In this document: positions 1 through 64,000 of the stretch, one piece after another
Layout of the letters: every line of letters begins with the position of its first letter
Position numbering within the stretch: the first letter of the stretch is position 1
Sequence record: MZ189261.1
Direction: 5' to 3' (one strand)
DNA from: Escherichia phage S143_2
DNA length: 64,000 nucleotides
Notes under the pieces: generated by a model
What the model was told of the DNA's origin: nothing
Databases searched by the model: none
Seen by the model: only the letters and a program-made list of their open reading frames with translations
Position numbers and translations under genes: made by a program

Positions 1-154
1 TATCGAAATATTTCGTAGCCTGACTTTCCGGACAATGAGCAAACAGTGATGGTTTATATTCTACTTCACGAGTACGTTCACGGCCATTAGAATCGATGTA
101 ACGTTCAAAAATTGAATCACCAATCTGTTCAACCGTTAAGTAAAATTCTTTCAT
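1..154 (-). CDS. 43: DNA polymerase gp43, N-terminal fragment (gene continues past window start)
   Basis: ATG at 154 on minus strand; translation MKEFYLTVEQIGDSIFERYIDSNGRERTREVEYKPSLFAHCPESQATKYFD matches recalled RB69-type B-family polymerase N-terminus. Confidence 0.85.
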   Translation of the reverse strand, partial: MKEFYLTVEQIGDSIFERYIDSNGRERTREVEYKPSLFAHCPESQATKYFD

Positions 155-213
155 TTAATTTCCTTTAGACGAGTTATTGTCTTTTGTTTGTTGATGAACT
201 TATTATACTCCAA

Positions 214-231
214 ATGGGACCGAAGTCCCAT
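214..231 (-). other. stable stem-loop with UUCG tetraloop (AUGGGAC-UUCG-GUCCCAU) just 3' of regA
   Basis: perfect 7-bp inverted repeat around a cgaa/uucg loop, 5 nt after regA stop; no U-run. Confidence 0.4.
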
Positions 232-235
232 TGCT

Positions 236-604
236 TTAATTACCAATTGTATATTTTGCTTTCAAAGTCCAGTCATCTTTCTGTTTAAAAGAGATAACAC
301 GGAAGTTATTAGTCAGGCTAAATAGATCTTCACGAGCAGAGTCTTCAATAACAATCAATCCCCAGTCTTCAAGCAACTGGGCAATCGAATCACGTCGCTG
401 ATAGTCTTCACCATCAATATCAACCTGACGCCCGTCCATACGCAGCATTTCTTTAAAGTGGACGATATAGTACTTACCTTGCTTTTGGAGGATATGACAA
501 GACTGGTAAAGGACTTTATCCTTGTTATTAGCGATGCCCATACGGGTCAAAGTCTCTTTGACTTTCAGAAAATCTTCAGGGTTCTTCAATTTAATTTCAA
601 TCAT
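236..604 (-). CDS. regA: RegA translational repressor
   Basis: 122-aa product MIEIKLKNPEDFLKVKETLTRMGIANNKDKVLYQSCHILQK resembles T4 RegA; synteny 62-regA-43; track start at 613 is 3 codons upstream. Confidence 0.85.
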   Translation of the reverse strand: MIEIKLKNPEDFLKVKETLTRMGIANNKDKVLYQSCHILQKQGKYYIVHFKEMLRMDGRQVDIDGEDYQRRDSIAQLLEDWGLIVIEDSAREDLFSLTNNFRVISFKQKDDWTLKAKYTIGN

Positions 605-606
605 TT

Positions 607-1170
607 TTACCATTCCAATGCTAATTTTTTAAATTGTTTTTGTTCTTTCACATTTTTTGTAACTTCTTTGAGAAACTCATCAGTGACCATGGCCTTCAGT
701 TCTTTAAGGACTATTGGCAACTTGTTATTTTTTTCAAGGAGCCTCTTATACTCGGTAGCATCATTCATGTTGATTGTGTAATGTTTCATCAACAGTTTGA
801 TAACTAGTAACTCTGAAGTGTCTTCGACTAGTTTAGCCCATTTAGAGAATCGACGTCCACGCGGAATTGCAGCCATCATATAGTTGAAGTGCGCTTCATC
901 ACTTAATTCAGAACCGACTAAGTTCATCATGTAAACGGCTGGCATACATTCTGGGAACTGGGATAATGAGTTCTCAACCATAAATTTTGAGTAGTCGACC
1001 TGAGCAATTGACATAGATTTCTTTTCATTAATAGCATTAATGATTTTAAAGAATTCATTCTCAGGTTTTTCTTTAAACATATCAGCACATTTTTGAATCG
1101 CATCGGCGTCATTAGACTTCCATGCAATTTGGTGCTCGTTAAGCCGGACGTCATCATCGAATAAGTTCAT
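607..1170 (-). CDS. 62: clamp loader small subunit gp62
   Basis: 187 aa, same size as T4 gp62; located between gp44 and regA. Confidence 0.8.
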
Positions 1171-1171
1171 A

Positions 1172-2134
1172 TTATTTCCAAGTCAGTTCGCAGGTCAGTT
1201 GAAGAAGCATATACATAACATGTAATTCAATATTACTTGCTAATCCATGAAACTTATTGTTTTCGCCTGCAATTTCATAAAGCGAAATAATACTTTTACC
1301 AGGTGCAACTTGGTCATAACATTCTGAAACTAATTTATCGATGAACCATGAATAATCTGCGGCATATTTTGGAGCTAATGCACGAAGCTGTTTGATATCT
1401 TTGTTCTTCATTGCTTCGATAACATCAGAGACTGTGCCACGGTCATTAGTTACGATAGACAGAATACCTGCATCAAGAACACCTTTAGACGAGTACTGGT
1501 CTAATTGTCCAATTGTACGACGAAAGTCCGGGAAGTTCTTTTTAACCAGAGCTGCAACAACTTTCATATCAGCGATTTCGATATTTTCGTTCTTACAGAT
1601 TTCAACCATACGATGAATCATTTTCTTCATCATCGAGATTTTATCTTCTTCGGTTGGACGTCCGAATTCGATAACTCGACAACGACTACGTAATGGTTCA
1701 ATAATTCCATCGATGTTGTTAGCAGTAATAATAATAGAACAGTTACTAGAGAATTCTTCCATAAACGTACGAAGGTGACGTTGTGATTCGGCGAGGCCAC
1801 TACGGTCAAATTCATCAATAACAATAACTTTAGGCTTGCCTTCCATTGAGACTGAACGAGCGAATGCAGTTAACGGACCACGCACAAAATCAATCTTACA
1901 ATCAGAACCGTTGACGAACATCATTTCGGCATTGATATCATTACATAATGCTTTTGCTACGGTTGTTTTACCTGTACCAGGAGAAGGAGAGTGCAAAATA
2001 ATATGAGGAAGTTTTCCTTTAGATACTAAAGACTTGAATGTTTCATGGTCATACGCAGGCAGAATACATTCGTCAATGGAAGAAGGACGATATTTCTGTT
2101 CTAGAATGTGTTCTTTGGAATTGATAGTAATCAT
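1172..2134 (-). CDS. 44: clamp loader ATPase gp44
   Basis: 320 aa; Walker A GTGKTT; AAA+ clamp-loader architecture; synteny. Confidence 0.9.
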
Positions 2135-2209
2135 GTAATTTTCCTCATTATCATTAAACTGGAGGATTTCTCCTCCATAATCGTATCACAATAAACGTAA
2201 AGCTTTGAC

Positions 2210-2896
2210 TTAGAAGTCGTGAGTAGAATCGGCTTCCATCGCAATAACATAACTTACTTGAGAGCTTTCAAACTTGGCTGCAACTTTATCACCAGCTCCC
2301 CACAACATTACTTTATAGTTACCTGGCTGGATTTTCATATTAGCCATATTGATTACGAAGTTAAAGTTGTTAGAACCATCATAATCGGTAAGAGTCAAAG
2401 AATACTTAGGACGAGTTAGTCCAGAATCTTCAACTTTATTATAGCCGTTGATAACAATTTTACCATCTTTATTTGTAATAGCAATTGTATCAATCTGAAG
2501 ACCACGTGAAACTCGAAGCAATTGTTGAAGGTCTTCAGCTTTAATTTCAGTAATCACAGAAGCCACTGGGAATTGAATTGGCTTATTAGGAAAAACAATG
2601 GTGCTCTTGTCAGCGGCAGGCCAATAAACCGTGGAACGTGTATCTGCAATTTTAATATTGCCATCGGTGTGCATTGAAATTTCAGCATCATCAGACACTA
2701 GACTCAAAATGCTTAAGAAGCTATTCAAATCATAAAGTGCTACGTCAAAATCAATTTCATCAGAGATATTTGCTTCCGCATAAGTGGTGCCATTAACTGC
2801 ACGAGTCATAATAAATTTACCTTGACTCAGCAGAATGCCTGAGTTAATAGAGGCAAAGTTTTTCAGAATAGCGATAGTATCTTTAGACAGTTTCAT
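2210..2896 (-). CDS. 45: sliding clamp gp45
   Basis: 228 aa from ATG at 2896 (MKLSKDTIAILKNFASINSGI...); track start 2911 is a TTG; matches T4 gp45 sequence and length. Confidence 0.9.
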   Translation of the reverse strand: MKLSKDTIAILKNFASINSGILLSQGKFIMTRAVNGTTYAEANISDEIDFDVALYDLNSFLSILSLVSDDAEISMHTDGNIKIADTRSTVYWPAADKSTIVFPNKPIQFPVASVITEIKAEDLQQLLRVSRGLQIDTIAITNKDGKIVINGYNKVEDSGLTRPKYSLTLTDYDGSNNFNFVINMANMKIQPGNYKVMLWGAGDKVAAKFESSQVSYVIAMEADSTHDF

Positions 2897-2938
2897 TTTA
2901 TTTCCTTTCAAGACAATTCAAAGTTTATAACAAATTTA

Positions 2939-3355
2939 TTATGCAGCAACCATCTGCTTTTTAATAGCTTCAGGCAGTGATTCAATATATTCTGGAATTT
3001 TAGAAGCAACAATTTCGCCAGCTGCAATTAGTTGTTCGTCGGCATCAACACAGTAGAAATCTTCCAGACGCTCAGAACCGTCTTTATCAAGAACGATTTT
3101 TCCGCCAGCTTCAATAGAATCTTTATAGTGCTTACGCATCAGATGAATCCACATATCAGATACATCGTTATCAATAAAACCATAAATCATAAAACGAGTT
3201 TCTTGTGGCAAAGATTGGAGTTTTTTAGCACTTGCGTCATCACAATGCAGGACCCATGCTTTACGAACACGATTATGGTTATGTGGGTTAGCGTCAGTAC
3301 GGATAGAAGTAACTTTCAGATCAGCAGCAGTGAAACCTTTAGCAGTAGTAAACAT
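2939..3355 (-). CDS. rpbA: RNA polymerase binding protein RpbA-like
   Basis: 138-aa ORF immediately upstream of gene 45 as in T4; assignment by position and size only. Confidence 0.55.
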   Translation of the reverse strand: MFTTAKGFTAADLKVTSIRTDANPHNHNRVRKAWVLHCDDASAKKLQSLPQETRFMIYGFIDNDVSDMWIHLMRKHYKDSIEAGGKIVLDKDGSERLEDFYCVDADEQLIAAGEIVASKIPEYIESLPEAIKKQMVAA

Positions 3356-3367
3356 ATTATTTCTCTC

Positions 3368-3568
3368 TTATTCGTAGAAGTCGGTAACTGTCCATGCGGA
3401 ATTGCGATTAGACATTATTTTATTATACTCATCTTTAAAAGCAGATTTGAGCATTTGTTCAGTAACAATATGTTCTTCACCTGAAAACGTATTGGTCAAA
3501 ACATATTTTTTAATTTCAGGGACAACAAGAAGATGTTGTCCGGTTGAATACTCCATGTTGTTCTCCAT
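3368..3568 (-). CDS. hypothetical protein (T4 45.2 position)
   Basis: 66-aa ORF between gene 46 and rpbA. Confidence 0.45.
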   Translation of the reverse strand: MENNMEYSTGQHLLVVPEIKKYVLTNTFSGEEHIVTEQMLKSAFKDEYNKIMSNRNSAWTVTDFYE

Positions 3569-3610
3569 TTAATTTGATGTGGTCATTATAACCACATCGT
3601 GTTAAAGCGT

Positions 3611-5299
3611 TTATGAAACAGTCATTACCGTAAATCGTCCAACTTTGCTCATCTGAAGATGTTGTCCATAACGTTGAGGGTCATGGTCTCGATGAGAGAT
3701 AATGAACACATTAGTATTTTGTAAACTTCCAAGAATGGTATCTATAGCCTTAACAGCCTCAGAATCGACAGCACCATCAAAAACCTCATCAAGAATCAGA
3801 GTGTTGATTTTAACACCAGAGACCTTTTCAGCAATATCTCGCCATGTAAACAACAATGCGATATCGATACGTGCCTTTTCACCTTGACTAAATGAAGCAT
3901 AACTAAAATCTTCACGACCACGTGATTTTATAGATTCATTGAATTCTTCGTCAATAGAAAACACGTAATCAGCTTCCATGATTTTAAGATAATAGTTAAT
4001 CTGCTTGTTGAACAGAGGCACATATTTTTTAATGATAGCACCTTTAATACCAGAATCTTTTAACATATCTGTGATAATACCACGATGGTATTTTTCAAGA
4101 ACGATATCAGATTTTGTTTTAATGATTTTATCAAGTTCTTTTTGAAGCAAAGCTATCTCATCAGCATGGTCGATAAATTCCGCCGAGGCTTGTTCTATTG
4201 CAGCTTTAACTTTCTTAGCTTTATCAATAGTGGCAATCATTGCTTGTTTTTTGGTACGAATATCAGATGCAAGGTCCTGTTTAGTCTTAACATTAGCTCT
4301 ATATTCGTCCACTAGGACACTCAGATTATCTCTGTGGCAGGTAAGTTGCTCGAATGAGTGATTACATTCATGAAGCTTATCGGTAATCTTAGAGACAATA
4401 GGATCACCCTGGTGCAACTGTGATGCACAAGTAGGACATGTACCACCATCATGATACATCTTAATAACTTTGTTATATGAGTCAATTTTAGATTTAATCA
4501 AGAATGCTTCTTGTCCGATCTTGTTGAACGCCTCAGTAGGGTCTTCGTCAAGAACGATATTAAGTAGACGCTCGTTAGCTTCTTCGATTTCTGCTTTTAA
4601 TGAACGAGCTTCTTTGGCTAGGTCGTCATACATATTCTGTAGACGCGCTACATTATCACCAGATAATTTCTTTTGACGTTCGATATTCTCGTTATAAATC
4701 TTAATTTGTTGGATAATACCATCTTTCTTGGCATCGAGAACTTGTCCCTGGGAATTAAGTTCTCGAACTTGAGACTTATTGATTTTATCCATTTCAGCGA
4801 GTGTGCCGACTTCTAAAAGGTCTTCGACAAGTTTTCTACGAGCAGGGGTGCTAAGAGCCATGAAAGGGGTATACCCTGCCGTCCCAAGCACAACGATTTG
4901 TTTAAAAGACGCGTATGACATTCCGATGCTACGTTCAAATTCTTCTTGGAAGTCACGACTGCTGGCAGATTCATCAAGACGAACACCGTCAACGGAGATT
5001 TCGAAAATATTGGGCTTTTGGCCACGTTTAATGAAGTATTTTTTACCATCGAATTCCATCCAAAGCTCAACTAAGAGCTCTTTCTTGTTCGTGCTATTAA
5101 TGATTTGCCCTTTCTTAACATCACGAAATGGTTTACCGAAAAGTCCGAAAGTAATGGCTTCTAACATCGTAGATTTACCACCACCATTTTTACCGGTGAT
5201 TAATGTCTTTTGGACTTTATCTAATTGGATATCAATAGGATTCCCACCTACCGACATGATGTTTTGATAACGAACACGATTTAATTTAAATGATTTCAT
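3611..5299 (-). CDS. 46: recombination nuclease ATPase subunit gp46 (Rad50/SbcC-like)
   Basis: 562 aa; Walker A GKNGGGKST; long coiled-coil middle; CxxC hook (CPTC); T4 gp46 is 560 aa. Confidence 0.9.
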   Translation of the reverse strand: MKSFKLNRVRYQNIMSVGGNPIDIQLDKVQKTLITGKNGGGKSTMLEAITFGLFGKPFRDVKKGQIINSTNKKELLVELWMEFDGKKYFIKRGQKPNIFEISVDGVRLDESASSRDFQEEFERSIGMSYASFKQIVVLGTAGYTPFMALSTPARRKLVEDLLEVGTLAEMDKINKSQVRELNSQGQVLDAKKDGIIQQIKIYNENIERQKKLSGDNVARLQNMYDDLAKEARSLKAEIEEANERLLNIVLDEDPTEAFNKIGQEAFLIKSKIDSYNKVIKMYHDGGTCPTCASQLHQGDPIVSKITDKLHECNHSFEQLTCHRDNLSVLVDEYRANVKTKQDLASDIRTKKQAMIATIDKAKKVKAAIEQASAEFIDHADEIALLQKELDKIIKTKSDIVLEKYHRGIITDMLKDSGIKGAIIKKYVPLFNKQINYYLKIMEADYVFSIDEEFNESIKSRGREDFSYASFSQGEKARIDIALLFTWRDIAEKVSGVKINTLILDEVFDGAVDSEAVKAIDTILGSLQNTNVFIISHRDHDPQRYGQHLQMSKVGRFTVMTVS

Positions 5300-5550
5300 A
5301 TGTATTCTCTTCGAATGAAGTCCTCTACATATTTTAACATGTCATCCCTATCAGCAAAATATTCATCTAGTTCTGCATACATAACAACACCTGGTGCGTA
5401 CTCACAGGTAACATACATTGTTCCAAAGAAACGAGGAGTTGATTCCTCGTAATTCTCAGTCCATTCAACGATACCAATATAACCGTCACCAATACTAAAT
5501 TCATGACGATGGATTTCATAATCAGTCTTCGTCATTATACGCGTCCTCAA
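5296..5550 (-). CDS. hypothetical protein (between 47 and 46)
   Basis: 84-aa ORF with ATGA-type overlap to gp46. Confidence 0.5.
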   Translation of the reverse strand: MRTRIMTKTDYEIHRHEFSIGDGYIGIVEWTENYEESTPRFFGTMYVTCEYAPGVVMYAELDEYFADRDDMLKYVEDFIRREYI

Positions 5551-5779
5551 TACATGCTTCAGCCATTTTAAGAATAGAGCCAGGAGTATCGTTGTCCATT
5601 ATATTAAAGCTAAATTCGATAGCCCAGTCGGTGCAGACATGAACTGCTTTAACTTCATTGCCTTCAATGCGTAATGGCTCAATCCAATACTTGATAGTGT
5701 TCTCGAATCCATCATCATCTTTAATGTCCATTTCAACTTCAAGCCTGAGTCCAGCATTGTTAAATTCATCTAAAGTCAT
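5522..5779 (-). CDS. hypothetical acidic protein (between 47 and 46)
   Basis: 85-aa ORF; overlaps gp47 stop. Confidence 0.5.
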   Translation of the reverse strand: MTLDEFNNAGLRLEVEMDIKDDDGFENTIKYWIEPLRIEGNEVKAVHVCTDWAIEFSFNIMDNDTPGSILKMAEACIEDAYNDED

Positions 5780-6795
5780 TGTGTTGCCTCAATATAAAGT
5801 TCGTTGGAATATTTGACCAGCGCTTCTCTGTCTTCGTCTGAGATATCTGGAATCGCGTCAATATATTCTTTAATGATATCTTGAAGTGATTTAATCTCGA
5901 TTTCCTGGTCGTCATCAGATTCAACACTGTTATCAACTTTAGAAACCATACGAAGAGAGTGAACTACTTTTTCAAGTTCAGATTCAAACTTAGTCAACTC
6001 TGAATCAATTTCTGATACTATAACACGTAAGGCTAGATTAGTATAATCAGAATAATTGATTTTGCCTTTAAACGGATAAGTGATTCGTCGATGCCATGTT
6101 GTTTCATTAGGAATAAATTCCATACGTTCAACATCAGTGTCAAATACCCAGAATCCGCGCGGGTCGTTCTCATCGCCTGCAGTAAGGGTCCATGGTGTCC
6201 CAATATATTTGACGTTAGCAGCTTCAGAGATTGTGTGGAAGTGGCCGGACCAGACTTGTTTATAGGTCTTTAAGAAATCAGGTTCAAGCCCATGAGACTT
6301 CATTCCTTTATAGAAATAAAAGCCATTCAGTTCCCAGTGCCCAACACAATAAGCGGCAGAAGAAGTCTTGATGTGCTCTAAGATTTCACCTGTATTTTCT
6401 TCACACATCCATGGAACGATATCAATCAGACATCCGTCAAAATCTACAGTAGTTGGATGCTCGTAAATAGTAAAGTTTTCAAATTGAGTTAACAATTCAG
6501 AAACAGTGTTAGGTGTTATTGTATTCTTAAACGCCATGTCATGATTTCCTATCGTGACATGAACGTGAATGCCTGCTTTAGAAATCATATCAACGATTTC
6601 ACGATTGAATTCCATTGTACGATGTGTTATTGCTTTACGGACGTCAAACCAATCACCGTACTGAATCCAAGTTTTAATCCCGTGTTTCTTAGAGTATTCA
6701 ATTGCTTGACGAATACCATCACGTTGAATATCTTGAACCCATGGGTCATCTTGTTTGACTCCGATATGGAAGTCGCCTAAGTGCAAAATTTTCAT
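5776..6795 (-). CDS. 47: recombination nuclease subunit gp47 (Mre11/SbcD-like)
   Basis: 339 aa, same as T4 gp47; phosphoesterase motifs (LHLGDFH, GNHD). Confidence 0.9.
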   Translation of the reverse strand: MKILHLGDFHIGVKQDDPWVQDIQRDGIRQAIEYSKKHGIKTWIQYGDWFDVRKAITHRTMEFNREIVDMISKAGIHVHVTIGNHDMAFKNTITPNTVSELLTQFENFTIYEHPTTVDFDGCLIDIVPWMCEENTGEILEHIKTSSAAYCVGHWELNGFYFYKGMKSHGLEPDFLKTYKQVWSGHFHTISEAANVKYIGTPWTLTAGDENDPRGFWVFDTDVERMEFIPNETTWHRRITYPFKGKINYSDYTNLALRVIVSEIDSELTKFESELEKVVHSLRMVSKVDNSVESDDDQEIEIKSLQDIIKEYIDAIPDISDEDREALVKYSNELYIEATQ

Positions 6796-6841
6796 ATTAT
6801 TTCCTCATTAGTTAATTCATTCTATCATCCGTTTATAAAGC

Positions 6842-6873
6842 AAAAAAAAAAAAAGGAACTCCGAAGAGTTCCT
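6842..6873 (-). terminator. rho-independent terminator (minus strand)
   Basis: 8-bp stem GGAACUC/GAGUUCC type with 4-nt loop, followed on minus strand by a 13-nt U run (plus-strand A13 at 6842-6854). Confidence 0.7.
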
Positions 6874-7045
6874 ATCCACATAGTACACCGTACAGAGGCT
6901 CATTTGAACTTTTAAATCGAATGGGCTTGTATGTAATAGTTCCTTCGGCTTTAGCTTTATCATAAGACTCTTTAAAACGTCTCATTCTTTCTGCTTTGCC
7001 TTTACGGATTTTATCGAAATTTTCAGAGGTCAGGTCGTTCGTCAT
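6872..7045 (-). CDS. hypothetical small basic protein (57 aa)
   Basis: ATG at 7045; MTNDLTSENFDKIRKGKAERMRRFKESYDKAKAEG...; below track cutoff; stop overlaps terminator stem. Confidence 0.35.
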   Translation of the reverse strand: MTNDLTSENFDKIRKGKAERMRRFKESYDKAKAEGTITYKPIRFKSSNEPLYGVLCG

Positions 7046-7087
7046 GCATAATCACCTCTCAGAAAATACCTAAATCGATTTCTCTCA

Positions 7088-7306
7088 TCATTTCCACCAT
7101 TTCTTAACTTGAAATGAATCAACCCATACGAGTTGTTTTGGGTCTGCCTTTACAATAGGTGGACAAATTTCTGTAATAGAACCGTCGTGATATTCCTTTT
7201 CAGAGATTTTAACACAAAGAGGACCTCCCAATTTAAGGGTGAACCCTGCGTTCAGCTTCAGACGTTTAAACTTTGTTTGAACTAGCGCCATTAATGATGT
7301 CCTCAA
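7088..7306 (-). CDS. hypothetical protein
   Basis: 72-aa ORF in the interval where T4 carries alpha-glucosyltransferase. Confidence 0.4.
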   Translation of the reverse strand: MRTSLMALVQTKFKRLKLNAGFTLKLGGPLCVKISEKEYHDGSITEICPPIVKADPKQLVWVDSFQVKKWWK

Positions 7307-7589
7307 TAGCCTGACGAGTAGTAACCCACTGGATTTTAATTAACTTGTCATTATATGGTTGTCGTAGAATATCCCGAGATTTCTTAATAGCATATTCGTA
7401 AGCTTCGAAGTTGTTTTGAATTGCTGCTTCTTGAGCATGAGCATAAAGACGGTTTAGTTCAAAACGATTCTTTTTAAGAATCTTTTCGGATTTTTTACGT
7501 GCTTCAGCTTCATTTTTCTTTTGGATTTCTTGTAGCATTTTAGCTACTGCATCTTCTGCTTCTTTATTTTCAATAATCTCGGTAGTCAT
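7266..7589 (-). CDS. hypothetical protein
   Basis: 107-aa ORF downstream of gene 55. Confidence 0.45.
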   Translation of the reverse strand: MTTEIIENKEAEDAVAKMLQEIQKKNEAEARKKSEKILKKNRFELNRLYAHAQEAAIQNNFEAYEYAIKKSRDILRQPYNDKLIKIQWVTTRQAIEDIINGASSNKV

Positions 7590-7590
7590 A

Positions 7591-7806
7591 TTATCTCATT
7601 AAATTAAAATAAAAACGTCCATCCTCTTCAATACAGAACTCATACTCAACCGGAGTCCCATTTATTGAAAATGACACGTCATGTGGGTTCAAAGGGTCGA
7701 TGTCAAAATTAATTTTAAATTCACGACCCAACAGTTTTACCAAATAAGGGATTGCTTCGTCAAAAGGTTCTTCTAAGTAGTTAGAGATGTCAATTGTCAT
7801 CCTCAT
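7591..7806 (-). CDS. hypothetical protein (start uncertain)
   Basis: track ORF 7591..7884 overlaps gene 55 by 95 nt; internal Met ([10 protein letters not shown]) more plausible. Confidence 0.35.
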
Positions 7807-8347
7807 ATAAAAAATCCAAACTAGGCGAATCGCTAACAACTTCCTTCTTTTCAGCCCCAGGAGCTTTATAAGCGGATTCTTCATAATGCGTCATTTTATC
7901 GTAGATGTCTTGAATAAACGTTTCATCTACCAACGCTACCATATCATCGTCATGACTGTCGTAGACATTATGAACGAAGTAACTATATTTCTTTGCAACT
8001 TCCTTACGTTCTTTTTTGATACGTTGGACAAAAGCATTAAAACAAGCTCGAGTTATGTATGCATGTGGGTTATTGTACTTAGTTTCGTCGAAATTATGAA
8101 GTCCCTTAATAGAGGCTTCAATCCCATCTGCAATCATCTCCTGCTTCCAAGACTGGGTATATCCTGAAAAGTTGAAACGTTTGGACAGGCCTTCGGCGAT
8201 AAGCATAATTGCTAAACCGATGGTATCATTCTGACGAATAATTTTGTTTGGGTCTTTATTATTTAAGAGCTCCTTTTTCCACTCGATTATAGCGGCGAGA
8301 AGCTCTTTATTATTCACATAGTTATTTTTAGGTTTTTGTTCAGTCAT
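7790..8347 (-). CDS. 55: late-transcription sigma factor gp55
   Basis: 185 aa, same as T4 gp55; sequence NYVNNKELL...[40 protein letters not shown] matches T4 gp55. Confidence 0.9.
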
Positions 8348-8419
8348 AAGTACCTCTTAGCTCAATTCATAGGTCTATTATATCATAATATTTAGAGACC
8401 TATCTTAAAGCACGAGATA

Positions 8420-8689
8420 CTATCGGAGCAAACAATAAGCCTGAAACACTTTTTCCATTAAACGTTTGAACTCATGGATATCGATATAAAGCTCAGTAAG
8501 ACCGGCATTATAAAGAAAATCTAAAAAGTTCTCATGTGTTTCGTTATAGTCGCCTTCGTTTAATTGAGATACATGAGTTTCCCAAAAACCAACACCTTTA
8601 ACGAATGGAAAATACGTGACTTTCATGTATTCGTCAACATAAAATTCGCCCAGCTTTTCTTCAGTTATACTGATTCGAGTTAATTTCAT
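8420..8689 (-). CDS. hypothetical protein
   Basis: 89-aa ORF. Confidence 0.45.
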   Translation of the reverse strand: MKLTRISITEEKLGEFYVDEYMKVTYFPFVKGVGFWETHVSQLNEGDYNETHENFLDFLYNAGLTELYIDIHEFKRLMEKVFQAYCLLR

Positions 8690-8913
8690 TCTAGTTCCTT
8701 TGCTGCTTCAAGAGCAGCATCCAGCGAATCAAATTGGTCAACGAAATCAATATTCAACGCATCGTCAACCGTAGCATATAACCACCATTGTTTGAATTCG
8801 TATTCTAGAATAAATCCAGGACCTTCAATCTGAGGAAGACCTAGACTATTTGTACCAACTTCGTAACCAGCTAGACGCAGGTCATTAATCAAAGTTTCTG
8901 TTAATACGCTCAT
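8686..8913 (-). CDS. hypothetical acidic protein
   Basis: 75-aa ORF, ATGA overlap with downstream gene. Confidence 0.45.
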   Translation of the reverse strand: MSVLTETLINDLRLAGYEVGTNSLGLPQIEGPGFILEYEFKQWWLYATVDDALNIDFVDQFDSLDAALEAAKELE

Positions 8914-8937
8914 TTTACCGCCTTAACAATTTTAAGG

Positions 8938-9243
8938 TCAACGAATTTTTTTCTTACGTTGATTTTTCATACGACGGATAGTCTTTTCAGAGATTTCATG
9001 TTTCTGATAAGCTTTAGATTCAACACCAAATGCAGCAACGTCAAATTCAGAAAGAATATATTGTACTAGAATTTCACGAATAGAATTACGTCCAATTTTC
9101 TGGTCGTGTTTTTGCATGATTTCATAAAGACGGAATTCCCACGCGTCAAGAACTTGAGGAGTAACAATATTGCCGGATTCCAGAAGAGCAACAACTTTAT
9201 CGAAAGCGAAAGAATTAACTACGTTTTTGATTTTAGTAGACAT
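8938..9243 (-). CDS. hypothetical protein (start corrected to internal ATG)
   Basis: track start 9291 lies inside promoter element; ATG at 9243 preceded by GAGGA. Confidence 0.4.
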   Translation of the reverse strand: MSTKIKNVVNSFAFDKVVALLESGNIVTPQVLDAWEFRLYEIMQKHDQKIGRNSIREILVQYILSEFDVAAFGVESKAYQKHEISEKTIRRMKNQRKKKIR

Positions 9244-9274
9244 ATTATTTTCCTCGGTTATTTTATTATCCAAC

Positions 9275-9310
9275 GAGAGAATTATACTCATCTCTCAAGA
9301 GTTTGTATAT
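9275..9310 (-). promoter_or_regulatory. sigma70-type early promoter with palindrome flanking -10 (module family B)
   Basis: minus strand reads caaactcttGAGAGAtgagTATAATTCTCTCgttggataataaa; near-identical copy at 39872-39906. Confidence 0.5.
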
Positions 9311-9549
9311 TATTTTTTAAGCATGAAAAGTAAGTAATTTGTATCACGTGGAGTAATATCAACACCCATATCAAAGATGCCTTTATAGATTGGGTATTTG
9401 TTTTCGGTTGTATCGAAGCTGAAACTATTTCCATCACAACTAACAGTAATAGCATCTGTTAAAATGTCATACTCAATCCTAACAATTGAATCCCCAATTT
9501 TAACGTCGAGGTGTTTTTTGAATTTGATAAAATCTAATTCTTGGGCCAT
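9310..9549 (-). CDS. hypothetical protein
   Basis: 79-aa ORF. Confidence 0.45.
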   Translation of the reverse strand: MAQELDFIKFKKHLDVKIGDSIVRIEYDILTDAITVSCDGNSFSFDTTENKYPIYKGIFDMGVDITPRDTNYLLFMLKK

Positions 9550-9612
9550 GATATTTTACTCATTTTAAGACGATAGGAAGATAATAACATGTCTTCCTAT
9601 CGTTGTACATTA

Positions 9613-9825
9613 TTAACCGAACTTTTTAGCGCCTTTCCAGCCTTCGTACATAACTGCACAAGTCAATAGTACAGCGTGCTGGCATTCTTTGTATTTGTAA
9701 ACCCAGAACCAGCGTAAGAAGTCTTCATCCTCAACGCCGTTGAGTTTCATATTGGCAAAGAATTCTGCACGTTCTTCACGAAGCTTTTGCGATAACATAG
9801 ATTCAGGATTCATTTTGTGTTCCAC
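9613..9825 (-). CDS. hypothetical protein
   Basis: 70-aa ORF. Confidence 0.4.
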   Translation of the reverse strand: MEHKMNPESMLSQKLREERAEFFANMKLNGVEDEDFLRWFWVYKYKECQHAVLLTCAVMYEGWKGAKKFG

Positions 9826-10037
9826 GCCCCATTTTCATCGATGAACTTAATCCAGTCATTTACAGACCATTTAGTTGTATCACCCTTTGGATTAACATTT
9901 AAAGTGTATAATCCCTGCTTAAAAAGCATTCGTTTGATATTCATAATTTCCTCAACTGTAACGATAACATTCGTTAGCTTTACGTTTGGCTTCAGTATGA
10001 GAAGTATTATAATCATACTCTTCTTTACTGTAAACAT
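9810..10037 (-). CDS. hypothetical protein
   Basis: 75-aa ORF. Confidence 0.4.
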   Translation of the reverse strand: MFTVKKSMIIILLILKPNVKLTNVIVTVEEIMNIKRMLFKQGLYTLNVNPKGDTTKWSVNDWIKFIDENGAWNTK

Positions 10038-10272
10038 CTTTTTTCAACTTACGAACTTCTTTGCGGAGTTGTCGATTCATTTCGTTCTTGACTTCAGAAT
10101 CAACGCCTTTCATACGTTTCCATTTATCTGAGCGGAAGATGTTTTCAACCATGTCTTTGTGGCTAACACCGTCAGGAGCTTTACGCTTACCAAAATAGTC
10201 ATAATCACGAACTTTCAAATCTTTACGACGATATGTTTTACCCATAAGTACCTCAGAGGTTGATCGATACAA
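9952..10272 (-). CDS. hypothetical basic protein (start uncertain)
   Basis: 106-aa Lys/Arg-rich ORF; overlaps neighbour so start probably internal. Confidence 0.35.
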   Translation of the reverse strand: MYRSTSEVLMGKTYRRKDLKVRDYDYFGKRKAPDGVSHKDMVENIFRSDKWKRMKGVDSEVKNEMNRQLRKEVRKLKKDVYSKEEYDYNTSHTEAKRKANECYRYS

Positions 10273-10501
10273 CGCGTTTGATAAAATTCACTTCACTTAC
10301 TGAAAGGTCTTTAAGACCGATTGATTCTAAACGCTGAGTAAGCGTCAACATCGGGATATAATCCCAATGAGTTTTATTTGCTTGATAAGTACGAACGCCA
10401 TTAGCAATTTCAACATGCAAATCGGAAATGGTAATGAATACCGGATGCTCGTCATTAACTTTAAGGGTTAGAACAACCTTCTTTGAATCTAAACTAATCA
10501 T
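10253..10501 (-). CDS. hypothetical protein
   Basis: 82-aa ORF. Confidence 0.4.
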   Translation of the reverse strand: MISLDSKKVVLTLKVNDEHPVFITISDLHVEIANGVRTYQANKTHWDYIPMLTLTQRLESIGLKDLSVSEVNFIKRVVSINL

Positions 10502-10680
10502 GGCTTAATTTCCTTCGCAATTGAACAGAAGATACTACGGTCACAAAGCATTTCACCAATTTCTGGATATTTGATTGAACGGTACCAAACATCCAGGCTT
10601 GAAATTCTGGTTATCCGTACTGCATTACCATTGACAGAATAATACCGGTCAACCTTAATTTCTTTATCTTCAATTGTCAT
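10498..10680 (-). CDS. hypothetical protein (start corrected)
   Basis: ATG at 10680 (MTIEDKEIKV...); region 10681-10846 upstream is non-coding promoter/terminator sequence. Confidence 0.4.
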   Translation of the reverse strand: MTIEDKEIKVDRYYSVNGNAVRITRISSLDVWYRSIKYPEIGEMLCDRSIFCSIAKEIKP

Positions 10681-10809
10681 TTTGTTTTCCTCTATAGCAG
10701 ATGGTTTAATCTTAACATATCTATCGAGGATGTAAACTGTTTTATGAAAAATATTTTTGATTTGAGAGGGGCACAAGGAGATAGTGAAGTGAAGATTCCA
10801 ATGGTTTAT

Positions 10810-10847
10810 ATTAGAAATGAGATAAAGAAGACCAGGCGGCACCTGGT
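10810..10847 (-). terminator. rho-independent terminator after nrdH-like gene
   Basis: 6-bp stem ACCAGG/CCUGGU with 5-nt loop directly after stop codon, followed by U-rich tract on minus strand. Confidence 0.5.
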
Positions 10848-11170
10848 CAATCTTCTATGATATCAGAGTCGTATCCTAATGAAATCAAGGACTTTTTAAA
10901 CTCTGCAATATTCTTTTGTTTCTTATCATTTAAAAATATGACAGGATAACGAATATTAAGTGAAGTGAATCCTGCACGTTTAGCAAGAGATACGATTAAA
11001 GGACGGTCGTATTCAATCTTACCATTATTAGTGAGGACTTTATAAAATGTATAAGGAGCATTGAGCTCCTTTAAAAGTTTTGTAACAGCATAACATCCTG
11101 GACAACGTCCTACTTCTTCAGGGATGCCATAGATTTCAATCTTGTTCTTTAAGTTCGAGTTTTGTTCCAC
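10847..11170 (-). CDS. nrdH: NrdH-like glutaredoxin (start uncertain, possibly GTG at 11170)
   Basis: KIEIYGIPEEVGRCPGCYAVTKLL: beta-strand then CPGC redox motif typical of glutaredoxin fold; no in-frame ATG near domain start. Confidence 0.5.
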   Translation of the reverse strand: MEQNSNLKNKIEIYGIPEEVGRCPGCYAVTKLLKELNAPYTFYKVLTNNGKIEYDRPLIVSLAKRAGFTSLNIRYPVIFLNDKKQKNIAEFKKSLISLGYDSDIIED

Positions 11171-11453
11171 GAGAAATAATTCCTTGGTAAGCCCAATAAG
11201 GAGGATTAACAGAATCCTCACCAGAGTTTTCTTCAGGAAAATAAACCTGGATAACGAAGCCGGATTCATCAAATGTAAAATAAACTGTAGGCAGTTCACC
11301 TAACAATTCGACACGAGCATTAATTTCTTCGAGATCTCGTTCACGTCCAGCCCAAAAACTAGGATTTAGATTACATTCGTAAAAATAATAGTCATTACCG
11401 AACATATCAAACCCCTTCCAACTCTCTACCACGTACCGCTCAAAACTAATCAT
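11136..11453 (-). CDS. hypothetical protein
   Basis: 105-aa ORF immediately upstream of and overlapping the glutaredoxin-like frame. Confidence 0.4.
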   Translation of the reverse strand: MISFERYVVESWKGFDMFGNDYYFYECNLNPSFWAGRERDLEEINARVELLGELPTVYFTFDESGFVIQVYFPEENSGEDSVNPPYWAYQGIISRGTKLELKEQD

Positions 11454-11455
11454 AA

Positions 11456-11671
11456 TTAAGCCTTTTTATCAAGAACAGAATTCAGTTTGTTAGTAATTTT
11501 GTCCAGACGCTCATTGAACTCACTAGAAGATAAACCCTTTTCTGGAGAAATTAAACTAATCACGAAAAATACACCAGTAAAAGGAATAAGAAAAATAGCT
11601 CCAACTGCCATAAACAAAAAGAACGTTACAGTTGTAAGAAAATCAGCTAAACCTTTACGAAATTTGTACAT
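11456..11671 (-). CDS. small membrane protein
   Basis: 71 aa with two hydrophobic helices (FLTTVTFFLFMAVGAIFLIPFTGVFFVISLI). Confidence 0.45.
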   Translation of the reverse strand: MYKFRKGLADFLTTVTFFLFMAVGAIFLIPFTGVFFVISLISPEKGLSSSEFNERLDKITNKLNSVLDKKA

Positions 11672-11781
11672 ATTTACCCTTAATTAACTAAGCATTGATA
11701 ATCATTAAACTATATTGCGAATAAAATTCTGGACCAAAACGAAAAATCATATCATTTATAGTATCCATAATGTAATTCAAT

Positions 11782-12252
11782 TTAATCATGTTTCCACACC
11801 CCATCGGTATTTGACCAAAGTCGCTGATTATCTGATCCTCGCCACAGCTTTTTAGTCGGAAGATTTTTCTCATACTTCCCATCAATAATAACATCAACAT
11901 ATTTAAGCATTTCTAGTTGTTTAATATCTTCAAACTTATATCCTGTCCACAACCAAATGCTTTTATTGGGATAAAGATTTTTTACTGTTTGAGCAATGCG
12001 ATGAATAACATCTCGGTTATCAGGATAGAGAGGGTCTCCTCCGGTTATAGTTAATCCTTCTATATAATCATTATTCAAACATTCAATCAATTGTTCTAGT
12101 GTTTCACCAGTGAATGGAATACCATTTCTAGCATTCCATGTTGATTTATTATAACACCCTTCGCATTTATGCAAACAACCCGTAACGAAAAGAACGACCC
12201 TGCAACCAGGGCCATTCACAAAATCGCAAGGATAAAATCTATCATAATTCAT
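11782..12252 (-). CDS. nrdG: anaerobic ribonucleotide reductase activating protein NrdG
   Basis: 156 aa; radical-SAM CxxxCxxC (CLHKCEGC); directly downstream of nrdD. Confidence 0.9.
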   Translation of the reverse strand: MNYDRFYPCDFVNGPGCRVVLFVTGCLHKCEGCYNKSTWNARNGIPFTGETLEQLIECLNNDYIEGLTITGGDPLYPDNRDVIHRIAQTVKNLYPNKSIWLWTGYKFEDIKQLEMLKYVDVIIDGKYEKNLPTKKLWRGSDNQRLWSNTDGVWKHD

Positions 12253-14066
12253 TGGTGTTTAACCCTATGCATGATTTCTTTATTTTTGCCGAGATTAAAT
12301 CCGCGTTCGTTCGGATTTCCCAAATAACCACAAGTTCTTCTTATTGTGTTCATCTTTTTAGGGTCAGTTTCTCCGCAAACTGAACAAACAAATCCGTTTT
12401 CAGTAGGAGTCATTTCATGGGTACTTCCACATGTAAAACATTTATCTACTGGCATATTAACACCAAAATAATCTAAATGTTGTGCGGCATAATCCCATAC
12501 AGCCTCAAGACCTTTTAAGTTATTTTTCATATCAGGAAGTTCAACATAAGAAATGTGTCCGCCAGTCGCAATGAAATGATATGGGGCTTCGCGAGAAATC
12601 TTTTCAAACGGAGTGATATTTTCTTCTACTGAAACATGGAAACTATTAGTGTACCAGCCTTTATCAGTAACATCCTTTACACTTCCATATTTTTCAGTAT
12701 CAAGTTTACAGAAGCGATAACAAAGGTTTTCAGCAGGTGTAGAATACAAACTAAAAGCAAAACCGGTTCTTTCAGTCCACTGTTTAAGATGAGCATTCAT
12801 TTTAGTTAAAATTTCTTGTCCAATATCACGACCGACAAGAATATTCAATTCGTGAATACCAATGTATCCTAGGGACACTGAACTTCTACCGTTTTTAAAT
12901 AACTCAATTATATCGTCATCAGGTTTAAGACGAACCCCGAATGCACCTTCTTGGTAAAGAATAGGAGCAACAGTCGCTTTAACTCCTTTTAAGGAACTAA
13001 TTCTACACATCAAAGCTTCAAAACACAAATCCATTCGTTCATTGAACAATTCGGCAAATTTCTGTTCATTGAATTGTGTTCCAATATAAGAATCTAACGC
13101 AATGCGAGGAAGATTCAGTGTTACAACACCAAGATTATTGCGTCCATCAAGAATTTCATTACCAGTCGAATCTTTCCATACACTCAAGAAACTACGGCAA
13201 CCCATTGGAGAAACTGGAACTGAAGAACCAGTAATAGCTTTATTATTCTTAACCGAAATAATGTCAGGATACATTCTTTTGCTTGCACATTCTAACGCAA
13301 GTTGTTTAATATCATAGTTCGGATCATCTTTATAAAGATTAACACCTTCTTCAACGAACATAACAAGCTTAGGGAAAATAGGAGTTATTCCATCACGACC
13401 AAGGCCTTTAATGCGGTTTTTAAGAATTGCTTTCTGAATCATTCGTTCAGTCCAGTCGGTTCCTGTACCAAATGTAATTGTTACAAAAGGAGTCTGTCCG
13501 TTTGAACTAAAGAGAGTATTTACTTCATATTCATAAGCTTGGAATGCATCGTATACGTCTTTTTCTGTTTTAGATTGAGCATAATTCAACGCATCAGCGA
13601 TTTGCCATTTTTCTGCATCTTCAACATGTTTAGCGTATGTGCGTTTAACATAAGGAGAAAGAACTTTATCGACATTCGCAAATGTAGTTCCGCCATATTG
13701 GTGTGAAGCAACTTGTGCGGTAATTTGTGCCATAATTGCAGTAGCAACGCCAATAGATTTAGGCGTTTCAATTTGAGCATTGCCTAATTTAAATCCATTC
13801 TCAAGCATCCCCTTTAAATCGACTAAACAGCAATTAGTAAATGGAAGAGCAGGAGAATAATCAATATCATGCATGTGAATGATTCCGCTTTCATGCGCAT
13901 TCATAATAAAAGACGGGACCATATTTTTGGCAATGTGCTTAGACACAATACCAGCCATAAGGTCCCGTTGAGTTGGAAAAACACGAGAATCTTTATTAGC
14001 ATTCTCGTTTAAAAGGTCTTTATTAGTTTTATGAATTAATCCTTCAATTTCTTTTTCAATTTTCAT
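12249..14066 (-). CDS. nrdD: anaerobic ribonucleoside-triphosphate reductase NrdD
   Basis: 605 aa uninterrupted; C-terminal glycyl-radical motif RTCGYLG and Zn-ribbon CFTCG...CSVCG. Confidence 0.95.
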   Translation of the reverse strand: MKIEKEIEGLIHKTNKDLLNENANKDSRVFPTQRDLMAGIVSKHIAKNMVPSFIMNAHESGIIHMHDIDYSPALPFTNCCLVDLKGMLENGFKLGNAQIETPKSIGVATAIMAQITAQVASHQYGGTTFANVDKVLSPYVKRTYAKHVEDAEKWQIADALNYAQSKTEKDVYDAFQAYEYEVNTLFSSNGQTPFVTITFGTGTDWTERMIQKAILKNRIKGLGRDGITPIFPKLVMFVEEGVNLYKDDPNYDIKQLALECASKRMYPDIISVKNNKAITGSSVPVSPMGCRSFLSVWKDSTGNEILDGRNNLGVVTLNLPRIALDSYIGTQFNEQKFAELFNERMDLCFEALMCRISSLKGVKATVAPILYQEGAFGVRLKPDDDIIELFKNGRSSVSLGYIGIHELNILVGRDIGQEILTKMNAHLKQWTERTGFAFSLYSTPAENLCYRFCKLDTEKYGSVKDVTDKGWYTNSFHVSVEENITPFEKISREAPYHFIATGGHISYVELPDMKNNLKGLEAVWDYAAQHLDYFGVNMPVDKCFTCGSTHEMTPTENGFVCSVCGETDPKKMNTIRRTCGYLGNPNERGFNLGKNKEIMHRVKHQ

Positions 14067-14536
14067 TTTAAACTCTTTCTAAGCTGCTTTTTGAATGAAG
14101 CTATTAATTGTGTTTTAGTATCTGATTCATTATATTCAAATCCTCTTTGAAGCATCTCGGTCATCATTTCCTCTTTACCTAGTCTTGAGAACTCTTTAGT
14201 TTTGTCTGGAACAAAATTAGGATGGATATTATTATCAGAATAATCTTGTTTCAAATAAGCGAGAAGAGCTTCAAGCCATTCTAGGTAGTCGACATCACGG
14301 CCTTTAAGACCAGAACGGTTGAACTTATGCTTCATTTGACCTTCTGCTGCGTTGCACAGATTACAGAGTAATCCACGAACTCTACCGGCTTTTGGCCCGT
14401 TTAATTCATGGTCGTGGTCAAGATGGTTACCTTGAACATCAGGGTCTAATTCACGGTGGCAAATAGGACACTTACCGTTCTGTGCATCATAAAATTTTTG
14501 TTTTTCTTCTTTATATTTTGCGCCTGATAATAACAT
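14063..14536 (-). CDS. 49: endonuclease VII (Holliday junction resolvase) gp49
   Basis: 157 aa; near-identical to T4 endo VII (GKCPICHREL...HLDHDHELNGPKAG...CNLCNAAEG). Confidence 0.9.
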   Translation of the reverse strand: MLLSGAKYKEEKQKFYDAQNGKCPICHRELDPDVQGNHLDHDHELNGPKAGRVRGLLCNLCNAAEGQMKHKFNRSGLKGRDVDYLEWLEALLAYLKQDYSDNNIHPNFVPDKTKEFSRLGKEEMMTEMLQRGFEYNESDTKTQLIASFKKQLRKSLK

Positions 14537-14571
14537 GATAAACCCTTACCTTAAATAGATAAGGGTATTTA

Positions 14572-14985
14572 TTAACTTAAACGTCTTTCTAAATATTCAA
14601 TGTATTCTGCGGCTGCTTGCATCAGGTTACCTTCATAGCCGTCGTTATTTTCTTGTCCGGCTAATTTAGCTAAAGCATAAGAAATACGTTCACCTTCGAA
14701 TTCGCCAAGTCCACCATCACAAACTACTTGGTCAATTTCTTCGAGTTCATCTATTGAATGGGATTCCCAGAAGCACCAAAGAGAAGTATCACGGTCATAG
14801 ATGCAAAGTTTCTCACCTGTGTTCAACATCACTTCGATAATGCCATGGTCGCCATAACCATCTTCGGTAGTAGTACCAATTACCTTGATGATCGTATCTT
14901 TCTTTAATTCAGGAAACTTGACTTGTAGTTCTTCATCTTCTTTAACAATCTTGAACCATTTACCGCGAGTTTCAGAAATATTCAT
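14572..14985 (-). CDS. hypothetical acidic protein (start corrected to ATG 14985)
   Basis: 137 aa from MNISETRGKW...; track start 15123 lies in preceding frame. Confidence 0.4.
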   Translation of the reverse strand: MNISETRGKWFKIVKEDEELQVKFPELKKDTIIKVIGTTTEDGYGDHGIIEVMLNTGEKLCIYDRDTSLWCFWESHSIDELEEIDQVVCDGGLGEFEGERISYALAKLAGQENNDGYEGNLMQAAAEYIEYLERRLS

Positions 14986-15285
14986 ATCAATATTCTCTAT
15001 AAAAGTTACGATGAGAACGTTTAGCTTTGCGAAGCTGACGTTTAGTAGGACGAACTGTAAATGGTTGTCCAGAGAAAAAATTCGGATCGGTTTTAATAAG
15101 CAAATACCAATCATGTTTGCCATTTTTTAATAAACGGTACAATAATTTAACTTGCATAATAATCTCTTCCCATTTCCATATCAATTAATTCATTTATTGA
15201 AGGTTCATCATAACACGTTTCTTCGTCGTTGTAAACTGTTTCAACGTCTGGCTCGACAGTCTCCCAACGAGCAGAATACCACGGT

Positions 15286-15642
15286 TTAACCCCGGAGTTT
15301 ATTGAGCTCTTCATAATCAATCCAGGATTCTAGCCCTGACGGTAGGTCACATTCAATGTTCCACAGAAGCTCTTCAATGGCTTGCAGGCGATTATATTCT
15401 TCAACGGTAATGGTAACCATTGGTGCAACCGGTTCTGCCTTTTTAACCATCATATCGTTCATCAGGACGTAAAGGTCATCACGAACGACAGTGTCGTTCC
15501 AACCCCATGATTTGGCTTCGTAAGCTAATGATGAAGGGAGCACATTTAAAACTTCAATAATAGTTGGAGCATCAGGACCAAGTTCATTGGCACAAACTTC
15601 GTATACATCTTGGAAATCTTTAAGATTTAATGAATATGTCAT
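15286..15642 (-). CDS. hypothetical protein
   Basis: 118-aa ORF. Confidence 0.45.
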   Translation of the reverse strand: MTYSLNLKDFQDVYEVCANELGPDAPTIIEVLNVLPSSLAYEAKSWGWNDTVVRDDLYVLMNDMMVKKAEPVAPMVTITVEEYNRLQAIEELLWNIECDLPSGLESWIDYEELNKLRG

Positions 15643-15902
15643 TTAAAATATTCTCGCAGTTGGTCAAATCCACCAATGTGACTTCCATCAGGAGCAAACA
15701 CTTGAGGCATAGTCAATCCGACTTGTGATTCACGTCCAAGCTTAACCAGAAGCTCAGCAATTTTCTCATCATCGAACACACCTTTTTCTGGCATAACATT
15801 AATGAATTCAAATGGCTGTTTCTTAACAGTCAGCAATCGTTTCGCATTATCACAATAAATGCATTTATGAATAGTAGAGTCGTACCCGTACACTTTAAAC
15901 AT
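15639..15902 (-). CDS. nrdC: thioredoxin/glutaredoxin NrdC
   Basis: 87 aa from ATG 15902: MFKVYGYDSTIHKCIYCDNAKRLL... with CxxC; matches T4 NrdC. Confidence 0.85.
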   Translation of the reverse strand: MFKVYGYDSTIHKCIYCDNAKRLLTVKKQPFEFINVMPEKGVFDDEKIAELLVKLGRESQVGLTMPQVFAPDGSHIGGFDQLREYFK

Positions 15903-16308
15903 TATTTTTCCTTTCATCGATTAAATATGCAATGCCAAATACAATACATGTAATAAAACCTGTGATACAGATAGAAACCAACAACACTGTACCAAAGAAC
16001 CAAATAAGGTTATCTTTAGTAGTTTGTTTGATATCCATCTCACGAATTTCTATAGCTATCGTATCACCTTTATTCAGAAGCGTATAAAACGATGGCGATA
16101 CACGCCTGTCAAAAACTCGTCCTTGCTCATCTTTATAGACTGCAATAAATTCTAATTTAGAATATTTTCCTGTAGATTGGCCTGAGATTAATTCCACTAC
16201 CTCCACAGGAATTACTTTAGTTTCCATGTAAGTATTCTGGCTGTTCCAAATGAACGGAACGATGGCAAAAACTAAAGCTGCAATAAAACAACGAAGGCTG
16301 TATCTCAT
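15895..16308 (-). CDS. membrane protein
   Basis: 137 aa; N-terminal and C-terminal hydrophobic helices. Confidence 0.5.
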   Translation of the reverse strand: MRYSLRCFIAALVFAIVPFIWNSQNTYMETKVIPVEVVELISGQSTGKYSKLEFIAVYKDEQGRVFDRRVSPSFYTLLNKGDTIAIEIREMDIKQTTKDNLIWFFGTVLLVSICITGFITCIVFGIAYLIDERKNNV

Positions 16309-16613
16309 TATAATGTTCTCTCAAATTTGTGGAAGCATTTACGGCATTTCAATTTCAAGTTATCGGTGGTCCAGTTAACCAGTTGGACTTGGATAGTTCC
16401 ACATTCCGGACATGGATGTTTTGCTGCCGATTTGGCAGCATTTTCACGTCGTTCAACCATTTTCATTATTTCGTTCCATGCCGGAGGAACGAACTCTTCT
16501 TCACCGTGGATTTTATCTCGCTGAACAAATTCAATCTTTGAACTATCGTCAATAAACTTAACCAAGCCATGATTAGTGCTCATATCAATATCCTCTAAAA
16601 GACGTAGTTTCAT
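16308..16613 (-). CDS. small Zn-ribbon protein
   Basis: 101 aa; CPECG...CRKC four-cysteine motif. Confidence 0.5.
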   Translation of the reverse strand: MKLRLLEDIDMSTNHGLVKFIDDSSKIEFVQRDKIHGEEEFVPPAWNEIMKMVERRENAAKSAAKHPCPECGTIQVQLVNWTTDNLKLKCRKCFHKFERTL

Positions 16614-17563
16614 TATAACACCTCAATGGCATTTCGTAAGCCATCCGCTTTCGCATTCAGAGCTTTTAACGATTTAGTTTGTTCTGCAATCTGGGCTTCG
16701 ACTTCTTTCAGACGAGATTTGAGATATTCGCGTTCTTCTCTTAAGTTATCAACTTTTTCTGCTTTAGGCTCTTTAATAGGCTTAGGTTTATACGTATTAG
16801 GGTTCTTCAGCTTAATTTGAATACGAGAACTGAATAACATTGAACCATTATCTTCAGTTTCGCTGAACATTTCAACAACATCCATAGTCTGTAACATCAT
16901 ACGAAGTTTATAAGACAGCGAACGAACGGTTTTGTTGCGCTTATTAATTTCTTCGGCTTTCATGGTACCGAGATTACGTGAGTAGTAATAAGGAACCTGG
17001 ATATCAATTGACAATGATGCGTTACCATTACCAGTTGGTTTGAATACTGCAGTAACCCAATCTTTAACATGAACTTTATTTGTACGACCATCACCGCCTG
17101 TGAATAATTTACGTGAATGTTTAAAAAGCATATTCACTTGGTTATTGAATTCACAAGCAAATTTATCAGCAAATTTAGTTTCAGGAATGGTAGATAACCA
17201 ATCAGCCAAATGAGTCTTTTTAACATCGTTAATAATAGTAAATTCAACTAAATCAGTTTTAGATGTCACAGATTTAATAAAGCTCGGCTTCATAAAGTTT
17301 TTAATGTTATCACGAGCTACAGTAGAAGATAATAAACGAGAACGTTTGAACCATTGAAGCAGTGTCCCTAATGAATGAGAATACGCATTCTGAGTATCTT
17401 TACAGATATGATTTTCTTGGCCTGTGTATGTACCAAAATCGCGAAGAATACCACTTACTACAACTCGGTGTGGAACATCAAATCCTAATGAACCAGAAGC
17501 ACGTTGGGCATGAACGTTAGCGATAAGACCTGCAAAATAATCAATGTAATGTGAACGTGTCAT
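16613..17563 (-). CDS. hypothetical protein with C-terminal coiled coil (316 aa)
   Basis: first of three tandem ~320-aa ORFs each with own promoter; heptad-rich C-terminus. Confidence 0.55.
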   Translation of the reverse strand: MTRSHYIDYFAGLIANVHAQRASGSLGFDVPHRVVVSGILRDFGTYTGQENHICKDTQNAYSHSLGTLLQWFKRSRLLSSTVARDNIKNFMKPSFIKSVTSKTDLVEFTIINDVKKTHLADWLSTIPETKFADKFACEFNNQVNMLFKHSRKLFTGGDGRTNKVHVKDWVTAVFKPTGNGNASLSIDIQVPYYYSRNLGTMKAEEINKRNKTVRSLSYKLRMMLQTMDVVEMFSETEDNGSMLFSSRIQIKLKNPNTYKPKPIKEPKAEKVDNLREEREYLKSRLKEVEAQIAEQTKSLKALNAKADGLRNAIEVL

Positions 17564-17591
17564 AATATTTTCCTCTCGTTAAGATAGAAAG

Positions 17592-17621
17592 ATTATACTC
17601 CAACCATCCTTGGTTGTAAAC
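17592..17621 (-). promoter_or_regulatory. sigma70-type early promoter with palindromic spacer (module family A)
   Basis: minus strand GTTTACA-accaaggatggttggag-TATAAT; spacer contains perfect palindrome CAACCATCCTTGGTTG. Confidence 0.55.
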
Positions 17622-17625
17622 TGAT

Positions 17626-18585
17626 TTATGATTTTAATGCATTCATTGCGTTAAAAAGTTTAGAGTACTGCAACTGGAGCTTGGTAACTACTTGTTGAGC
17701 ATCACGAAGCTTAGCTTGTGCTTTGTCAAGTTCAACAGACAGTTGGTCCACAGTGGCTTTAATTTGATTATAATAGTAATCTTCGGCCGGAAGAAGGTCA
17801 TTAGAAACATTTAGTTTTACTGCAGACAGTTTGCACACATTTGGCAAACCTTTAAACATTGATTTACCCGAAGTAGAATAAGCACTTAGGACTTCGGCCT
17901 GTTCAATTGGGGTCCCAGTAAGCGATGCTTCAAACAATGCATTTTCCTTTTTAAGATTTTGATAGTATTCAGAGTCTTTGTGCCACCATGGCGCAGGAAC
18001 CTTTTTACCAATAGATACACGAGCCTGGATAGCGATATGGCCCTTATTCTTGATAGGGTCGATAATATTAAGCTCACGAGAATAAATTGCTTTAATCTGG
18101 TGAATATTATCACCTAACACTTCCAACGCTCGGTGGAATACACGAGCAACGTTATCATTCTTAGGTTTATACGTAAGAGTGAACTCGTTCTCACTGATAA
18201 CCATGATTTCCAACTTATCGTAAGTATATTTCAAATGTTTCATGTTAATTGCTTGAGGACGAATACGAGAAGCAATGGCCATCAGATTGTTAAGGTTATT
18301 CCGGAACTGCTTAGCGAAATATTGTCCTTCACCACCAATACAAAAATTACGAAGTTTCTGTTTGGCTAATAAACGGCTGAACTCACCATTTTTAATGAAC
18401 TCTTTAACGGGTGTGTTAGTAACGCATTCAAATTGAGTAAACTTACGAGAAGTAATCCCATAATACGAACAGATTTCCTCAATCTCTTCAGGAGTCTTTA
18501 CAGGCATACGGATAGGATTAGGACCTGGGGTATATGCGTTCGAGGTAAATTCTTTGATAAGTTCTCTACGTGTAATAAAAGCCAT
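17626..18585 (-). CDS. hypothetical protein with C-terminal coiled coil (319 aa)
   Basis: second of tandem trio. Confidence 0.55.
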   Translation of the reverse strand: MAFITRRELIKEFTSNAYTPGPNPIRMPVKTPEEIEEICSYYGITSRKFTQFECVTNTPVKEFIKNGEFSRLLAKQKLRNFCIGGEGQYFAKQFRNNLNNLMAIASRIRPQAINMKHLKYTYDKLEIMVISENEFTLTYKPKNDNVARVFHRALEVLGDNIHQIKAIYSRELNIIDPIKNKGHIAIQARVSIGKKVPAPWWHKDSEYYQNLKKENALFEASLTGTPIEQAEVLSAYSTSGKSMFKGLPNVCKLSAVKLNVSNDLLPAEDYYYNQIKATVDQLSVELDKAQAKLRDAQQVVTKLQLQYSKLFNAMNALKS

Positions 18586-18612
18586 TTTATATTCCTCATG
18601 TTGAAAAATTTA

Positions 18613-18640
18613 TTATACTCCAACCATCCTTGGTTGTACA
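18613..18640 (-). promoter_or_regulatory. sigma70-type early promoter with palindromic spacer (module family A)
   Basis: minus strand TGTACA-accaaggatggttggag-TATAAT; same palindrome as 17601-17616. Confidence 0.5.
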
Positions 18641-19636
18641 TCATTCCTTAAGAAGTTTTACTACCTGAATAAGATTAGCTCGTTCTGTTTTATTTTTACC
18701 GTTTAAGCCTGCTAATCGTGAGATTTCATCGTCAGTCTGTTGAATAGTTACATTAAGTTCGTTAATCAAAGCTTCAAAGTATTTGATTTGCTCAGCATGT
18801 TTTGATTCAAATTTCTGAACTGGAATAACGTCTTGGTTTAGTTCATCAATAAGGTCTTTAAGAGCATCTTCTTGGTTGATATCATATTCAACTTCTTTTA
18901 TTTCTTCAACGAGCTCGTCTTTATATCTAACGTCTTTTAGTCCTGGTGCTGGTCCTGAAATCTCTTCTTTAAGAGTACAAACATATCCAATACGATATCC
19001 AATGCCGTCTCGCTTGATATCAACTTCGTCAATAAATCCACAATGTTTAAGACCAGAGCCGATTAAGTCAAAATATCCTTGACGTCGTCCTTCAAACGTT
19101 ACACGAACTACTAAGACAGTTTTACCTGCAACCTTTTGAAGCTCACATTTATAAAAGTCTGTTGAACCTGAATAACGTGGATGAGTTTTAAAGTTCATCT
19201 GACGATCTAGGCCCATTTGTAAGCGTGCTGATACGGCCATAAAACGTGTTTGGTTCTCGTTAAGATGAGCAACAATCCATTTCAAAGGCATTTTACACTG
19301 TTCACGACCGAACAAATCAGTATATCCTAGATTACGCAGAATGTTGTTAGAGTTAATCATCGACAGAACGTTAAGTTTATTCAGCGCGCTGAAGATTCCA
19401 TCGGCCATTGATTTTCCGTAACCTTTACACGCTTTAATAAGCGCTCGCGGTAGATTAGTATAGATTTCAGACGGCATATGAAAATCAAATTTACTAGTCA
19501 GTAATTGATGAACTTGGATAGCAATTTGCTCATAATTAAGCGCTCTGCGATCATTATGGTCTTTAAACCACACTTTAATCTGTGAAGCACATAAACCGTT
19601 AATTTCATGTTTTACCGCATCAGATGTAATGCTCAT
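18641..19636 (-). CDS. hypothetical protein with C-terminal coiled coil (331 aa)
   Basis: third of tandem trio. Confidence 0.55.
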   Translation of the reverse strand: MSITSDAVKHEINGLCASQIKVWFKDHNDRRALNYEQIAIQVHQLLTSKFDFHMPSEIYTNLPRALIKACKGYGKSMADGIFSALNKLNVLSMINSNNILRNLGYTDLFGREQCKMPLKWIVAHLNENQTRFMAVSARLQMGLDRQMNFKTHPRYSGSTDFYKCELQKVAGKTVLVVRVTFEGRRQGYFDLIGSGLKHCGFIDEVDIKRDGIGYRIGYVCTLKEEISGPAPGLKDVRYKDELVEEIKEVEYDINQEDALKDLIDELNQDVIPVQKFESKHAEQIKYFEALINELNVTIQQTDDEISRLAGLNGKNKTERANLIQVVKLLKE

Positions 19637-19671
19637 AACTATTTCCTCAGATTGAATTGGAACTCAAAACC

Positions 19672-19695
19672 ATTATAACCCTTCCTTGGGTAAAG
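19672..19695 (-). promoter_or_regulatory. sigma70-type early promoter (related to family A)
   Basis: minus strand CTTTAC-ccaaggaagggt-TATAAT upstream of ORF starting 19636. Confidence 0.45.
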
Positions 19696-19698
19696 CGT

Positions 19699-20226
19699 TT
19701 ATGCGTGAACCGTCTTTAAACGTTCTTCAAATTTCCGAAGAGTACTAATACGTTCTGCTTTCTGTTTTGTATAGTTTGCAATACGTTCTGAAGTGAGAGC
19801 GTATCGTTCGTTTACTGTTTCTTTCATGAAGTCAGGGATTTCACGAGAAGCTTTAATTTCATCAAACTTATCGAGTACTGCCTGGTCTTCAGCGATTAAA
19901 TTTTCGTACATCTCGATATCTTTCTTGATAAACTCGATATCTTCCTGGGTTACTTTGGATAAACGAGATGCTTTATCCTTTTTGTACTGCTCGTTAGTTT
20001 CACGAGACCAGAATAATGTACGTTTTTTGTTAGTGTTTTTGTAGACTTCCACAATTCCAACTGAATCGATGATAGCAATCCAATTCCAGCGAGATTTGAA
20101 AATCTGACCTCCGTCCACGGTAATCTCGTTACCATAAGCAACGTCATTAAAGAACTTGCTTTGTGCTTCAGATTTAAATTTACCGTCGTTATAATTTACC
20201 AGGTTGAAAATATCTTTAGCGTTCAT
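19699..20226 (-). CDS. hypothetical protein
   Basis: 175-aa ORF. Confidence 0.5.
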   Translation of the reverse strand: MNAKDIFNLVNYNDGKFKSEAQSKFFNDVAYGNEITVDGGQIFKSRWNWIAIIDSVGIVEVYKNTNKKRTLFWSRETNEQYKKDKASRLSKVTQEDIEFIKKDIEMYENLIAEDQAVLDKFDEIKASREIPDFMKETVNERYALTSERIANYTKQKAERISTLRKFEERLKTVHA

Positions 20227-20239
20227 GTTTTACCTCCAG

Positions 20240-20282
20240 TAGTTGATAGGTCTATAATAACATAACCATAGACCTTGTAAAC
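20240..20282 (-). promoter_or_regulatory. early promoter plus stem-loop module (family C)
   Basis: minus strand GTTTACA-17nt-TATTAT-AGACCTATCAAC; inverted repeat AGGTCTAT/ATAGACCT flanks -10. Confidence 0.5.
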
Positions 20283-20284
20283 AA

Positions 20285-20572
20285 CTAAAAGAAACTTTTT
20301 TCGGTATTTTTTCCACTGAACCAAACAGACTTCGGGATTTTTTGTAATTTTTCAGATTTAAGTTTCTCTTCCTGTTCTTTCTTATATACACTCTTGTCGT
20401 ACTGGAGCATCTCTATGGCATTCTTTTGCAAATGATCTAAGGTAATTAAGGCTTTAGTTTTTCCTTTCAAGGAAGAGTCCTGGCGAACTTCCTCGCTATA
20501 TTGCATCGTAGAACTAACCATACGATGTGCATACAGTTCGACTGCGGCTTTGATTTTTTGCATAAAATCCAT
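20285..20572 (-). CDS. hypothetical protein
   Basis: 95-aa ORF. Confidence 0.4.
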   Translation of the reverse strand: MDFMQKIKAAVELYAHRMVSSTMQYSEEVRQDSSLKGKTKALITLDHLQKNAIEMLQYDKSVYKKEQEEKLKSEKLQKIPKSVWFSGKNTEKSFF

Positions 20573-20710
20573 AACATATCCTCTTTGATTTGTACATCAT
20601 TATTTTTAAATATTTCTATGCCCTCAGTAAGTTCCTAGTGTCCTTCTTTGAGGTAAGCCATATGATTATTCATCTTTATGGCTTTTGTTACCTCAGGACT
20701 TCCTGTAAGC

Positions 20711-21712
20711 TTATTTCAGTAAAGTTACTTCAGAGATTTCCTCCCAACCATCTTTATCAGTTGAAATAAAATCTGCCACATAAAGAGCCGTACGTAATGA
20801 TACATTGCGAAGACGAGATACGTTAGCCTTCATCCAGGACAATGCTTTGTACGTTTCAGCATCAGTCAGACCACGTTTCTGCATCATGTCAGTAGATAAT
20901 ATTACATCTTCAACTCGAACCATAATCTCTTCATTAGAGTGTACTCCAAGATCGAGATATACTGAACGAGATACTAAAGCTTGAAGGTGAGGAGCAAGTT
21001 TCGAACCACGTTCTAACTCTTTATCAATATCAACGTTTGTAATGAAAACGATAGTACCTTCAAACTCAAATTCTTTATCAATACCCTTATCATCGAGATA
21101 AGATGACGCAGTGCTCCAACAAACTTTGCGTTTATCACCGGTATCTAATGCTGCTTTAAGAAGGTTCAAGATGTCCATATCCGAGAATACGTCAACGTCG
21201 TCGATTAAGAGAACGCTGTCTGCATCACGGTTGAGCCAAAGTTGTTCGTAAAGGCCAATACCAGAGATTTTACCATTAATACTTTTGTATTTGATGAAAC
21301 CATTATCATTAGCATTATTAAGTGCTTTATCCAGAGAATACGTCTTACCAATACCTGCTGCACCTGAAATAATGAGTGAACGAATTTTGCCATCGATAAT
21401 ACCATTCGTCATCATGTTCATTACTTTAAAGCGTTTGTTGATACGAGTTTTCATATCTTCAGTGCTTTCAACAACTGCAACTGGTGACGTCTCAACTCCT
21501 TCCATTACGATGTCTGATTTGAAGACCCATACTCCACGTTCAGAACCGTCAATCATAACGAAAATTTTACCATCACCTAAGTGGGAACATTCAGGATTAA
21601 GCTTTGCCGGGAACCAGGTCTTTGTGGCAACATAAGAACCAGAGATTTCGTTATTACGATAGATACCTTTTTTGATTTGAACGTTGAACATTTTATTCTC
21701 CAATTTACTCAT
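20711..21712 (-). CDS. P-loop ATPase (AAA-like)
   Basis: 333 aa; Walker A GAAGIGKT and Walker B LLIDDVD. Confidence 0.6.
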   Translation of the reverse strand: MSKLENKMFNVQIKKGIYRNNEISGSYVATKTWFPAKLNPECSHLGDGKIFVMIDGSERGVWVFKSDIVMEGVETSPVAVVESTEDMKTRINKRFKVMNMMTNGIIDGKIRSLIISGAAGIGKTYSLDKALNNANDNGFIKYKSINGKISGIGLYEQLWLNRDADSVLLIDDVDVFSDMDILNLLKAALDTGDKRKVCWSTASSYLDDKGIDKEFEFEGTIVFITNVDIDKELERGSKLAPHLQALVSRSVYLDLGVHSNEEIMVRVEDVILSTDMMQKRGLTDAETYKALSWMKANVSRLRNVSLRTALYVADFISTDKDGWEEISEVTLLK

Positions 21713-21720
21713 TTCGTTTC

Positions 21721-21758
21721 GATAGGTCTATAATAACATGTTTAAAGCAAAAGTAAAC
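21721..21758 (-). promoter_or_regulatory. early promoter module (family C)
   Basis: minus strand GTTTAC-17nt-TATTAT-AGACCTATC directly upstream of ATPase gene. Confidence 0.45.
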
Positions 21759-21760
21759 AA

Positions 21761-21979
21761 TTATTTGCGACGAGATTTTTTGGTAAGAGGTTGAAAGAAC
21801 ACTGCTTTACCGGCTGGGGTTAAGGTGACTCGTAATGCATTACCGATTCCTAAGGATGCTTTAACTAGACCTTTAGCTTTCAGTTCACCGAATGCTTGAC
21901 GTTGGTCTGCGTCACGAGTGTTAACCATAAGACCTTTATCACCTGCTTCACGAATCATTTCTAACATTTTGGTTTTCAT
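21761..21979 (-). CDS. hypothetical protein (start corrected to ATG 21979)
   Basis: 72 aa MKTKMLEMIREAGDKG...; track start 22036 lies in promoter module. Confidence 0.4.
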   Translation of the reverse strand: MKTKMLEMIREAGDKGLMVNTRDADQRQAFGELKAKGLVKASLGIGNALRVTLTPAGKAVFFQPLTKKSRRK

Positions 21980-22066
21980 TTTGTTCTCCTCTTGTTTTGA
22001 TAGGTCTATAGTATCATATCCTAAAAGCATGTACACTACTTTTTAAAAATATTTTAACCCCCTAAA

Positions 22067-22082
22067 GGGACCCGAAGGTCCC
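22067..22082 (-). other. stable stem-loop with UUCG tetraloop (GGGACC-UUCG-GGUCCC)
   Basis: perfect 6-bp stem; located 5 nt after stop of gene 22088..22369. Confidence 0.45.
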
Positions 22083-22087
22083 CACAT

Positions 22088-22369
22088 TTACTTATCGCAC
22101 TTAGCAACATAATTAGGCATATCACAGAATACGGAGCGAGTAACTACTCGGCCCTTTGACCATGCTTCAGTTGCTTGTCCGGCCGTGCTATTAATATAGC
22201 TTGATCTAATGTTCTCAATACCCTGAGAATGTGATGCATTTACCGAACCATTAGAAGGCCCAGAAGACTGGTTACCACCAGCTCCTGCACTACCACCAGC
22301 AGCACCCGTGGTAGCACCAACAGAGAATGCCATCATTACTGCGAATAAACCAATTACTAATTTTTTCAT
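22088..22369 (-). CDS. secreted Gly/Ser-rich protein
   Basis: 93 aa; N-terminal signal peptide MKKLVIGLFAVMMAFSVGA; low-complexity G/S/A linker; two C-terminal Cys. Confidence 0.5.
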   Translation of the reverse strand: MKKLVIGLFAVMMAFSVGATTGAAGGSAGAGGNQSSGPSNGSVNASHSQGIENIRSSYINSTAGQATEAWSKGRVVTRSVFCDMPNYVAKCDK

Positions 22370-22400
22370 ATTTACCTCAAGTTAATGGTTATTTATCTAC

Positions 22401-23390
22401 TTATTTATAGTAAGAATTATGATTTTCGAGATAGACTTGTTCAAGGAAGTCATCCCAGAAACTCATATCTACTTTTTGTTGCATACCGTTCTTGGCAGCT
22501 TGTTCTGACGCATGTTCAACTTGGTCAACGATATCTTCTAGGAATTCTTGTACAGTTTTAAAAGTATGTTTACCAAGCTTAACATCGAGAATAAATGGAG
22601 CATCCTGAAGTGGGTAAACCAGGTCGCCTGTTTTGTAAATTTCCAATAATTGAAGTCCACCACGGCATGCATGACTCAATGCTTTCCAGTCAATACCTTC
22701 GTTAGCTTCTGCTTTACGAGCACGTTCGCCATAGTTCTCTTCTAGTTTAACAAGGATGGCATTGAACTCTTTATTGGTTAACGTGTCTTGGAATTTACGG
22801 TCTAACAGATTATAGAATGTTTGCTTACCTGTTTTCTCGTTTTCGGTTTCAACCCATGAAGCAAATTCACCTACAGGCAGAACATTCTTCATATGTGATA
22901 AACGAATTACTGCACCATTATCAAAGTATTGTCCCCATTCATTAGAACGTTTAAGGGCTTGACGAAGAACAGCCAGTCGAGAACCCTTGACACCGTATTT
23001 AGAAGCTTGCTTACGGACATACCCTAAATAAGATTTCATGTTAGTGGTATAGAAACGAGACCTGTTATCTTGAATATACTTCCATACATCAGGCAAATCA
23101 GATTTAACTACTAGACTTGGTGGAGTGTGAAGCATATCTAATGCGACGGTTTCACCATCCGCAGCTAGTTTAAAGAAATATTTGAGACTATACAACTCAT
23201 GGTCCACGTCGTCTTTTGTGTTCTTAGAAGATGTGTTATTCGTGTTCTTGCTCATATGTTCTTTAACGTTACCGGTCAAAATATCACGAGCATGAGGGAC
23301 ATAAATTTCTTTAAAATCGACGTCAGATTCAGGAGTAGACGTTCCATAAAGGTGGCTACCAAAGTAGCCTTTCATAATTGTTTTCATCAT
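22401..23390 (-). CDS. nucleotidyltransferase-fold protein (pol-beta-like NTase)
   Basis: 329 aa; N-terminal GSHLYGTSTPESDVDF (G[SG]-x9-13-DxD) followed by helical C-terminal region. Confidence 0.5.
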   Translation of the reverse strand: MMKTIMKGYFGSHLYGTSTPESDVDFKEIYVPHARDILTGNVKEHMSKNTNNTSSKNTKDDVDHELYSLKYFFKLAADGETVALDMLHTPPSLVVKSDLPDVWKYIQDNRSRFYTTNMKSYLGYVRKQASKYGVKGSRLAVLRQALKRSNEWGQYFDNGAVIRLSHMKNVLPVGEFASWVETENEKTGKQTFYNLLDRKFQDTLTNKEFNAILVKLEENYGERARKAEANEGIDWKALSHACRGGLQLLEIYKTGDLVYPLQDAPFILDVKLGKHTFKTVQEFLEDIVDQVEHASEQAAKNGMQQKVDMSFWDDFLEQVYLENHNSYYK

Positions 23391-23860
23391 TTAGCCTTAT
23401 ATTCAAGAGTAGGACAGACTTTTTCTTTACGAGCTTTAAGGTATTCACCTATTAATGATTTCTTACGTTCAATAGGCCCAAGTCCATTTTTAATTCGTTC
23501 TTGGTTTTGCGCAATGAGCTCAATTTCTTTATAATATTTTCTGTCGTTATATTTGTCTAACAGCCAAGACGGACCAATTATCAATCCGGCAGAAATAAAA
23601 GCCATGACTGCTACCATTAAAATGCCTACACCAATTGAGGCCGGAACTAATGTCCATAGACTGCTAAAAACAAAGAATTTAGTTAAAATTTCCTGGCCAA
23701 TGATTGTGACTGCTGCTAAAATCGCAAATACAATAATTGAAACAGCCAATACAGGGATTAACGTTTTCCAAAAATAAGCACACAACGTTTTCGGACGATT
23801 CCATGTACTATTGAACGCGGCATAAATTTTAAAGTGCCAAGAGTTTTCATTGATAATCAT
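23387..23860 (-). CDS. membrane protein
   Basis: 157 aa; three predicted TM helices. Confidence 0.5.
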   Translation of the reverse strand: MIINENSWHFKIYAAFNSTWNRPKTLCAYFWKTLIPVLAVSIIVFAILAAVTIIGQEILTKFFVFSSLWTLVPASIGVGILMVAVMAFISAGLIIGPSWLLDKYNDRKYYKEIELIAQNQERIKNGLGPIERKKSLIGEYLKARKEKVCPTLEYKAK

Positions 23861-23869
23861 AATAATTCC

Positions 23870-24400
23870 TTATTTCAAAGTTGGGATAATGGAATCGAGA
23901 TAAGCTTTAAGAGCTACAGCTTCGTCTTTGGTAAATGTAGTAACATGTGAACGTAAATCATCATTTTGGCGAATAGTTACGACATCACCATCTTCATAAG
24001 AATTCATGACTGCCAAAGTCGTGGTATAGTTTGGAGCTATTGGATTAATAATGTAAGCACCACGACTGATACCCCATTTAAGTTTAGCCTTTTCAGGTGG
24101 TTCGGATTCCAAGAATTCTTTCACCTTAGCAACGAATGTTTTCCAGTTATCGATAGAAAGGCATTTGTCTTCAGTTTCGATATTAGCACCGTTATAAAGC
24201 CCATGATAAAAACGAGCCTGAAGGTCTCCACCAATATTAATTGCCGATGCATGACCAGGCGGATTGAGTTTCAAAATCTCGTCTAGTTCCATAGGACAAA
24301 TAGTAATACCATCATCTTCCTGAGTCAGAACGTATACATTACCACGTTTTTCGATAGTCAAATCACCGAACAGTTCGGTTGTTTCAATTACAGTTTTCAT
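23870..24400 (-). CDS. hypothetical protein (start corrected to ATG 24400)
   Basis: 176 aa from MKTVIETTELF...; track start 24412 is TTG. Confidence 0.5.
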   Translation of the reverse strand: MKTVIETTELFGDLTIEKRGNVYVLTQEDDGITICPMELDEILKLNPPGHASAINIGGDLQARFYHGLYNGANIETEDKCLSIDNWKTFVAKVKEFLESEPPEKAKLKWGISRGAYIINPIAPNYTTTLAVMNSYEDGDVVTIRQNDDLRSHVTTFTKDEAVALKAYLDSIIPTLK

Positions 24401-24401
24401 A

Positions 24402-24581
24402 TTATTCACCAATTAAAGTTTCAACAAAATTCACCAAATCATTCTGACGAGAATCAACTTGTTTTTCATAAAAGTCTCCACAGTCATTTACTGCATGATA
24501 AGCTACATCATTTAAATCTGAATCAGCTTCACGTAAGTCATGGATAAGGTCCATCAATTTATTAGCTTGTTCACGGGTCAT
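24402..24581 (-). CDS. hypothetical small acidic protein (59 aa)
   Basis: ATG at 24581; MTREQANKLMDLIHDLREADSDLNDVAYHAVNDCGDFYEK...; below track cutoff. Confidence 0.3.
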   Translation of the reverse strand: MTREQANKLMDLIHDLREADSDLNDVAYHAVNDCGDFYEKQVDSRQNDLVNFVETLIGE

Positions 24582-24704
24582 TTTACCATACTCGTTTCAA
24601 TAAGATTCACTATGCCGTTTACCATGTTATAAGTAAACATCGGATAATTGTATTGTACTACAACATAAGCGATAAGCAAAAGTTTCATTTTGTTCTCCGT
24701 TTGT

Positions 24705-24736
24705 TTTGATAGGACTACTATAACATAGTCCTACCA
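24705..24736 (-). promoter_or_regulatory. early promoter plus stem-loop module (family C)
   Basis: minus strand GTTTAC-atcttggTAGGACTATgtTATAGTAGTCCTATCAAAAC. Confidence 0.5.
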
Positions 24737-24745
24737 AGATGTAAA

Positions 24746-24982
24746 CTACCGATTGTGTTTTAAATGTTGATAAAGTTCTTCAACTTGTTTAGGGTCCAAA
24801 ACAATTAGGTCATTTTCTTGGCGAAGATAAATCCATCCCTTATCCCCAGGACCATTTTTACAAAACATCACCGTCGTCATATCGTCATCTTCAGCGCTTT
24901 CAGGTAAAAGTTCAAGTACACCGTCTTCAGATTTTCCAGTATAATCGTAAAGCATAATATCCTCACATAATCTCGTTAACAT
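24746..24982 (-). CDS. hypothetical protein
   Basis: 78-aa ORF. Confidence 0.4.
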   Translation of the reverse strand: MLTRLCEDIMLYDYTGKSEDGVLELLPESAEDDDMTTVMFCKNGPGDKGWIYLRQENDLIVLDPKQVEELYQHLKHNR

Positions 24983-25142
24983 ACATTTGCAATTCGGAGT
25001 GGGCTTCGGCCATCTTTTTCATAGCTCTGTTAATGTCGATGTCTCCATCTTCGCAACCATGAGCATTTTCCCAATCAGATACCGCATTAGCGTACTCTTC
25101 AATCAAAAACATTAACTTAGAAATTTTTTCTTTACGTGACAT
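24963..25142 (-). CDS. hypothetical protein (start corrected to ATG 25142)
   Basis: 59 aa MSRKEKISKL...; preceded by GAGGAG. Confidence 0.4.
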   Translation of the reverse strand: MSRKEKISKLMFLIEEYANAVSDWENAHGCEDGDIDINRAMKKMAEAHSELQMYVNEIM

Positions 25143-25148
25143 AACGTT

Positions 25149-25198
25149 CTCCTCTAGTAAGTAAGGACTACTATAACACAACCTGAGGAGAAGTAAAC
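25149..25198 (-). promoter_or_regulatory. early promoter module with SD-complementary upstream arm
   Basis: minus strand GTTTAC-ttCTCCTCaggttgtgt-TATAGT-...-GAGGAG-aacgttATG; CTCCTC can pair with SD GAGGAG. Confidence 0.5.
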
Positions 25199-25243
25199 TG
25201 ATAGATGCCAAAAAGCCCCAACCATAAGGAAGGGGCTAGTAAA

Positions 25244-25546
25244 TTAGATAGATGTAGGCTCTAATTTTATTTTCATGAACTCGGCAAATTGTCTGGCAGT
25301 TTTTATGCCTTGTTCATGACATTCAAATGCATCATCACAGGGGCTATTTTTGTAATGCTTTGCCATATACTTATAGAATTTTTCAGAATTCTCTACATTT
25401 TGAATTTCAAACAAAGTATATACGTTTTTAATCCCTGATTCCATAAAGTTATCAAAATATGGGTCGGTGTACGCAGTACCAACGATAGGAGTTGTTGCTG
25501 CAAAAAACCCCAGCATCGCCATGACAGCTATCGCTCTTAAGGCCAT
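25244..25546 (-). CDS. rI: lysis inhibition regulator rI (periplasmic antiholin-binding)
   Basis: 100 aa; signal-anchor then DPYFDNFMESGIKNVYTLFE... closely resembles T4 RI. Confidence 0.8.
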   Translation of the reverse strand: MALRAIAVMAMLGFFAATTPIVGTAYTDPYFDNFMESGIKNVYTLFEIQNVENSEKFYKYMAKHYKNSPCDDAFECHEQGIKTARQFAEFMKIKLEPTSI

Positions 25547-25558
25547 ATAGGCCTCCTG

Positions 25559-25771
25559 TTAATTTTGGCCAGTATTTATTTTTCGCCTTTGGACGGCCTT
25601 AACATCTGTGAGGTATTTTTCCAGCTTGCGCTTGCGTGTATAATCAGCTTTAGAACCAGTTTGACGGATATCCTCGTTTAAATGAGAAATAGAATGTCCT
25701 AATTCTCTTCGGATTTCATCCAATTGGGCTACAGTAAGATTACGAAGTTGTCTTTCGTTTAATTGCTGCAT
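25559..25771 (-). CDS. hypothetical protein
   Basis: 70-aa ORF between tk and rI. Confidence 0.4.
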
Positions 25772-25798
25772 ATATACCTCTTGGTTAGATATTAGTAT

Positions 25799-26380
25799 TT
25801 ATAACAACCCTGTCAAATCATTCCAATGCTTCCGGCATAATGACACATATCTATCAGTATCACCAATTTCAATTTGACTGCCATCTGTAATTGGAAGTCC
25901 GTCTTCCGTGACTCTAGCTACCATTGTGGCCTTTTTACCACAATGACAGACACCTTTAAGTTCAACAAGCTTATCGGCAATAGCCATTAATGCTTGAGAA
26001 CCTTCAAATAGATTACCTTTAAAATCTGTTCGTAGTCCATATGCCATTACCGGCACATTGTATACGTCAACAATACGACTAAGTTGATACACCTTTTCAG
26101 TAGTTAAGAATTGAGCTTCGTCAACAAATACACAATGAATATCCTTTTGTGCTGCAGCCCATTTATAGAATTCAAAGATATCCATGTCTTTTGTAATTAT
26201 ATTGGCGTCCTGACGAATACCAATACGAGAGACTATTTCACCTTTTGAATCGCGAGTATCAATAGCCGGTTTAAGAACTAATACACCCATGCCACGTTCT
26301 TTATAGTTATGAGCGGCAGTAAGTAATGAAGCAGACTTACCAGCGTTCATAGCGGCATATGTAAAAATTAAACTAGCCAT
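25799..26380 (-). CDS. tk: thymidine kinase
   Basis: 193 aa; P-loop NAGKSASLL; C-terminal Zn cluster CHCG...C; T4 Tk same length. Confidence 0.9.
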   Translation of the reverse strand: MASLIFTYAAMNAGKSASLLTAAHNYKERGMGVLVLKPAIDTRDSKGEIVSRIGIRQDANIITKDMDIFEFYKWAAAQKDIHCVFVDEAQFLTTEKVYQLSRIVDVYNVPVMAYGLRTDFKGNLFEGSQALMAIADKLVELKGVCHCGKKATMVARVTEDGLPITDGSQIEIGDTDRYVSLCRKHWNDLTGLL

Positions 26381-26570
26381 AAGAGTCCTTAGTTAAATTT
26401 TCTAAATATGTTTCTAAATCATTTTCAGCTTTATCGATAGATTTTACTAATTCGTAGTATGTTTCAGCATCTCCATAATCCGAAGCCAATTCAAAAGATA
26501 AATCTCGTTCTAAACTAATAATTTCGCTGATTAAAAATCGTATTTCATTCTTTTGTTCGCGAGTAATCAT
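26373..26570 (-). CDS. hypothetical protein
   Basis: 65-aa ORF. Confidence 0.4.
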   Translation of the reverse strand: MITREQKNEIRFLISEIISLERDLSFELASDYGDAETYYELVKSIDKAENDLETYLENLTKDSYG

Positions 26571-26773
26571 AAGGAATTTATATAATCAATAAGTTCTTGT
26601 TCTTTATCGTCGAAATCTTTACACAGTTCTTCGTATTCGTCGGTATTAAAAGGACCGCATTCATCGCAAACTTTTTCCAATTCACTATTTTTATCCATAA
26701 CTTCGTGAATAAGAGAAAATAGTATGTCTTTTTGTTCTTTACTTAAACTCATAACCATGTAACCTTTAAGCAA
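26567..26773 (-). CDS. hypothetical acidic protein
   Basis: 68-aa ORF. Confidence 0.4.
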   Translation of the reverse strand: MLKGYMVMSLSKEQKDILFSLIHEVMDKNSELEKVCDECGPFNTDEYEELCKDFDDKEQELIDYINSL

Positions 26774-26976
26774 TATTCTTCTACATGTTGTTTACGACCT
26801 TTCTTATCAATAAAGGTATATTCAACGAATGTTCCGATGTAGTCTTTATCTACATCATGTGGACTATTAATTGGACATTTAGTACGACAAATGCGTTCCC
26901 ATTGACGAATAATTACTGCTTTATTTTTAGGATCAAACGGATGTGGGTAATGCACATTCATAATAATGGTTCCCAA
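26749..26976 (-). CDS. hypothetical protein
   Basis: 75-aa ORF. Confidence 0.4.
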   Translation of the reverse strand: MGTIIMNVHYPHPFDPKNKAVIIRQWERICRTKCPINSPHDVDKDYIGTFVEYTFIDKKGRKQHVEEYCLKVTWL

Positions 26977-27455
26977 TCAACAATCACAATTTCTAGTTTA
27001 GTGGAATATGTATCAAGAATTTCTTCAATGATATCCCAGTTTCCACCACCTATACCTGCACCAATTCTTGGCATATAAATTACAGGCTTTGTTATCTTAT
27101 TTTTTCCGAATTCATTTAATTCTATTATACAATTCGTTAAAGCATAGTACTCAAAATTAGGTCCCGGCTCAAACTGTGTATAAAGATTAAAGCAATAAGC
27201 TTTATGGGTCTTAAAATATTTTTCATAAACCGAATAAGTCCCGAGTTTAGACTCGTCTCCGAATTCGGTTTGAAGTTTATCGGCTTCTAGAATTTTTGGA
27301 TAAGCCTTTGCTAATTGTCCTGCCACACCGGCGCCCATTGTATGAAAACAATTACACCCATGAGCTATATTATTACCTTTAGAAAACAGGGCGACAATAT
27401 CGCCCTTGATATAGTTTTTAATCACTTGCTGCAAGTCCTCTAGTATAAGAGTCAA
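26958..27455 (-). CDS. macro-domain protein (ADP-ribose binding/hydrolase fold)
   Basis: 165 aa; GDIVALFSKGNNIAHGCNC...MGAGVAGQLAKA resembles macro-domain Gly-rich diphosphate-binding loop (compare viral X-domain GGGVAGAL). Confidence 0.55.
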   Translation of the reverse strand: MTLILEDLQQVIKNYIKGDIVALFSKGNNIAHGCNCFHTMGAGVAGQLAKAYPKILEADKLQTEFGDESKLGTYSVYEKYFKTHKAYCFNLYTQFEPGPNFEYYALTNCIIELNEFGKNKITKPVIYMPRIGAGIGGGNWDIIEEILDTYSTKLEIVIVDWEPLL

Positions 27456-27765
27456 CTAGACGGTCCACCATAGAATTGCATGCTGCCTTATCTTTAGGTT
27501 CCGCCACCGAGCATTCTAATATTTGCCATTTTTTATAGTATCTTTTAATTAAGGTAGACGCCTTGAACCTACTAGACGCCCCATCTTTTTCTCCGTCTTT
27601 ATACGCATATAACAATTTTTGTGAAAAATCTACTTTACACTCTTGACTTTTACCACAATAATCAGACGCCGTTCTGTTTGTATACTCCGTTACATCAGTA
27701 TATGTAGTATTAGCAAGAGCGCTAAATGAAACCAAGCCAACTATTAAAGCCAACATTTTGGTCAT
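27418..27765 (-). CDS. secreted Cys-containing protein (115 aa; occupies T4 vs position)
   Basis: N-terminal signal peptide MTKMLALIVGLVSFSALA; 5 Cys. Confidence 0.5.
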   Translation of the reverse strand: MTKMLALIVGLVSFSALANTTYTDVTEYTNRTASDYCGKSQECKVDFSQKLLYAYKDGEKDGASSRFKASTLIKRYYKKWQILECSVAEPKDKAACNSMVDRLVDSYTRGLAASD

Positions 27766-28304
27766 TCTTTTATTTCCAGTAGTTTATTTGATTTAAGGTA
27801 ATTAGCCTTTTCTAGGACTTCAGAAGCATATTTACTTCCAGCACTTGTCTTCCATCCCGCATTATATGAGGATATAGCTTTTCTTATATCCCCGTTATGT
27901 ATATTTAACCAATAAGAAAATTCGATATAAGCCCATCTGGCTGAATTAGACCGCTTAGATAGCATTTTCTTAATTTGGGCATCAGTCATATTATAACCAA
28001 GCTGGTTAATTCTTGCCCTCATTGTTGGTAGATAATTTTGGAACATTCCATACGCATGGTGACCTTTCTTATTTTTAAGATTAATACCGGCAGATGATTC
28101 CTGCCATAGTATTGCGGCCATTATGTATCCAAGTCCTTTCTTATGCATATTTTCATGCGTTTTAAATTTTCCATCCTTAGAAAACTGTTCCCCAAACTGA
28201 TAAGCATAATTCAAGTTATCGAGTTGGACATTACTAAAAGTATGCTCGGAGCTATGTGCTGATAACGAAAGAGCAAATAGACCAGCGAGTAGTGCTTTTC
28301 TCAT
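27762..28304 (-). CDS. secreted lytic transglycosylase (SLT domain)
   Basis: 180 aa; signal peptide; SLT family motifs ILWQESSAG (catalytic ES), GMFQ, SYNAGW. Confidence 0.6.
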   Translation of the reverse strand: MRKALLAGLFALSLSAHSSEHTFSNVQLDNLNYAYQFGEQFSKDGKFKTHENMHKKGLGYIMAAILWQESSAGINLKNKKGHHAYGMFQNYLPTMRARINQLGYNMTDAQIKKMLSKRSNSARWAYIEFSYWLNIHNGDIRKAISSYNAGWKTSAGSKYASEVLEKANYLKSNKLLEIKE

Positions 28305-28312
28305 GTTTACCT

Positions 28313-28771
28313 CTAGATTTTAATCACTGCTTTAGAAGCTTTTCCTGGTAGTCGTTTACTGTTAATAATAGCCATTCTGCATTGAAGAGTCTTCATTTTG
28401 AATGCTGGATTTTCGCGACAAACTGTAAGTCCTAACCAAAGATTTCCATCAGTTATTTCTAAACGGCCTGGACGATATTCGACACCTTCGACAAAATCTT
28501 CATCAACATCTGGACGTGCCGGCATTGATAAAAATTCTGCAACTTCTTTAACATGATTTTTTACTTTACGAAATAATTCAAAAACGTAGTTCTCATCTAT
28601 TTCTCTCTGGATAGCACGATCTAAGAGATGTTGAGAATACTTGATATGAAAGCCTGGTAGTCCAAGAGACTTTGCAGCATCTTTTATACCGGCATTTATT
28701 TTGCGGAACTCCGTTTCAAAGATTCGACGGAGTTTATTACGGCGGATAAAAACGTCAGAATTGATAGTCAT
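28313..28771 (-). CDS. regB: RegB endoribonuclease
   Basis: 152 aa; MTINSDVFIRRNKLRR...KYSQHLLDRAIQREIDENYVFELF...GRLEITDGNLWLG matches T4 RegB. Confidence 0.85.
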   Translation of the reverse strand: MTINSDVFIRRNKLRRIFETEFRKINAGIKDAAKSLGLPGFHIKYSQHLLDRAIQREIDENYVFELFRKVKNHVKEVAEFLSMPARPDVDEDFVEGVEYRPGRLEITDGNLWLGLTVCRENPAFKMKTLQCRMAIINSKRLPGKASKAVIKI

Positions 28772-28779
28772 TTTGATTT

Positions 28780-28828
28780 CTCCTCTAGTTGACAGGTCTA
28801 TAGTAACACAACTAGAGGAGAAGTAAAC
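28780..28828 (-). promoter_or_regulatory. early promoter with 12-bp perfect inverted repeat sequestering regB SD
   Basis: minus strand GTTTAC-ttCTCCTCTAGTTGtgttactatagacctgtCAACTAGAGGAGaaatcaaaATG; arms 28780-28791 and 28809-28820. Confidence 0.6.
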
Positions 28829-28832
28829 TACT

Positions 28833-29048
28833 TTATTGATAAAATGGAGTTAAAGCCCAAGATTCTTTAGATACCATATCGGCGAAATGCCTCATCTCTT
28901 CGATTTGGCGACGACGCTGGTCAGCATAGTCTTCTTCGCCTTCTTCCTTACAATCTTCAAGGTCTTCTTCAAGATACTTTAAGTATTCACTACAAATTTT
29001 GTTGACCTTTTCTTGAAAGTCCAATAACCCAGTAATAGTAGAAGCCAT
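28833..29048 (-). CDS. hypothetical acidic protein
   Basis: 71-aa ORF. Confidence 0.4.
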   Translation of the reverse strand: MASTITGLLDFQEKVNKICSEYLKYLEEDLEDCKEEGEEDYADQRRRQIEEMRHFADMVSKESWALTPFYQ

Positions 29049-29314
29049 TAGTATTTTTCCTCAGGTCGAAATACTGCACGACATGCCCACATGCTGGCTT
29101 CTTTTAGATGTTGCTTAGCATACTTAAGAGCCTGCACTGCATCCATATCTTCTTTGGTTTGTTGCTCTGATTCATTTTCTTTCAAGATATATGCTTCTTC
29201 AATCAGAGCATCAAACATCAATCCAAGACGGACTTCTGCGTCTTTAATAGCGTTCACTTTACTGATTTTATCATCGGTATGTGGCTTGTAGCCTTTGATG
29301 TCTTCAATCGACAT
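29048..29314 (-). CDS. hypothetical protein (89 aa, start at internal ATG)
   Basis: track ORF 29048..29482 overlaps neighbour; MSIEDIKGYKPHTDD... from ATG 29314. Confidence 0.35.
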   Translation of the reverse strand: MSIEDIKGYKPHTDDKISKVNAIKDAEVRLGLMFDALIEEAYILKENESEQQTKEDMDAVQALKYAKQHLKEASMWACRAVFRPEEKY

Positions 29315-29528
29315 AAGGAATTTCCTCATCGGTGGCAAGGTCATATTCGACCAATTGGATAGGCTCATTAATACCATATCCGCGTACAGTGATATCGGTT
29401 GACGGATATTTTCCAGTAATATCACCCGTTCTAAATGCTTCAATGAATGATTGCTCGCCTGAGCAACTAAACCAGGCGGCAAAACATTTTAAAACATCTT
29501 CAGACCCTTCTATAATCAATTTAGCCAT
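29304..29528 (-). CDS. hypothetical protein
   Basis: 74-aa ORF. Confidence 0.4.
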   Translation of the reverse strand: MAKLIIEGSEDVLKCFAAWFSCSGEQSFIEAFRTGDITGKYPSTDITVRGYGINEPIQLVEYDLATDEEIPYVD

Positions 29529-29890
29529 TATAGACTCTCAGTAAAGGTACGAGCTATAACGTCGCGCTGCTGTTCTGGAGTCAGAGAGTTAAAGCGAACT
29601 GCATAACCGGATACACGGATGGTCAGCTGCGGATATTTTTCTGGATGCTTAACTGCATCTTCCAGAATTTCACGACGCAGAACGTTAACGTTCAGGTGTT
29701 GACCACCTTCAATTTTAACTTTAGGTTGATGTTCAATTTCAATTTCACGGGCATTCAAACCGTAGAAAATTTCCGGGTCTACAATAGCGTCTTCTTTAAA
29801 AGTCTTAGAGACGATAATCCGGGCTTGAGTACCGTCTTCAAAATAAATAGTGCCTTTATGTGCACCTTCAAGAATTTGATATGCTTTCAT
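29528..29890 (-). CDS. autonomous glycyl radical cofactor (GrcA/YfiD-like)
   Basis: 120 aa; C-terminal ~60 aa ([60 protein letters not shown]) nearly identical to E. coli GrcA glycyl-radical domain. Confidence 0.85.
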
Positions 29891-29896
29891 ATAACC

Positions 29897-30253
29897 TCAA
29901 TTAGAAAATAAATTTATCCAAGATTTTTCTTTAATCAAAAATGGGTCGGAATTAAACGCCATTAAACTTTGAGTGATTAATCCCTTAAATGGCCCATCAA
30001 TAAATTCCATTTTGAAATGCGGAATACTAGTCATCAACCGTGCATTAGGAGCAGTACAAAGAACCTGCTGCCCTGCGAACGGACCTTTAGTCAAACGATA
30101 TCGTTTAGGTTTAAAATGGTAAATCTCATAATTTTCTACAAGAGCCCTTTTATTGCATACTGGGCTGTTATAACAATACTCAAAAACTTCAATAGTGGTC
30201 ATCATTGCATTCCAATCACAAAAAATTGAGGACGAGCAATACCGCCGATGCAA
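29897..30253 (-). CDS. hypothetical protein (start uncertain)
   Basis: 118-aa ORF, overlaps upstream gene. Confidence 0.4.
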   Translation of the reverse strand: MHRRYCSSSIFCDWNAMMTTIEVFEYCYNSPVCNKRALVENYEIYHFKPKRYRLTKGPFAGQQVLCTAPNARLMTSIPHFKMEFIDGPFKGLITQSLMAFNSDPFLIKEKSWINLFSN

Positions 30254-30741
30254 TATTTGCTTTTGCAGCAGTGCTGTACTGATTTAATATGGACATTGTA
30301 AATCTTATCCATATCAGGAGCTTTAATAGGCTCGTCAATTATATACAGAATACGAGAAAGCGTTAATCCACGGAATTTAGAACCTTCATTACCAATAAAA
30401 CTACGGACAGAATCAGTAAATAAACGGAATCGAATATCATCGCTAGAATAACGAGAAAATTCTTTTTTAATGTTGCCAGCAGAAATTTTAGCATAAGCTG
30501 AAGTATTAGAAAGAACAATAACTGTTCCACCATCGAGCAGCCAATTAGCGGCAAAATTAGTTACTGCAGTTGATTTACCAGATTGTCTGCCACCATCTAA
30601 ACGAAGTGTACAGTACTGCTTGAGTACGTCTTCAAATGGTGGGGCATAACCGTTCTTACAAATTTCTTCTACTCTAGCATCAGAATGGTGTGTAAAAGCA
30701 TTCATCAGGGATAGATAAGGTCCAGTTAAAAATGTTCTCAT
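30202..30741 (-). CDS. small P-loop NTPase
   Basis: 179 aa; Walker A GGRQSGKST, Walker B-like LYIIDEP. Confidence 0.45.
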   Translation of the reverse strand: MRTFLTGPYLSLMNAFTHHSDARVEEICKNGYAPPFEDVLKQYCTLRLDGGRQSGKSTAVTNFAANWLLDGGTVIVLSNTSAYAKISAGNIKKEFSRYSSDDIRFRLFTDSVRSFIGNEGSKFRGLTLSRILYIIDEPIKAPDMDKIYNVHIKSVQHCCKSKYCIGGIARPQFFVIGMQ

Positions 30742-30914
30742 TTAGTTTCTCTTAAGGTTGGGGCCATTCCGTGGCACATGTTAGGTCCTTCGACTCGCTA
30801 TGTAAACCCATTACCGCACTTGGGCTCGACCTTATTACAGGTTGGAAAAGGTACATCACTCAGAGGACTCGACGTTCATAAGGAGAGGTTGCGTTTCCCT
30901 TTATTAGGCAAGAA

Positions 30915-31244
30915 TTATACTCTAGGCTTTTGAGCTTGTTTGGTATTGGATTCCCATGCGGCTTTGGTAATTTTGTTAGCGGCATAACCAAAGGCACTAG
31001 ATAGAACACCTTTAGAGTTGAATACATCCAATCCAATAAGTACACCGGCTGTGTTAAATTTAGGAGCAAAGTACGCATTAGTTTTAGAAAGAGCTTTTTT
31101 CAATTCAGGGTCTTGAACCAAGCCATCAAAAACGCCTTTACTATTTACTTTATATGTTACTTTGGGATTTTTAGCTTCTTCGATAGCAGCTTTCTGTTCC
31201 GCAGATAATGTAACTTCAGTGATAAACTCTTGATATGTTTTCAT
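30915..31244 (-). CDS. internal protein (CTS-bearing), IPII-like position
   Basis: 109 aa; N-terminal MKTYQEFITE capsid targeting sequence. Confidence 0.6.
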   Translation of the reverse strand: MKTYQEFITEVTLSAEQKAAIEEAKNPKVTYKVNSKGVFDGLVQDPELKKALSKTNAYFAPKFNTAGVLIGLDVFNSKGVLSSAFGYAANKITKAAWESNTKQAQKPRV

Positions 31245-31282
31245 ATGTTTCCTTTAAATGTAAATAGGCCTAAGTATCGGCC

Positions 31283-31861
31283 TTAATTACCACGGGCTGC
31301 ATTAGCAACGGCATAAGCGTACTGAACATTAGCGTCTTTAAACGTACCTTTAGAGGTATCTATTTCTGCCTTAAAGCCGCCTTTAGCCATAACATCGGCA
31401 AATTCTTTACGGAAGGCCATTGCATCAAGACCTTTCCATGATGATTTATGCTTGGCAAATTCAAGACCTGCGAAGTTGACAGCTTTAGCCAATTTATTAT
31501 CAATGACCCATTTACCGGCTTTAGGCACAAACTTCGGTCCTTTTTGTTTAGAGAACAGTTTTAAATTCCAGCGACGAAGATCACTGTCGGCTTTAACAAA
31601 AGCTGCGTCTAAGTTACTAGCAACAACATCTTCAATATGAGCAAATTTAAGTCCGTCAACTTCAATATTTAGATCGTTACGCCAGCGAAGTCCTTCCCAA
31701 GCGAAGGCTTTAAAATCAGAAGCCTTTGTGGCTAGATATCGTTCAATTGGAGCAGTTTTAGGGTCAAAGCCGTTTCCACCACGATAAGTCCACTCGTCCT
31801 TATTAATGCCTTGAGCTTTTCCTGCAAAGGCCTCGGCGATAAATTCTTTATACGTTTTCAT
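31283..31861 (-). CDS. ipIII: internal protein III-like (CTS-bearing)
   Basis: 192 aa (T4 IPIII 194 aa); N-terminal MKTYKEFIAE. Confidence 0.6.
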   Translation of the reverse strand: MKTYKEFIAEAFAGKAQGINKDEWTYRGGNGFDPKTAPIERYLATKASDFKAFAWEGLRWRNDLNIEVDGLKFAHIEDVVASNLDAAFVKADSDLRRWNLKLFSKQKGPKFVPKAGKWVIDNKLAKAVNFAGLEFAKHKSSWKGLDAMAFRKEFADVMAKGGFKAEIDTSKGTFKDANVQYAYAVANAARGN

Positions 31862-31887
31862 TTTTGTTCCTATTGTTTTAATTTATG

Positions 31888-32202
31888 TTATTCTTTAGGG
31901 AAGTTTTTAGAGTATGCGTCGTAAAGTTTATTGCCGATGCGACGGAAGACTTTAGCTGCAAAACGGTTTTCAGGGTTTTTAATCATGATTTGCATCATGT
32001 AAGTTCCTGCGTCCGAAAGAGCTTCTTCATAGTACCCATTAATTTCTTTAAGAGTCCTACGTTTACCACCAGGACCATCAACAGTAATTTTCCATTTACC
32101 TGTAGAAGTGCGGCTCGGTGGCTCAACTTGTTCAATCCAAATATAACCACCTTCAACGCGTTGGTTGGCTGATTCTGCAATAAATTCTTTATACGTTTTC
32201 AT
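31888..32202 (-). CDS. internal protein (CTS-bearing)
   Basis: 104 aa; MKTYKEFIAE leader. Confidence 0.6.
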   Translation of the reverse strand: MKTYKEFIAESANQRVEGGYIWIEQVEPPSRTSTGKWKITVDGPGGKRRTLKEINGYYEEALSDAGTYMMQIMIKNPENRFAAKVFRRIGNKLYDAYSKNFPKE

Positions 32203-32214
32203 TTTTTGTTTCCT

Positions 32215-32263
32215 TGTTTGTTTTGATAGAGTAATTATACCATATTAATACTTAAGCGTAAAC
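32215..32263 (-). promoter_or_regulatory. early promoter module (family C variant)
   Basis: minus strand GTTTAC-gcttaagtattaatatgg-TATAAT-tactctatcaaaac upstream of IP gene. Confidence 0.45.
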
Positions 32264-32266
32264 TGT

Positions 32267-32527
32267 TTAAGCTTTACCGCCAGAAATAATTCCGAAGTTG
32301 TTAAAATCGTATCCAATATCGTCAACATCTACTTTAGGGCTTGCTACAACATAAGCAATTTCACTACGTTTTGCATAGGTGTTGATTTCTTTACCATCGC
32401 CACCTAAGAAAAAATACCCATTACGTTTTAATGAGCCAAAGTCTTCCGCATCACCAATGAAAGCTTTAACTTTAAATTTGGGGCTTTTGGCATCTGCTTC
32501 AGAGATAAATTCTTGGTACATTTTCAT
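32267..32527 (-). CDS. internal protein (CTS-bearing)
   Basis: 86 aa; MKMYQEFISE leader. Confidence 0.55.
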   Translation of the reverse strand: MKMYQEFISEADAKSPKFKVKAFIGDAEDFGSLKRNGYFFLGGDGKEINTYAKRSEIAYVVASPKVDVDDIGYDFNNFGIISGGKA

Positions 32528-32533
32528 TTTTCC

Positions 32534-32947
32534 TTAGTAAATTGATTTACCATAGTATTTGTACCAAGTAGGGCGCTGAGCAATTTTTTCATCTAAGCGT
32601 GCTTGACTTATCGCAATGGACGCTTCGGACGGGACATAATTATTACGAAATTCGGCAGGGATGTCGGAAATATCCTGGACAGTCGTGTCCTTGATTTTGA
32701 AACCACGTTTCAAGCATTCAGCGATTAGCTCGATTTGTCGTAAACGTAAAAATTCAAGTTTGTCGTAAAAGAATGTTACGTGACCTGTGCCTAAGATAAA
32801 TGTTGGAGAGATTTTAAAATCCTTTACACGTTTACCGTTTTGAACATGTTTACGGACTGCACCAAATACGCGTGGTAATTCACGATACTCAGCCATAAGA
32901 TGTTGGTCGGTCAGTTCAGAAACAAGTGTTAAATTGATACGAGTCAT
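32534..32947 (-). CDS. denV: endonuclease V (pyrimidine dimer DNA glycosylase) DenV
   Basis: 138 aa from ATG 32947: [35 protein letters not shown]... matches T4 DenV. Confidence 0.9.
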
Positions 32948-33005
32948 AAGTTCCTCCAAGTAGTTGATGAATGTATAGTATCAAAGTCCTTGGAGGAAGT
33001 AAACA

Positions 33006-33287
33006 CTATTTTTCTGAAGCGCCTGAAATATATTTTTCAAGACGTTGTTTCATCAGCGAGCCGTTCTTAGCGATTTCTTCCGGTTTATCGCACATACGCA
33101 ACAAGGCTTCAAGCTTAACGATATCGCTGGTACGTTCAAATTTGCGAGTATCTATCTTACTAGCAAGTTCAGAAATACGTGCTAATAGACTTTCAGCTTC
33201 AACCAAAGCTGCACCTAGCTTAGTTGCAAATGTGTCAGTAGCTTCGTTAAGAATAGATTCTGATAAAAATTCACTATATGTTTTCAT
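33006..33287 (-). CDS. internal protein (CTS-bearing)
   Basis: 93 aa from ATG 33287; [10 protein letters not shown] leader. Confidence 0.55.
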
Positions 33288-33772
33288 ATATACGCTTTCC
33301 AAGTTCCTGTTTTAAATGTTGAGATTACGCGTTTCGCGCGATTAGGTGTCTGACGATACCATTTAGATTGGGCTAGATTTACTGCCGCTTCGTCCCAACG
33401 TTTCTGTTGAAGCATACGAAGAGAATTAGTAAAACCAGCGACGCCTGCTACACCCATTTGGAAGACCATATTGACCAATGCACATCGACGAACTGCATCT
33501 AAAGAATCGTATACCGGTTTAAGTTTAGCATTACCCAAGATTCCGCGAACAGCTTTATCAACGTCTTCATTAAATAACTTTTCAGCCTCATCAAGGGTAA
33601 TTGTACCGTTGCATTTACGTCCGATCATTCTGTCAAGTTCAGCTTTAGCTACGGCTAAAGACGGGTTCTTTGTTACTAAATGACCTATGCCAATCGTCCA
33701 AAAGCCTTCAGTGTCTTTGTATAAAGTCAGTCTAAGACCTTCGTCATTACGAAGCATTTCAAATATATTCAT
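33284..33772 (-). CDS. e: lysozyme (endolysin), gene e
   Basis: 162 aa from ATG 33772: [32 protein letters not shown]...; matches T4 lysozyme incl. catalytic E11/D20/T26 context. Confidence 0.9.
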
Positions 33773-33806
33773 AATACCTCCCACGTTTATAGGAGGTATT
33801 TATTAC

Positions 33807-34280
33807 TTATAGGATGGTAGTGAGCACCTTATATAATGATTTGCCCATTACATATTCCCATTGAGAAGGTTTAATTAAAGCGAATGCATCAAATTCAGGA
33901 ATCTGTCGTCCGTCTGGGAATGTATGATAGGAATTACAAACACTGTTTCTGAATTGCTCGTGCTCTACAGGGATGGTATATAGGAACAGATGAATATTCT
34001 TATTGTCTGAGTAATGATGTTCACCTAGGTCTTTCAGGAAGGCAGGGTCATATTGTGTAAACCCAGTTTCTTCTTCGCATTCACGAATAGCGGCTTCGAT
34101 AGGAGATTCGCCGGGCTCGACACGACCTTTAGGAATATCCCACCGATGAGCTAAAGAACCTTTAGGACGAGAACCAGTTACACGCCCCATGAATAATTCT
34201 TTATCTTCGGTAAGGAAAATAATACCAGCTGATAGTTCTTTCACTTTATTTTTCTTACTCATCATCTCAAATTCCTGCAT
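33807..34280 (-). CDS. nudE: Nudix hydrolase NudE
   Basis: Nudix box GRVEPGESPIEAAIRECEEETGF; start probably at internal MMSKKNK. Confidence 0.85.
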   Translation of the reverse strand: MQEFEMMSKKNKVKELSAGIIFLTEDKELFMGRVTGSRPKGSLAHRWDIPKGRVEPGESPIEAAIRECEEETGFTQYDPAFLKDLGEHHYSDNKNIHLFLYTIPVEHEQFRNSVCNSYHTFPDGRQIPEFDAFALIKPSQWEYVMGKSLYKVLTTIL

Positions 34281-34753
34281 TCGGTAATAAAACGTTCAAC
34301 TTCATTATTCTTGGCCTTTATCTTGTCTTTATGTTCTTGTAAACTACTTTTAATAAGATTAATAATGATGGCGGTGGTGCCGCCGCCAATGATGCCACCA
34401 ACAACACTTATGATAATAGATGCTAATAAGATAGCAATAATATCAACAAAACCTAAAGAACTCACCTTAGTACTGAAAAACCATATAGACGGTACAAATA
34501 TAATCCATCCTGTTATCCATTGGCACTTATTGAAAAACTTTTCAAGCTCAGCTTGAGTTGTTTGTATTACTTCATCGATAGGTTGATATCCATTAATGTA
34601 TCTGTTCACGATAATACCTGCTGGCTGGTCGATTTTAAATTCTTGGCAAATACGTTTCACTAAGTAGGATGGACAGGATGTCCAATCTACTGAATAGTAT
34701 GAAATACCTTCATTGCCATCGTCTATATTAGACCAATATGTTTTGTTAATCAT
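34262..34753 (-). CDS. membrane protein with C-terminal ERFITECR motif
   Basis: 163 aa; TM helices; Gly-rich stretch; C-terminus ...EVERFITECRNLR. Confidence 0.5.
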   Translation of the reverse strand: MINKTYWSNIDDGNEGISYYSVDWTSCPSYLVKRICQEFKIDQPAGIIVNRYINGYQPIDEVIQTTQAELEKFFNKCQWITGWIIFVPSIWFFSTKVSSLGFVDIIAILLASIIISVVGGIIGGGTTAIIINLIKSSLQEHKDKIKAKNNEVERFITECRNLR

Positions 34754-35439
34754 TACCAGCCTTCCATAGGGAATTCCAGATAAACTTGAGCATTGACACG
34801 AATTTCATTGGTAATCTTTTTAACTCGGTCTGTATTACGAGATACACGTCCGAACCAACGCCATCCATTACTAATTGCACGAGAACCAGTGTGCCATGTT
34901 TGCCAATCAAACTGAAGAAGAGTACGATCTGGAGCTTCCCATTTCTCTAGTTCACCTTTTTCAATTTTTTCGAGGACTTCTTTGTGCCACTGGCGATAGA
35001 TAAGTTCGCCATCAGGAATCTGACTGAACTCTGCAGTTCCTGTTGCAAAATGAGTAGGACACACATCAGCGTTAACAAGACCAAGAATATGTTCAGACAA
35101 ATAGCGAGGATTGTCATAATCAGGTTGTCCTGCAGTAATAAAGTGTTGACCGACTGGAATATCTGGGCGAGGAACATCATCATGGTGATATCCAGGAATA
35201 GCAGGATACCAACCGGGCATCAGCATGTGAACTCGTGAATCAAATACTACATCCGAGTCTTTCCAATCGTCAGGAAGATTTTGGATAAAGCTACGAGTAA
35301 TCGGGCCACCATTATCAAAAGCAAAATTCAAATCGCAGTTAAAGAACATAGGCTCGTTTTTAATCTGGTCGTTTTTAATCGCATGAGCAAAACCACCTAC
35401 TGCACGAGCTTGGCTATTAAACACTTTAGAACTATTCAT
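34753..35439 (-). CDS. hypothetical His/Asp-rich protein
   Basis: 228 aa; possible metal-binding residues (YHHDD, CPTHF); no confident family. Confidence 0.5.
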   Translation of the reverse strand: MNSSKVFNSQARAVGGFAHAIKNDQIKNEPMFFNCDLNFAFDNGGPITRSFIQNLPDDWKDSDVVFDSRVHMLMPGWYPAIPGYHHDDVPRPDIPVGQHFITAGQPDYDNPRYLSEHILGLVNADVCPTHFATGTAEFSQIPDGELIYRQWHKEVLEKIEKGELEKWEAPDRTLLQFDWQTWHTGSRAISNGWRWFGRVSRNTDRVKKITNEIRVNAQVYLEFPMEGW

Positions 35440-35440
35440 A

Positions 35441-35746
35441 TTATTTTCCTCGACATTCTTTAATGAAATTTTCTAGATTGGTAGATTCAATAGCTTTTTT
35501 ACGAGCTTCTGCGTGTTCTTCTTCAGACAATTTACATTTATAATTGACCCAGACATTATGGTCGAAACTAGTCGTGGCATATAATAACAATGCTCCAACG
35601 AATAGCAAAAACGGTGATAAGAATACGAAACCAGGAACACCATCCATATCGTAGGCCTTTTGTAATACTGCAACAGAAAGAGCTGCGTAAAAAGGTGATG
35701 CAAATATTGTTAAAAGACCGATTCGGTTGGTTTCTGTTAATTTCAT
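35441..35746 (-). CDS. membrane protein with C-terminal ENFIKECR motif
   Basis: 101 aa; two TM helices; C-terminus ...NLENFIKECRGK. Confidence 0.5.
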   Translation of the reverse strand: MKLTETNRIGLLTIFASPFYAALSVAVLQKAYDMDGVPGFVFLSPFLLFVGALLLYATTSFDHNVWVNYKCKLSEEEHAEARKKAIESTNLENFIKECRGK

Positions 35747-35764
35747 AATATTCTCCTCATGTTT

Positions 35765-35804
35765 TAATAGGACTACTATATCATAGTCCTATAATTGTGT
35801 AAAC
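35765..35804 (-). promoter_or_regulatory. early promoter plus stem-loop module (family C)
   Basis: minus strand GTTTAC-acaattaTAGGACTATgaTATAGTAGTCCTATTAAAAC. Confidence 0.5.
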
Positions 35805-35816
35805 AGTTTTGTGAAG

Positions 35817-36773
35817 TTATTTGAAAGGTTTTACCATATGGAAATTTTGTTTGAAACGTTTGACGTAATCATCATGTCCTAAGCTTTGGTACATACTTAC
35901 TACTTTGCTGTAGTTTTCCCAGGCATACTCACGGAACCAACCAGAGGTGATGCTTGTACAGACTTTTTCCAATGCCATCATAAAACTGGCTTCAGGGTTA
36001 ATTTTAAAGTCATTAGGAATTTGAGAACGTTCTAATGCTAGTACACATGATTCTTCGTATACACCGGCCAATTTGACCATTTCTGGTAACGATTCAAACT
36101 TCTCGCGTGAGGTCATGACTTCAGAACCGTCTTTCATATAAAATGTATACGCTGGACGGTCTGTTAGTGCAATGGCTTCATGAATAGTATCATGGTCATA
36201 CGTATAGATGTCATCTTTAAAGAACGCACTTTTAGAAGTGTCAAGAACTGGGTGAGCATAGTTCAAGGTTTCTTTCTGGCGTTTCAGCATAATTTCAGTA
36301 AGTTCATCGTTCAGTGTAACACCTTTACCACGAAGATACTGAATATGGTTCATAGTCTTTAAAAAGAATGGATTATTTTTCTTGAAACGATGAGACAACT
36401 TAATTGCAAGACATATCTCAGGAGTTGCCCAGTAAAACCCGTTCAAACGGTCTTTAGTCAAATTTTTCTTGGCGTATTTTAAAAGGTCATAAGAAGACGT
36501 GAAATCTTCAGGAGTGAGTTCACCTACTAATTCACGGACATTAGTGATTGCCGGAACAATATATGCTTCAAAATGAGTTTCGCGTCCATTATGGAAGCAT
36601 TTGAAAACTTGGACATCAGGGTTATCTTGATGAACATATACACCCATCATTTGATTTTTGAATGCATTCCAAGAACCTTGGTCTGCAATAAAGTCCCAGT
36701 CACTATTTTTGATAGCGTTAGAATCAATAAGACCATGATAGTGAAGTGCACGAGAACCAATAACTAACATCAT
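35817..36773 (-). CDS. nucleotidyltransferase-fold protein (second copy)
   Basis: 318 aa; N-terminal GSRALHYHGLIDSNAIKNSDWDF (G[SG]...DxD). Confidence 0.45.
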   Translation of the reverse strand: MMLVIGSRALHYHGLIDSNAIKNSDWDFIADQGSWNAFKNQMMGVYVHQDNPDVQVFKCFHNGRETHFEAYIVPAITNVRELVGELTPEDFTSSYDLLKYAKKNLTKDRLNGFYWATPEICLAIKLSHRFKKNNPFFLKTMNHIQYLRGKGVTLNDELTEIMLKRQKETLNYAHPVLDTSKSAFFKDDIYTYDHDTIHEAIALTDRPAYTFYMKDGSEVMTSREKFESLPEMVKLAGVYEESCVLALERSQIPNDFKINPEASFMMALEKVCTSITSGWFREYAWENYSKVVSMYQSLGHDDYVKRFKQNFHMVKPFK

Positions 36774-36801
36774 AATATTTTCCTCGGATTAATTCATTAA
36801 C

Positions 36802-37053
36802 TTAAATTTCACGACATGCGATATCATATTCATCCCAGAGGTCATCGTGTGAAGCCTCTACCAATGGAACGATTGTACCATTTATGTCTTCATTATAAGG
36901 GCAAATTGTACAGTGCGCATCTTCGAATCGGATACCTTTGTGTTCAGATTTTTTATAACGCATATCGAATATCTTTGCAAATTTTTCACGAGTAATGGTT
37001 TTACCAACCACTTTGGTTCCGATACTTTCGTAATAAATCATTGTGGACTCCAT
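36802..37053 (-). CDS. hypothetical protein
   Basis: 83-aa ORF. Confidence 0.4.
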   Translation of the reverse strand: MESTMIYYESIGTKVVGKTITREKFAKIFDMRYKKSEHKGIRFEDAHCTICPYNEDINGTIVPLVEASHDDLWDEYDIACREI

Positions 37054-37057
37054 TTAA

Positions 37058-37099
37058 TTTGATAGGACTACTATAACATAGCCCTATCTTGTTGTAAAC
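37058..37099 (-). promoter_or_regulatory. early promoter plus stem-loop module (family C)
   Basis: minus strand GTTTAC-aacaagaTAGGGCTATgtTATAGTAGTCCTATCAAAT. Confidence 0.5.
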
Positions 37100-37103
37100 T
37101 GTT

Positions 37104-37301
37104 TTAGCAAGAATAACTAGACGATACCCAGCCTTGAACAGTGATACTATTGTGGGATAATGAGATCGCGTCCTGGAGATTCAGACCTGCGTTATCTTCA
37201 ATCCATAACGTAACTTCTTCGCGTTCTTCTGTTGCAATTTGGAACAGGTTTTCCAGAGCAGCTACTGCCGTACGTACAGCACAATCTAATTCACGAGACA
37301 T
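37104..37301 (-). CDS. small protein ending W-V-SSSYSC (paralog C)
   Basis: 65 aa; C-terminus QGWVSSSYSC. Confidence 0.5.
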   Translation of the reverse strand: MSRELDCAVRTAVAALENLFQIATEEREEVTLWIEDNAGLNLQDAISLSHNSITVQGWVSSSYSC

Positions 37302-37310
37302 ATGGTTTCC

Positions 37311-37583
37311 TTAGCAAGTGTGAGAAGATGCGATCCAACCACCAGTTTCGAGGCTTAGGTTGTAGTCGTATTGGTAAACGTCGGCCCATTCAGCATAGCC
37401 GTTTTTTGTACAACGTTCAAGGTCGGCTTTAAGCTGTCCGGGTGAATGATATGTTCCACCCATACCATAAGCTGGATACAAGTCGAATGTTGTGTTTTGT
37501 TTATCAGCAATTTCTTTGGCAGCCTCAATAGCTGCATAGATTTTTGCTACAGCTTCAGCCAATTCGGTTTGTTCTTTAGACAT
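37311..37583 (-). CDS. small protein ending W-I-ASSHTC (paralog B)
   Basis: 90 aa; shares N-terminal helix and YG.G.TY core with 37593..37898. Confidence 0.5.
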   Translation of the reverse strand: MSKEQTELAEAVAKIYAAIEAAKEIADKQNTTFDLYPAYGMGGTYHSPGQLKADLERCTKNGYAEWADVYQYDYNLSLETGGWIASSHTC

Positions 37584-37592
37584 AGTGATTCC

Positions 37593-37898
37593 TTAGCACA
37601 ACGCAGAAGACGAAACCCAAGCACCTTCAGTAATAACGTAACCGTTACCTTCACGCTTAACATCGCCACCATTATTTTCAATTTCATCTTTCATCCACTG
37701 GGATACGATTTCACCCTTAGGATAATAAGTACGACCGCTACCATAATCACCTACAGAAAATGATACGGCATATTGGTCTGCGATCTTTGTTGCTTCTTCT
37801 TCGATACGTTCAGCTTGATTCAGAAGTTTATAAATTGCGTCTGAAGCGGATTTGGCATCATTAAACTCTGGTACTTTAATTTCAATAATCTTACTCAT
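37593..37898 (-). CDS. small protein ending W-V-SSSALC (paralog A)
   Basis: 101 aa; C-terminus EGAWVSSSALC. Confidence 0.5.
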   Translation of the reverse strand: MSKIIEIKVPEFNDAKSASDAIYKLLNQAERIEEEATKIADQYAVSFSVGDYGSGRTYYPKGEIVSQWMKDEIENNGGDVKREGNGYVITEGAWVSSSALC

Positions 37899-38254
37899 TT
37901 TCTACATTCCTTAATAAAGTTTTCGATTGTTTCATTTTCACGTCTAGCTAGGAGTTCATTATAACTAATCATTTGAGAAGCGTAAACCTTTTTATTTTTC
38001 TTGTTATGGTTTATAAAGTCGTAGTAAAAATAGACTACAGTACAAAAGGATGCGATGGATGCAAAGGCTTGGGTATACCGTAAGTCCTGCCATTGGTCTG
38101 TGAATCCACCAGTGTTCCCTATAAATCCTAACACAACGCCGTCAATAAGAAATCCAACTAATCCAAAGGCAAATCCCATGCCAATACTCATAATAAAAAT
38201 TAGAATGTTCTCACCAAGAGAAGGCCATACGGTTAAGAGTTGAGGCTTTTGCAT
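37895..38254 (-). CDS. membrane protein with C-terminal ENFIKECR motif
   Basis: 119 aa; multiple TM helices; C-terminus ...TIENFIKECRK. Confidence 0.5.
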   Translation of the reverse strand: MQKPQLLTVWPSLGENILIFIMSIGMGFAFGLVGFLIDGVVLGFIGNTGGFTDQWQDLRYTQAFASIASFCTVVYFYYDFINHNKKNKKVYASQMISYNELLARRENETIENFIKECRK

Positions 38255-38658
38255 CTTATTTCCTTAACGAATTCCATAGCTTCTTCATATTCATACTTTT
38301 TAACAGCTTCATCATACTGAGCTTGGGCTTTTGCGCACTGAACTTTCCATTCTCTTAATCGGGCTCTGTGATGACGGCCTTGGTGCCAATATCCTGCCCA
38401 ATTAATAGGCATTAATAAAAACGGTACAATAAGTGGTGCGACGAACATTAATGAAAACGCTGCATCAGACGATATAACTTTATTGGAATCTAAAACAGCT
38501 CCTATAATCATAAAGATTAAAAACGCTAAAGCTAAAATAGGGCCAAATAGTACTTCATTTGGGATTAATTTACGCTTGTATTCATACGCCCAGGGCTTAC
38601 TTGGCATGTATAGGGTTGGCTTTGACATATTCTCTACATTCCATAATAAATTGCTCAA
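38233..38658 (-). CDS. membrane protein with variant C-terminal motif (EFVKEIRC)
   Basis: 141 aa; two TM helices. Confidence 0.5.
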   Translation of the reverse strand: MSNLLWNVENMSKPTLYMPSKPWAYEYKRKLIPNEVLFGPILALAFLIFMIIGAVLDSNKVISSDAAFSLMFVAPLIVPFLLMPINWAGYWHQGRHHRARLREWKVQCAKAQAQYDEAVKKYEYEEAMEFVKEIRCKSLNS

Positions 38659-39214
38659 GGATTAAATTGTTAGTGAAATTAGGACTAACAACCATGGTTT
38701 CATAAAGCGCATCAATAGCACTTAAAGCATCAACTCTTTTAAGCAAAGGCTTGCCTTCATACATAGTTTCAGAATCGACGATTAAAGTGAAGTAGTATTT
38801 TTTATTATTGACCAGAACTTCTGTATCAATATAAAACATGTTAGACCTTAAAAGCTTGTCTCTAAAGCCTATGTAATCATCTGAACGTTCACTGATATAG
38901 TCCCATTCAGTGTTTAAACAACAAACAGACCACGTAGGAGCAACGAAATCAGTGAATCTAATATCATGGTCTGCAACTAGTTTAGCAATAGCTCCGATAT
39001 CATGAATCATAATACCTGGGGCTAATAAAGATTTTCGGTTATTTGCATATTCAGTTGTCTCATAAGAAGACGACCAGTACCATTTACGTCCAGTTGCAAC
39101 ATATCGTAATGAATCAACTAAAGACGTAGGTGGATTTACCTTATCTCGGAACTCTTCGAACATTGAGTCAATATCATTATTTTGGTTTCGCATGTTAACT
39201 CCTTTATTATCCAA
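38597..39214 (-). CDS. hypothetical protein with EQFIMECR motif near C-terminus (start uncertain)
   Basis: track ORF overlaps upstream gene; probable start MRNQNNDIDS. Confidence 0.4.
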   Translation of the reverse strand: MDNKGVNMRNQNNDIDSMFEEFRDKVNPPTSLVDSLRYVATGRKWYWSSSYETTEYANNRKSLLAPGIMIHDIGAIAKLVADHDIRFTDFVAPTWSVCCLNTEWDYISERSDDYIGFRDKLLRSNMFYIDTEVLVNNKKYYFTLIVDSETMYEGKPLLKRVDALSAIDALYETMVVSPNFTNNLILEQFIMECREYVKANPIHAK

Positions 39215-39242
39215 AAGGAGGACCGGAGTCCTCCGTATTATT

Positions 39243-39836
39243 TTATTTCAAAGAGTTAATATATTCTTGTACATCAGCAGAAGTGGTTTCGACACCAGCT
39301 GGAGTACCATTGAACGTTTCAACACGAGTCAGAGTGTCTTCGATATCAACCTTAGTCAGTGCAGCGATTTCAATTACATCATCAGCCGTAGAGATACCAA
39401 GGGCATTAGCTGCTCGAGTTTCACGAATGTATTCGAGTTTGATTGCCAGATTCTGACGAGCATCGTCAAGTTCAACAACCTTACGAGCAATTTCAATTCG
39501 CATAGCGGCATACCCGTCAGCTTTTGTATTAAGTTGTTCGGCAGTTCGACGATACAGAAGACCAAGCTTGGCATGCATGGTAACATCTTGTCCTTCAGCC
39601 AGGAGCTTACGAATTTCACGTTCCTTAGAAGCGGCTTGCTTATTCTTTTCAATAACAAGTTCGCGAATACGTTTTTCTTCATTAATAGATTTAACAGAAG
39701 CCGTTTTTAGTTCTTTGATTTGGGTAATCAACTTATCTGCAGCTGCGTTATACTGTTCTTCGACAGTCAGATTTTTAGCCATAGCAGTACCCAGTTTAGT
39801 GCGGATGAATTCAACAAGTTTCTTCAGTGTGTTCAT
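39243..39836 (-). CDS. coiled-coil protein, possibly PspA/IM30-like (tentative)
   Basis: 197 aa from ATG 39836; long amphipathic coiled coil; weak resemblance to PspA family. Confidence 0.35.
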
Positions 39837-39871
39837 ATTATTACCTTTCAATTGGTGGTTTATTATCCAAC

Positions 39872-39906
39872 GAGAGCATTATACTCTGCTCTCAAGAGTT
39901 TGTAAA
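39872..39906 (-). promoter_or_regulatory. sigma70-type early promoter with palindrome flanking -10 (module family B)
   Basis: minus strand TTTACA-aactcttGAGAGCagag-TATAAT-GCTCTCgttggataataaa; paralog of 9275-9310. Confidence 0.55.
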
Positions 39907-40134
39907 TTATTTTTTAATCAAATTGACATAAAACTCGGCGTCTTCCGGGTGCATGCCTTCGCAGTATTCTTCAACCATGAACTTCTTAACAGCTTCATAA
40001 GGACCACTCAGATTAAGCTCAGTTGTCCAGAACTTGGAATCTTGGACTGAATCGATACGAACTTCAGGGTGTCGGTTGCGAATAACTTCTTCGGTGTATT
40101 CATAATCAACGACATCAATACTAACTTTAGCCAT
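39907..40134 (-). CDS. hypothetical acidic protein
   Basis: 75-aa ORF. Confidence 0.4.
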   Translation of the reverse strand: MAKVSIDVVDYEYTEEVIRNRHPEVRIDSVQDSKFWTTELNLSGPYEAVKKFMVEEYCEGMHPEDAEFYVNLIKK

Positions 40135-40180
40135 TTTATTTTCCTCTTGATTTGATGTGATTACTATAACATAAACTTAC

Positions 40181-40345
40181 TTAGATGTAAATTATTTCAA
40201 CGTCACCTTTAGCTGCTTTATAACCTTCAGCCCAAGATACAACAGAGTTTTTATCCGAGGATTCAAATTCAGGCATTGGACTTTCACCAATATTCACACA
40301 GTATGTTTCTTCATTTTCGTCAAACCAAATAATTAAAGTAGTCAT
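40181..40345 (-). CDS. hypothetical small protein (54 aa)
   Basis: ATG at 40345; MTTLIIWFDENEETYCVNIGESPMPEF...; below track cutoff. Confidence 0.3.
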   Translation of the reverse strand: MTTLIIWFDENEETYCVNIGESPMPEFESSDKNSVVSWAEGYKAAKGDVEIIYI

Positions 40346-40412
40346 TTTGTTTACTCCACTGTAGTTGATAAGTCTATAGTATCACCATCCTTGGTGCTTG
40401 TACATCATTATT

Positions 40413-40718
40413 TTATTTTTTCCAACTTAACAACTTGTAGTGTCCTTCATTCATACGTGGTTTATCCCAAGAAATACTAATATACGATTCACTGTCAATA
40501 GAAGTCGCCGGGTTTTTCTCTACCGTAAGACCTTCACTTTCCAGCCATTCAATAGTATTTGCGCATAAATCTGAAGAACACCTCATCGGAAACCGGCAAG
40601 ATTTTTCACCTTTAGCTGCAGTGTTATACATCTTTTCTAAAATACGCTTTTGCACGTTTTTAAAAATAGTTTCAGCAGATTCTTCAGATTTTTTATTCAG
40701 TTCGGTATAAAGACTCAT
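40413..40718 (-). CDS. hypothetical protein
   Basis: 101-aa ORF. Confidence 0.45.
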   Translation of the reverse strand: MSLYTELNKKSEESAETIFKNVQKRILEKMYNTAAKGEKSCRFPMRCSSDLCANTIEWLESEGLTVEKNPATSIDSESYISISWDKPRMNEGHYKLLSWKK

Positions 40719-40804
40719 AACATTTTCCTCATGTTTTTATAGGTCTATAGTAACACATCTAGGGAAGAAGTAAACAACTTTTTCAGTAAGTTATAGACCC
40801 CCTA

Positions 40805-40824
40805 ATGGGGACCGAAGTCCCCAT
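40805..40824 (-). other. stable stem-loop with UUCG tetraloop (AUGGGGAC-UUCG-GUCCCCAU)
   Basis: perfect 8-bp stem 4 nt after stop of 40828..41454. Confidence 0.45.
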
Positions 40825-40827
40825 TCT

Positions 40828-41454
40828 TTACTTACGAGTTTTTGCATACTGAGCAGCGTCAGCAGCCAAACGACCTGCCTGACGAAGTTTTTCTTTAATC
40901 GCATCGTGAAGTGGTTGAGTATACTTCAAACCTTCGATAGTCAAATAAAGACGATAAAGGTCTGGGGTGTCAAGGTTGTTGATATGTTGGCCATTACGAA
41001 GAATATTGAATTCACGAACGAGTGAAGATGTATCAGATTCAATATCACGAACAAGCGAAGATAGTTGTTTATATTTTTTTTCCAGGCTAGAAGTATCAAA
41101 CTTAAGAGCAGGAGCTTTAGGAGTTGCTTTTACTTCCGGCTTAGGCTCAGGTTTTGCTACTGCTTTAGGGGTCGCAGGTTTAGGAGTGGTAGGAGCAGGT
41201 TTCACTTTAGGCGAACCCGATTTAGCAGAAACACCACCACTAACAATATCTTTGAATGCTTTAGAAGCTCTGTAATATTCTTTTTGGCTGGAAGTGTCGA
41301 TACCGTACATGGCTTGAACGTTTTTGAAAAACTCTGTACTAGTTTTTGTACCAGAAATAGCATCGTAAGCAGCTTGCCATTTCTCTTTTGTCATACGTAC
41401 ACCGGCTTCGGTGATTACTTCCGTTTCGGCTAAAAATTCATTAAAAGTATACAT
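40828..41454 (-). CDS. Pro/Lys-rich protein with degenerate CTS-like leader
   Basis: 208 aa; N-terminus MYTFNEFLAE resembles CTS; central PKPATPKAVAKPEPKPEVKATPKAP low-complexity linker. Confidence 0.5.
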   Translation of the reverse strand: MYTFNEFLAETEVITEAGVRMTKEKWQAAYDAISGTKTSTEFFKNVQAMYGIDTSSQKEYYRASKAFKDIVSGGVSAKSGSPKVKPAPTTPKPATPKAVAKPEPKPEVKATPKAPALKFDTSSLEKKYKQLSSLVRDIESDTSSLVREFNILRNGQHINNLDTPDLYRLYLTIEGLKYTQPLHDAIKEKLRQAGRLAADAAQYAKTRK

Positions 41455-41498
41455 TGATGGTCCTTAGAAAGTAGGTTTATTGTTTACTATATTTATAC

Positions 41499-41526
41499 AA
41501 AAAAGCCCCAACCTTTCGGAAGGGGC
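41499..41526 (-). terminator. rho-independent terminator (minus strand)
   Basis: interrupted GC-rich hairpin (GCCCC..CC-uuuc-GG..GGGGC) followed by U6 on minus strand. Confidence 0.55.
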
Positions 41527-41829
41527 TATATACCTTGTCGGGGTTCCACCTACTAAGGCAAGTGTTTGTACGAAACGCCGGGGTTCGAACCCGGTTATTA
41601 AGCAGTTGACGCTACTCAATATTTTTAAAAGGCCATATCTCGACCATATCCGAACGTTCCGTCAAAAACGCTACTCGGCTTACGGCAAAGATATTTCCTC
41701 GAATCGATAATTCGGTGCGCCGTTTCTGCTGTGGTGTAAGGGGATATTAACAAATCGTAAAGATTTATTAAGACCAGTCCTTACTCAGGGAACATCAGTC
41801 CGACGACTTACCGGTAGCGACCCGGCTTC

Positions 41830-42174
41830 TTATTTTGGCATATCATCAATTTGCTCTCGACGCCGACGCCATAGATTAATCGCTTCATTAACACATTCGG
41901 CGTTTGGTATATGACGGCAATAATATAATGATTCGCGTTTCTGGAACCGATGTTGCAATGGGATTTCGTTTAAAAGGTCTTTACGGTCAAAGTATTCAAA
42001 ACTAGTTAACCCGGAACGGTTTTTAATGAACTTCCAATGACCGAATTCATTTTGAACATAGATGTAATCTGCGTGTTGGTATAACAAATTAATCAATCGG
42101 TCTGAAATAACTGTATCATGTTCGTTAAAATAAAACGTTAAATCATGAACTACTAAGTAAACATTACCTTTCAT
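41830..42174 (-). CDS. hypothetical protein (start corrected to ATG 42174)
   Basis: 115 aa from MKGNVYLVVHD...; track start 42222 would overlap tRNA-Arg. Confidence 0.45.
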   Translation of the reverse strand: MKGNVYLVVHDLTFYFNEHDTVISDRLINLLYQHADYIYVQNEFGHWKFIKNRSGLTSFEYFDRKDLLNEIPLQHRFQKRESLYYCRHIPNAECVNEAINLWRRRREQIDDMPK

Positions 42175-42192
42175 ATTTTCCTCACTTAAAGT

Positions 42193-42269
<77 letters not shown>

Positions 42270-42273
42270 TATT

Positions 42274-42348
42274 TGGCGGACGTGATAGGATTCGAACCTA
42301 TAACCAATCGCTTAACAGGCGATCGCTCTGCCATTGAGCTACACATCC
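42274..42348 (-). tRNA. tRNA-Asn (anticodon GUU)
   Basis: 75-nt cloverleaf; anticodon stem ATCGC/GCGAT, loop CUGUUAA; T-arm GGTTCGAATCC; encoded CCA. Confidence 0.8.
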
Positions 42349-42352
42349 AAAT

Positions 42353-42439
42353 TGGTGGGGAGTGATGGAGTCGAACCACCCGAGTCGCAATGACAATGGA
42401 TTTACAGTCCACACCGCTACCTCTACGGGATAACTCCCC
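42353..42439 (-). tRNA. tRNA-Tyr (anticodon GUA)
   Basis: 87 nt with long variable arm; anticodon loop CUGUAAA; acceptor GGGGAGT/ACTCCCC; encoded CCA. Confidence 0.75.
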
Positions 42440-42451
42440 TAATTCATAATT

Positions 42452-42526
42452 TGGTGGCCCTGGGTGGAATTGAACCACCATCTGGCGATTATGAGTCGCT
42501 TGCTTGAACCTTCCAGCTACAGGGCC
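42452..42526 (-). tRNA. tRNA with CAU anticodon (Met or Ile2)
   Basis: 75-nt cloverleaf; anticodon loop CUCAUAA; position after Thr corresponds to T4 tRNA-Ile. Confidence 0.75.
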
Positions 42527-42527
42527 T

Positions 42528-42604
42528 TGGTGCTGATTGACGGAATCGAACCGCCGACCTTCTCATTACAAGTGAGTTGCTCTACCTACTGAGCTAAATC
42601 AGCA
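42528..42604 (-). tRNA. tRNA-Thr (anticodon UGU)
   Basis: 77-nt cloverleaf; anticodon loop CUUGUAA; T-arm GGTTCGATTCC. Confidence 0.8.
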
Positions 42605-42608
42605 AAAC

Positions 42609-42698
42609 TGGCGGAGGCGATAGGATTTGAACCTATGAGTCGCCGGAGCGACTGCCGGTTTTCAAGACCGGTGCATTAAACCACTCTGCCACGCCTCC
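42609..42698 (-). tRNA. tRNA-Ser (anticodon UGA)
   Basis: 90 nt with long variable arm; anticodon loop CUUGAAA; acceptor GGAGGCG/CGCCTCC. Confidence 0.8.
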
Positions 42699-42700
42699 AG

Positions 42701-42774
42701 TCTCCATACAAGGATTTGAACCTTGGGCCTCCTGATCCCAAATCAGGCGCTCTACCAAACTGAGCTACACGGAG
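42701..42774 (-). tRNA. tRNA-Pro (anticodon UGG)
   Basis: 74 nt; anticodon loop UUUGGGA; T-arm GGTTCAAATCC; CCA not encoded. Confidence 0.75.
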
Positions 42775-42784
42775 TAAATTAAAT

Positions 42785-42858
<74 letters not shown>

Positions 42859-42863
42859 AAATT

Positions 42864-42950
42864 TGGTGCGAGAAGTGGGACTCGAACCCACAAGGAAATC
42901 ATTCCGCAGCATTTTAAGTGCTGTGCCTTTACCAATTTGGCCATTCTCGC
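42864..42950 (-). tRNA. tRNA-Leu (anticodon UAA)
   Basis: 87 nt with long variable arm; anticodon loop CUUAAAA. Confidence 0.8.
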
Positions 42951-42951
42951 G

Positions 42952-43024
42952 CTGGGAATAAAGGACTCGAACCTTTGCATCCTGGAATCAAAATCCAGTG
43001 CCTTACCAACTTGGCTAATTCCCA
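42952..43024 (-). tRNA. tRNA-Gln (anticodon UUG)
   Basis: 73 nt; anticodon loop UUUUGAU; T-arm GGTTCGAGTCC; CCA not encoded. Confidence 0.75.
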
Positions 43025-43121
43025 ATTATTAACAAAGGCTCTCTAACAAGAACCCTTGATGATAGAGGGTATTAATCAGTGCGATATGAGTTAATAATAA
43101 CAAATAATTCTTAAAGCATAT

Positions 43122-43415
43122 TTACCATTTATGATAATACATATTTACGATGCAGTCAAGACCCAAAGGATTCTTGAAAATATCATATTCAAGAGGACCT
43201 TTTTCCGTTTCAATAAAGAAATCAAAATTTACTGTATTAAATTTACGGTCTTCCTTCACTAATTTAACTTGAGAAGATGAACGGTCAATGTAAACCTTTT
43301 CAACTTCAAAACATGTTAAAATGCCATAATCATCAATCAAGGCTTTAGCCGCGTCTTGATCATATTTATATCCATTTTCAATAGACGATACTTTAGCATA
43401 AAGAATCATTATCAA
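43122..43415 (-). CDS. hypothetical protein
   Basis: 97-aa ORF upstream of tRNA cluster. Confidence 0.45.
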   Translation of the reverse strand: MIMILYAKVSSIENGYKYDQDAAKALIDDYGILTCFEVEKVYIDRSSSQVKLVKEDRKFNTVNFDFFIETEKGPLEYDIFKNPLGLDCIVNMYYHKW

Positions 43416-43810
43416 CCTTCATCAACAATAGTATGAGTATGAGCATTTACAATTTGCCACCAATCAAAGCGATTAGAACCATACATCAGGTTGTTCTCAT
43501 TTTCTTTGATAATGTCACGGAGTTCATCTTCAGTAGCGGCTTTCGCTATTAAATCAGCATATCCACCGCGAGGATAATAATTATCACCTGCAAAAAGTAA
43601 AAAGTTCGGTTTAATATTATTGAACTCTTCAAGAGTAATAACTTTTCCTGTCGGTTGAACAATCTCTACATATTTATATCCTAATTTTTGAGCAGCATCT
43701 ACTGCTTCAAGCAAAGTATCATGAGCCCATCCAATTTGACAACCTGGCTTTTCAGATGGATTAGCCTGATAATCCGCGTACACTTTATACATTCTATTCA
43801 CCTTTTGCAA
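43412..43810 (-). CDS. hypothetical protein
   Basis: 132-aa ORF. Confidence 0.45.
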   Translation of the reverse strand: MQKVNRMYKVYADYQANPSEKPGCQIGWAHDTLLEAVDAAQKLGYKYVEIVQPTGKVITLEEFNNIKPNFLLFAGDNYYPRGGYADLIAKAATEDELRDIIKENENNLMYGSNRFDWWQIVNAHTHTIVDEG

Positions 43811-43979
43811 TTTTATCCATAACGATAGCGATTAAGCCGATTAGAAATGCTACTACCAATGAGATAGAATTTTCGGTTGTTGTCAGTAGTCCACAAATGA
43901 ATCCTACAAACATCGAAAAACTAAAAGCCATTGAAGCAATTACTACAGCAACATTACGAATCAGTTCAGCGCGTTTCAT
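43794..43979 (-). CDS. small membrane protein
   Basis: 61 aa, two hydrophobic helices. Confidence 0.45.
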   Translation of the reverse strand: MKRAELIRNVAVVIASMAFSFSMFVGFICGLLTTTENSISLVVAFLIGLIAIVMDKIAKGE

Positions 43980-44048
43980 TTTATTCTCCTCGGTAGTTGA
44001 TAGGGTAATAGTATCACTACCCTATCTAAAAGTAAACGGTTTTATAAA

Positions 44049-44357
44049 CTATTTTATTCCGCGTGATGCAATCGTATTCTGCCGTTTAACGCCAGTTTGT
44101 TTAAAGTTATGATTGTCAAGTTGATCGGTACGAGCAACTCCGAATGATGATTTAATCTTAGCTTTAGATCCTTTAGTTATAGAAATAAACATCTCGGGAG
44201 CCCCTTTCTTAAAGTCCGAAGCAATTACTTCAACACCGTTCTTAGCAAGTGACCTCAGAATTGCTTCCGCGTACTCATCATCAAGACCCGCTTGAGTATG
44301 AATAACGAATGTCTTTGGTGCAGCCGCTTCATTGATAAATTCTTTATAGGTTTTCAT
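44049..44357 (-). CDS. internal protein (CTS-bearing), IPI-locus
   Basis: 102 aa; MKTYKEFINE leader; early promoter module upstream. Confidence 0.6.
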   Translation of the reverse strand: MKTYKEFINEAAAPKTFVIHTQAGLDDEYAEAILRSLAKNGVEVIASDFKKGAPEMFISITKGSKAKIKSSFGVARTDQLDNHNFKQTGVKRQNTIASRGIK

Positions 44358-44417
44358 TTTATTTTCCTAATTAATTTTGATGAGATAATAATACCACAAC
44401 CCTATTTAAAAGTAAAC

Positions 44418-44690
44418 TCATTTTAAATAAATTGCGTATTTTTTATAACCCGCCGACTCATGACGAAGACCCTTATCATTAGCAAAACGCTCAATGTTGT
44501 TAATTTGATTCTGGTCAAGTTCAGAGATGTCAAACACGAAAAAGTTACGTTTGTTACCAACTGTTACATAGTCAGTTAAATCAATATCATATAGGTAATT
44601 GATGTCAGCAATCAAAGTCTTGACAGCTTTGCTAATTTTTACTTTTTCGTTAAAAGTAGCTTCATTGATAAATTCTTTATAGGTTTTCAT
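44418..44690 (-). CDS. internal protein (CTS-bearing), IPI-locus
   Basis: 90 aa; MKTYKEFINE leader. Confidence 0.6.
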   Translation of the reverse strand: MKTYKEFINEATFNEKVKISKAVKTLIADINYLYDIDLTDYVTVGNKRNFFVFDISELDQNQINNIERFANDKGLRHESAGYKKYAIYLK

Positions 44691-44704
44691 TTTATTTACT
44701 TGAG

Positions 44705-44754
44705 GTCGTTTATTTGATAGGACTACTATAACATAGTCCTACAGGTGTGTAAAC
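44705..44754 (-). promoter_or_regulatory. early promoter plus stem-loop module (family C)
   Basis: minus strand GTTTAC-acacctgTAGGACTatgt-TATAGT-AGTCCTATCAAATAAAC. Confidence 0.5.
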
Positions 44755-44767
44755 TGTTTTGTAAAAA

Positions 44768-45453
<686 letters not shown>

Positions 45454-45457
45454 TTTA

Positions 45458-46192
45458 TTACCTTAAGATTGTTTCAATTTTAGAATAAAGCTCTTCTAAA
45501 GAGCCGTCGTTTGTAATAACTAAATCGCCTTCTTCAATAGGCAACCCAGCTTCTGTAATATGTTTATCGGTGGATTCCGTACCAGAGCGAACCACATGAA
45601 TAACTGTAGCACCCATCGCTCTAGCGGTTTCCATTTCATGGACTTGGCGGGTATCGGTCACAACGTAGTAATCGAAATCGCTTCCAATATAATCCATATA
45701 GTTTAATGCAAAAAGTTTAACCCAATACATACGGTCAAATAAATTAACGACAACATCCGTACCGAGGGCTTGCATAAGACGGCGGATTGACCATGTGTCG
45801 TTGATATTATTTATAGCTTCGCGCAGGGCTTCATATGGTTTAATATCTAGATACGAATATCCACCTTCTAACGATGATAATACTTTAACATTATTAATTG
45901 GTAAATATTGACTTTGCAAATAAATTAGCGCTTCTTCCAATAATTCAATAACATCCAACTTATTGAGATTTAATGGTGTTTCACGGTCGTATCCAATGCC
46001 TTCAAAGTATTCGTATTTCAACTCTGTGAATACATCAGGATTTTCAGCATGCCTACGTTCCCAGGCTATTGCTAGAGCGTCTTTAATCGGATATGCCAAT
46101 TGATATTTTACTGATTTAAAGTTTGAATTGATGTAATCAGCAGTAGTATCTTTGCCACTACGTTTGATGCCACTTAAAAAGATTAGCTCCAT
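45458..46192 (-). CDS. 1: deoxynucleoside monophosphate kinase gp1
   Basis: 244 aa; P-loop GIKRSGKDT; T4 gp1 is 241 aa. Confidence 0.9.
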   Translation of the reverse strand: MELIFLSGIKRSGKDTTADYINSNFKSVKYQLAYPIKDALAIAWERRHAENPDVFTELKYEYFEGIGYDRETPLNLNKLDVIELLEEALIYLQSQYLPINNVKVLSSLEGGYSYLDIKPYEALREAINNINDTWSIRRLMQALGTDVVVNLFDRMYWVKLFALNYMDYIGSDFDYYVVTDTRQVHEMETARAMGATVIHVVRSGTESTDKHITEAGLPIEEGDLVITNDGSLEELYSKIETILR

Positions 46193-46245
46193 AGGTTTTC
46201 CTCATATAATTTATGAGTGATTATAACATACGGAGCTAGAAGCGA

Positions 46246-46830
46246 TTAACGCAAGGAAGGGTGCCTAGAAATGGATTTAGATTCGACAGCTTGGAGTGGT
46301 TGTTGAGATACAATGACTTCGCCATCCTTTTCTATCGTCATATACGCGTAGTGAATAGTTGCTACGCACGTAACGGCAGGATCAGAATCTTCAGTGTAAC
46401 TAAATTCAATTTCGCTCAAATCAGAAATCCATGGTTTATAGAAATTTGCCGTCAAAACGACTTCAGTCTTATTGTTGTTTAAAATGTGCAAAGTAACAAA
46501 CTCAGGACCATCGGAGTGGGCCGTATTATGCCCGGTTATATAGTTATTAGTGCTGAGCATCCATTTATACATGTTCATCCAGGACGTCATGTCTTCATCA
46601 ACTATAAATCGTACAATAAAAGGGTCATATTCAAATGTAGTGCCTGCGCGCATTGCACGTCCTAACCCCATTGTGCCTGTCACAGTTTCAACAACAGGAA
46701 TTCTCACACCAGGTAGTGGAGCCGTTTGGGCATTGAGCACAAAACCTGAAGTTCGTGTACTATCCGGGATATCCACAACAAAGTTTGTTATATTTGTTTG
46801 GTTAAAAATCTGTCTCGCTGGACGAGTCAT
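46246..46830 (-). CDS. 3: tail completion/sheath stabiliser gp3 (start at ATG 46830)
   Basis: synteny 4-2-3-1; track start 46836 is GTG; longer than T4 gp3 (176 aa) so C-terminal extension or different start possible. Confidence 0.7.
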   Translation of the reverse strand: MTRPARQIFNQTNITNFVVDIPDSTRTSGFVLNAQTAPLPGVRIPVVETVTGTMGLGRAMRAGTTFEYDPFIVRFIVDEDMTSWMNMYKWMLSTNNYITGHNTAHSDGPEFVTLHILNNNKTEVVLTANFYKPWISDLSEIEFSYTEDSDPAVTCVATIHYAYMTIEKDGEVIVSQQPLQAVESKSISRHPSLR

Positions 46831-46932
46831 AAGCACCTCAAAAACGCTTTAATAAAAATGCAGTATAATGGTTTTAGGTCTCTTCCATTAATCCGGTTCA
46901 ACAGAATACCAGAAGAACGGAAGAGAATAGAA

Positions 46933-47754
46933 TTAAGATTTCCAAACAGTATTCGCAGAGAAACGTTTTCCTTTTGACATAAACTGCTGAGTAGGTAACA
47001 TGATTATGTTAGCCCAGTCTTTAGGAGCGATTTCTGTTATTGTTCCTCTAATGTGGCCTGGCAGGTATGCTTTAATCATTTTGTCAGCACCTTGAAATCC
47101 TTTCACCTTGCTCCAGTCTATCTTCAACTTTGTGTTATTAGTAATAGTAGTTGTGCTAGCATATTGCTTCAGCAATTCTTCAAGAAACTGTTGTCGTGCT
47201 TTAGGTGGGATATAGTGCAAGTTTAACCCGTACATCAAATTATGTTTACCTAATCCTAAATAAATAATCAAAGGATATCGGTCCCAGTACGGCAGAGTAT
47301 CTTTATGTTTAGCATCATAAACGTAAGTATAAATTTTGCCTGGCGTAGGCTTGACTACTTTATGACCTTTTACACTTTTCTTAATTGTTTCAACGAACCA
47401 CTTAGATGATTTGTTGTTTACTGCTGCGCCTTCATTTCTAATCTTTTCTCGTATTGAACTGCGAAACGAGTTTATCATCAGAAGTTGACGTTCTTGCTTA
47501 TTGAGTTTATTTTTAGGTTTAGATTCAAGCGTTTCAATTTTCTGTGCAGTCTTAATAGATGATGCATATCTAGACATTGCAGATGTAAACGACGAGTATT
47601 TTATTCCTTTTGATTCTGCAAATGCTTTTGCAGTGATTCCTTTCTCTTTAGCTTTCTTGTATTCTAATCCTATCTCAATCCATTTTCTTTCATTCATAGA
47701 CTGAGCAATCTTAGGGGCTTGTACGCCTTCAGATATAATTTGGAATATGCTCAT
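46933..47754 (-). CDS. 2: DNA end protector gp2
   Basis: 273 aa (T4 gp2 274 aa); synteny. Confidence 0.85.
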
Positions 47755-47756
47755 AA

Positions 47757-48206
47757 TTACCCCTTGTATCCGAGTTTCCTAAGTCCGTCTTCGGTTAGAA
47801 CTCGAAATTTTATATTTCTCTTTTCTGCGACAGCAGAAGCAGCTTTCCATTTGTCGCAGTTCACAGACCAGGTGTATATTTCATTCATATAACGTTTCTT
47901 TGCTGCGGTAGTAAGATTTGCAGGCTTAATAGGTGGCTGAGTTTCTTTCTTTGGTTTTATTTCTACAAAGAACTCTTGACCTGATGCATCTTTCATCCAT
48001 ATGTCCATATAGTATCGACGTTTCTTACCTTCAGCATTACAAAAATATGGAATTACTGCCGTTTCGCTGCCCCATGCAATAATTTCTGGATTTTTATCCA
48101 ACCATTCGAAAAAGAATTTTTCCCAGTTTGAACGATACGTTATTTTGGTATGGTCTCCACGGTATTTTTTTAAATTTTTCGGGACCCATTTACCAGAGTA
48201 GGCCAT
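47757..48206 (-). CDS. 4: head completion protein gp4
   Basis: 150 aa from ATG 48206 ([11 protein letters not shown]...), preceded by AAGGAGG; T4 gp4 is 150 aa. Confidence 0.85.
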
Positions 48207-48217
48207 GTTGTCCTCCT

Positions 48218-48225
48218 TATAAATA
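48218..48225 (+). promoter_or_regulatory. late promoter TATAAATA (for gene 53 operon)
   Basis: exact T4 late consensus TATAAATA 43 nt upstream of gene 53 start. Confidence 0.6.
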
Positions 48226-48232
48226 GTATTAT

Positions 48233-48240
48233 TATTTATA
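48233..48240 (-). promoter_or_regulatory. late promoter TATAAATA (for gene 4)
   Basis: exact TATAAATA on minus strand 27 nt upstream of gene 4 ATG. Confidence 0.6.
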
Positions 48241-48267
48241 CCAATTTCATATTGGAAGGAGACTATT

Positions 48268-48843
48268 TTGTTATTTACATTCTTCGACCCAATAGGATAT
48301 AGTGCTAAAACAGTTGATAAGAATGCACCTACTATTCCTATGACAGACATATTTCGTAACTATAAAGAGTACTTTAAACGTGTTGCTGCCAATTATAGAT
48401 TACGTTCTTATTATATTAAAGGCTCTCCACGTCCTGAAGAACTAGCAAACATAATTTATGGCAACCCTCAATTATACTGGGTCCTTTTGATGTGTAATGA
48501 TAACTATGATCCGTATTATGGTTGGATTACATCTCAGGAAGCAGCGTATCAAGCTTCTATTCAGAAATATGCTAATGCTGGCGGAGACCAAGTTCTTTAT
48601 CATATTAATGAAAATCGTGAGAAATTTTACAATTTGGTTTCATATCCGGATGAGCCATTAGTATGGTATGATAAAGGCGATAAAGCTCGTAAGTATCCAC
48701 AATATAAAGGACCTTTAGCTGCAGTAGATACTTATGAAGCGGCAGTATTAGATAATGAAAAACTTCGTAAAATAAAAATTGTTGCAAAAGAAGATATAAA
48801 CTCGTTTATCACAGATTTGATTCGTGAGATGGAGATTGCATAA
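48268..48843 (+). CDS. 53: baseplate wedge protein gp53
   Basis: 191 aa; LFTFFDPIGYSAKTVDKNAPTIPMTDIFRNYK matches T4 gp53; initiator is TTG with AAGGAG 7 nt upstream. Confidence 0.9.
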   Translation: MLFTFFDPIGYSAKTVDKNAPTIPMTDIFRNYKEYFKRVAANYRLRSYYIKGSPRPEELANIIYGNPQLYWVLLMCNDNYDPYYGWITSQEAAYQASIQKYANAGGDQVLYHINENREKFYNLVSYPDEPLVWYDKGDKARKYPQYKGPLAAVDTYEAAVLDNEKLRKIKIVAKEDINSFITDLIREMEIA

Positions 48844-50576
48844 TGGAAATGATTAGCAGTAGCCTTAATTGGTTCGTTGGTGTTGTCGAGGACAGAATGG
48901 ACCCATTAAAACAAGGGCGAGTTCGAGTTCGAGTCGTTGGTCTTCATCCGGCGCAGAGAACACAAGGTGATGTACAAGGTATTCCTACAGAAAAACTTCC
49001 ATGGATGACTGTTATTCAACCTATTACGTCTGCATCAATGTCAGGTATTGGTGGTTCTGTTACAGGTCCTGTTGAAGGAACTCGAGTATATGGTCATTTC
49101 TTAGACAAATGGAAAACAAACGGGATTGTACTTGGTACATATGGCGGAATAGTACGTGAAAAGCCTAATAGACTTGAAGGTTTTTCAGACCCGACAGGTC
49201 AGTATCCGCGACGTTTAGGTAATGATACGAACGTATTAAACCAAGGTGGTGAAGCTGGTTATTATTCGAACTCTAACGTAATTCAAGATAACAACTTGGA
49301 TTACGGTATAAACCCAGATGATACAGATTTAGCAAATATTCCAGAAGATGACGACCCTAATTTTACAATAACAGAAATGTTACGTCGTGATGAAGGTCTT
49401 CGTGATAAAGTGTATTGGGACCATCTCGGGTATCCTACAGTAGGTATTGGACACCTTATCGTAATGGAAAAGACCCGAGATATGTCTCGAATTAATAAAT
49501 TGTTATCTGATCAAGTAGGGCGTGAAGTAACAGGAAATCCTGGAACTATTACATTAGAAGAAGCAACAGCGTTATTTGAGAAGGACCTTGCTAAGATGCA
49601 GAAAGACATTCGTTCTAATTCTAAAGTAGGTCCTGTTTATGCTAAAATGAACAGATCTCGTCAAATGGCATTAGAAAACATGTGCTTCCAGATGGGCGTT
49701 GGTGGTGTAGCAAAATTCAATACTATGCTTAAAGCAATGGCCACAGGTGATTGGAAAACCGCATACAAATCTGGACGCGATTCGTTATGGTTCCAACAGA
49801 CTAAAGGGCGTGCTTCACGTGTAACAACAATTATTTTAACTGGTAACATGGAATCATATGGCGTTCCTGTTAAAACACCACCTTCACCAGGAGTTGGTGC
49901 TGATTTAGTTACTAGAAATACCGATCCAGAAGACCCGGCTGGTCCTCCTGTTCCGTTAGATTCACGTATCCTTTTTAAAGAACCTGAATCAAGTTATCGT
50001 GGTGAATATCCATACGTTCATGCTATGGAAACAGAAAGCGGTCATATCCAAGAATTTGACGATACTCCAGGTAATGAACGTTATCGCTTAGTTCATCCAA
50101 CAGGGTCATATGAGGAAGTTTCTCCGTCTGGGCGTCGTACTCGTAAAACTGTAGAAGACCTTTTTGACATCACTAATGGCGATGGGAACTTCTTGATTTC
50201 TGGTGATAAACTTGTTAACGTTGGTGCTAATGAAATATATTATAACATGGCAGACCGCCTCCATCAAATAGACGGCAATGACACAATCTTTATTCGTGGT
50301 AACCAATCTAAAACTGTTGAAGGCGATGGAACTCTTTACGTTAAGGGTAATATCAAAATAGTTGTTGACGGAAATGCAGATATTCTTGTTAAAGGTGATG
50401 CTAAAACTCAGGTCGAAGGGAATCATGATTACACAGTCAACGGAAACGTTAAATGGACTGTTAATGGTAATGTTGATATGACTGTTGCCGGTGATTGGGC
50501 AGAAACAATGTCTACAATGAGCTCAGTAGCTTCAGGACAATACACTGTTGACGGATCTCGTATTGATATTGGGTAA
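48843..50576 (+). CDS. 5: baseplate hub and tail lysozyme gp5
   Basis: 577 aa; OB-fold N-term, lysozyme domain (EMLRRDEGLRDKVYWDHLGYPTVGIGHL), C-terminal VxGxxxxx beta-helix repeats. Confidence 0.95.
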   Translation: MEMISSSLNWFVGVVEDRMDPLKQGRVRVRVVGLHPAQRTQGDVQGIPTEKLPWMTVIQPITSASMSGIGGSVTGPVEGTRVYGHFLDKWKTNGIVLGTYGGIVREKPNRLEGFSDPTGQYPRRLGNDTNVLNQGGEAGYYSNSNVIQDNNLDYGINPDDTDLANIPEDDDPNFTITEMLRRDEGLRDKVYWDHLGYPTVGIGHLIVMEKTRDMSRINKLLSDQVGREVTGNPGTITLEEATALFEKDLAKMQKDIRSNSKVGPVYAKMNRSRQMALENMCFQMGVGGVAKFNTMLKAMATGDWKTAYKSGRDSLWFQQTKGRASRVTTIILTGNMESYGVPVKTPPSPGVGADLVTRNTDPEDPAGPPVPLDSRILFKEPESSYRGEYPYVHAMETESGHIQEFDDTPGNERYRLVHPTGSYEEVSPSGRRTRKTVEDLFDITNGDGNFLISGDKLVNVGANEIYYNMADRLHQIDGNDTIFIRGNQSKTVEGDGTLYVKGNIKIVVDGNADILVKGDAKTQVEGNHDYTVNGNVKWTVNGNVDMTVAGDWAETMSTMSSVASGQYTVDGSRIDIG

Positions 50577-50579
50577 TAT

Positions 50580-51095
50580 ATGGCACAAATACTTCCTTTA
50601 AATACCGACTTAGGAGAAGACATGGAAGGGGCGTCTATTGACGTCCTTTTTACTCCACAGTTAGAAACAACCGAAACTTTAGTGTCAATAAATATAACAG
50701 ATTATGAACCGACACAAGGCATTACGGTGGATGGTAACCGTTTATATGGAACATATGAAAGTGTGTTTAGCTTTTCTTCAGATGCATTGAAATACCGATT
50801 AAATGATGATTTTGAAACCGCATCTTCATGGGATGATTTACCAAAAGATGAATCTACACAGTTATATTTGTGGAGAGCTCCTCAGAATCTTCGTAAAGTG
50901 TTTAGTTATACGGTTGAAATGATTTATAACTACCAAGAAGAAAGTTCATCAGGCGGTTCTAGAAGTGACTCTGGTACAGAACCTCCACCGGCTCCAGTAC
51001 AAAAAACTCTTACTAAGGTTTATACAAAAACTATAGTAGGAAATTGGAGCAAATGGGCTCATCAATTACGAAACTATGTTTATGTGAGGCCGTGA
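50580..51095 (+). CDS. hypothetical protein (gene 5.1 position)
   Basis: 171-aa ORF between 5 and 5.4. Confidence 0.5.
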
Positions 51096-51097
51096 AA

Positions 51098-51391
51098 ATG
51101 TCAGGCTTAAGTTACGACAAGTGCGTTACAACAGGTCATGAAGCATGGCCTCCTACTGTAATAAATGCTTCCCAATCTAAAGTATTCACCGGCGGTATTC
51201 CTGTTCTTGTGGCAGGAGACCAAATAACACCCCATACAGAAATTAAAAAACCATACGAGACTCATGGAGGTGTTACTGAACCTCGTACATCTAAAGTATA
51301 CGTCACCGGTAAAAAGGCTGTTCAAATGGCTGACCCAATTTCATGCGGGGATACTGTTTCTCAGGCCTCGTCAAAAGTCTTTATAAAATAG
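51098..51391 (+). CDS. 5.4: PAAR-repeat spike tip protein gp5.4
   Basis: 97 aa from ATG 51098 ([19 protein letters not shown]...); size equals T4 gp5.4; track start 51044 extends upstream. Confidence 0.7.
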
Positions 51392-51399
51392 GAATTAAA

Positions 51400-53373
51400 A
51401 TGGCAAACACTCCTGTAAATTATCAATTAACCCGAACAGCGAATGCTATTCCCGAGATTTTTATCGGGGGCACATTTGCCGAAATCAAACAGAACATTAT
51501 TGAATGGCTCAATGGGCAGAATGAATTTCTTGATTATGATTTTGAAGGTTCACGCTTAAACGTATTGTGCGACCTTTTAGCATATAACACTCTTTACATC
51601 CAACAGTTCAGTAATAGTGCAGTGTATGAAAGTTTTATGCGTACTGCAAACTTGCGTAGTTCTGTTGTACAAGCGGCTCAAGATAACGGATATCTGCCTT
51701 CATCTAAATCAGCAGCACAAACAGAAATTATGCTCACATGTACGGATGCATTAAATAGAAACTATATCACCATTCCGCGTGGCACTCGTTTCTTAGCATA
51801 CGCTAAAGATACTTCTGTTAACCCGTATAACTTTGTTTCTACTGAAGATGTCATTGTAGTTAAAGACAAAAATAACCAATATTTCCCACGTCTTCGATTA
51901 GCTCAGGGACGTATTGTTCGTACTGAATTAACATTTGATAAATTAAAACCTATCATTATTCGTGATAAGAACATTGACCGTAATTTAGTTAAGTTGTACG
52001 TTGATGGAGCAGAATGGATTAACTGGACACGTAAGTCGATGGTTCACGCTGGTTCTACGTCAACGATCTATTATATGCGTGAAACAGTTGATGGGAACAC
52101 CGAATTTTATTTTGGTGAAGGCGAAATCTCTATTAACACGTCAGAAGGTGCGTTAACGTCTAACTATATTGGTGGCCTTAAACCTGTTCAGGGTTCTAAA
52201 ATCGTAATTGAGTATATTTCTACTAATGGCGCAGATGCTAACGGTGCTGTAGGATTTTCTTATGCTGATACATTAGCTAATATCACGGTAATCGATATTA
52301 ACGAGAACCCTAGCAATAACCCAGACTTTGTTGGGGCCGACGGCGGTGGTGACCCTGAAGATATTGAACGTATCCGCGAATTAGGCACAATTAAACGCGA
52401 AACTCAACAACGTTGTGTAACCGCTTCCGACTATGACACATTCGTCTCTGAGCGGTTTGGTTCTATTATTCAAGCAGTTCAAACATTCACAGATTCGTCT
52501 AAACCTGGGTATGCATACATTGCTGCTAAGCCTAAATCTGGATTGTATTTGACTTCTGTCCAACGTGATGATATCAAAAACTATTTGAATGATTATAACT
52601 TAGGGACTATTACACCTGTTGTTATTTCGCCTGATTATTTGTTTATCAAAATGAATATCAAAGTTACATACGCGTTGAATAAACTCCAAGAATCAGAACA
52701 ATATCTTGAAGGGCAGATTATTAATAAAATTGACCGTTATTATATTGAAGATGTAGAAATTTTTAACTCATCGTTTGCAAAATCTAAAATGCTAACTTAT
52801 GTCGATGATGCAGATATTTCTATTATTGGTTCTTCAGCTACTATTCAAATGGTTCGCGAAGTACAAAACTTCTATAAAACGCCTGAGGCCGGTATTAAAT
52901 ACAATAATCAGATTAAAGATAGATCGATGGAATCTAATATATTCTCGTTTGATTCGCACAGACCTAATCCAGAAAATGCAAACGAAACTATTAAATACGG
53001 TGTTCGCATAGTATCTTCCGACCGTAATGACCGTGGCATAGGTCAAGTTATTATTGGTCCATTTGCAGACGGTGATGTTGTTGAAAACGAAAATATACAA
53101 CCTTATACAGGTAATGATTTTAATAAACTTACTGTTACTGACGGACGAAACAAATACTATTCAATTGGTGAAGTGAATTATCCTGCCGATTCGATTTATT
53201 GGAACATTGCTAAAATTGACCTCACTTCAGACCGTTTTGAAGTTCAAACAATTGAACTTTATTCCGACCCTGCAGATGATATTATTTTTACAAAGGATGG
53301 TTCTTTAATCGTATTCGAAAATGACTTACGTCCTCAGTACTTAACTATAGATTTGGAGCCTATTTCACAATGA
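51400..53373 (+). CDS. 6: baseplate wedge protein gp6
   Basis: 657 aa from ATG 51400: MANTPVNYQLTRTANAIPEIFIGG matches T4 gp6. Confidence 0.95.
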   Translation: MANTPVNYQLTRTANAIPEIFIGGTFAEIKQNIIEWLNGQNEFLDYDFEGSRLNVLCDLLAYNTLYIQQFSNSAVYESFMRTANLRSSVVQAAQDNGYLPSSKSAAQTEIMLTCTDALNRNYITIPRGTRFLAYAKDTSVNPYNFVSTEDVIVVKDKNNQYFPRLRLAQGRIVRTELTFDKLKPIIIRDKNIDRNLVKLYVDGAEWINWTRKSMVHAGSTSTIYYMRETVDGNTEFYFGEGEISINTSEGALTSNYIGGLKPVQGSKIVIEYISTNGADANGAVGFSYADTLANITVIDINENPSNNPDFVGADGGGDPEDIERIRELGTIKRETQQRCVTASDYDTFVSERFGSIIQAVQTFTDSSKPGYAYIAAKPKSGLYLTSVQRDDIKNYLNDYNLGTITPVVISPDYLFIKMNIKVTYALNKLQESEQYLEGQIINKIDRYYIEDVEIFNSSFAKSKMLTYVDDADISIIGSSATIQMVREVQNFYKTPEAGIKYNNQIKDRSMESNIFSFDSHRPNPENANETIKYGVRIVSSDRNDRGIGQVIIGPFADGDVVENENIQPYTGNDFNKLTVTDGRNKYYSIGEVNYPADSIYWNIAKIDLTSDRFEVQTIELYSDPADDIIFTKDGSLIVFENDLRPQYLTIDLEPISQ

Positions 53374-56300
53374 CAGTAAAAGCGCCAGCAGTCACAAGTC
53401 TCAGAATATCCAAGTTGTCCGCTAACCAAGTTCAAATACGCTGGGATGACGTTGGTGCTAATTTCTACTATTTCGTAGAAATCGCTGAGACTAAAACGGC
53501 GGATGGGGAAATAATTCCACCTGCCAGCTACAGATGGATAAATTTAGGATATACTCCTAATAGCAACTGGTTCGAAAGTAGCTTAGACCCATTAACTTCT
53601 TATATTATTCGTGTATCAACTGCCGCCGAAGGCTTCGAGAGATCTGATTGGGTATATACCGAAATATTTGAATCATTTCAGACTAACGCGTATACATTTC
53701 AACATATGATTGAAATGCAATTGGCTAACACTTTTATTAGAGAAAAATTTACAAATAACAACACGGCTTATGTCGATTTTAATAAAGACACTATAATGGC
53801 AGCTCTAATGAATGAATCATTCCAATTTAGCCCTGCTTATGCGGATATTTCATCTATTAAAAATTTCATTATTGGCGAAAATGAGTATCATGAAATTCAA
53901 GGTTCTATTCAACAGGTGTGTCATGATATAAACCGTGTTTATTTGATGGAATCCGAAGGAATTCTTTATTTGTTTGAACGGTATCAGCCTGTGGTTAAAG
54001 TCTCTAATGATAAGGGACAAACCTGGAAATCGGTTAAATTGTTTAATGACCGTGTAGGGTACCCTGTATCAAGAACAGTGTATTACCAGACAGATTATAC
54101 CACGTATGTTCTTGGGTATGATAAATTATTTTACGGCCGTAAATCAACTGACGTTCGTTGGTCTGCTGATGATGTGAGATTTAGTTCTCAAGATATAACA
54201 TTTGCTAAAATTGGTGACCAGTTAAATTTAGGATTTGATGTAGAAATATTTGGTAACTACGCATCATTACCTGCTAACGTATCACGTATTGCAGAAGCTA
54301 TCGTTTGCAATGACGATTACGTATATGTTGCTGCTCGAGATAAAGTTCGGTTTATTAAAACTAGTAATGCCCCTATTGATTCAGACCCGTTATCTCCGAC
54401 ATATTCCGAACGTTTGTTTGAACAAGAAACATTTAACATCACAGGTAACCCTAAGGCAGTTTGCTATAAAATGGATTCTGTCGGTGGTAAAATATTTGCA
54501 CTGATTATCGGTGAAGTTGTTAATCTTAACGATGACCCGAGGACCACTCCTATTGTTGATTCTGCTGATAAAGGTGTTTACGTTCTAGACCATGATGCTG
54601 GCACATTTAAACGTGTGTTTGGTAATACTGAAGAAGAACGTCGCCGTATTGAACCAGGGTACACCAGTATGTCTACTGATGGTGTTGAGTTATCTATTTC
54701 ATCTAGTAATTTTAAATTTCTAGAATCGGATATTGTTGGTGACCCAAAAACACAAGTCAAGTATGGTTTAATCGGTGCTGTTAAATATGAGTATCCTCGT
54801 GAATGGCTGGCTGATAAACATTATCATATGATGGCATTTATTTCAACTGAAGACTCTCAATGGGAATCGTTCACTCCCCAACCAATGGAATACTATGCTG
54901 AGCCATTCTTTAGTTATTCTAGAAAGTCTGGTACTCGTTGTTGGATTAATAACTCAGACAAGGCCGTTGTAATTTATTCTGATTTACTTTACACTAAAGT
55001 TATTGAGAATCGTCCGCTTAGTTCTTCAGATCGAGAAGTTCATGAATATTGGAAGGATGGCGACTGTACAATAGTGATGCCTAACGTAGATTTCACCGGA
55101 TTTAAAAAATATGCATCCGGCATGATTTTCTATAAAGCATCAGGTGAGATTATTTCTTATTATGATTTTAGTTATCGTGTTAGAGATAACGTTTCTATAA
55201 TTTGGAAGCCTACTAATATATTCTTAACAGCATCGTTACAAAACCAAGAAAAAGATACCACATGGACTCCTGTAGAAGAGAACGGTATTGCAGACCCAGA
55301 TTTACGTCCATTGCTCACTACAATGATGCCAGAGTCTTATCTTTTAGATAATACAAACTTCGAAGCATTCTGCGAGGCTTATATTCAGTATCTTTCTGAC
55401 GGTTATGGGACCCATTATAACAACCTTTTGAATCTTATTAAAAATCAATATCCGCGAGAAGAACATGCGTGGGAATACTTATGGTCTGAGATTTATAAAC
55501 GAAACATTTACTTAAACGCCGAAAAACGCGATTTAGTGTCTCGTTTCTTTGAATCAAGAAGTTATGACTTCTATTCAACTAAAGGAACTGAAGCATCATA
55601 TAAATTCTTGTTTAAAGTGCTTTATAACGAAGATGTTGAAATTGAAATTGAATCTAGTTCCGGGACTGAATATGATATCATCATTGAATCTGATTCGTTG
55701 ACAGAAGATTTGGTCGGACAGACCATATACACCGCGACAGGACGTTGTAATGTGACGTATATCGAGAGAAGTTACTCTAAAGGTAAATTACAATGGACCG
55801 TAACAATTCACAACCTATTAGGTCGTTTAATCCAAGGACAGGAAGTTAAAGCTGAAAGACTCCCTGGTTTTGAAGGTGAAATTGTTCGTGGTATTAAAGG
55901 TAAGGAGCTTTCTCAGAACAACATCGATTACATAAATCGTGGTAGAGCATACTACGTAATGAAGATTAAATCTAAACTTCCATCATCTCGTTGGAAATCA
56001 GACGTATTACGTTTTGTTCATCCAGTTGGATTTGGATTTATCGCAATTACCCTTCTCACAATGTTTATTAACACCGGATTAACACTTAAACATGTTGAAA
56101 CCATTATTAATAAATACAAAAACTATAAGTGGGATTCTGGATTACCAACTAAATATGCAGACCGAGTGGCTAAATTAGACCCACAAGGAAATGTTGAGTT
56201 TAACCCTATTACAGGTGAAGCGATATATGAAATAGGCCCTATGGCTGGTCAAGATTATCCATTGCCTGAAGATTATAACGCTGAAAACAATAACTCCATA

Positions 56301-56468
56301 TTTCAAGGTCAACTTCCATCGGAACGACGTAAACTGATGAGCCCATTATTTGATGCGTCTGGAACAACATTCTCTAGATTTAGAGATTTGGTTGAACAGC
56401 GGTTAATCGATAATGTAGGAAATCCAAGAGACCCCGTGAATCCACCACAGGTTAAATTAGATGAATGA
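53370..56468 (+). CDS. 7: baseplate wedge protein gp7
   Basis: 1032 aa, identical length to T4 gp7; synteny. Confidence 0.95.
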   Translation: MTVKAPAVTSLRISKLSANQVQIRWDDVGANFYYFVEIAETKTADGEIIPPASYRWINLGYTPNSNWFESSLDPLTSYIIRVSTAAEGFERSDWVYTEIFESFQTNAYTFQHMIEMQLANTFIREKFTNNNTAYVDFNKDTIMAALMNESFQFSPAYADISSIKNFIIGENEYHEIQGSIQQVCHDINRVYLMESEGILYLFERYQPVVKVSNDKGQTWKSVKLFNDRVGYPVSRTVYYQTDYTTYVLGYDKLFYGRKSTDVRWSADDVRFSSQDITFAKIGDQLNLGFDVEIFGNYASLPANVSRIAEAIVCNDDYVYVAARDKVRFIKTSNAPIDSDPLSPTYSERLFEQETFNITGNPKAVCYKMDSVGGKIFALIIGEVVNLNDDPRTTPIVDSADKGVYVLDHDAGTFKRVFGNTEEERRRIEPGYTSMSTDGVELSISSSNFKFLESDIVGDPKTQVKYGLIGAVKYEYPREWLADKHYHMMAFISTEDSQWESFTPQPMEYYAEPFFSYSRKSGTRCWINNSDKAVVIYSDLLYTKVIENRPLSSSDREVHEYWKDGDCTIVMPNVDFTGFKKYASGMIFYKASGEIISYYDFSYRVRDNVSIIWKPTNIFLTASLQNQEKDTTWTPVEENGIADPDLRPLLTTMMPESYLLDNTNFEAFCEAYIQYLSDGYGTHYNNLLNLIKNQYPREEHAWEYLWSEIYKRNIYLNAEKRDLVSRFFESRSYDFYSTKGTEASYKFLFKVLYNEDVEIEIESSSGTEYDIIIESDSLTEDLVGQTIYTATGRCNVTYIERSYSKGKLQWTVTIHNLLGRLIQGQEVKAERLPGFEGEIVRGIKGKELSQNNIDYINRGRAYYVMKIKSKLPSSRWKSDVLRFVHPVGFGFIAITLLTMFINTGLTLKHVETIINKYKNYKWDSGLPTKYADRVAKLDPQGNVEFNPITGEAIYEIGPMAGQDYPLPEDYNAENNNSIFQGQLPSERRKLMSPLFDASGTTFSRFRDLVEQRLIDNVGNPRDPVNPPQVKLDE

Positions 56469-57465
56469 TTCAAGTGTTATCTATCGTGCAATAGTTACAT
56501 CAAAATTTAGAACAGAGAAAATGCTGAATTTTTATAATTCAGTTGGGGATGGAGATGATAAGAACTCCATTTATATTACGTTTGGACGTTCAGAGCCTTG
56601 GGCGTCAAATGAAAATGAGGTGGGCTTCGCCCCACCTTATCCTACAGATTCTGTTCTTGGTGTTACTGATATGTGGACCCATATGATGGGCACCGTTAAA
56701 GTTTTACCTTCAATGTTAGATTCTGTTATTCCTAGACGTGATTGGGGAGATGTGCGATATCCAGACCCTTACACGTTTAGAATTAACGATATAGTCGCAT
56801 GTAATACTGCTCCGTACAACGCGACAGAAGTTGGAGCTGGTTGGTTAATTTACCGTTGTTTAGATGTCCCTGACGTAGGGCTCTGTTCAATAGAATCTTT
56901 AGATAATAAAGATGAATGTCTTAAATTGGGTGGTAAATGGACTCCGTCTGTTCGTTCTATGTCTCCTCCTGAAGGCAGAGGCGATGCTAATGGGGTTATC
57001 GAAACCGGTGATGGATATATTTGGGAATATCTTTATGAGATTCCTGCTGATGTGTCAATTAACCGTTGCACTAACGAATATCTTGTAGTTCCATGGCCGG
57101 AAGAAATTAAAGAAGACCCCACCCGTTGGGGATATGAAAATAACTTAACTTGGCAACAAGATGACTACGGTTTGATTTACCGTGTTAAAGCTAATACGAT
57201 GCGGTTTAAAGCATATTTTGATTCTGTTTATTTCCCTGAGGCAGCTTTGCCTGGTAACAAGGGTTTTAGACAGATATCAATTATCGCAAACCCGTTAGAA
57301 GCTAAGAAAAATCCAAATGACCCTAATGTTAAAGCAGAAAAGGATTATTACGACCCTAGAGACCTGCAACGTCATTCCGGTGAAATGATTTATATGGAAA
57401 ACCGACCACCTGTTATTATGGCAATGGACCAAACAGAAGAAATTAACATTTTGTTTATGTTTTAA
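56461..57465 (+). CDS. 8: baseplate wedge protein gp8
   Basis: 334 aa, same as T4 gp8; 8-nt overlap with gene 7. Confidence 0.95.
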   Translation: MNDSSVIYRAIVTSKFRTEKMLNFYNSVGDGDDKNSIYITFGRSEPWASNENEVGFAPPYPTDSVLGVTDMWTHMMGTVKVLPSMLDSVIPRRDWGDVRYPDPYTFRINDIVACNTAPYNATEVGAGWLIYRCLDVPDVGLCSIESLDNKDECLKLGGKWTPSVRSMSPPEGRGDANGVIETGDGYIWEYLYEIPADVSINRCTNEYLVVPWPEEIKEDPTRWGYENNLTWQQDDYGLIYRVKANTMRFKAYFDSVYFPEAALPGNKGFRQISIIANPLEAKKNPNDPNVKAEKDYYDPRDLQRHSGEMIYMENRPPVIMAMDQTEEINILFMF

Positions 57466-57468
57466 TTA

Positions 57469-57493
57469 GGGAGCCTTCGGGCTCCCATTTTTG
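57469..57493 (+). terminator. rho-independent terminator after gene 8
   Basis: GGGAGCC-UUCG-GGCUCCC hairpin followed by AUUUUUG. Confidence 0.75.
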
Positions 57494-57497
57494 TATC

Positions 57498-57505
57498 TAT
57501 AAATA
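57498..57505 (+). promoter_or_regulatory. late promoter TATAAATA (for gene 9)
   Basis: exact late consensus 32 nt upstream of gene 9 ATG. Confidence 0.65.
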
Positions 57506-57537
57506 GAATATAATATCGGACAACAAAAGGCAGAATT

Positions 57538-58410
57538 ATGGCATTTTTTAAGCAAACTCCTAAACAATTAATCGATACCGGCGAAATTGGTAATGCCTCA
57601 ACAGGTGATATCTTATTCGACGGTGGTAATAAAATAAATGACGATATCAACGCTATTTACAATGCATTTGGCGATCAACGTAAAATGGCCGTAGCAGATG
57701 GAACCGGACCTACAGGTCAAACTATTCATGCCACAGGTTATTATCAAAAAGGAAAGGCGGTCGATTATCAAACTCCTATTAAACCAGGCACTATGCATGA
57801 TATTGATGCTTCTGACGGTGGTGTGATTGTTATTATTGACCGTCCTGAATTAGGTGACTCTGTAGAATTCATAAACTCTAATGGGTCTATTTCTGTTAAC
57901 AATCCTTTAAGTATCCAAGTAACCGATGGTTCGATTAAAGGTGTTCTTAATAATCTTGTTATTTCCACCCCTTATACTCATGTTGTTCTTCGTTGTGTTG
58001 AACTTAATGGGCAGACTTCAGTATGGAATTATTCTACTGATAGCATGTTTGGGCAGAAAGAATCTCCTGTCGATGGGACTTGGAGTCTTACAGGAAACAC
58101 AGTTTCTATTCCTCTGTTTTATCGCACAGATTATAACATGGCTAAATTGCTTGTTACATGTCAATCCGCTGACGGTAGAAAAATAAAAACATGTGAAATA
58201 AATATTCTAATAGATACAATTAACTCAGAAGTTCTTTCTACCGAATTTGCAGTAATGCGAGTTGGTAATGTAGATGAAACCGACGAGATTGCTAATATTA
58301 GCTTTAGTATTATTAACAACTTTGCTACTATGACGATTACATCCGATATTATTGGATTACGTTCGGCAGTTAAAATTATCTCAACTCAGAAAATTGGGGT
58401 CGCTCAATAA
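57538..58410 (+). CDS. 9: baseplate wedge tail-fibre connector gp9
   Basis: 290 aa (T4 gp9 288 aa); synteny. Confidence 0.95.
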   Translation: MAFFKQTPKQLIDTGEIGNASTGDILFDGGNKINDDINAIYNAFGDQRKMAVADGTGPTGQTIHATGYYQKGKAVDYQTPIKPGTMHDIDASDGGVIVIIDRPELGDSVEFINSNGSISVNNPLSIQVTDGSIKGVLNNLVISTPYTHVVLRCVELNGQTSVWNYSTDSMFGQKESPVDGTWSLTGNTVSIPLFYRTDYNMAKLLVTCQSADGRKIKTCEINILIDTINSEVLSTEFAVMRVGNVDETDEIANISFSIINNFATMTITSDIIGLRSAVKIISTQKIGVAQ

Positions 58411-60215
58411 TGAAACAAAATATTAAAATTGGTAACGTCGTTGATGACGGACAAGGCGATTACCTTCGTCGAGGTGGCGAAAAAATAAATGAGAACTTTG
58501 ACGAAATCTATTATGAATTAGGTGATGGTGAAGTTCCTTATGCCGCTGGTGCATGGAAGACTTATGATGCGGCTGATGGTCTTAATCTTAAGGCTGCTTG
58601 GGGTAAATCTTATGCAATTAATACTACTTCTGGGCGAGTTTCGGTAAATCTTCCTAAAGGGACAATTGCAGACTATAATAAAGTTATTCGTGCCCGTGAC
58701 GTATTTGCAACTTGGAACATTAACCCTGTTACTTTAATTCCGGCAAACGGAGACACGATTAAAGGTTCTTCATCTCCGGTGGAAATTAACGTTCAGTTCT
58801 CTGATTTAGAATTAGTTTATTGTGCTCCTGGACGTTGGGAATACATCAAGAACAAACAAATTGACAAAATAGTTAGCTCTGACATTAGTAACGTTGCTCG
58901 TAGAGAATATCTGGTTGAAACCCAAGGTCAGACCGATTTCATGGATGTTTTTAACGGGACCTCTTATAACGTTAACAACATTCGCGTAAAACATCGTGGC
59001 AACGAATTGTACTATGGTGATGTATTCAGTGATAACAGTGATTTTGGTTCTCCAGGCGCTAATCCTGGTGAACTGGTTGCACTTGATGGATTTAATATTA
59101 GATTACGCCAACCATGTAATGTTGGCGACACTGTACAAATTGAGACATTCTTAGATGGTGTTTCTCAGTGGCGTAGTTCATATACTCGTCGCCAAGTTCG
59201 CATTTTAGATAGTAAATTGACTGCTAAAAAATCTATTGACGGAAGTATTTACGTCACTGATTTGAGTACGTTCCGGTCTATTCCATTTACAGCATTTGGT
59301 ATTAATCCTACGGAACCACCTAACCCTAATTCGTTAGAAGTTCGCTTCAATGGTATTCTCCAAGAATTAGCTGGTACTGTTGGAACTCCTATTTTCCGTT
59401 GTGAAGGTGTGGATGCTGATTCTGAAGAGTCATGCGCTAATCTCGGTGGGACATGGACTCAATCATATACAGATTATGCGATTGAATATACTGATAATAT
59501 CCCTAGCGCAATTCTGTTTGACCGTCAATTTGAAGACCAAGACATTATTACCATCACATGGTTTAATAACGATTTAGGAACTCTTCTTGAAATGGACGAA
59601 ATCCTTGATGTCGCTGATGAGAAATATGTTTCTCAAGGGTCTAACATTGAAATTACTGGTGACGTTGCATTAACCGATTTCGATAAAATTGGATGGCCTA
59701 ATGTAGAACCTGTTCCTAAGTATGAACGTGAATTCTCGACTATCTCAGCAATATTTGATACAATTTATCCTGTCGGGACTATTTACGAAAATGCGGTTAA
59801 CCCTAATAATCCGGCCACTTATTTAGGTTTTGGTTCGTGGAAAATTTGGGGACAAGGCAAAGTATTAGCAGGTTGGAATGACGACGAGTCGGATCCTAAT
59901 TTTGCATTAAATAATAATGACCTTGACGTCAATGGTAACCCTACTCATACCGCAGGTGGGACCGTTGGTGTAACAACCATCACATTAGAAAATGCTGATT
60001 TACCAGCTACACAAACCGATGAAAAGGTTCTTATTTCTGATGATAATGGTACAGTAATTATAGGCGGTTGTCAATATGACCCAGATGAAGAAGGTCCTAT
60101 TTACACTAAATATCGTGAAGACCATGCAAAGACTAATGGATCTCATGTTCCAGCGCGTTCTATAACTAATATTCAGCCATCTATAACTGTATACCGTTGG
60201 GTAAGGATTGCATAA
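58410..60215 (+). CDS. 10: baseplate wedge/short-fibre attachment gp10
   Basis: 601 aa (T4 gp10 602 aa). Confidence 0.95.
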
Positions 60216-60874
60216 TGACTGTACTTAATACAAAGGCGGGAGTTATTTCCCGTCATGCTGATTTTTTGAATTACAGAAAAAATCCAGCTCAAATTGATGT
60301 TTTAAACAACCAAGCTGTAGGTTCCGTGACTATTTCTCAGTTAGCTCGCGGTTTTTATGATGCTAACGTAGAATCTGCAATAAACGATGTCCATAATATG
60401 GCACGAGCTGATATTGGTACTGTTGTCACAAACACTTCAGGCGTATCGCCTGAAGGTACAGCACAAGTTGATTATTGGACTTTTTCTGGTGATGTTCTCG
60501 ACGATACTTTGGCCCCTGGAACGCCGGTCGTTATTAACGTATTTGGACTTGCTGTTAAAGCAACAATTGGTATGACTGATAACGAATTAACGGCACAAGT
60601 TCGTATAGCTTTACAAGAAGCCATTGCTAATCAAATCGCTATTTCTTCTTATAAAGACCATCCGACCGAAGGTAATAAACTTCAGGTGACATATTTAGAT
60701 AACCAACGTCATGTGTTGCCAACATATGCTTCGTTTGGTGTAACAATTTCGCAAGAAATTTTGTCTGAAGCAAAATCCGGATACGGAACATGGAATTTAT
60801 TGGGTGCCCAAACGGTTACTCTTGATAACCATAGCACTCCTACCGTTTTCTACCACTTTGTGAGAGCCTCATGA
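60215..60874 (+). CDS. 11: baseplate wedge protein gp11
   Basis: 219 aa from ATG 60215 ([18 protein letters not shown]...), matches T4 gp11; track start 60197 is TTG. Confidence 0.9.
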
Positions 60875-62454
60875 GTAATAACAATACATACCAACACGTT
60901 TCAAACGAATCCATTTACGTTGAATTCGACCCTACGGGGTCGAATTTTCCAGATACAGTCACTAATGTCCAAGCCGCATTAGCTGCTATTTCTCCTTCAG
61001 GTGTTAATGGTGTACCGGAAGCAACAACTACTACACCAGGAATTATTCAAATAGCTACTCCACAAGAAGTTATTGATGGATTAGATAATAGTAAAGCTGT
61101 TACTCCGGCAACACTGAATGCTCGTCTACAATATCCTAATGCAACCGAAACTCAATATGGCTTAACTCGTTATGCGACTGAAGATGAAGCAGTAACCGGA
61201 GCTATTGACGATGCATCAATTACTCCGCTTAAATTAAATCAAAAAATAGACAATGTATTTCAGACAAAAGTGTCGACAGAAGCAACAAATGGTGTAATTA
61301 AAATTTCAACTTCTGCCGCGGCATTAGCTGGTTCTGACGATACAACGGCAATGACTCCGTTAAAAACGCAACAATTAGCAATTAAACTTATTTCGCAAAT
61401 TGCTCCAAATAATAGTGACGCCACCGAATCTATTACAGGTGTTGTTCGTTTGGCTACAGTTGCTCAAGCACAACAAGGCACCCTGCGTGAAGGCTATGCA
61501 ATTTCACCTTATACCTTTATGAATTCAGTAGCATCAGAAACTAATAAAGGTGTCGTTAAACTAGGGACACAGACTGAAGTAAATAGTAACAACTCTTCAG
61601 TTGTAGTGACCGGCGCAACATTAAACGGACGTGGGGCTACAACTTCTTTACGTGGAGTTGTTCGTTTAACTACACAAGCCGGTAGCCAATCAGGTGGTGA
61701 TGGTTCTTCTGCCCTTGCTTGGAATGCTGATGTTATCCACCAACGAGGTGGACAAACTATTAATGGCACGCTTCGCATTAATAATACGTTGACGGTTGGT
61801 TCTGGTGGAGCTAATATAACTGGTAATGTCAATATGACCGGTGGTTATATTCAAGGCAATCGTATTGTGACTCAAAATGAATTAGACCGAATTCTTCCAG
61901 TTGGCGCTATTACAATGTGGGCTGCAGATAGTTTACCGAGTTCTGACTGGCGCTTCTGTCATGGTGGGACCGTTTCTGCTTCAGAATGCCCGGTATATGC
62001 TTCCAGAATTGGGACACGATATGGTGGTAGTTCTTCTAACCCAGGCTTGCCTGATATGCGTGGATTATTTGTTCGCGGCTCAGGTCGTGGTAACCATTTA
62101 ACTAACCCTAATGTTAATGGTAATGACCAATTCGGTAAGCCTCGTCTGGCGGTAGGTTGTACCGGTGGATATGTTGGTGAAGTGCAAAAACAACAGATGT
62201 CATATCATAAGCATGCTGGTGGTTTTGGTGAATATGACGATTCCGGTGCATTTGGTAATACTCGTCGTTCAAACTTTGTTGGTACTCGTAAAGGACTTGA
62301 CTGGGATAACCGTTCGTATTTTACTAACGAGGGATATGAAATTGATCCGGCGTCTCAGCGTAACTCTAGATATACCATGAATCGTCCAGAATTAATTGGA
62401 AATGAAACTCGCCCATGGAATATTTCTTTAAACTATATCATTAAGGTAAAATAA
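60871..62454 (+). CDS. 12: short tail fibre gp12
   Basis: 527 aa, same length as T4 gp12. Confidence 0.95.
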
Positions 62455-63902
62455 TGACTGATATAACTCTGGTAGATTTACCATATGTTGACGGCCCGCC
62501 AGACGCGGGTCAGAGCCGTATTGAATGGATTAAAAACGATGAAGAAATAACAGGTGCTGACACAAAATACGGTTCTGAAGGTGTAATGAACCGTCCTATT
62601 GTTGAAGTTCAACGTAACGTAGAAGCGTTAGATGTTAATATTAAAACTATAGCATCTTCTTTGAATACGGCCAATGAAGATATCAAAGTTATTCAAGGTA
62701 TTTTAGATGTTTCCGGGGATGTTGATGCTCTTGCACAGATAGGCCAGAACACCCAAGATATCGATGTCATTAAAGTCACAGTTCAAACCCATGCTAGTGA
62801 ATTGAATGATTTGAATAAACATATTGATGCGAATACTGATGATATTGGCGTTTATAATCAGGAAACAGATTCAGTTTATAGAACTGTTCGTAACGACCTG
62901 CTTTGGATTAAAAATGAATTAGGACAATATACCGGTCAAGATATTAATGGGGTTCCTACTCCAGGAAATGATAGCACTGGTATGAAACGCCGTATTATGA
63001 CTAATAGCTCCGTGATTGTTGACCACGGTGTTCGATTAACTGATTTAGAAACTAAATTTGCTGATTCTGACGTCGGCTCTTTAACTAATGAAGTCGAACA
63101 CTTACGCGAAGAAATGGGGCCTCGCACTTCTTTCACTACTCCAGTATTTAGTCGTCTTTCCGGTATTGATTTAACTTTGTCGCGTCAAAATGCTGACTTA
63201 GATGGCATTAAACAGTCTATTGGGTATCCTAATACGACTTCTATTATTACTACAACTAATGCGAATAGTTCAGCAATAAACGACATTAATCTTGAGCTCA
63301 ATCAATCGGGTGGTATTAAACCTCGTTTGACCACAGTAGAAACTGCCATTGGCGCCGATGATTTGCCTACTACAATCCAAGGACGTATTAAACTCAATAC
63401 TGATGCTATCGGAGCATTGAACACTGTTGTCGGCTCTGATTCTTCGTCAGGATTGCGTTTTAATGTGTCATGGTTAAATAACGTAGTCGGTGTTGACGCT
63501 TCAGGTGGGAAACCGGAACCAGAAGGCTCTTTGCTTTATCGTACTAGAGCGCTTGAAGGATCTATCGGTGAGATGAGTAACGACATTCAGAACATTCAAA
63601 CTGATGTTGGGACTAATACCACAGGGGTTAAGGGTTCTGTAAACACATTAAATACTCTTATAAACGGCACCAACCCAAATGGTTCGACTGTTGAAGAACG
63701 TGGTATATTGCCTACAGTTAAAAGTCATGATACGACAATTAATGGTTTAACTTCTAGAATTGCTACTCTTGAAACTGATTTGGCCGCTGCAGAAGCTGAA
63801 ATCCAAACTCTTAAGGACGCTGGATATATTGAAGATGCTCCTTCAGACGGTAAATTCTATGTTCGCAAAGACGGTGCATGGGTTGAACTTCCTACAGCTT
63901 AA
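62454..63902 (+). CDS. wac: fibritin (whisker antigen control)
   Basis: 482 aa; coiled-coil repeats and C-terminal foldon GYIEDAPSDGKFYVRKDGAWVELPTA. Confidence 0.9.
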   Translation: MTDITLVDLPYVDGPPDAGQSRIEWIKNDEEITGADTKYGSEGVMNRPIVEVQRNVEALDVNIKTIASSLNTANEDIKVIQGILDVSGDVDALAQIGQNTQDIDVIKVTVQTHASELNDLNKHIDANTDDIGVYNQETDSVYRTVRNDLLWIKNELGQYTGQDINGVPTPGNDSTGMKRRIMTNSSVIVDHGVRLTDLETKFADSDVGSLTNEVEHLREEMGPRTSFTTPVFSRLSGIDLTLSRQNADLDGIKQSIGYPNTTSIITTTNANSSAINDINLELNQSGGIKPRLTTVETAIGADDLPTTIQGRIKLNTDAIGALNTVVGSDSSSGLRFNVSWLNNVVGVDASGGKPEPEGSLLYRTRALEGSIGEMSNDIQNIQTDVGTNTTGVKGSVNTLNTLINGTNPNGSTVEERGILPTVKSHDTTINGLTSRIATLETDLAAAEAEIQTLKDAGYIEDAPSDGKFYVRKDGAWVELPTA

Positions 63903-63908
63903 TGAAAA

Positions 63909-63922
63909 GGGCCTTCGGGCCC
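63909..63922 (+). other. stem-loop with UUCG tetraloop after wac (weak terminator)
   Basis: GGGCC-UUCG-GGCCC 7 nt after wac stop; no strong U-run. Confidence 0.45.
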
Positions 63923-63934
63923 TAAAGGATTTAT

Positions 63935-64000
63935 ATGTCAGGTTATAATGCACAAAACCCTAAAGAATTAAAGGATGTAATATTACGTCGTTTAGGCGCT
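63935..64000 (+). CDS. 13: neck protein gp13, N-terminal fragment (continues past window end)
   Basis: MSGYNAQNPKELKDVILRRLGA matches T4 gp13 N-terminus. Confidence 0.85.
   Translation, partial: MSGYNAQNPKELKDVILRRLGA

Follow-up and report, generated by a model that had tools for sequence, protein, structure and literature searches.

C(UUCG)G stem-loops at cistron 3' ends in the RB69-like Escherichia phage S143_2

Introduction

The CUUCGG hairpins of bacteriophage T4 (Tuerk et al. 1988, PNAS 85:1364) are members of the UNCG class of extra-stable tetraloops. As summarised in PMC8948821, the 1988 work found such hairpins to be abundant in T4 intergenic regions and to stop reverse transcriptase. 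A second described system, the PeSL and PmSL elements (Arbiol 2010, PMC2839356; Comeau 2014, PMC4122927), joins a stem-loop to an early or a middle promoter and is marked by variable neighbouring ORFs; the stem-loop of a PeSL cassette and the rrnB T1 terminator lowered the expression of a downstream lacZ to similar degrees (PMC2839356). For RB69, TransTerm terminators have been predicted at 47<--a-gt.2, RB69ORF102c<--nrdC.11 and 8-->9 (Nolan et al. 2006, PMC1524935 supplementary file S6), predictions whose coordinates we matched to sequence at the nrdC.11 site only. Neither of the two T4 records that we checked (NC_000866, AF158101) carries terminator or promoter features.

Here we describe the UUCG hairpins in a 64,000-nucleotide stretch of Escherichia phage S143_2 (MZ189261.1), which we call the window and number from its first letter. 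The window spans regA to wac of an RB69-like Mosigvirus (Tevenvirinae); over its first 3 kb it shares 99% identity with RB69-like Mosigvirus phages, JS09 among them, and its gene order follows the JS09 annotation (regA, 62, 44, 45 ... nrdC, tk, e, tRNA region, 57, 1, 3, 2, 4). The block from regA to gene 4 lies on the minus strand, the baseplate/neck genes 53 to wac, together with 13, lie on the plus strand, and the coding strand switches near 47.7 kb.

Results

Six C(UUCG)G hairpins follow stop codons on the sense strand

An initial annotation of the window had listed five UUCG hairpins, three on the minus strand and two on the plus strand. Inspection of the sequence together with a mechanical search for tetraloop hairpins recovered all five with coordinates that agreed within 1 nt, and added a sixth that had been overlooked, the fourth copy on the minus strand, at 6854-6873 (Table 1). 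In all six, a UUCG loop is closed by a C-G pair on a stem of 6-9 Watson-Crick pairs, with predicted nearest-neighbour folding energies of -11.7 to -15.6 kcal/mol, and, of the window's 31 distinct tetraloop hairpins whose stems have 6 bp or more, they account for six. Against the six observed, 200 dinucleotide shuffles, modelled on the composition of the whole window and not on that of its intergenic regions, gave a mean of 0.005 and a maximum of 1 C(UUCG)G hairpin with at least six Watson-Crick pairs. A chance origin of the six hairpins is ruled out by these shuffles.

Table 1. Hairpins of the UUCG set and the sequence elements beside them (positions in the window; stem-loops written as RNA, 5' arm-loop-3' arm)
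Feature	Position	Strand	Sequence	Predicted folding energy (kcal/mol)	Context
gp43 translational operator hairpin	167-182	-	AGAC-AAUAACUC-GUCU		Context only, outside the UUCG set
-10 element	202-207	-	TATAAT		5 nt after hairpin 1
Hairpin 1	213-232	-	AAUGGGAC-UUCG-GUCCCAUU	-11.7	3 nt past the regA stop codon (236-238), upstream of gene 43; initially given as 214-231
Middle-promoter consensus	6819-6844	-	MotA box TTTGCTTTA (6836-6844), 11-nt spacer, TAGAAT (6819-6824)		Before gene 47, whose ribosome-binding site comes next
U12 tract	6842-6853	-	U12		Directly after hairpin 2
Hairpin 2	6854-6873	-	AGGAACUC-UUCG-GAGUUCCU	-12.0	Overlaps the a-gt.2 stop codon (ORF 6872-7045)
Early promoter	22008-22036	-	GTGTAC, 17 nt, TACTAT		Before the ORF starting at 21979
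G-run	22058-22065	-	UUAGGGGG		Directly after hairpin 3
Hairpin 3	22066-22083	-	GGGGACC-UUCG-GGUCCCU	-12.9	4 nt past the stop codon of a 93-aa ORF (22088-22369); initially given as 22067-22082
Early promoter	40747-40775	-	GTTTAC, 17 nt, TACTAT		Before the ORF starting at 40718
G-run	40798-40805	-	UUAGGGGG		After hairpin 4, overlapping its last two stem bases
Hairpin 4	40804-40825	-	AAUGGGGAC-UUCG-GUCCCCAUU	-15.5	2 nt past the stop codon of a 208-aa ORF (40828-41454); initially given as 40805-40824
Hairpin 5	57469-57486	+	GGGAGCC-UUCG-GGCUCCC	-15.6 (z = -3.98)	3 nt past the gp8 stop codon; then come U5 (57488-57492), late promoter TATAAATA (57498-57505) and gene 9
Hairpin 6	63908-63923	+	AGGGCC-UUCG-GGCCCU	-12.2	5 nt past the wac stop codon, abutting the gene 13 ribosome-binding site AAAGGA (ATG 63935); initially given as 63909-63922

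All six hairpins are intergenic, and at each of them it is the local coding strand that reads UUCG rather than CGAA. They follow regA, a-gt.2, the 93-aa ORF, the 208-aa ORF, gp8 and wac, and the earlier description of hairpins a few nucleotides after a stop codon proved accurate, the gaps being 3, 4 and 2 nt for the three minus-strand copies it had listed and 3 and 5 nt for the plus-strand pair; the added copy overlaps its stop codon. A C-G-closed UUCG loop on a complementary stem of 2-8 or more pairs, in a predominantly intergenic, sense-strand position, is also what characterises the T4 hairpins, so that the T4-type identity first proposed for these elements, C(UUCG)G hairpins directly 3' of genes on the transcribed strand, holds. 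The strand bias, seen at all six sites here and in the four strong T4 copies that we examined, argues for a role at the level of RNA.

The sequences that come after the hairpins divide the set. The lack of a U-run reported for hairpins 1, 3 and 4 is correct, their tails being UGGAGUAU, UUAGGGGG and AGGGGGUC, and the plus-strand pair, in which the UUCG loops are present as described, is split between a U5 after hairpin 5 and no U-run after hairpin 6. U-runs thus follow hairpins 2 and 5 only, and the four other copies lack a feature by which intrinsic terminators are defined. Downstream of hairpin 6 there is neither a U-run nor a promoter, and since this hairpin lies inside a late transcript that must be read through from wac to 13, it cannot be an efficient terminator there. 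A promoter of the early, middle or late type stands downstream of the remaining five, a feature that had been overlooked in the earlier description. A literature search for this phage and for the T4 sites gave no usable transcript 3'-end or half-life data.

Such tight spacing to the stop codon, found at each of the six positions here as well as at the sites in T4, could also point to translation. A stable hairpin 0-5 nt past the stop would then isolate neighbouring cistrons by keeping GC-rich sequence off the next ribosome-binding site or by limiting re-initiation or read-through by ribosomes, and hairpin 6, which abuts the gene 13 ribosome-binding site with no promoter or U-run between, has the arrangement that this calls for. 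Genome compaction, however, predicts tight spacing equally well, and at the other five sites a promoter separates the hairpin from the next ribosome-binding site, the downstream message usually starting past the hairpin. We consider a translational role improbable.

Two more UNCG-type hairpins, with C(UCCG)G loops, were noted on the minus strand at 39217-39234 and 42630-42660; one of them, GGAGGAC-UCCG-GUCCUCC followed by U4, is terminator-like, and the other lies within the tRNA cluster. An Rfam 15 search of the window gave no family match to the hairpins at the gathering score and returned only 10 tRNAs, the genes of which (RF00005) occupy 42196-43024 on the minus strand, with the weakest, at 30.2 bits, at 42358-42437.

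Pairing is conserved while stem and loop sequences change

Comparison with T4-like relatives shows what is maintained at these sites. Among 80 RegA-related loci taken from IMG/VR, a tetraloop hairpin stands a few nucleotides past the regA stop codon in every lineage in which regA is directly followed by gene 43. For covariation we used 11 distinct regA-43 sequences, one set of 11 lineages including T4; in this alignment, made by hand by anchoring on the loop and hence biased towards the structure, 94% of the cells are paired and seven of the eight pairs have changed on both sides. These values were reached by none of 500 shuffles, and sliding the partner columns left 26-64% pairing. The loops are mostly UUCG, with UACG, UUAC, GAAA and UCCG as the others. 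The strong constraint suspected earlier is thus supported, and the compensatory changes in seven of eight regA-43 pairs across 11 lineages place it on the structure. The covariation numbers are confined to regA-43, since searches of the gp9 and gp47 loci with single proteins gave few relatives.

The T4 sites agree. T4 carries C(UUCG)G hairpins of other stems at regA-43 (AAGGGGC-UUCG-GCCCCUU) and after a-gt.2 (AUAGGAGC-UUCG-GCUCCUAU), the orthologues of hairpins 1 and 2, whereas at three orthologous sites it is the loop that differs: between 8 and 9, T4 has GGGAGCC-CAUG-GGCUCCC, on the same stem as the window and likewise followed by U5 and TATAAATA; between wac and 13 it has GGGGCC-GCAA-GGCCCC against the UUCG loop of the window; and at the 45-44 junction T4 GAGGGC-UUCG-GCCUUU stands against UGGAGGA-GAAA-UCCUCCA at 2160-2177 of the window. 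At 8-9, an IMG/VR contig with 74% gp9 identity (L204, IMGVR_UViG_2974739009_000001), whose regA and gp47 copies are 100% identical to those of the window, has GGGAGAC-UUCG-GUCUCCC, in which the change from GGGAGCC to GGGAGAC is matched by a compensating one. At the nrdC.11 site, RB69 has AAGGGCC-UUCG-GGCCCUU and HX01 a UGAA loop. Across the orthologous T4 sites the hairpin is always kept while stem, loop or both are altered. Since position and pairing are kept and stem and loop drift among stable tetraloops, selection acts on a stable RNA stem-loop and not on a sequence-specific site, a conclusion to which the sense-strand bias also leads.

These comparisons bear on the idea that the hairpins are processing signals, sequence-specific sites for an RNA-binding protein or nuclease of phage or host. 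The core GGGAC-UUCG-GUCCC does recur three times in the window, but stem and loop sequences vary freely at orthologous sites with pairing retained, and the hairpins match no Rfam family; we regard such a role as very unlikely indeed.

Segmental duplication of the minus-strand copies is not supported

The initial annotation had called hairpins 1, 3 and 4 near-identical and offered duplication as one reason. Near-identity holds for hairpins 1 and 4, which are alike at 20 of 22 stem-loop positions and combine a common 14-nt core, GGGACUUCGGUCCC, with an AAU/AUU extension, differing by one G-C pair; hairpin 3 departs from it by an extra C-G pair beside the loop. Duplication does not stand for hairpin 1 and any other copy: identity of the upstream flanks is 10-33%, and downstream nothing is common. 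When the three copies were aligned with their flanks, similarity outside the stems appeared only between hairpins 3 and 4, on the downstream side, where it takes in the G-run and the promoter family. There, the early promoters are 70% identical and rank 5th of 253 promoter pairs, for which the mean is 46%; the promoter after hairpin 4 is, however, equally like one at 28800, which has no UUCG hairpin, so that what hairpins 3 and 4 share is mainly promoter-family sequence. In addition, the T4 hairpin to which hairpin 1 is orthologous has a different stem. The likeness of hairpin 1 to hairpin 4 possibly arose by convergence in a small sequence space or by conversion confined to the hairpin.

Two other origins were considered. 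Segmental duplication of the three minus-strand copies was rejected on account of their unrelated flanks, and a dispersed repeat of REP or MITE kind spread by duplication calls for similarity that extends into both flanks, which we did not find. The exact 14-mer GGGACTTCGGTCCC occurs in at least 120 stretches in IMG/VR, where unrelated phages too have it behind their genes, one contig (L090) with four copies; IMG/VR is so large that chance could yield hundreds of such matches, and the count therefore says nothing on enrichment.

Hairpins 2 and 5 have the form of intrinsic terminators

The U12 tract directly after hairpin 2 makes it a canonical intrinsic terminator by sequence. For the middle-promoter consensus that follows we used the published sequence and spacing (PMC2988021), and in RB69 the predicted promoter Pm:40046 abuts the predicted terminator 47<--a-gt.2 (Nolan et al. 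2006, PMC1524935). Hairpin 5 likewise falls at a junction, 8-->9, for which a terminator has been predicted in RB69 (same source). Counting the last stem base, the T-run at 6842-6854 holds 13 T in the window and 6 in an otherwise near-identical IMG/VR contig (L206), a difference that is either a homopolymer length polymorphism or a sequencing artefact.

The regA-43 hairpin stands beside a P43-type -10 element

After hairpin 1 come, in order, TATAAT, the gp43 operator hairpin, of which the 16-base RB69 form has been described (PMC3014915), and the gene 43 start. The TATAAT at 202-207 is probably the orthologue of the -10 element of the T4 middle promoter P43. Of the 14 relatives listed, 11 have GTATAAT 8-10 nt past the GC-rich hairpin core; in the remaining three, it lies farther downstream (two lineages) or reads ATATAAT (one). 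The T4 middle-promoter starts compiled in the Hinton review (PMC2988021 Table 1), P43 at 29933, P47 at 36576 and PmobB at 38682, are 19, 31 and 33 nt past the last base of the corresponding T4 UUCG hairpins, and the P43 start is 5 nt past the T4 equivalent of TATAAT.

This arrangement suggests that the DNA of the regA-43 hairpin may double as a -30 element. Its 5' arm and loop (...GGGACTTCG...) would form the MotA-box region of P43 as well, so that one palindrome would serve both the 3' end of the regA message and P43 activation. Counted from the mapped T4 start (PMC2988021 Table 1), the G-C-T-T of the T4 hairpin 5' arm and loop falls at -31 to -28, which is the register of the MotA-box core (PMC2988021), although the distance from the T4 box to the -10 hexamer is then 15 bp and not 12 +/- 1. 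The window has an ACTT 13 bp from TATAAT, the canonical spacing, and an ACTT core is functional in T4 P46 (PMC2988021); the short, fixed distance to GTATAAT in the 11 relatives also accords with dual use. On the other hand, three lineages have loops without CTT (UACG, GAAA) and still keep both hairpin and TATAAT, and the RB69 middle-promoter HMM of Nolan et al. made no prediction between 29842 and 36773. We regard the overlap as possible but doubtful.

On the opposite strand, facing regA, a MotA-box consensus ATTGCTTTA abuts hairpin 1, with TATATT 11 nt later (230-255, plus strand). Between the regA stop codon and the hairpin, 7 of 12 lineages, T4 among them, retain the AAGCAA; its distance to the -10-like hexamer is not the same throughout, and the hexamer lies within conserved regA codons. 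These motifs could represent an antisense middle promoter or be coincidental.

Hairpins 3 and 4 lie at cassette boundaries next to early promoters

Hairpins 3 and 4 share one downstream layout: UUAGGGGGU comes first, then AT-rich sequence and an early promoter, and lastly a ribosome-binding site and ATG. The octamer TTAGGGGG occurs only twice in the window, at these two hairpins, and at each of them base pairing is possible between the UUAGGGGG run and the 3' arm. A scan for CTTCGG-N5-6-TTAGGGGG returned mostly unrelated matches, with the same layout in only four contigs, which we took as T4-like. As a separate observation, UUAGGGGG directly after a UUCG hairpin was also seen in RB69, HX01 and three contigs with the hairpin-plus-early-promoter layout; the loci with this G-run are L225, L226, L259, L302 and L305, and in three of them it abuts the -35 element GTTTAC.

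Both sites coincide with breaks in homology. RB69 lacks window 22091-22402, and with it the 93-aa ORF, so that its homology breaks off immediately upstream of hairpin 3, and it has its own UUCG hairpin and UAGGGGGU right behind nrdC.11. In HX01 the missing stretch is 21750-22402, and the junction falls in repeated promoter sequence. At hairpin 4, AV111 is homologous as far as 40781, in the interval from the hairpin to the -35 element, and a different ORF with a copy of an AGCCCC...GGGGCU terminator replaces hairpin 4 and the 208-aa ORF, while PHB12 lacks 40385-41494.

Such breakpoints raise the possibility of a role in DNA, in which hairpins 3 and 4 with their early promoters would be PeSL-type linkers whose recombination inserts, deletes or swaps the small ORF cassettes that they flank; such a role could hold in addition to one in RNA. 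The succession of stem-loop, AT-rich stretch, GTTTAC-N17-TAYWAT, ribosome-binding site and ATG is the published PeSL layout (PMC4122927, PMC2839356), and variable neighbouring ORFs are found at both hairpins in the RB69, HX01, AV111 and PHB12 comparisons. On the other side, a hairpin precedes only 3 of the window's roughly 23 early promoters, which makes the promoter the main part of what is repeated, and the published T4/PST stem consensus is AGNA-loop-TCNT and not the GGGAC of the window. Hairpins 1, 2, 5 and 6 lie between conserved core genes, and a role in DNA would leave the strict sense-strand bias and the loop swaps unexplained. Recombination at these two copies is inferred from the breakpoints. 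On balance we rate linker function at hairpins 3 and 4 as a serious possibility, somewhat short of even.

Several further features were noted in the window. The 93-aa ORF (22088-22369, minus strand) encodes a signal-peptide-like N-terminus and a Gly/Ala/Ser-rich region; relative to RB69 it is an insertion between nrdC.11 and hairpin 3, and most of the Mosigvirus records listed cover 80-84% of its region in two pieces, which is consistent with its absence from them. Near-identical terminators, AGCCCCUUCC-(GAAA/UUAU)-GGUUGGGGCU followed by U4-6, lie at 41504-41527 and 25214-25237 on the minus strand; one of them follows the tRNA/rnaC region, and copies stand at the AV111 and PHB12 cassette junctions. 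Many of the roughly 23 T4-type early promoters contain an inverted repeat of 10-12 bp, such as GGTAGGACTAT-GTTATA-GTAGTCCTATC, with the 5' arm in the spacer, the loop over the -10 element, the 3' arm over +1 and predicted energies of -12 to -16 kcal/mol (minus strand: 24707-24736, 35767-35792, 37061-37088, 44717-44742, 43999-44026, 20248-20275, 28781-28819 and 9570-9603).

Discussion

The six hairpins are real and under selection, and they are ordinary: the class to which they belong has been known in T4 since 1988, the RB69 terminators predicted by Nolan et al. (2006) fall at three of the same junctions, and the combination of terminator and promoter is the already published PeSL/PmSL concept. 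Nothing essential separates them from the T4 hairpins, with which they share the C-G-closed UUCG loop, the short GC-rich stem and the intergenic position on the sense strand, the window copies being those of the RB69 lineage. The PeSL/PmSL layout is present at hairpins 3 and 4 and, in its PmSL form, at hairpin 2, where a stem-loop lies upstream of a MotA box and a -10 element; hairpins 5 and 6 do not have it, and most early promoters in the window differ from PeSL units in having no stem-loop upstream.

In our assessment the six are probably C(UUCG)G stem-loops of cistron 3' ends that act as terminators where a U-run follows and mainly as exonuclease barriers elsewhere, and that insulate the next promoter. 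Each hairpin would fold in the message once the last ribosome leaves the stop codon 0-5 nt upstream. Hairpins 2 and 5, which share the GC-rich hairpin and U-run of E. coli intrinsic terminators, would then be ordinary terminators of this kind, termination being predicted from their form. The four copies without a U-run, which differ from E. coli terminators in this respect, most likely attenuate read-through weakly; going by the literature, they would act chiefly as barriers to 3'-to-5' exonucleases and so give the upstream message a stable 3' end. In this they resemble bacterial 3' stem-loop stabilisers (REP and terminator hairpins), in which a stable hairpin at the end of a cistron requires no U-run, although REP elements have extended conserved flanks that the window hairpins lack, and protection here is putative. 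A stabilising or processing function at the 3' end, as proposed in the initial annotation, is plausible. With a promoter downstream in five of six cases, hairpin and promoter would form an intergenic terminator-promoter junction that insulates the upstream message from the next promoter, which is early at hairpins 3 and 4, of the MotA type at hairpin 2, represented by a P43-type -10 element at hairpin 1, and late at hairpin 5.

Beyond this role in RNA, some of the hairpins might be bifunctional, with the regA-43 DNA serving as the -30 MotA-box region of P43 and with UUAGGGGG at hairpins 3 and 4 acting as a switch or a recombination mark, a proposal to which we give little weight. Pairing of UUAGGGGG with the 3' arm could constitute a switch, set by a terminating ribosome that stops just 2-4 nt upstream and covers the 5' arm; another option is that UUAGGGGG could mark a specific site for cassette recombination.

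In summary, the hairpins add little new biology: they confirm that the RB69 lineage, like T4, still places extra-stable tetraloop hairpins at the ends of its cistrons, and that stability rather than sequence is under selection. The overlap of the regA-43 hairpin with the P43 -30 region is a small testable curiosity. For annotation, the hairpins are of value as markers of transcription-unit ends and cassette boundaries in Mosigvirus genomes; with the four copies that have no U-run, terminator prediction that depends on a U-tract fails at two of the RB69 junctions.

Follow-up and report, generated by a model that had tools for sequence, protein, structure and literature searches.

The interval between genes 47 and 55 of an RB69-type Escherichia phage carries no alpha-glucosyltransferase gene, the normal arrangement in Mosigvirus

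The best described relative of the DNA studied here is phage RB69, whose cytosines have been found to bear arabinose and not glucose (Thomas et al. 2018, PMC6024577); the same work put forward ORF003c as a candidate transferase (PMC6024577). Homologues of T4 a-gt, T4 b-gt and T2 ba-gt are missing from RB69 according to BlastP searches (PMC6024577 section 3.2; PMC13326640 section 21). The modified base has since been reported to be mono- and di-arabinosyl-5-hydroxycytosine, not hydroxymethylcytosine (hmC) (Lee et al. 2026, PMC13326640). The modification genes of RB69 comprise the gp45-gp55 cluster (p045-p055) together with p003 (PMC13326640). Within this set, the thymidylate-synthase homologue gp48 is the 5hodCMP synthase (PMC13326640), and gp159 was shown to turn 5-hydroxy-dCMP into the diphosphate (PMC13326640 section 24). 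Transfer of the first arabinose by p046:47 and of the second by p003 are activities that the study proposes (PMC13326640).

In T4, by comparison, the locus of interest (NC_000866, 35,428-40,157) reads 47, 47.1, a-gt, mobB, a-gt.2 to a-gt.5 and 55, where a-gt encodes a 400-aa alpha-glucosyltransferase of the GT-B type and mobB a homing endonuclease. Promoter-stem-loop modules, named PeSL and PmSL, have also been described in T4-like phages (Arbiol et al. 2010, PMC2839356; Comeau et al. 2014, PMC4122927), and in the PmSL variant of vibriophage nt-1 a TGCTT Mot box and a -10 box directly follow the stem-loop.

The DNA that we analysed, referred to below as the window, is a stretch of 64,000 nucleotides from Escherichia phage S143_2 (MZ189261.1), and by its sequence this is an RB69-type phage of the genus Mosigvirus. 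The DNA identity of the window is 95-99% to RB69 and about 150 other records, and of the nearest records among the matches listed nearly all are assigned to Mosigvirus by their name or taxonomy line. It is collinear with positions 33,197-82,000 of RB69; most of positions 1-49,580 is 95-98% identical to that phage, the collinear blocks mostly reaching 94-98% with weaker patches at 41,491-44,364, and positions 1-25,000 are about 97% identical to several Mosigvirus genomes. The segment around the interval (5500-8600) reaches 98.5% identity to RB69 and 99.0% to the best record, and is matched with at least 80% coverage in 146 records. Gene 43, encoding the DNA polymerase, is cut by the window's left edge, and the 51 codons that remain (2-154, minus strand) are 100% identical to RB69 gp43 residues 1-51 by tblastn; an earlier note on this DNA spoke of an RB69-like polymerase, which holds on the basis of these first 51 codons.

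The interval is bordered on the left by gene 47 (5776-6795, minus strand), a 339-aa ORF for an Mre11/SbcD-like recombination nuclease subunit whose product is 75.5% identical to T4 gp47 and 99.7% to RB69 gp47. On the right lies gene 55 (7790-8347, minus strand), a 185-aa ORF for the late sigma factor, with 90.7% amino acid identity to T4 gp55 and 99.5% to that of RB69. The ORF list of the window holds exactly four ORFs between them, all on the minus strand. The homologue of a-gt.2 (6872-7045, 57 aa) matches Pfam DUF5486 at E = 4.5e-28 and is 75% identical to its T4 counterpart and 98.2% to that of RB69. The a-gt.3 homologue (7088-7291, 67 aa from its ATG) matches phrog_1648 at E = 4.5e-34, with identities of 70% to T4 and 98.5% to RB69; it would be 72 aa long if an upstream TTG at 7306 is taken as the start. 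That of a-gt.4 (7266-7589, 107 aa) falls in Pfam DUF2654 (E = 1e-27) and shares 58% identity with T4 and 100% with RB69, and that of a-gt.5 (7591-7800, 69 aa from the ATG annotated in RB69) falls in Pfam DUF5491 (E = 5.2e-13), shares 47% and 100%, respectively, and overlaps the end of gene 55 by 11 nt. All four family matches are above threshold, and all four proteins are homologous to T4 proteins. The earlier note had listed ORFs of 57, 72, 107 and about 70 aa; the count of four stands, and the second length is correct from the TTG, the ATG giving 67 aa. Its central observation, that no a-gt lies between 47 and 55, is borne out as well, as there are only small ORFs and a 76-bp spacer here, and nothing resembling a roughly 400-aa a-gt homologue between 47 and a-gt.2. 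For the functions of a-gt.2 to a-gt.5, Pfam offers only DUFs and PHROGs, with one exception, only the label "unknown function". The exception is a family of 62 residues among the matches whose label, "head maturation protease", is probably an annotation artefact. We found no PDB relatives of these proteins at E <= 0.6, and a full-text literature search for the names "a-gt.2" to "a-gt.5" gave one incidental mention.

The spacer (6796-6871, minus strand) occupies the position of T4 47.1, a-gt and mobB, so that 76 bp in the window stand against 2.3 kb in T4. It contains a terminator stem, a T-run, a putative middle promoter of the Mot-box type and the ribosome-binding site of gene 47 (GAGG, 6806-6803, minus strand). 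The strong terminator noted earlier was recovered by a terminator scan as a UUCG hairpin followed by T13. The hairpin, AGGAACTC-UUCG-GAGUUCCU at 6873-6854 on the minus strand, has an 8-bp stem, begins within the a-gt.2 stop codon and folds at -12 kcal/mol (z = -3.4), with equally good folds in none of 200 shuffles. The T13 tract (6854-6842, minus strand) forms its U-tract, and the length of this run varies across Mosigvirus isolates, from T6 in RB69, 308Ecol101PP and two IMG/VR contigs to T10 in APCEc01, T11 in JK36 and T13 in the window; the IMG/VR scan for the spacer yielded only those two contigs, too few for a length distribution. A Mot-box-like TGCTTTA (6842-6836, minus strand) lies 11 nt before a -10-like TAGAAT (6824-6819, minus strand), and the two (6819-6842) may form a MotA-dependent middle promoter for genes 47/46. 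Where 3.6 occurrences of the Mot-box plus -10 pattern would be expected in the window, there are 13, and in four other genera a-gt.2 likewise has a TGCTTTA plus -10 module on its 3' side. The relative F31 has an annotated MotA. Judged by sequence pattern only, the arrangement is also that of PmSL: a TGCTT Mot box comes immediately after a stem-loop, and a -10 box follows 11-13 nt further on, much as in nt-1. We compared the spacer with the corresponding junctions of T4, RB6, VR26, KMB17 and KP13MC5-5, and a hidden a-gt remnant was ruled out, as the 76 bp are fully explained by the hairpin, T-run, Mot box, -10 element and ribosome-binding site.

RB69 has the same genes in the same order and on the same strand (47, a-gt.2, a-gt.3, a-gt.4, a-gt.5, 55; AY303349, 38,972-41,536). 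Its four small proteins are 98.2-100% identical to those of the window, a-gt.3 being one residue shorter in the window, and the hairpin, Mot box and ribosome-binding site of the spacer are shared, while the T-run is 6 nt long in RB69 and 13 nt in the window and the -10 hexamer is TAAAAT in RB69 and TAGAAT in the window. The same uninterrupted junction is present at 95% DNA identity or more in 149 phage records. The interval is the normal, conserved arrangement of Mosigvirus: 55, the small early genes a-gt.5, a-gt.4, a-gt.3 and a-gt.2, the hairpin and then a putative Mot-box promoter before 47.

We regard this as an RB69-type phage with a genus-normal interval that lacks a-gt and with DNA carrying arabinosyl-5-hydroxycytosine, a reading to which we assign a probability of about 0.9. 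What we observed directly is the gene content, that no known T-even glucosyltransferase lies in the window, and that the nearest complete genome has the RB69 cluster; the chemistry and the enzyme activities come from the literature, and from 64 kb and from the relatives we infer that the window phage shares both the cluster and the modified DNA of RB69. In RB69, p045-p055 lie between uvsX and gene 43, just left of the region that the window covers, and p003 lies near rIIA. The closest complete genome over window positions 1-25,000 is that of F31, in which p045-p055 and p003 are present at 96.7-99.7% amino acid identity; the cluster lies directly past the left edge of the window, p003 adjoins rIIA, and p046:47 and p052:53 are each a single ORF. 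The window starts 154 nt into gene 43, the gene that borders the arabinosylation cluster in both RB69 and F31. On the maps of these two phages, gene 1 is the only pathway gene within the range of the window; the others lie outside it, those of the cluster between uvsX and gene 43 and p003 beside rIIA. The cluster and p003 are not in our 64 kb, and their presence in the window phage is deduced from its relatives; the earlier suggestion that the responsible enzymes lie elsewhere agrees with their position and with their presence in F31. At the level of the genus the counts agree, with 155 phage records that have p003 at 95% identity or more and 149 that have the window-type junction.

The one step of RB69 cytosine modification that appears to be encoded within the window is gene 1 (45458-46192, minus strand), predicted to be a dNMP kinase by its match to Pfam DNMK (E = 3.7e-97) and its 96.3% identity to RB69 gp1/p159; its activity on 5-hydroxy-dCMP is taken from PMC13326640. 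RB69, in which the arabinosyl-5-hydroxycytosine system was described, is of the same genus as the window phage, which shares this kinase. In the pathway that we propose for the window phage, the thymidylate-synthase homologue p048 would make 5-hydroxy-dCMP, which gp1 would phosphorylate, and 5-hydroxycytosine, once incorporated in DNA, would receive one or two arabinoses from the glycosyltransferases p046:47 and p003, with the arabinose nucleotide supplied by p050-p055. Such a phage would have no use for a-gt, because its DNA would carry no hmC, as shown experimentally for RB69. The earlier proposal of a lineage without T4-type glucosylation, possibly with RB69-like arabinosylation, is supported by the RB69 literature and the F31 cluster, apart from the base, which it took to be hmC and which is reported as 5-hydroxycytosine.

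The flanking genes and four small genes of T4 are homologous to those of the window at 47-91% amino acid identity, and a-gt is found at the same site in T4/RB6, KP13MC5-5 (65.8% amino acid identity) and Cronus (56.5%). In Tequatrovirus, Jiaodavirus and Roskildevirus it forms a self-contained cassette between a-gt.2 and 47, and its homologues fall into three identity classes, at least 90% (Tequatrovirus), about 66% (Klebsiella Jiaodavirus) and at most 60%. Karamvirus KMB17 and Gaprivervirus VR26 also have no a-gt at the site, and among the matches listed b-gt homologues occur in Karamvirus KMB20, CC31 and PG7, KMB17 not being among them. Because these two genera also lack a-gt there while other Karamvirus phages have b-gt, the locus alone does not determine the modification, and absence of a-gt from the site does not by itself predict a modification other than glucose.

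As a secondary inference, a loss of the cassette in the Mosigvirus lineage is more likely than three gains, a direction that we read from the identity levels of three proteins in five genera and not from a phylogeny. The less likely alternative is that Mosigvirus never had a-gt at this site and that Tequatrovirus, Jiaodavirus and Roskildevirus acquired the cassette by insertion or horizontal spread. In its favour, a-gt has a promoter and a terminator of its own and so forms a self-contained unit, on whose flanks lie repeated modules of a kind proposed for modular shuffling (PMC2839356, PMC4122927), the homing endonuclease gene mobB adjoins it in T4, and three sampled genera (Karamvirus, Gaprivervirus and that of the window) are without it. 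However, the site is identical in three genera, and the divergence of a-gt between T4 and Jiaodavirus (66%) tracks that of the flanking core genes (70% and 77%; for T4 and KP13MC5-5, 69.7% for gp47 and 77.2% for gp55). The window is, moreover, closer to T4 (75.5% and 90.7% for the same proteins) than KP13MC5-5 is. Together, the shared site, this parallel divergence and the proximity of the window to T4 favour vertical descent with losses.

If the cassette was lost, the likely route would be recombination between the near-identical modules of hairpin and TGCTTTA promoter on either side of a-gt in T4-like genomes. Genomes with a-gt have the module of hairpin, TGCTTTA and -10 on each side of the gene, and those without a-gt have it once; in T4 a second hairpin and Mot-box module follows a-gt, and the window has one. 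After the a-gt.2 stop codon, both T4 and the window carry a UUCG hairpin and then TGCTTTATAAA. The window module is hybrid-like, in that its hairpin and TGCTTTATAAA match the a-gt.2 side of T4, and CGGATGATAGAAT, which comes next, resembles CGGAGTTTGATATAAT of the 47.1 side. We tentatively consider that the 76-bp spacer could be the scar of a precise excision via two near-identical "UUCG hairpin + TGCTTTATA Mot box" modules, although this is a doubtful reconstruction. Like the PeSL and PmSL modules, the window module sits at the border of a variable gene cassette, here the a-gt site of Tevenvirinae coliphages, and PMC4122927 names neither RB69 nor a-gt; its role as a promoter or as a recombination substrate is putative.

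Returning to the DNA modification itself, the phage could still glucosylate hmC if a-gt, b-gt or ba-gt had moved outside the window, which covers only 64 kb of roughly 169 kb and does not include the T4 position of b-gt, beside gene 42. A tblastn search of the window with 21 query proteins found no glycosyltransferase or arabinosylation gene. T4 a-gt gave a best E of 0.53 over the whole 64 kb, this protein together with T4 b-gt, T4 gp42 and RB69 p003, p046, p047, p048 and p050-p055 all stayed at E > 0.01, and RB6 ba-gt gave E > 1. A T-even glucosyl-hmC system (b-gt or ba-gt plus gp42) is found neither in the window nor in the rest of F31, and in T4 these genes fall outside the region that the window covers, which makes this result indirect for the window phage itself. 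A composite of F31 1-33,500, the window and F31 95,000-169,298 likewise contained no a-gt, b-gt or ba-gt (E <= 0.01). The gene at the gp42 site in F31 is of the RB69 p048 type (98.7% identity) and, like the RB69 5-hydroxy-dCMP synthase, only 25% identical to T4 gp42. A check suggested earlier, for glycosyltransferases and dCMP hydroxymethylase, returned neither in the 64-kb window, and its premise of a dCMP hydroxymethylase fails, the RB69 counterpart being a 5-hydroxy-dCMP synthase. With the closest complete genome carrying the RB69 cluster in place of these genes, with BlastP finding none in RB69, and with all a-gt and b-gt matches in 50,697 phage records belonging to the identity classes of other genera, a relocated glucosyltransferase is very improbable.

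Nor does it seem at all probable that one of the small ORFs, or another uncharacterised ORF of the window, is a novel DNA glycosyltransferase replacing a-gt. Such a role might be imagined for the four small ORFs, which have no assigned function or solved structure, or for several window ORFs of 200-330 aa without a Pfam match. However, the four proteins measure 57-107 aa, against 400 for a-gt, 351 for b-gt, 280 for ba-gt and 366 for RB69 p003, and their genes are kept beside a-gt in T4, RB6, KP13MC5-5 and Cronus, which makes them companions of a-gt and not replacements for it. Among 20 larger non-structural ORFs of the window, a Pfam scan found no glycosyltransferase family, and neither did a PHROGs scan of the 8 without a Pfam match; the large unassigned ORFs (nrdC.3, nrdC.6, e.5 and e.6) are also T4 genes. 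The "nucleotidyltransferase" nrdC.11 (22401-23390) is an RlaP/Pol-beta family protein, annotated in RB69 under the same T4 gene name. The published pathway, moreover, already accounts for both arabinoses through p046:47 and p003. Finally, an assembly error or laboratory deletion in a single sequence, a general possibility to which only the T13 run, longer than in the relatives examined, lends anything specific, is already contradicted by the data, as the junction occurs in 149 records overall and is identical, save for T-run length and one -10 base, in RB69, JK36, APCEc01, 308Ecol101PP and two IMG/VR contigs.

The reading of the window as an arabinosylating RB69-type phage is essentially one already published, and the finding is correct but ordinary: the RB69 record AY303349 already annotates the interval without a-gt, a 2018 paper made the connection with arabinosylation, and the chemistry and pathway were reported in 2026, this last work also correcting the hmC premise, the base being 5-hydroxycytosine. 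For T4-like contigs, an interval of this kind between 47 and 55 can serve as a quick marker of the RB69 group, whose DNA should be resistant to the majority of restriction enzymes and should not be acted on by tools specific to glucosyl-hmC. More broadly, the comparison shows a-gt as a cassette that is bounded by a promoter and a terminator and keeps one conserved site in three genera; it neatly illustrates modular gene loss, of which similar cases have been described before. If the excision did take place, read-through from the operon of gene 55 into 47/46 would be tuned by the T-run, which is prone to slippage and ranges from 6 to 13 T among isolates, and middle-promoter stem-loop modules would be handles for the gain and loss of DNA-modification genes in the Tevenvirinae.

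Over window positions 5500-8600, S143_2 shares 98.5% identity with RB69 and 99.0% with Escherichia phage 308Ecol101PP, and 146 records span at least 80% of this region. The first 25 kb of the window are ~97% identical to several Mosigvirus genomes, and RB69 is collinear with the window from 33,197 onward. An RB69-like polymerase, as described in the earlier note, is borne out only for residues 1-51 of gp43, which are all of the polymerase that the window contains (2-154, 100% identity to RB69 gp43). The minus strand carries all genes of the 47-55 part of the window, where gene 47 (5776-6795; 75.5% amino acid identity to T4 gp47 and 99.7% to the RB69 protein) and gene 55 (7790-8347; 90.7% and 99.5%, respectively) enclose homologues of a-gt.2 (6872-7045; 57 aa, DUF5486, 75% identity to T4), a-gt.3 (7088-7291; 67 aa from ATG, phrog_1648, 70%), a-gt.4 (7266-7589; 107 aa, DUF2654, 58%), and a-gt.5 (7591-7800; 69 aa, DUF5491, 47%), the last of which shares 11 nt with the gene 55 end. 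The RB69 record annotates the four ORFs under these names, with 98.2-100% identity to the window. The ORF coordinates, together with the hairpin scan and fold described below, bear out in every particular the earlier observation of four small ORFs, a terminator, and no a-gt between genes 47 and 55; the ORF listed there as 72 aa is the 67-aa ORF counted from an upstream TTG at 7306.

In T4, 47.1, the alpha-glucosyltransferase gene a-gt (400 aa), and the homing endonuclease gene mobB occupy 2.3 kb between gene 47 and a-gt.2, whereas the window has 76 bp there. Searches of the window with tblastn gave nothing below E = 0.01 for T4 a-gt, b-gt, and gp42, or for RB69 p003, p045, p046, p047, p048, and p050-p055, and nothing below E = 1 for the T2-type ba-gt of RB6. 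No glycosyltransferase family was found among 20 larger window ORFs using Pfam, or, using PHROGs, among the 8 of these that lack a Pfam match. The four small ORFs can be ruled out as a replacement for a-gt, as they adjoin it in T4, RB6, Klebsiella phage KP13MC5-5, and Erwinia phage Cronus and are also kept in phages that lack it. They belong to families with no assigned function, a PDB search returned no relative, and a full-text literature search found nothing on their function; their names reflect map position only. The a-gt.2 homologue matches phrog_17354 (E = 3e-14), labeled “head maturation protease”, and at least one GenBank record (H49) carries this label on a gene of the interval. It looks like a propagated misannotation, as such a role is impossible for a 57-aa basic protein.

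The absence of a-gt from this site is not by itself diagnostic of the modification type. The gene is also missing there in Karamvirus KMB17 and Gaprivervirus VR26, and other Karamvirus records (KMB20, CC31, PG7) have b-gt homologues, several adjoining an annotated ba-gt (PMC6024577). It is instead the RB69 identity of the window that identifies the modification. RB69 DNA contains arabinose, the phage has no a-gt, b-gt, or ba-gt homologue, and ORF003c is its proposed transferase (Thomas et al. 2018, PMC6024577). In a later revision of this chemistry, the base that bears the sugar is reported to be 5-hydroxycytosine rather than hmC, with mono- and di-arabinosylated forms taking the place of all cytosine (Lee et al. 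2026, PMC13326640). In that scheme, 5-hydroxy-dCMP is made by the thymidylate synthase homologue gp48 with molecular oxygen and flavin and phosphorylated by the dNMP kinase gp159, while gp46:47 is proposed to transfer the first arabinose, gp3 the second, and gp50-gp55 to synthesize the arabinose nucleotide (PMC13326640). The arabinosylation suggested in the earlier note is supported with respect to the sugar, but not to hmC as the base. The enzyme to seek also differs from the dCMP hydroxymethylase named there, RB69 p048 being only 25% identical to T4 gp42.

The RB69 modification genes map at 24.0-30.6 kb (uvsX to gene 43) and at 2.5-3.6 kb adjoining rIIA, and the former stretch would fall just past the left edge of the window. 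Gene 1 (45458-46192; 96.3% identity to RB69 gp159) is the only pathway component inside it. Among complete genomes, vB_Eco_F31 is the nearest to window 1-25,000, and it encodes the whole cluster directly beside gene 43 (96.7-99.7% protein identity) as well as p003, consistent with the expectation that the enzymes lie elsewhere. Two genes split in RB69 are single ORFs in F31, namely p046:47 (299 aa, F31 locus L012 24238-25137; RB69 locus L003 6598-7498) and p052:53 (561 aa, L012 27738-29423; L003 10095-11781); the p046/p047 split has been attributed to a sequencing error in the RB69 record (PMC13326640), with which the F31 ORF agrees. No a-gt, b-gt, or ba-gt was present in the window, nor in a composite sequence that flanks it with F31 1-33,500 and F31 95,000-169,298. 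At the genus level, the number of phage records with p003 at ≥95% identity (155) agrees with the number having the window-type junction (149). RB69 identity, the F31 cluster, and the RB69 literature thus support the earlier proposal of a lineage without T4-type hmC glucosylation; the RB69 genome annotation already shows the a-gt-less interval, and the papers of 2018 and 2026 already describe the arabinosylation.

Some parts of the window differ from RB69. Similarity is patchy in the tRNA and internal-protein region, and 40733-41490 and 42344-44654 match it weakly or not at all; the former contains an ORF of unassigned function (40828-41454, minus strand; 208 aa, phrog_2280). Segment 31254-31835 (ORF 31283-31861, minus strand) has no RB69 counterpart; its 192-aa product falls in phrog_5341 (E = 9e-118), a family labeled “internal virion protein”. 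Some internal head proteins of T4-like phages inhibit restriction enzymes that depend on DNA modification (IPI* work, cited in PMC13326640), so a variable one near an unusual DNA modification may merit a look. At junction 14572, the window lacks 192 bp (RB69 47,768-47,959) holding RB69 ORF087c, which makes the longest ORF across pinA (14572-15123) read as 183 aa, with the PinA domain covering only residues 53-183.

Read along the minus strand, the 76-bp spacer consists of the a-gt.2 stop, a hairpin, T13, TGCTTTA, 11 nt, TAGAAT, GAGG, and the gene 47 ATG. The hairpin (AGGAACUC-UUCG-GAGUUCCU, 6873-6854), found by a terminator scan, starts within the stop codon of a-gt.2, folds at -12 kcal/mol (z = -3.4, beating 200 of 200 shuffles), and is directly followed by the T-run (6854-6842). 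TGCTTTA (6842-6836) with the -10-like TAGAAT (6824-6819) at such spacing is the form of a T4 middle (MotA-dependent) promoter, and GAGG is at 6806-6803. The pattern TGCTTNA-N11-13-TANNNT occurs at 13 sites in the window (3.6 expected from shuffles), and MotA is annotated in F31. Several sites, including 4125-4149, 14129-14154, 27119-27144, and 43094-43118, lie on the minus strand, which encodes the early and middle genes. Among otherwise near-identical Mosigvirus sequences, the T-run varies (T13 in the window, T10 in APCEc01, T11 in JK36, and T6 in RB69, 308Ecol101PP, and two IMG/VR contigs), which could be due to polymerase slippage or homopolymer sequencing error, and the -10 hexamer switches between TAGAAT and TAAAAT. 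It is doubtful that the spacer, together with its variable T-run, is a recombination scar.

A module of UUCG-type hairpin, TGCTTTA, and -10 box follows a-gt.2 in T4, RB6, VR26, KMB17, KP13MC5-5, and Cronus. A second copy follows a-gt in the a-gt-bearing T4, RB6, and KP13MC5-5, whereas Cronus has only a plain hairpin there; the repeated modules thus mark a-gt as a self-contained cassette. They resemble the PeSL/PmSL elements, through which T4-like phages are proposed to shuffle gene modules (PMC2839356; PMC4122927). The a-gt homologues of KP13MC5-5 (Jiaodavirus; locus L010 1212-2411) and Cronus (Roskildevirus; locus L011 2501-3697) lie between gene 47 and an a-gt.2-like ORF, and all genes of this region in KP13MC5-5 are annotated merely as “hypothetical protein”. 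Three genera carry a-gt at the identical site, its divergence from T4 a-gt (91% identity in RB6, 66% in KP13MC5-5, 56% in Cronus) keeps pace with that of the core genes on either side, and the window is nearer to T4 than KP13MC5-5 is. That the ancestor of Mosigvirus already lacked a-gt seems unlikely to us, though we give it some weight because the case for loss draws on identity levels in few taxa. From these comparisons of sequence, loss of a-gt in the Mosigvirus lineage would be more likely than three separate gains.

Follow-up and report, generated by a model that had tools for sequence, protein, structure and literature searches.

We conclude that nrdH and the 105-aa ORF that overlaps its start (ORF105) are very probably two separate genes, and that NrdH is translated from the GTG at position 11170. 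By the window, we mean the whole 64,000-nucleotide stretch of Escherichia phage S143_2 (MZ189261.1) that was analysed. The original prediction was that a glutaredoxin-like frame abutting an upstream ORF might have a GTG start with translational coupling, or might be part of a fused gene that was broken by a frameshift, or might reflect a sequencing error. The GTG start is strongly favored by its conservation, by a Shine-Dalgarno sequence, by upstream stops in relatives, by the pattern of substitutions, and by the annotations of the T4 and Sf21 genomes; as explained below, the other two did not hold up. The arrangement itself is ordinary and was already known, as many GenBank records annotate this GTG start.

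The window is DNA of a T4-like phage (Mosigvirus), judging by its matches: a 1-kb query from this region matches 657 T4-like phage records, of which the best is the Mosigvirus KMB38 (98.8% identity; Mizar is 98.1% identical). The coordinates of the features at this locus are given in Table 1. Every coordinate in the original prediction proved right, including those of the overlap, which is 35 nt long. A co-oriented string of genes (nrdD-nrdG-55.8-ORF105-nrdH) ends at a terminator-like hairpin. The order of nrdD, nrdG, and 55.8 upstream of nrdH on the same strand is as in T4, and the annotations of related phages describe the 55.8 homologue as similar to T4 55.8. The ATG of ORF105 starts 2 nt after the stop codon of the 55.8 homologue. 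The hairpin is G+C-rich and scores as terminator-like on both strands, with the T-run following it on the minus strand; several related records carry a "terminator" feature within the matched stretch.

Table 1. Features of the nrdH locus, in window coordinates.
Feature	Position	Strand	Remarks
nrdD	14066-12249	-	605 aa
nrdG	12252-11782	-	
55.8 homologue, small membrane protein	11671-11456	-	phrog_1930, E 1.9e-35
ORF105	11453-11136	-	ATG start; TGA stop at 11138-11136; phrog_2749
Stop-free extension of the nrdH frame	11171-11299	-	non-coding in this frame
Shine-Dalgarno AAGGA	11185-11181	-	10 nt 5' of GTG; inside ORF105 codons Gln90-Gly91
GTG initiation codon of nrdH (probable)	11170-11168	-	
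ORF105/nrdH overlap, probably dual-coding	11136-11170	-	35 nt; last 11 codons of ORF105, first 11 of nrdH
nrdH	11170-10847	-	GTG start; 107 codons plus TGA stop
CPGC active-site motif	11104-11093	-	from the translation
Terminator-like hairpin and T-run	10830-10848	-	directly after the nrdH stop; 8-bp stem with 5 G-C pairs (consensus scan)

By sequence comparison, the gene is an ordinary T4-type nrdH glutaredoxin and the orthologue of nrdH in other Tevenvirinae. The 107-aa protein is 86% identical to T4 NrdH over 100 aa (residues 8-107, E 4e-67), and nrdH is present in 1351 phage records. The protein also matches phrog_22 ("thioredoxin domain", E 9.5e-16). The match to the Pfam Glutaredoxin family (PF00462) covers only residues 22-57 and scores 22.4 bits (E 1.5e-4), just below the curated cut-off of 22.9, so we place NrdH in the thioredoxin-fold superfamily, as one of its divergent members. 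A scan of NCBIfam found no match to an NrdH-redoxin model (GlrX_YruB was far below its threshold, at 14.3 bits vs. 88.55). Sharing a gene name with the bacterial NrdH-redoxin, the reductant of class Ib ribonucleotide reductase, does not imply orthology. T4 nrdH (T4p072, NP_049686.1) encodes the second glutaredoxin of T4, and the T4 record has a note of glutaredoxin activity. The primary paper is Gvakharia et al. 1996.

The redox motif, CPGC, lies after the first beta-strand (KIEIYGIPEEVGRCPGC), and T4 NrdH has the same motif. Within the mechanically called 150-aa ORF (11299-10847), KIEIYG, which forms the first strand, starts at residue 53 (position 11143) and CPGC occupies residues 66-69, which bears out the earlier placement of the domain at about residue 55. 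A single-sequence AlphaFold model of NrdH was unusable (mean pLDDT 43.3), so we relied instead on sequence alignments to T4 structures. The closest solved structure by sequence is the T4 glutaredoxin encoded by nrdC (formerly T4 thioredoxin; 1AAZ and 1ABA), and this similarity is weak (E 0.02). The alignment includes the CxxC site, with CPGC opposite the CVYC/CGPC site of these structures, and extends over the alpha/beta elements that come after it. The nrdC product differs in having CVYC instead of CPGC, in being encoded at another genomic locus, and in lacking an N-terminal tail. Its structures align from their residue 3 to residue 12 of NrdH, which implies that the fold begins at KIEIYG, just after a short tail. 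If translation starts at the GTG, this tail has nine residues (EQNSNLKNK) after the initiator.

The original prediction suggested comparing orthologous loci. All of the two-gene loci that we examined have the GTG, and these come from five named genera as well as metagenomic relatives. These genera are Mosigvirus, Tequatrovirus (with and without ORF105), Gaprivervirus (RZ and SP18), Dhakavirus (WG01 and ABTNLsp5), and Kanagawavirus (CIP9, PEi20, and KLB31); Enterobacter phage MY742 is a related case. The metagenomic relatives retain the GTG even though their ORF105 is only 66% identical. We also scanned IMG/VR and metagenome contigs with a degenerate pattern for the junction. This identified 23 junctions that are followed by the glutaredoxin motif, and in 22 of these, the domain is in the frame of the GTG. 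The spacing from the GTG to IEIYG is 5, 6, 7, or 10 codons, depending on the lineage, and is always in frame. The codon of ORF105 that contains the GTG is CGT (Arg) in some relatives and TGT (Cys) in others. That the GTG persists while this codon varies points to a constraint on the GTG itself. Finally, RZ, WG01, and locus L007 have stops in the nrdH frame just 3-11 codons 5' of the GTG, so a start farther upstream is impossible in those phages.

The GTG is also preceded by a plausible ribosome-binding site. In relatives, the Shine-Dalgarno sequence is AAGGA, AAGGAG, or AAGGTGG, and it lies 6-10 nt 5' of the GTG. In the window, the predicted duplex of AAGGA with the 3' end of the 16S rRNA has an energy of -5.4 kcal/mol, which is better than for any other canonical start candidate in this frame. 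This Shine-Dalgarno sequence is encoded by conserved Tyr-Gln-Gly codons of ORF105. A spacer of 10 nt is at the long end of the range of Shine-Dalgarno spacings for initiation in E. coli, and the combination of this spacer with a GTG codon suggests that the output of NrdH is modest. Existing annotations agree with this start: the closest relatives annotate the same coding sequence from the GTG, and the record for Sf21 notes an "alternate start codon GTG". T4 nrdH is annotated from a GTG as well, with in-frame stops 4-5 codons upstream and AAGGA 6 nt before the GTG.

We aligned ten loci of the window's type and classified each variable site as synonymous or non-synonymous in each frame. The 283 nt that precede the GTG contain 47 variable sites, of which 32 are synonymous and 15 non-synonymous in the frame of ORF105, as compared to 2 and 45 in the frame of nrdH. 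The substitutions upstream of the GTG fit only the ORF105 frame, and the nrdH frame evolves like non-coding sequence there. Across the 289 nt downstream of the overlap (68 variable sites), the counts are 5 synonymous and 63 non-synonymous for the ORF105 frame and 38 and 30 for the nrdH frame. The 35-nt overlap contains just two variable sites (one synonymous and one non-synonymous in either frame). The fraction of sites that vary is lower in the overlap (2/35) than in the flanks (115/572; Fisher p = 0.044), and this fits dual coding.

By these comparisons, ORF105 is a real stand-alone gene and represents a protein family. Its full length matches phrog_2749 (E 4.9e-49), and it is present in 526 phage records. 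Every homologue that we found in two very large protein collections is a stand-alone protein of 88-105 aa, and the 105-aa form is common, with 248 member sequences in its cluster. Scans of ORF105 against Pfam and NCBIfam found nothing, and a Foldseek search of PDB with its AlphaFold2 model gave no match at E 0.001 or better. The model itself has a mean pLDDT of 80.8. Its pLDDT falls below 50 only in residues 95-105, and these are exactly the residues that are encoded by the overlap. The overlap thus corresponds to a C-terminal tail of ORF105 that is predicted to be disordered.

The exact end of ORF105 is not the same in all phages. At 11144-11142, the window has CAA where all nine of the other aligned loci have TAA, so the window's ORF105 reads on for two more codons to its TGA (...KEQD*), which lengthens the overlap from 29 nt to 35 nt. 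This difference is synonymous in nrdH (AAC vs. AAT, both Asn).

Is the translation of nrdH coupled to that of ORF105? Both the start codon and the ribosome-binding site of nrdH lie within the 3' end of ORF105. We considered whether nrdH might have a promoter of its own within ORF105, but ORF105 contains neither a late-promoter motif nor a MotA box, and the frequency of sigma-70-like matches in the region does not exceed that of shuffled sequences. Given this layout and the lack of an internal promoter signal, the genes are very likely read from one mRNA. We also considered coupling via RNA structure and dropped it, as there was no significant fold that would sequester the start: the strength of local structure at the nrdH start does not exceed that of shuffled sequence (z = 0.66). 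Ribosomes that translate ORF105 would pass over the ribosome-binding site of nrdH and terminate 29-35 nt downstream of it. Because this site is inside ORF105, the synthesis of NrdH is probably linked to the translation of ORF105, and coupling is plausible. The classic coupled pairs with an ATGA overlap are similar in that the second gene has its start and its ribosome-binding site within the 3' end of the first. The window's pair differs from these in that the start is a GTG, 35 nt ahead of the stop of ORF105, and here it is from this layout that we infer coupling. In phiR1-RT, a distant homologue of ORF105 (g075, 89 aa, at 641-910 of locus L021; hhalign probability 99%) precedes an ATG-started nrdH, and these two genes have the classic ATGA overlap of stop and start. 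This suggests that the linked translation of the pair is old, and it also implies that the pair itself is old within the Tevenvirinae. The upstream ORFs of JD18, Proteus phage ABTNLPp2, and Erwinia phage COW86c were considered as homologues of ORF105 as well, and these turned out to be unrelated. The arrangement may keep NrdH at a low level, tied to the translation of ORF105.

One could go further and propose that ORF105 and NrdH are functional partners, that their synthesis is deliberately linked via the overlap, and that a 199-aa protein from Pectobacterium phage PM2, which contains both parts, is a genuine fusion of the "Rosetta stone" type. We think that this is unlikely. If it were true, then ORF105 would be an unrecognised accessory factor of the phage's glutaredoxin and anaerobic ribonucleotide reductase system.

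Turning to other ways of accounting for the nrdH frame, NrdH might instead begin at a non-canonical codon near the stop of ORF105, such as the ATT at 11140-11138. Ribosomes would then re-initiate after finishing ORF105, and the protein would begin at the first beta-strand. The idea is not arbitrary: in distant orthologues (JD18, Kp17-11, and phiR1-RT), an ATG directly precedes I-E/K-I/V-Y-G, often in an ATGA overlap, and the ATT in the window shares a base with the TGA of ORF105. Nevertheless, it seems improbable. The ATT has no Shine-Dalgarno sequence (-0.9 kcal/mol), and because ORF105 stops 6 nt earlier, at a TAA, in nine of the ten aligned loci, the overlap of ATT with TGA is peculiar to this sequence type. 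Starting at the ATT would also leave the conservation across genera of the GTG, of the Shine-Dalgarno sequence, and of the in-frame spacing unexplained.

It had been stated that there was no in-frame ATG nearby, and this needs to be amended: there is an ATG at 11269-11267, which is 33 codons 5' of the GTG. This ATG lacks a Shine-Dalgarno sequence, and the sequence around it evolves like non-coding DNA in this frame. If this ATG were the start, then NrdH would have 140 aa, and ORF105 would not be a gene. We consider this very improbable, even though ATG is the canonical start codon and one public record, for NicPhage, uses the equivalent ATG and omits ORF105. The energy of the best duplex with the 16S rRNA is unfavorable (+0.8 kcal/mol). 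Upstream of the GTG, the nrdH frame has the excess of non-synonymous changes (45, vs. 2 synonymous) that marks non-coding sequence, and in RZ, WG01, L007, and T4, stops interrupt it. Also, ORF105 belongs to a protein family that is conserved, and its fold is predicted with confidence. The extension of the nrdH frame in Table 1 is broken by stops in L026 and L027 as well as in RZ, WG01, and L007. At first sight, 43 codons without a stop 5' of the GTG might seem to be a signal, and we examined whether this was so, using as a baseline the +1 frame of the window's long ORFs, which has 0.06 stops per codon. Of the 960 stop-free runs in that frame, 57 reach 43 codons or more, and these hold 24% of the codons. 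As the length of the run is within chance, we discarded it as a signal.

It is even harder to credit that ORF105 and nrdH are or were a single gene, whether as a fusion that was broken by a frameshift, as was proposed, or with a programmed +1 frameshift that yields a fusion protein. The pair is overlapping and tightly conserved, and PM2 does have one continuous ORF with both parts. But ORF105 forms a stand-alone family whose homologues from sequence search all have 88-105 aa, T4 has an NrdH without any ORF105, and the two parts are in different frames in the five named genera. In the 22 scanned junctions other than PM2's, the glutaredoxin domain is in the frame of the GTG and there is a stop in the frame of ORF105. 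As for a programmed frameshift, the required shift is +1, and we noticed neither a slippery sequence nor a prfB-like motif within 11170-11136. The nrdH-frame stops near the GTG in several genera would leave about 9-10 codons for any shift to occur in.

The exception, PM2, deserves a closer look. We found its protein, PM2_077 (annotated as "glutaredoxin"; KF835987.1 41901-42500, minus strand, or 11902-12501 of locus L029), by running Foldseek against models of viral proteins. It has a homologue of ORF105 joined to NrdH, with 45% identity to ORF105 in the N-terminal half. The continuous frame reads ...YQGIISSGKKYPKIEIYG..., and the DNA at the junction is TCT AGT GGA AAA AAA TAT CCT AAA ATT GAA. 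PM2 retains the conserved GTG, but one base out of frame with the glutaredoxin domain, which is in the frame of ORF105. The junction includes a run of seven As, and adding one more A to this run would restore two genes: ORF105 would end with ...SGKKIS*, and nrdH would read GTG-EKKYPK-IEIYG. PM2 is also a singleton. It has no close relative in the phage collection or in IMG/VR, and when IMG/VR was searched for PM2-like junctions, only PM2 itself was returned. A search for homologues of the 199-aa protein is uninformative here, as it missed even the T4-like NrdH proteins. Its nearest relatives, the Kanagawavirus, have the two-gene arrangement with the GTG. So the fusion in PM2 reflects either a sequencing error in a homopolymer or a recent one-base deletion, and if the single frame is real, then the comparison with its relatives indicates that it is derived rather than ancestral.

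Last, a sequencing or assembly error in the window, for which the only argument is the unusual appearance of the locus, can practically be dismissed, because the 101-nt junction (11110-11210) recurs in 425 independent phage records (matching over at least 80% of its length), of which 64 have at least 99% identity, and two (vB_EQ1 and NicPhage) are identical to it.

Having settled on a GTG start within ORF105, we can compare the locus to that of T4. T4 nrdH is like the window's nrdH in having an RCPGC site, a GTG start, and an AAGGA, and in being downstream of nrdD-nrdG-55.8 and upstream of 55.6. T4 differs in that it lacks ORF105, so that nrdH follows 2 nt after the stop codon of 55.8, and in that the Shine-Dalgarno spacer is 6 nt instead of 10 nt. 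Also, the N-terminal tail of T4 NrdH is five codons shorter: T4 reads VKQNKIEVYG..., so its tail is VKQNK, as compared to VEQNSNLKNK in the window. At the DNA level, there is an indel of about 320 nt (11136-11475 of the window vs. 42113-42120 of T4, NC_000866), which is bounded by the end of 55.8 and, on the other side, by the AAGGAAT just before the GTG. ORF105 adjoins nrdH in six named genera (Mosigvirus, Tequatrovirus, Gaprivervirus, Dhakavirus, Kanagawavirus, and Tegunavirus), so it is simpler to suppose that the T4 lineage lost it. As AAGG is present at both flanks in the window, it is conceivable that a microhomology-mediated deletion occurred in the T4 lineage. Among the Mosigvirus and Tequatrovirus, KMB38, Mizar, Sf21, and EC.W14-2 have the same two overlapping genes as the window and the same GTG start.

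The main value of these results is for the quality of annotations: comparative evidence fixes the probable start of nrdH at a conserved GTG and indicates that ORF105 is a real gene. This gives a firm call for a locus that has been annotated inconsistently, and it flags the PM2 record. The locus could also serve as a textbook case of a non-ATG start within the (predicted) disordered tail of an upstream gene, and it does not imply any new mechanism. The inconsistencies take several forms. For example, the NicPhage record (OY726582) that was mentioned above has nrdH from the upstream ATG, with 140 aa, and leaves out ORF105. In WG01 (NC_031928), nrdH is annotated from an internal ATG, and the first beta-strand is lost. 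In Sf23 (MF158046), nrdH is annotated from a TTG that was created by a change from TCG. ORF105 is unannotated in KMB38 (OR525701), and it is the intact ATG-started nrdH that is unannotated in phiR1-RT (NC_019909).

We also noticed two other features of the window. First, nrdD is uninterrupted and overlaps nrdG (11782-14066), and this region contains neither the I-TevII intron nor the homing-endonuclease gene mobC, both of which are present at the corresponding locus of T4. Second, the window includes 10 tRNA genes on the minus strand, at 42193-43024 (Arg-TCT, Asn, Tyr, Met/CAT, Thr, Ser, Pro, Gly, Leu, and Gln); T4 has eight.

Follow-up and report, generated by a model that had tools for sequence, protein, structure and literature searches.

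The locus and its surroundings

An uninterrupted open reading frame at positions 22401–23390 of the window (the whole stretch of 64,000 nucleotides from Escherichia phage S143_2 that was analysed, record MZ189261.1) raises the question of what a T4-like phage does with a nucleotidyltransferase (NTase): whether the enzyme makes or caps a nucleotide signal, as the preliminary description had suggested among other roles, or serves some purpose connected with RNA. The ORF list and the translation place the gene on the minus strand with its stop codon at 22401–22403, and the length of 329 aa that had been given for the product was confirmed; the plus-strand reading of the same positions contains many stops. 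The start codon, an ATG at 23390, shares bases with the TGA stop of the gene upstream (ATGA), an arrangement which suggests that the membrane-protein and NTase genes are translationally coupled. An alternative in-frame ATG at 23387 would give a protein of 328 aa, and many database orthologues are called from this position. The alignments and the structure model described below use the 328-aa numbering, to which 1 should be added for the 329-aa ORF. Over the surrounding 4 kb the identity to Shigella phage phi25-307 (Mosigvirus) is 95%, and this stretch has matches in 630 phage records.

The neighbours noted previously (a secreted Gly-rich protein, a membrane protein and a P-loop ATPase) are all present (Table 1). 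The ATPase is the NrdC.10 orthologue, for which the Pfam matches (AAA_22, AAA_16 and nSTAND3) are all sub-threshold and which matches PHROG 1250, a PHROG without known function. The terminator-like hairpin beyond the 93-aa gene possibly marks where transcription through the NTase gene stops, and the NrdC.10 gene may be transcribed separately from the NTase gene; both statements are weak because the counts of promoter-like and terminator-like sites are no higher than in shuffles. An HMM search of the six-frame translation of the window found no second RlaP besides this gene.

Two other features of the window may be recorded here. Ten phage tRNA genes lie at 42193–43024 on the minus strand, eight of which encode their own CCA; the two without an encoded CCA, tRNA-Pro (42700–42774) and tRNA-Gln (42951–43024), directly abut tRNA-Ser and tRNA-Leu genes, like the dimeric precursors of T4 (PMC11143913). 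A 165-aa ORF at 26958–27455 (minus strand) occupies the position of a phi25-307 gene annotated ‘phosphatase’ and equivalent to tk.4, orthologues of which have been reported to match the A1pp/macro domain (PMC1524935). This ORF may represent another function linked to RNA or ADP-ribose in the same early region.

Table 1. Positions of the features discussed, in window coordinates except for the last four rows, which give positions within the bacterial loci named (residues in 328-aa numbering)
Feature	Position	Strand	Basis or remark
NrdC.11-type (long) RlaP nucleotidyltransferase CDS	22401..23390	-	ORF list, PF10127, PHROG 388, identity to RB55 nrdC.11
N-terminal Pol-beta NTase core, about residues 1–130	22998..23390	-	hhalign against short RlaP, AlphaFold
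G10-S11 of the hG[GS] motif (G11-S12 in the 329-aa ORF)	23355..23360	-	alignments
D22-V23-D24, metal-binding DxD	23316..23324	-	alignments, hhalign
D62, inferred third catalytic carboxylate, strand 61–67	23202..23204	-	alignments, model, hhalign
D84 (DMLH helix), conserved fourth acidic residue	23136..23138	-	alignments, hhalign
C-terminal half, about residues 131–328	22404..22997	-	alignments, AlphaFold
157-aa membrane-protein gene, upstream; TGA stop overlaps NTase start	23387..23860	-	ORF list
93-aa Gly-rich protein with signal peptide	22088–22369		
Terminator-like GC-rich hairpin after the 93-aa gene	22056..22072	-	consensus scan; such sites no commoner than in shuffles
Promoter-like site before the next genes	21730–21757	-	consensus match; such sites no commoner than in shuffles
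NrdC.10 orthologue, 333-aa P-loop ATPase	20711–21712	-	
Tandem long and short RlaP beside Hen1 and Pnkp, L060	2088–7802		
Tandem long and short RlaP beside Hen1 and Pnkp, L083	951–7793		
Tandem long and short RlaP beside Hen1 and Pnkp, L070	5385–11066		
Tandem long and short RlaP beside Hen1 and Pnkp, L035	1672–13333		

Family assignment

Pfam gave one significant family for the protein, PF10127 or RlaP (‘RNA repair pathway DNA polymerase beta family’), with an E-value of 7.7e-13 and a score of 49.1 bits against a gathering cutoff of 23. The match covers residues 7–152 and spans only positions 23–148 of the 249 in the profile; the same family is precomputed for all of the homologues listed. 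PHROG 388 (‘nucleotidyltransferase’) matches end to end (E 2.6e-126). The NCBIfam scan of the protein gave no match, and PADLOC matched neither the NTase nor the upstream membrane protein. The gene labelled nrdC.11 in phage RB55 (species T4), which lies between mobD and nrdC.10 and downstream of tk and rI, encodes a protein 78.6% identical over the full length. Among public proteins the identity reaches 100%, and the names in use are nucleotidyltransferase, DNA polymerase beta superfamily protein and ‘RNA repair pathway DNA polymerase beta’, and the assignment of nrdC.11 as an NTase (COG3541) goes back to 2006 (PMC1524935). Many GenBank phage records (for example ESh27, FL18, AV110 and Klebsiella phage EI) call the gene ‘thioredoxin’; the protein shows no resemblance to thioredoxin and the name is apparently an artefact inherited from the locus name nrdC.11. 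The gene is an already annotated and already known orthologue of T4 nrdC.11, encoding a Pol-beta-fold nucleotidyltransferase of the RlaP family. What is added here is modest, namely the distinction between long and short RlaPs, the bacterial tandem pairs and a corrected family assignment, and no new kind of element is involved.

Conserved residues and predicted structure

The N-terminus of the protein, FGSHLYGTSTPESDVDF, contains G-S, ten residues and then D-V-D. The NTase signature on which the preliminary description was based is present and is not a chance motif, as judged from the 49.1-bit family match and from the conservation of its residues. In the alignment of 117 sequences (A2) residues G10, S11, D22, D24, D62 and D84 are invariant, and in the alignment of 143 sequences at 33–52% identity (A1) G10 is invariant and S11, D22, D24, D62 and D84 are each conserved in at least 90%; the catalytic residues are also kept in 72 bacterial homologues. 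Residues invariant or nearly so in both alignments are G10, S11, D22, D24, N56, D60, D62, D84 and H87 in the core and Y131, K134, G135, R137, R222, D233, K235, H239, R242 and K270 in the C-terminal half, all of the latter except G135 and D233 being basic or aromatic. It is close to certain that the protein belongs to the RlaP family and has an intact active site.

An AlphaFold2 model built with the 117-sequence alignment (mean pLDDT 88.6, pTM 0.73) predicts with confidence a minimal Pol-beta NTase core, with a fitting order of strands, and after it a C-terminal half made up mostly of helices. The core of the model has strands at 2–9, 23–30 (with the DxD at its start), 44–48 and 61–67 (with D60 and D62), and helices at 68–76 and 80–86 (the latter containing D84), while the C-terminal half consists of long helices, a three-stranded beta insert at 176–200 and a final helix at 308–327. 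The helical nature proposed for the C-terminal half is therefore seen in the model, with the addition of the beta-hairpin insert, and the conserved D62, on strand 61–67, is the putative third acidic residue for which a search had been recommended. With an NTase core in the model and with D22, D24 and D62 conserved, neither the lack of an NTase fold nor the loss of catalytic Asp residues, either of which had been named as grounds for abandoning the NTase reading, was encountered. The more specific suggestion of a cGAS/DncV-, OAS- or MNT/AbiEii-like enzyme fared differently: PF10127, PHROG 388 and the fold uphold the nucleotidyltransferase, but the family and structural matches lie elsewhere, the structural neighbours of the model being HalB, 3c18 and the kanamycin/aminoglycoside NTases rather than cGAS, OAS or CD-NTases. 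Sequence searches of the PDB with the protein, with a long-clade profile and with a short-RlaP profile found no RlaP structure.

Profile similarity of long and short RlaPs is confined to the catalytic core

Comparison by hhalign of the long clade (A1) with canonical short RlaPs (A3) gave a probability of 94% (E 1.4e-7) over residues 1–130 only. Within this region D22 and D24 are paired with the short-RlaP DxD, D62 with an invariant Asp of the short proteins (lDxNGWD) and D84 with their invariant Glu (EWLxSP). When sliced alignments of the C-terminal halves were compared no profile similarity between long and short proteins was found by hhalign (probability <1%), and as there is no C-terminal profile similarity to canonical RlaP the substrate may differ. 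A shared C-terminal domain carrying an insertion, for which DWKAxSHAxR of the long proteins had been matched by eye to KxYxYALR of the short ones, was dropped on the same result. The C-terminal 200 or so residues of the long protein correspond to the helical half that, in the crystal structure of the Pseudomonas enzyme PfRlaP, lines the proposed RNA/NTP cleft on one side and whose last helix packs back on the NTase domain (PMC12776372). T4-like phages carry the long RlaP only; short RlaPs were found in 80 phage records, mostly of phiKZ-like and other jumbo phages.

Genomic context of the homologues

One genome per prokaryotic species was scanned with the long-clade profile, which gave 80 loci with full-length relatives at 33–52% identity, many of them on megabase chromosomal contigs. 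The neighbouring ORFs were clustered, representatives were checked against Pfam and genes within 6 kb were counted. By this measure RtcB was found at 8 of the 80 loci, the Pnkp kinase-phosphatase-ligase also at 8, Hen1 at 7 and Ro/TROVE at 2. A second, canonical short RlaP (255–273 aa, with a full-length PF10127 match of 175–212 bits) was present at 21 of the 80, and in 19 of these 21 it lies directly downstream on the same strand. Among the well-flanked loci (at least 4 kb on both sides, n = 45) a repair gene was found at 12, a tandem short RlaP at 16 and one or the other at 23, so that about half of the well-flanked bacterial loci have neither an RNA-repair gene nor a second RlaP within 6 kb. 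The typical order in the operons is Hen1–Pnkp–long RlaP–short RlaP (L060 and L083), and in L035 the tandem pair, Hen1 and Pnkp are accompanied by RtcB and Ro/TROVE. The catalytic Asp residues are kept in both tandem paralogues.

Among phages, the homologue in phiM12 is flanked by two RNA ligase genes, one Rnl2-type and one Rnl1-type, both within 5 kb, and the homologue in RpAliso lies inside a tRNA gene array and is annotated ‘tRNA nucleotidyltransferase’. The closest complete genome, phi25-307, has genes for RNA ligase 2, polynucleotide kinase and RNA ligase 1, all of them roughly 55–85 kb from the nucleotidyltransferase gene, and in T4-like phages generally the NTase gene does not adjoin pseT, rnlA or rnlB. 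The immediate neighbours in the window are not conserved partners. In Cr30, phiM12, RpAliso and two metagenomic jumbo-phage contigs none of them was found within 6–10 kb of the homologue; adjacency of nrdC.10 and nrdC.11 is limited to T4, Mosigvirus and Acinetobacter phage Ac42; the pairing with the membrane-protein gene is absent in T4/RB55 and phiAS5; and the membrane-protein homologues in Ac42 and Klebsiella phage EI are weak and non-adjacent. A functional operon with the window neighbours was rejected on these grounds, and their arrangement is inherited gene order and not a conserved functional module.

On a 285-kb metagenomic jumbo-phage contig (L002, 10001–11481) the long RlaP gene is followed directly by one for a 173-aa protein with a weak precomputed match to Metallophos (calcineurin-like phosphoesterase), and this protein could be an end-healing phosphatase partner.

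Distribution and dispensability

By tblastn, homologues were found in 1567 phage records, with phage hosts that include Escherichia, Klebsiella, Aeromonas, Acinetobacter and Vibrio; the distant homologues are those of Caulobacter phage Cr30 (34.5% identity), Sinorhizobium phage phiM12 (30.6%) and Ruegeria phage RpAliso (26.5%). This spread indicates a broadly conserved gene rather than something peculiar to one plastic region. An exhaustive HMMER search against 1.84 billion cluster representatives returned 3214 relatives, including 742 below 1e-30, mostly full-length at 35–56% identity. A 159.7-kb T4 derivative (OL964745.1) keeps just the last 12% of nrdC.11 and matches the published genome-reduced T4, in which deletion of nrdC.11–mobD.3 is tolerated by the laboratory phage (PMC9825161); nrdC.11 is therefore dispensable in laboratory growth. 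Such dispensability fits an accessory role but is no positive evidence.

Proposed role in RNA repair

The biochemistry of the family is known from a preprint of December 2025 on two Pseudomonas RlaPs (PfRlaP and PaRlaP) encoded between rtcB and rtcA (PMC12776372). These enzymes extend an RNA 3'-OH by one or two NMPs (or dNMPs) with little NTP specificity, prefer Mn2+ and are inactive on DNA and proteins; the addition is non-templated and gives the correct nucleotide in only a fraction of molecules (PMC12776372). On a mimic of a cleaved tRNA PfRlaP favoured the break in the anticodon loop over the acceptor end, both Pseudomonas RlaPs raise the aminoacylation of a repaired tRNA that is missing one nucleotide, and RlaP acts on many E. 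coli RNAs, among them species the size of rRNA and tRNA (PMC12776372). RlaP was proposed as an antidote to ‘smart’, nucleotide-excising ribotoxins such as RloC, and T4 NrdC.11 was placed in the family with its function given as unknown (PMC12776372). That phage RlaPs replace lost nucleotides ahead of ligation had been predicted earlier in a comparative study (PMC7824862), and the idea of nucleotide restoration is already present in Burroughs & Aravind 2016, as that work is cited in PMC7824862 and PMC12776372.

The role that we favour, with moderate confidence, is that RlaPs of the NrdC.11 clade restore nucleotides on trimmed tRNA before sealing by Pnk and Rnl. The two-metal site (D22, D24 and D62, with D84 nearby) would use NTPs as donors and add one or two NMPs at the 3'-OH where an RNA is broken. 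The main target would be the 5' half of a tRNA from which RloC or another nucleotide-excising anticodon nuclease has removed the wobble nucleotide. For this the phage polynucleotide kinase-phosphatase would first have to take off the 3' phosphate; after the addition, phage RNA ligase 1 or 2, whose chemistry accepts a 3'-OH product directly, would join the lengthened end to the half bearing the 5' phosphate. Addition to an RNA 3'-OH has been shown only for the two Pseudomonas enzymes, which belong to another RlaP cluster; for the NrdC.11 clade we infer both this activity and a part in RNA repair by the phage in vivo. If NrdC.11 does restore nucleotides, the textbook T4 tRNA-repair pathway would be complete, and it would be clear how T4-like phages could counter RloC-type nucleases, which have been proposed to defeat simple re-ligation; as more than 1500 sequenced phages carry the gene, such a role would be of general interest.

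The frequent coding of long and short RlaPs side by side in bacteria suggests that their roles are not redundant. A tentative extension of the proposal, which we consider rather doubtful, is that the long NrdC.11-type proteins form a functionally distinct subfamily, sharing the core and differing in the C-terminal half, that nucleotide restoration in bacteria is a two-enzyme step and that T4-like phages have kept the long enzyme only. Two enzymes in one step would imply that they differ in substrate or in nucleotide specificity, or that they form a heterodimer, and classical T4 RNA repair by PseT and Rnl1 would then have an unrecognized component directed against nucleotide-excising anticodon nucleases such as RloC.

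Alternatives to nucleotide restoration

Action at the other end of the tRNA is an unlikely but not negligible alternative: the enzyme could build or repair 3'-CCA in the manner of CCA-adding enzymes, serving phage tRNAs that lack it or acceptor ends attacked by host defences. The position and annotation of the RpAliso homologue in its tRNA array would suit this, as would the two of the ten window tRNA genes (Pro and Gln) without an encoded CCA and the addition of one or two nucleotides to an RNA 3'-OH with little NTP specificity (PMC12776372), but the protein has no Pfam match to the CCA-adding/poly(A) polymerase families (PF01743) and the preference of PfRlaP is for the anticodon loop and not the acceptor end (PMC12776372). 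Moreover, T4 does not mature its dimeric pre-tRNAs without the host tRNA nucleotidyltransferase (PMC11143913; compare the title of Deutscher, Foulds & McClain 1974), and T4 NrdC.11 is therefore no replacement for the host enzyme. Slightly less likely again is template-free 3' tailing of host or phage RNAs for decay or regulation, apart from any repair by ligases. It would agree with the activity of the family on many E. coli RNAs (PMC12776372), with the location of the gene away from the ligases in T4-like phages and with its place in an early-region cluster of genes for RNA-directed functions (the regB endoribonuclease and vs); it accords poorly with the halt of the assayed enzymes after one or two nucleotides (PMC12776372) and with a bacterial context in the same clade that consists specifically of RNA-repair operons.

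The remaining readings take the enzyme away from RNA. Pairing of an NTase gene with a membrane-protein gene recalls Hailong, but PADLOC found no match and the pairing is not conserved, so that a Hailong-like pair was set aside as a candidate and kept only as part of a low-probability alternative, in which the acceptor is not RNA and the enzyme either makes protein-primed oligo(dA) like HalB (for example holding a Hailong-type channel shut) or AMPylates a host HEPN ribonuclease like an MNT antitoxin. We consider this improbable: the sequence groups with RlaP and not with HalB or MNT, PADLOC is silent on the NTase and the membrane protein alike, the pairing is missing from T4/RB55, phiAS5 and the distant phages, PfRlaP and PaRlaP modified neither proteins nor DNA (PMC12776372), and genes of the same clade lie in RNA-repair operons. 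Least probable of all, to the point that we give it very little credence, is an enzyme of the cGAS/DncV, OAS or AbiEii type that makes or caps a nucleotide second messenger, with which the protein shares the Pol-beta superfamily motif only. Neither the sequence-family match nor the bilobed fold of the CD-NTase/cGAS-DncV/OAS group was found, nor the family match and HEPN or AbiEi partner gene of the MNT antitoxins and AbiEii (DUF1814), and none of the tests supported the synthesis of a nucleotide signal by such an enzyme.

Relation to known systems

The kanamycin/aminoglycoside NTases, the NTase-like protein 3c18 and Hailong HalB (a minimal NTase and a helical domain) resemble the protein at only 10–14% identity with whole-chain TM-scores of 0.24–0.32, and there is no sequence-family match to any of them; the acceptors are also different (antibiotics in the one case, a protein tyrosine and DNA in the other). 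The T4 protein NrdC.11 (38.9 kDa, nrdC–mobD region, COG3541/PF10127) is the orthologue, with its gene in the same position between tk/rI and nrdC.10. The two loci differ in that the upstream neighbour here is the membrane-protein gene whereas in T4 it is the homing endonuclease gene mobD, and in that two small genes intervene here before nrdC.10. The canonical RlaPs, such as those encoded between rtcB and rtcA in Pseudomonas fluorescens and P. aeruginosa, belong to the same Pfam family, although in the similarity network T4 NrdC.11 falls in cluster 5 and the assayed Pseudomonas enzymes in cluster 1a (PMC12776372). The long proteins exceed the tandem short RlaPs by some 60–70 residues and have the beta-hairpin insert, but the GS, the DxD, the third Asp and the conserved acid in the next helix are common to both cores, and long and canonical RlaPs are alike in their association with RNA ligase and repair genes.
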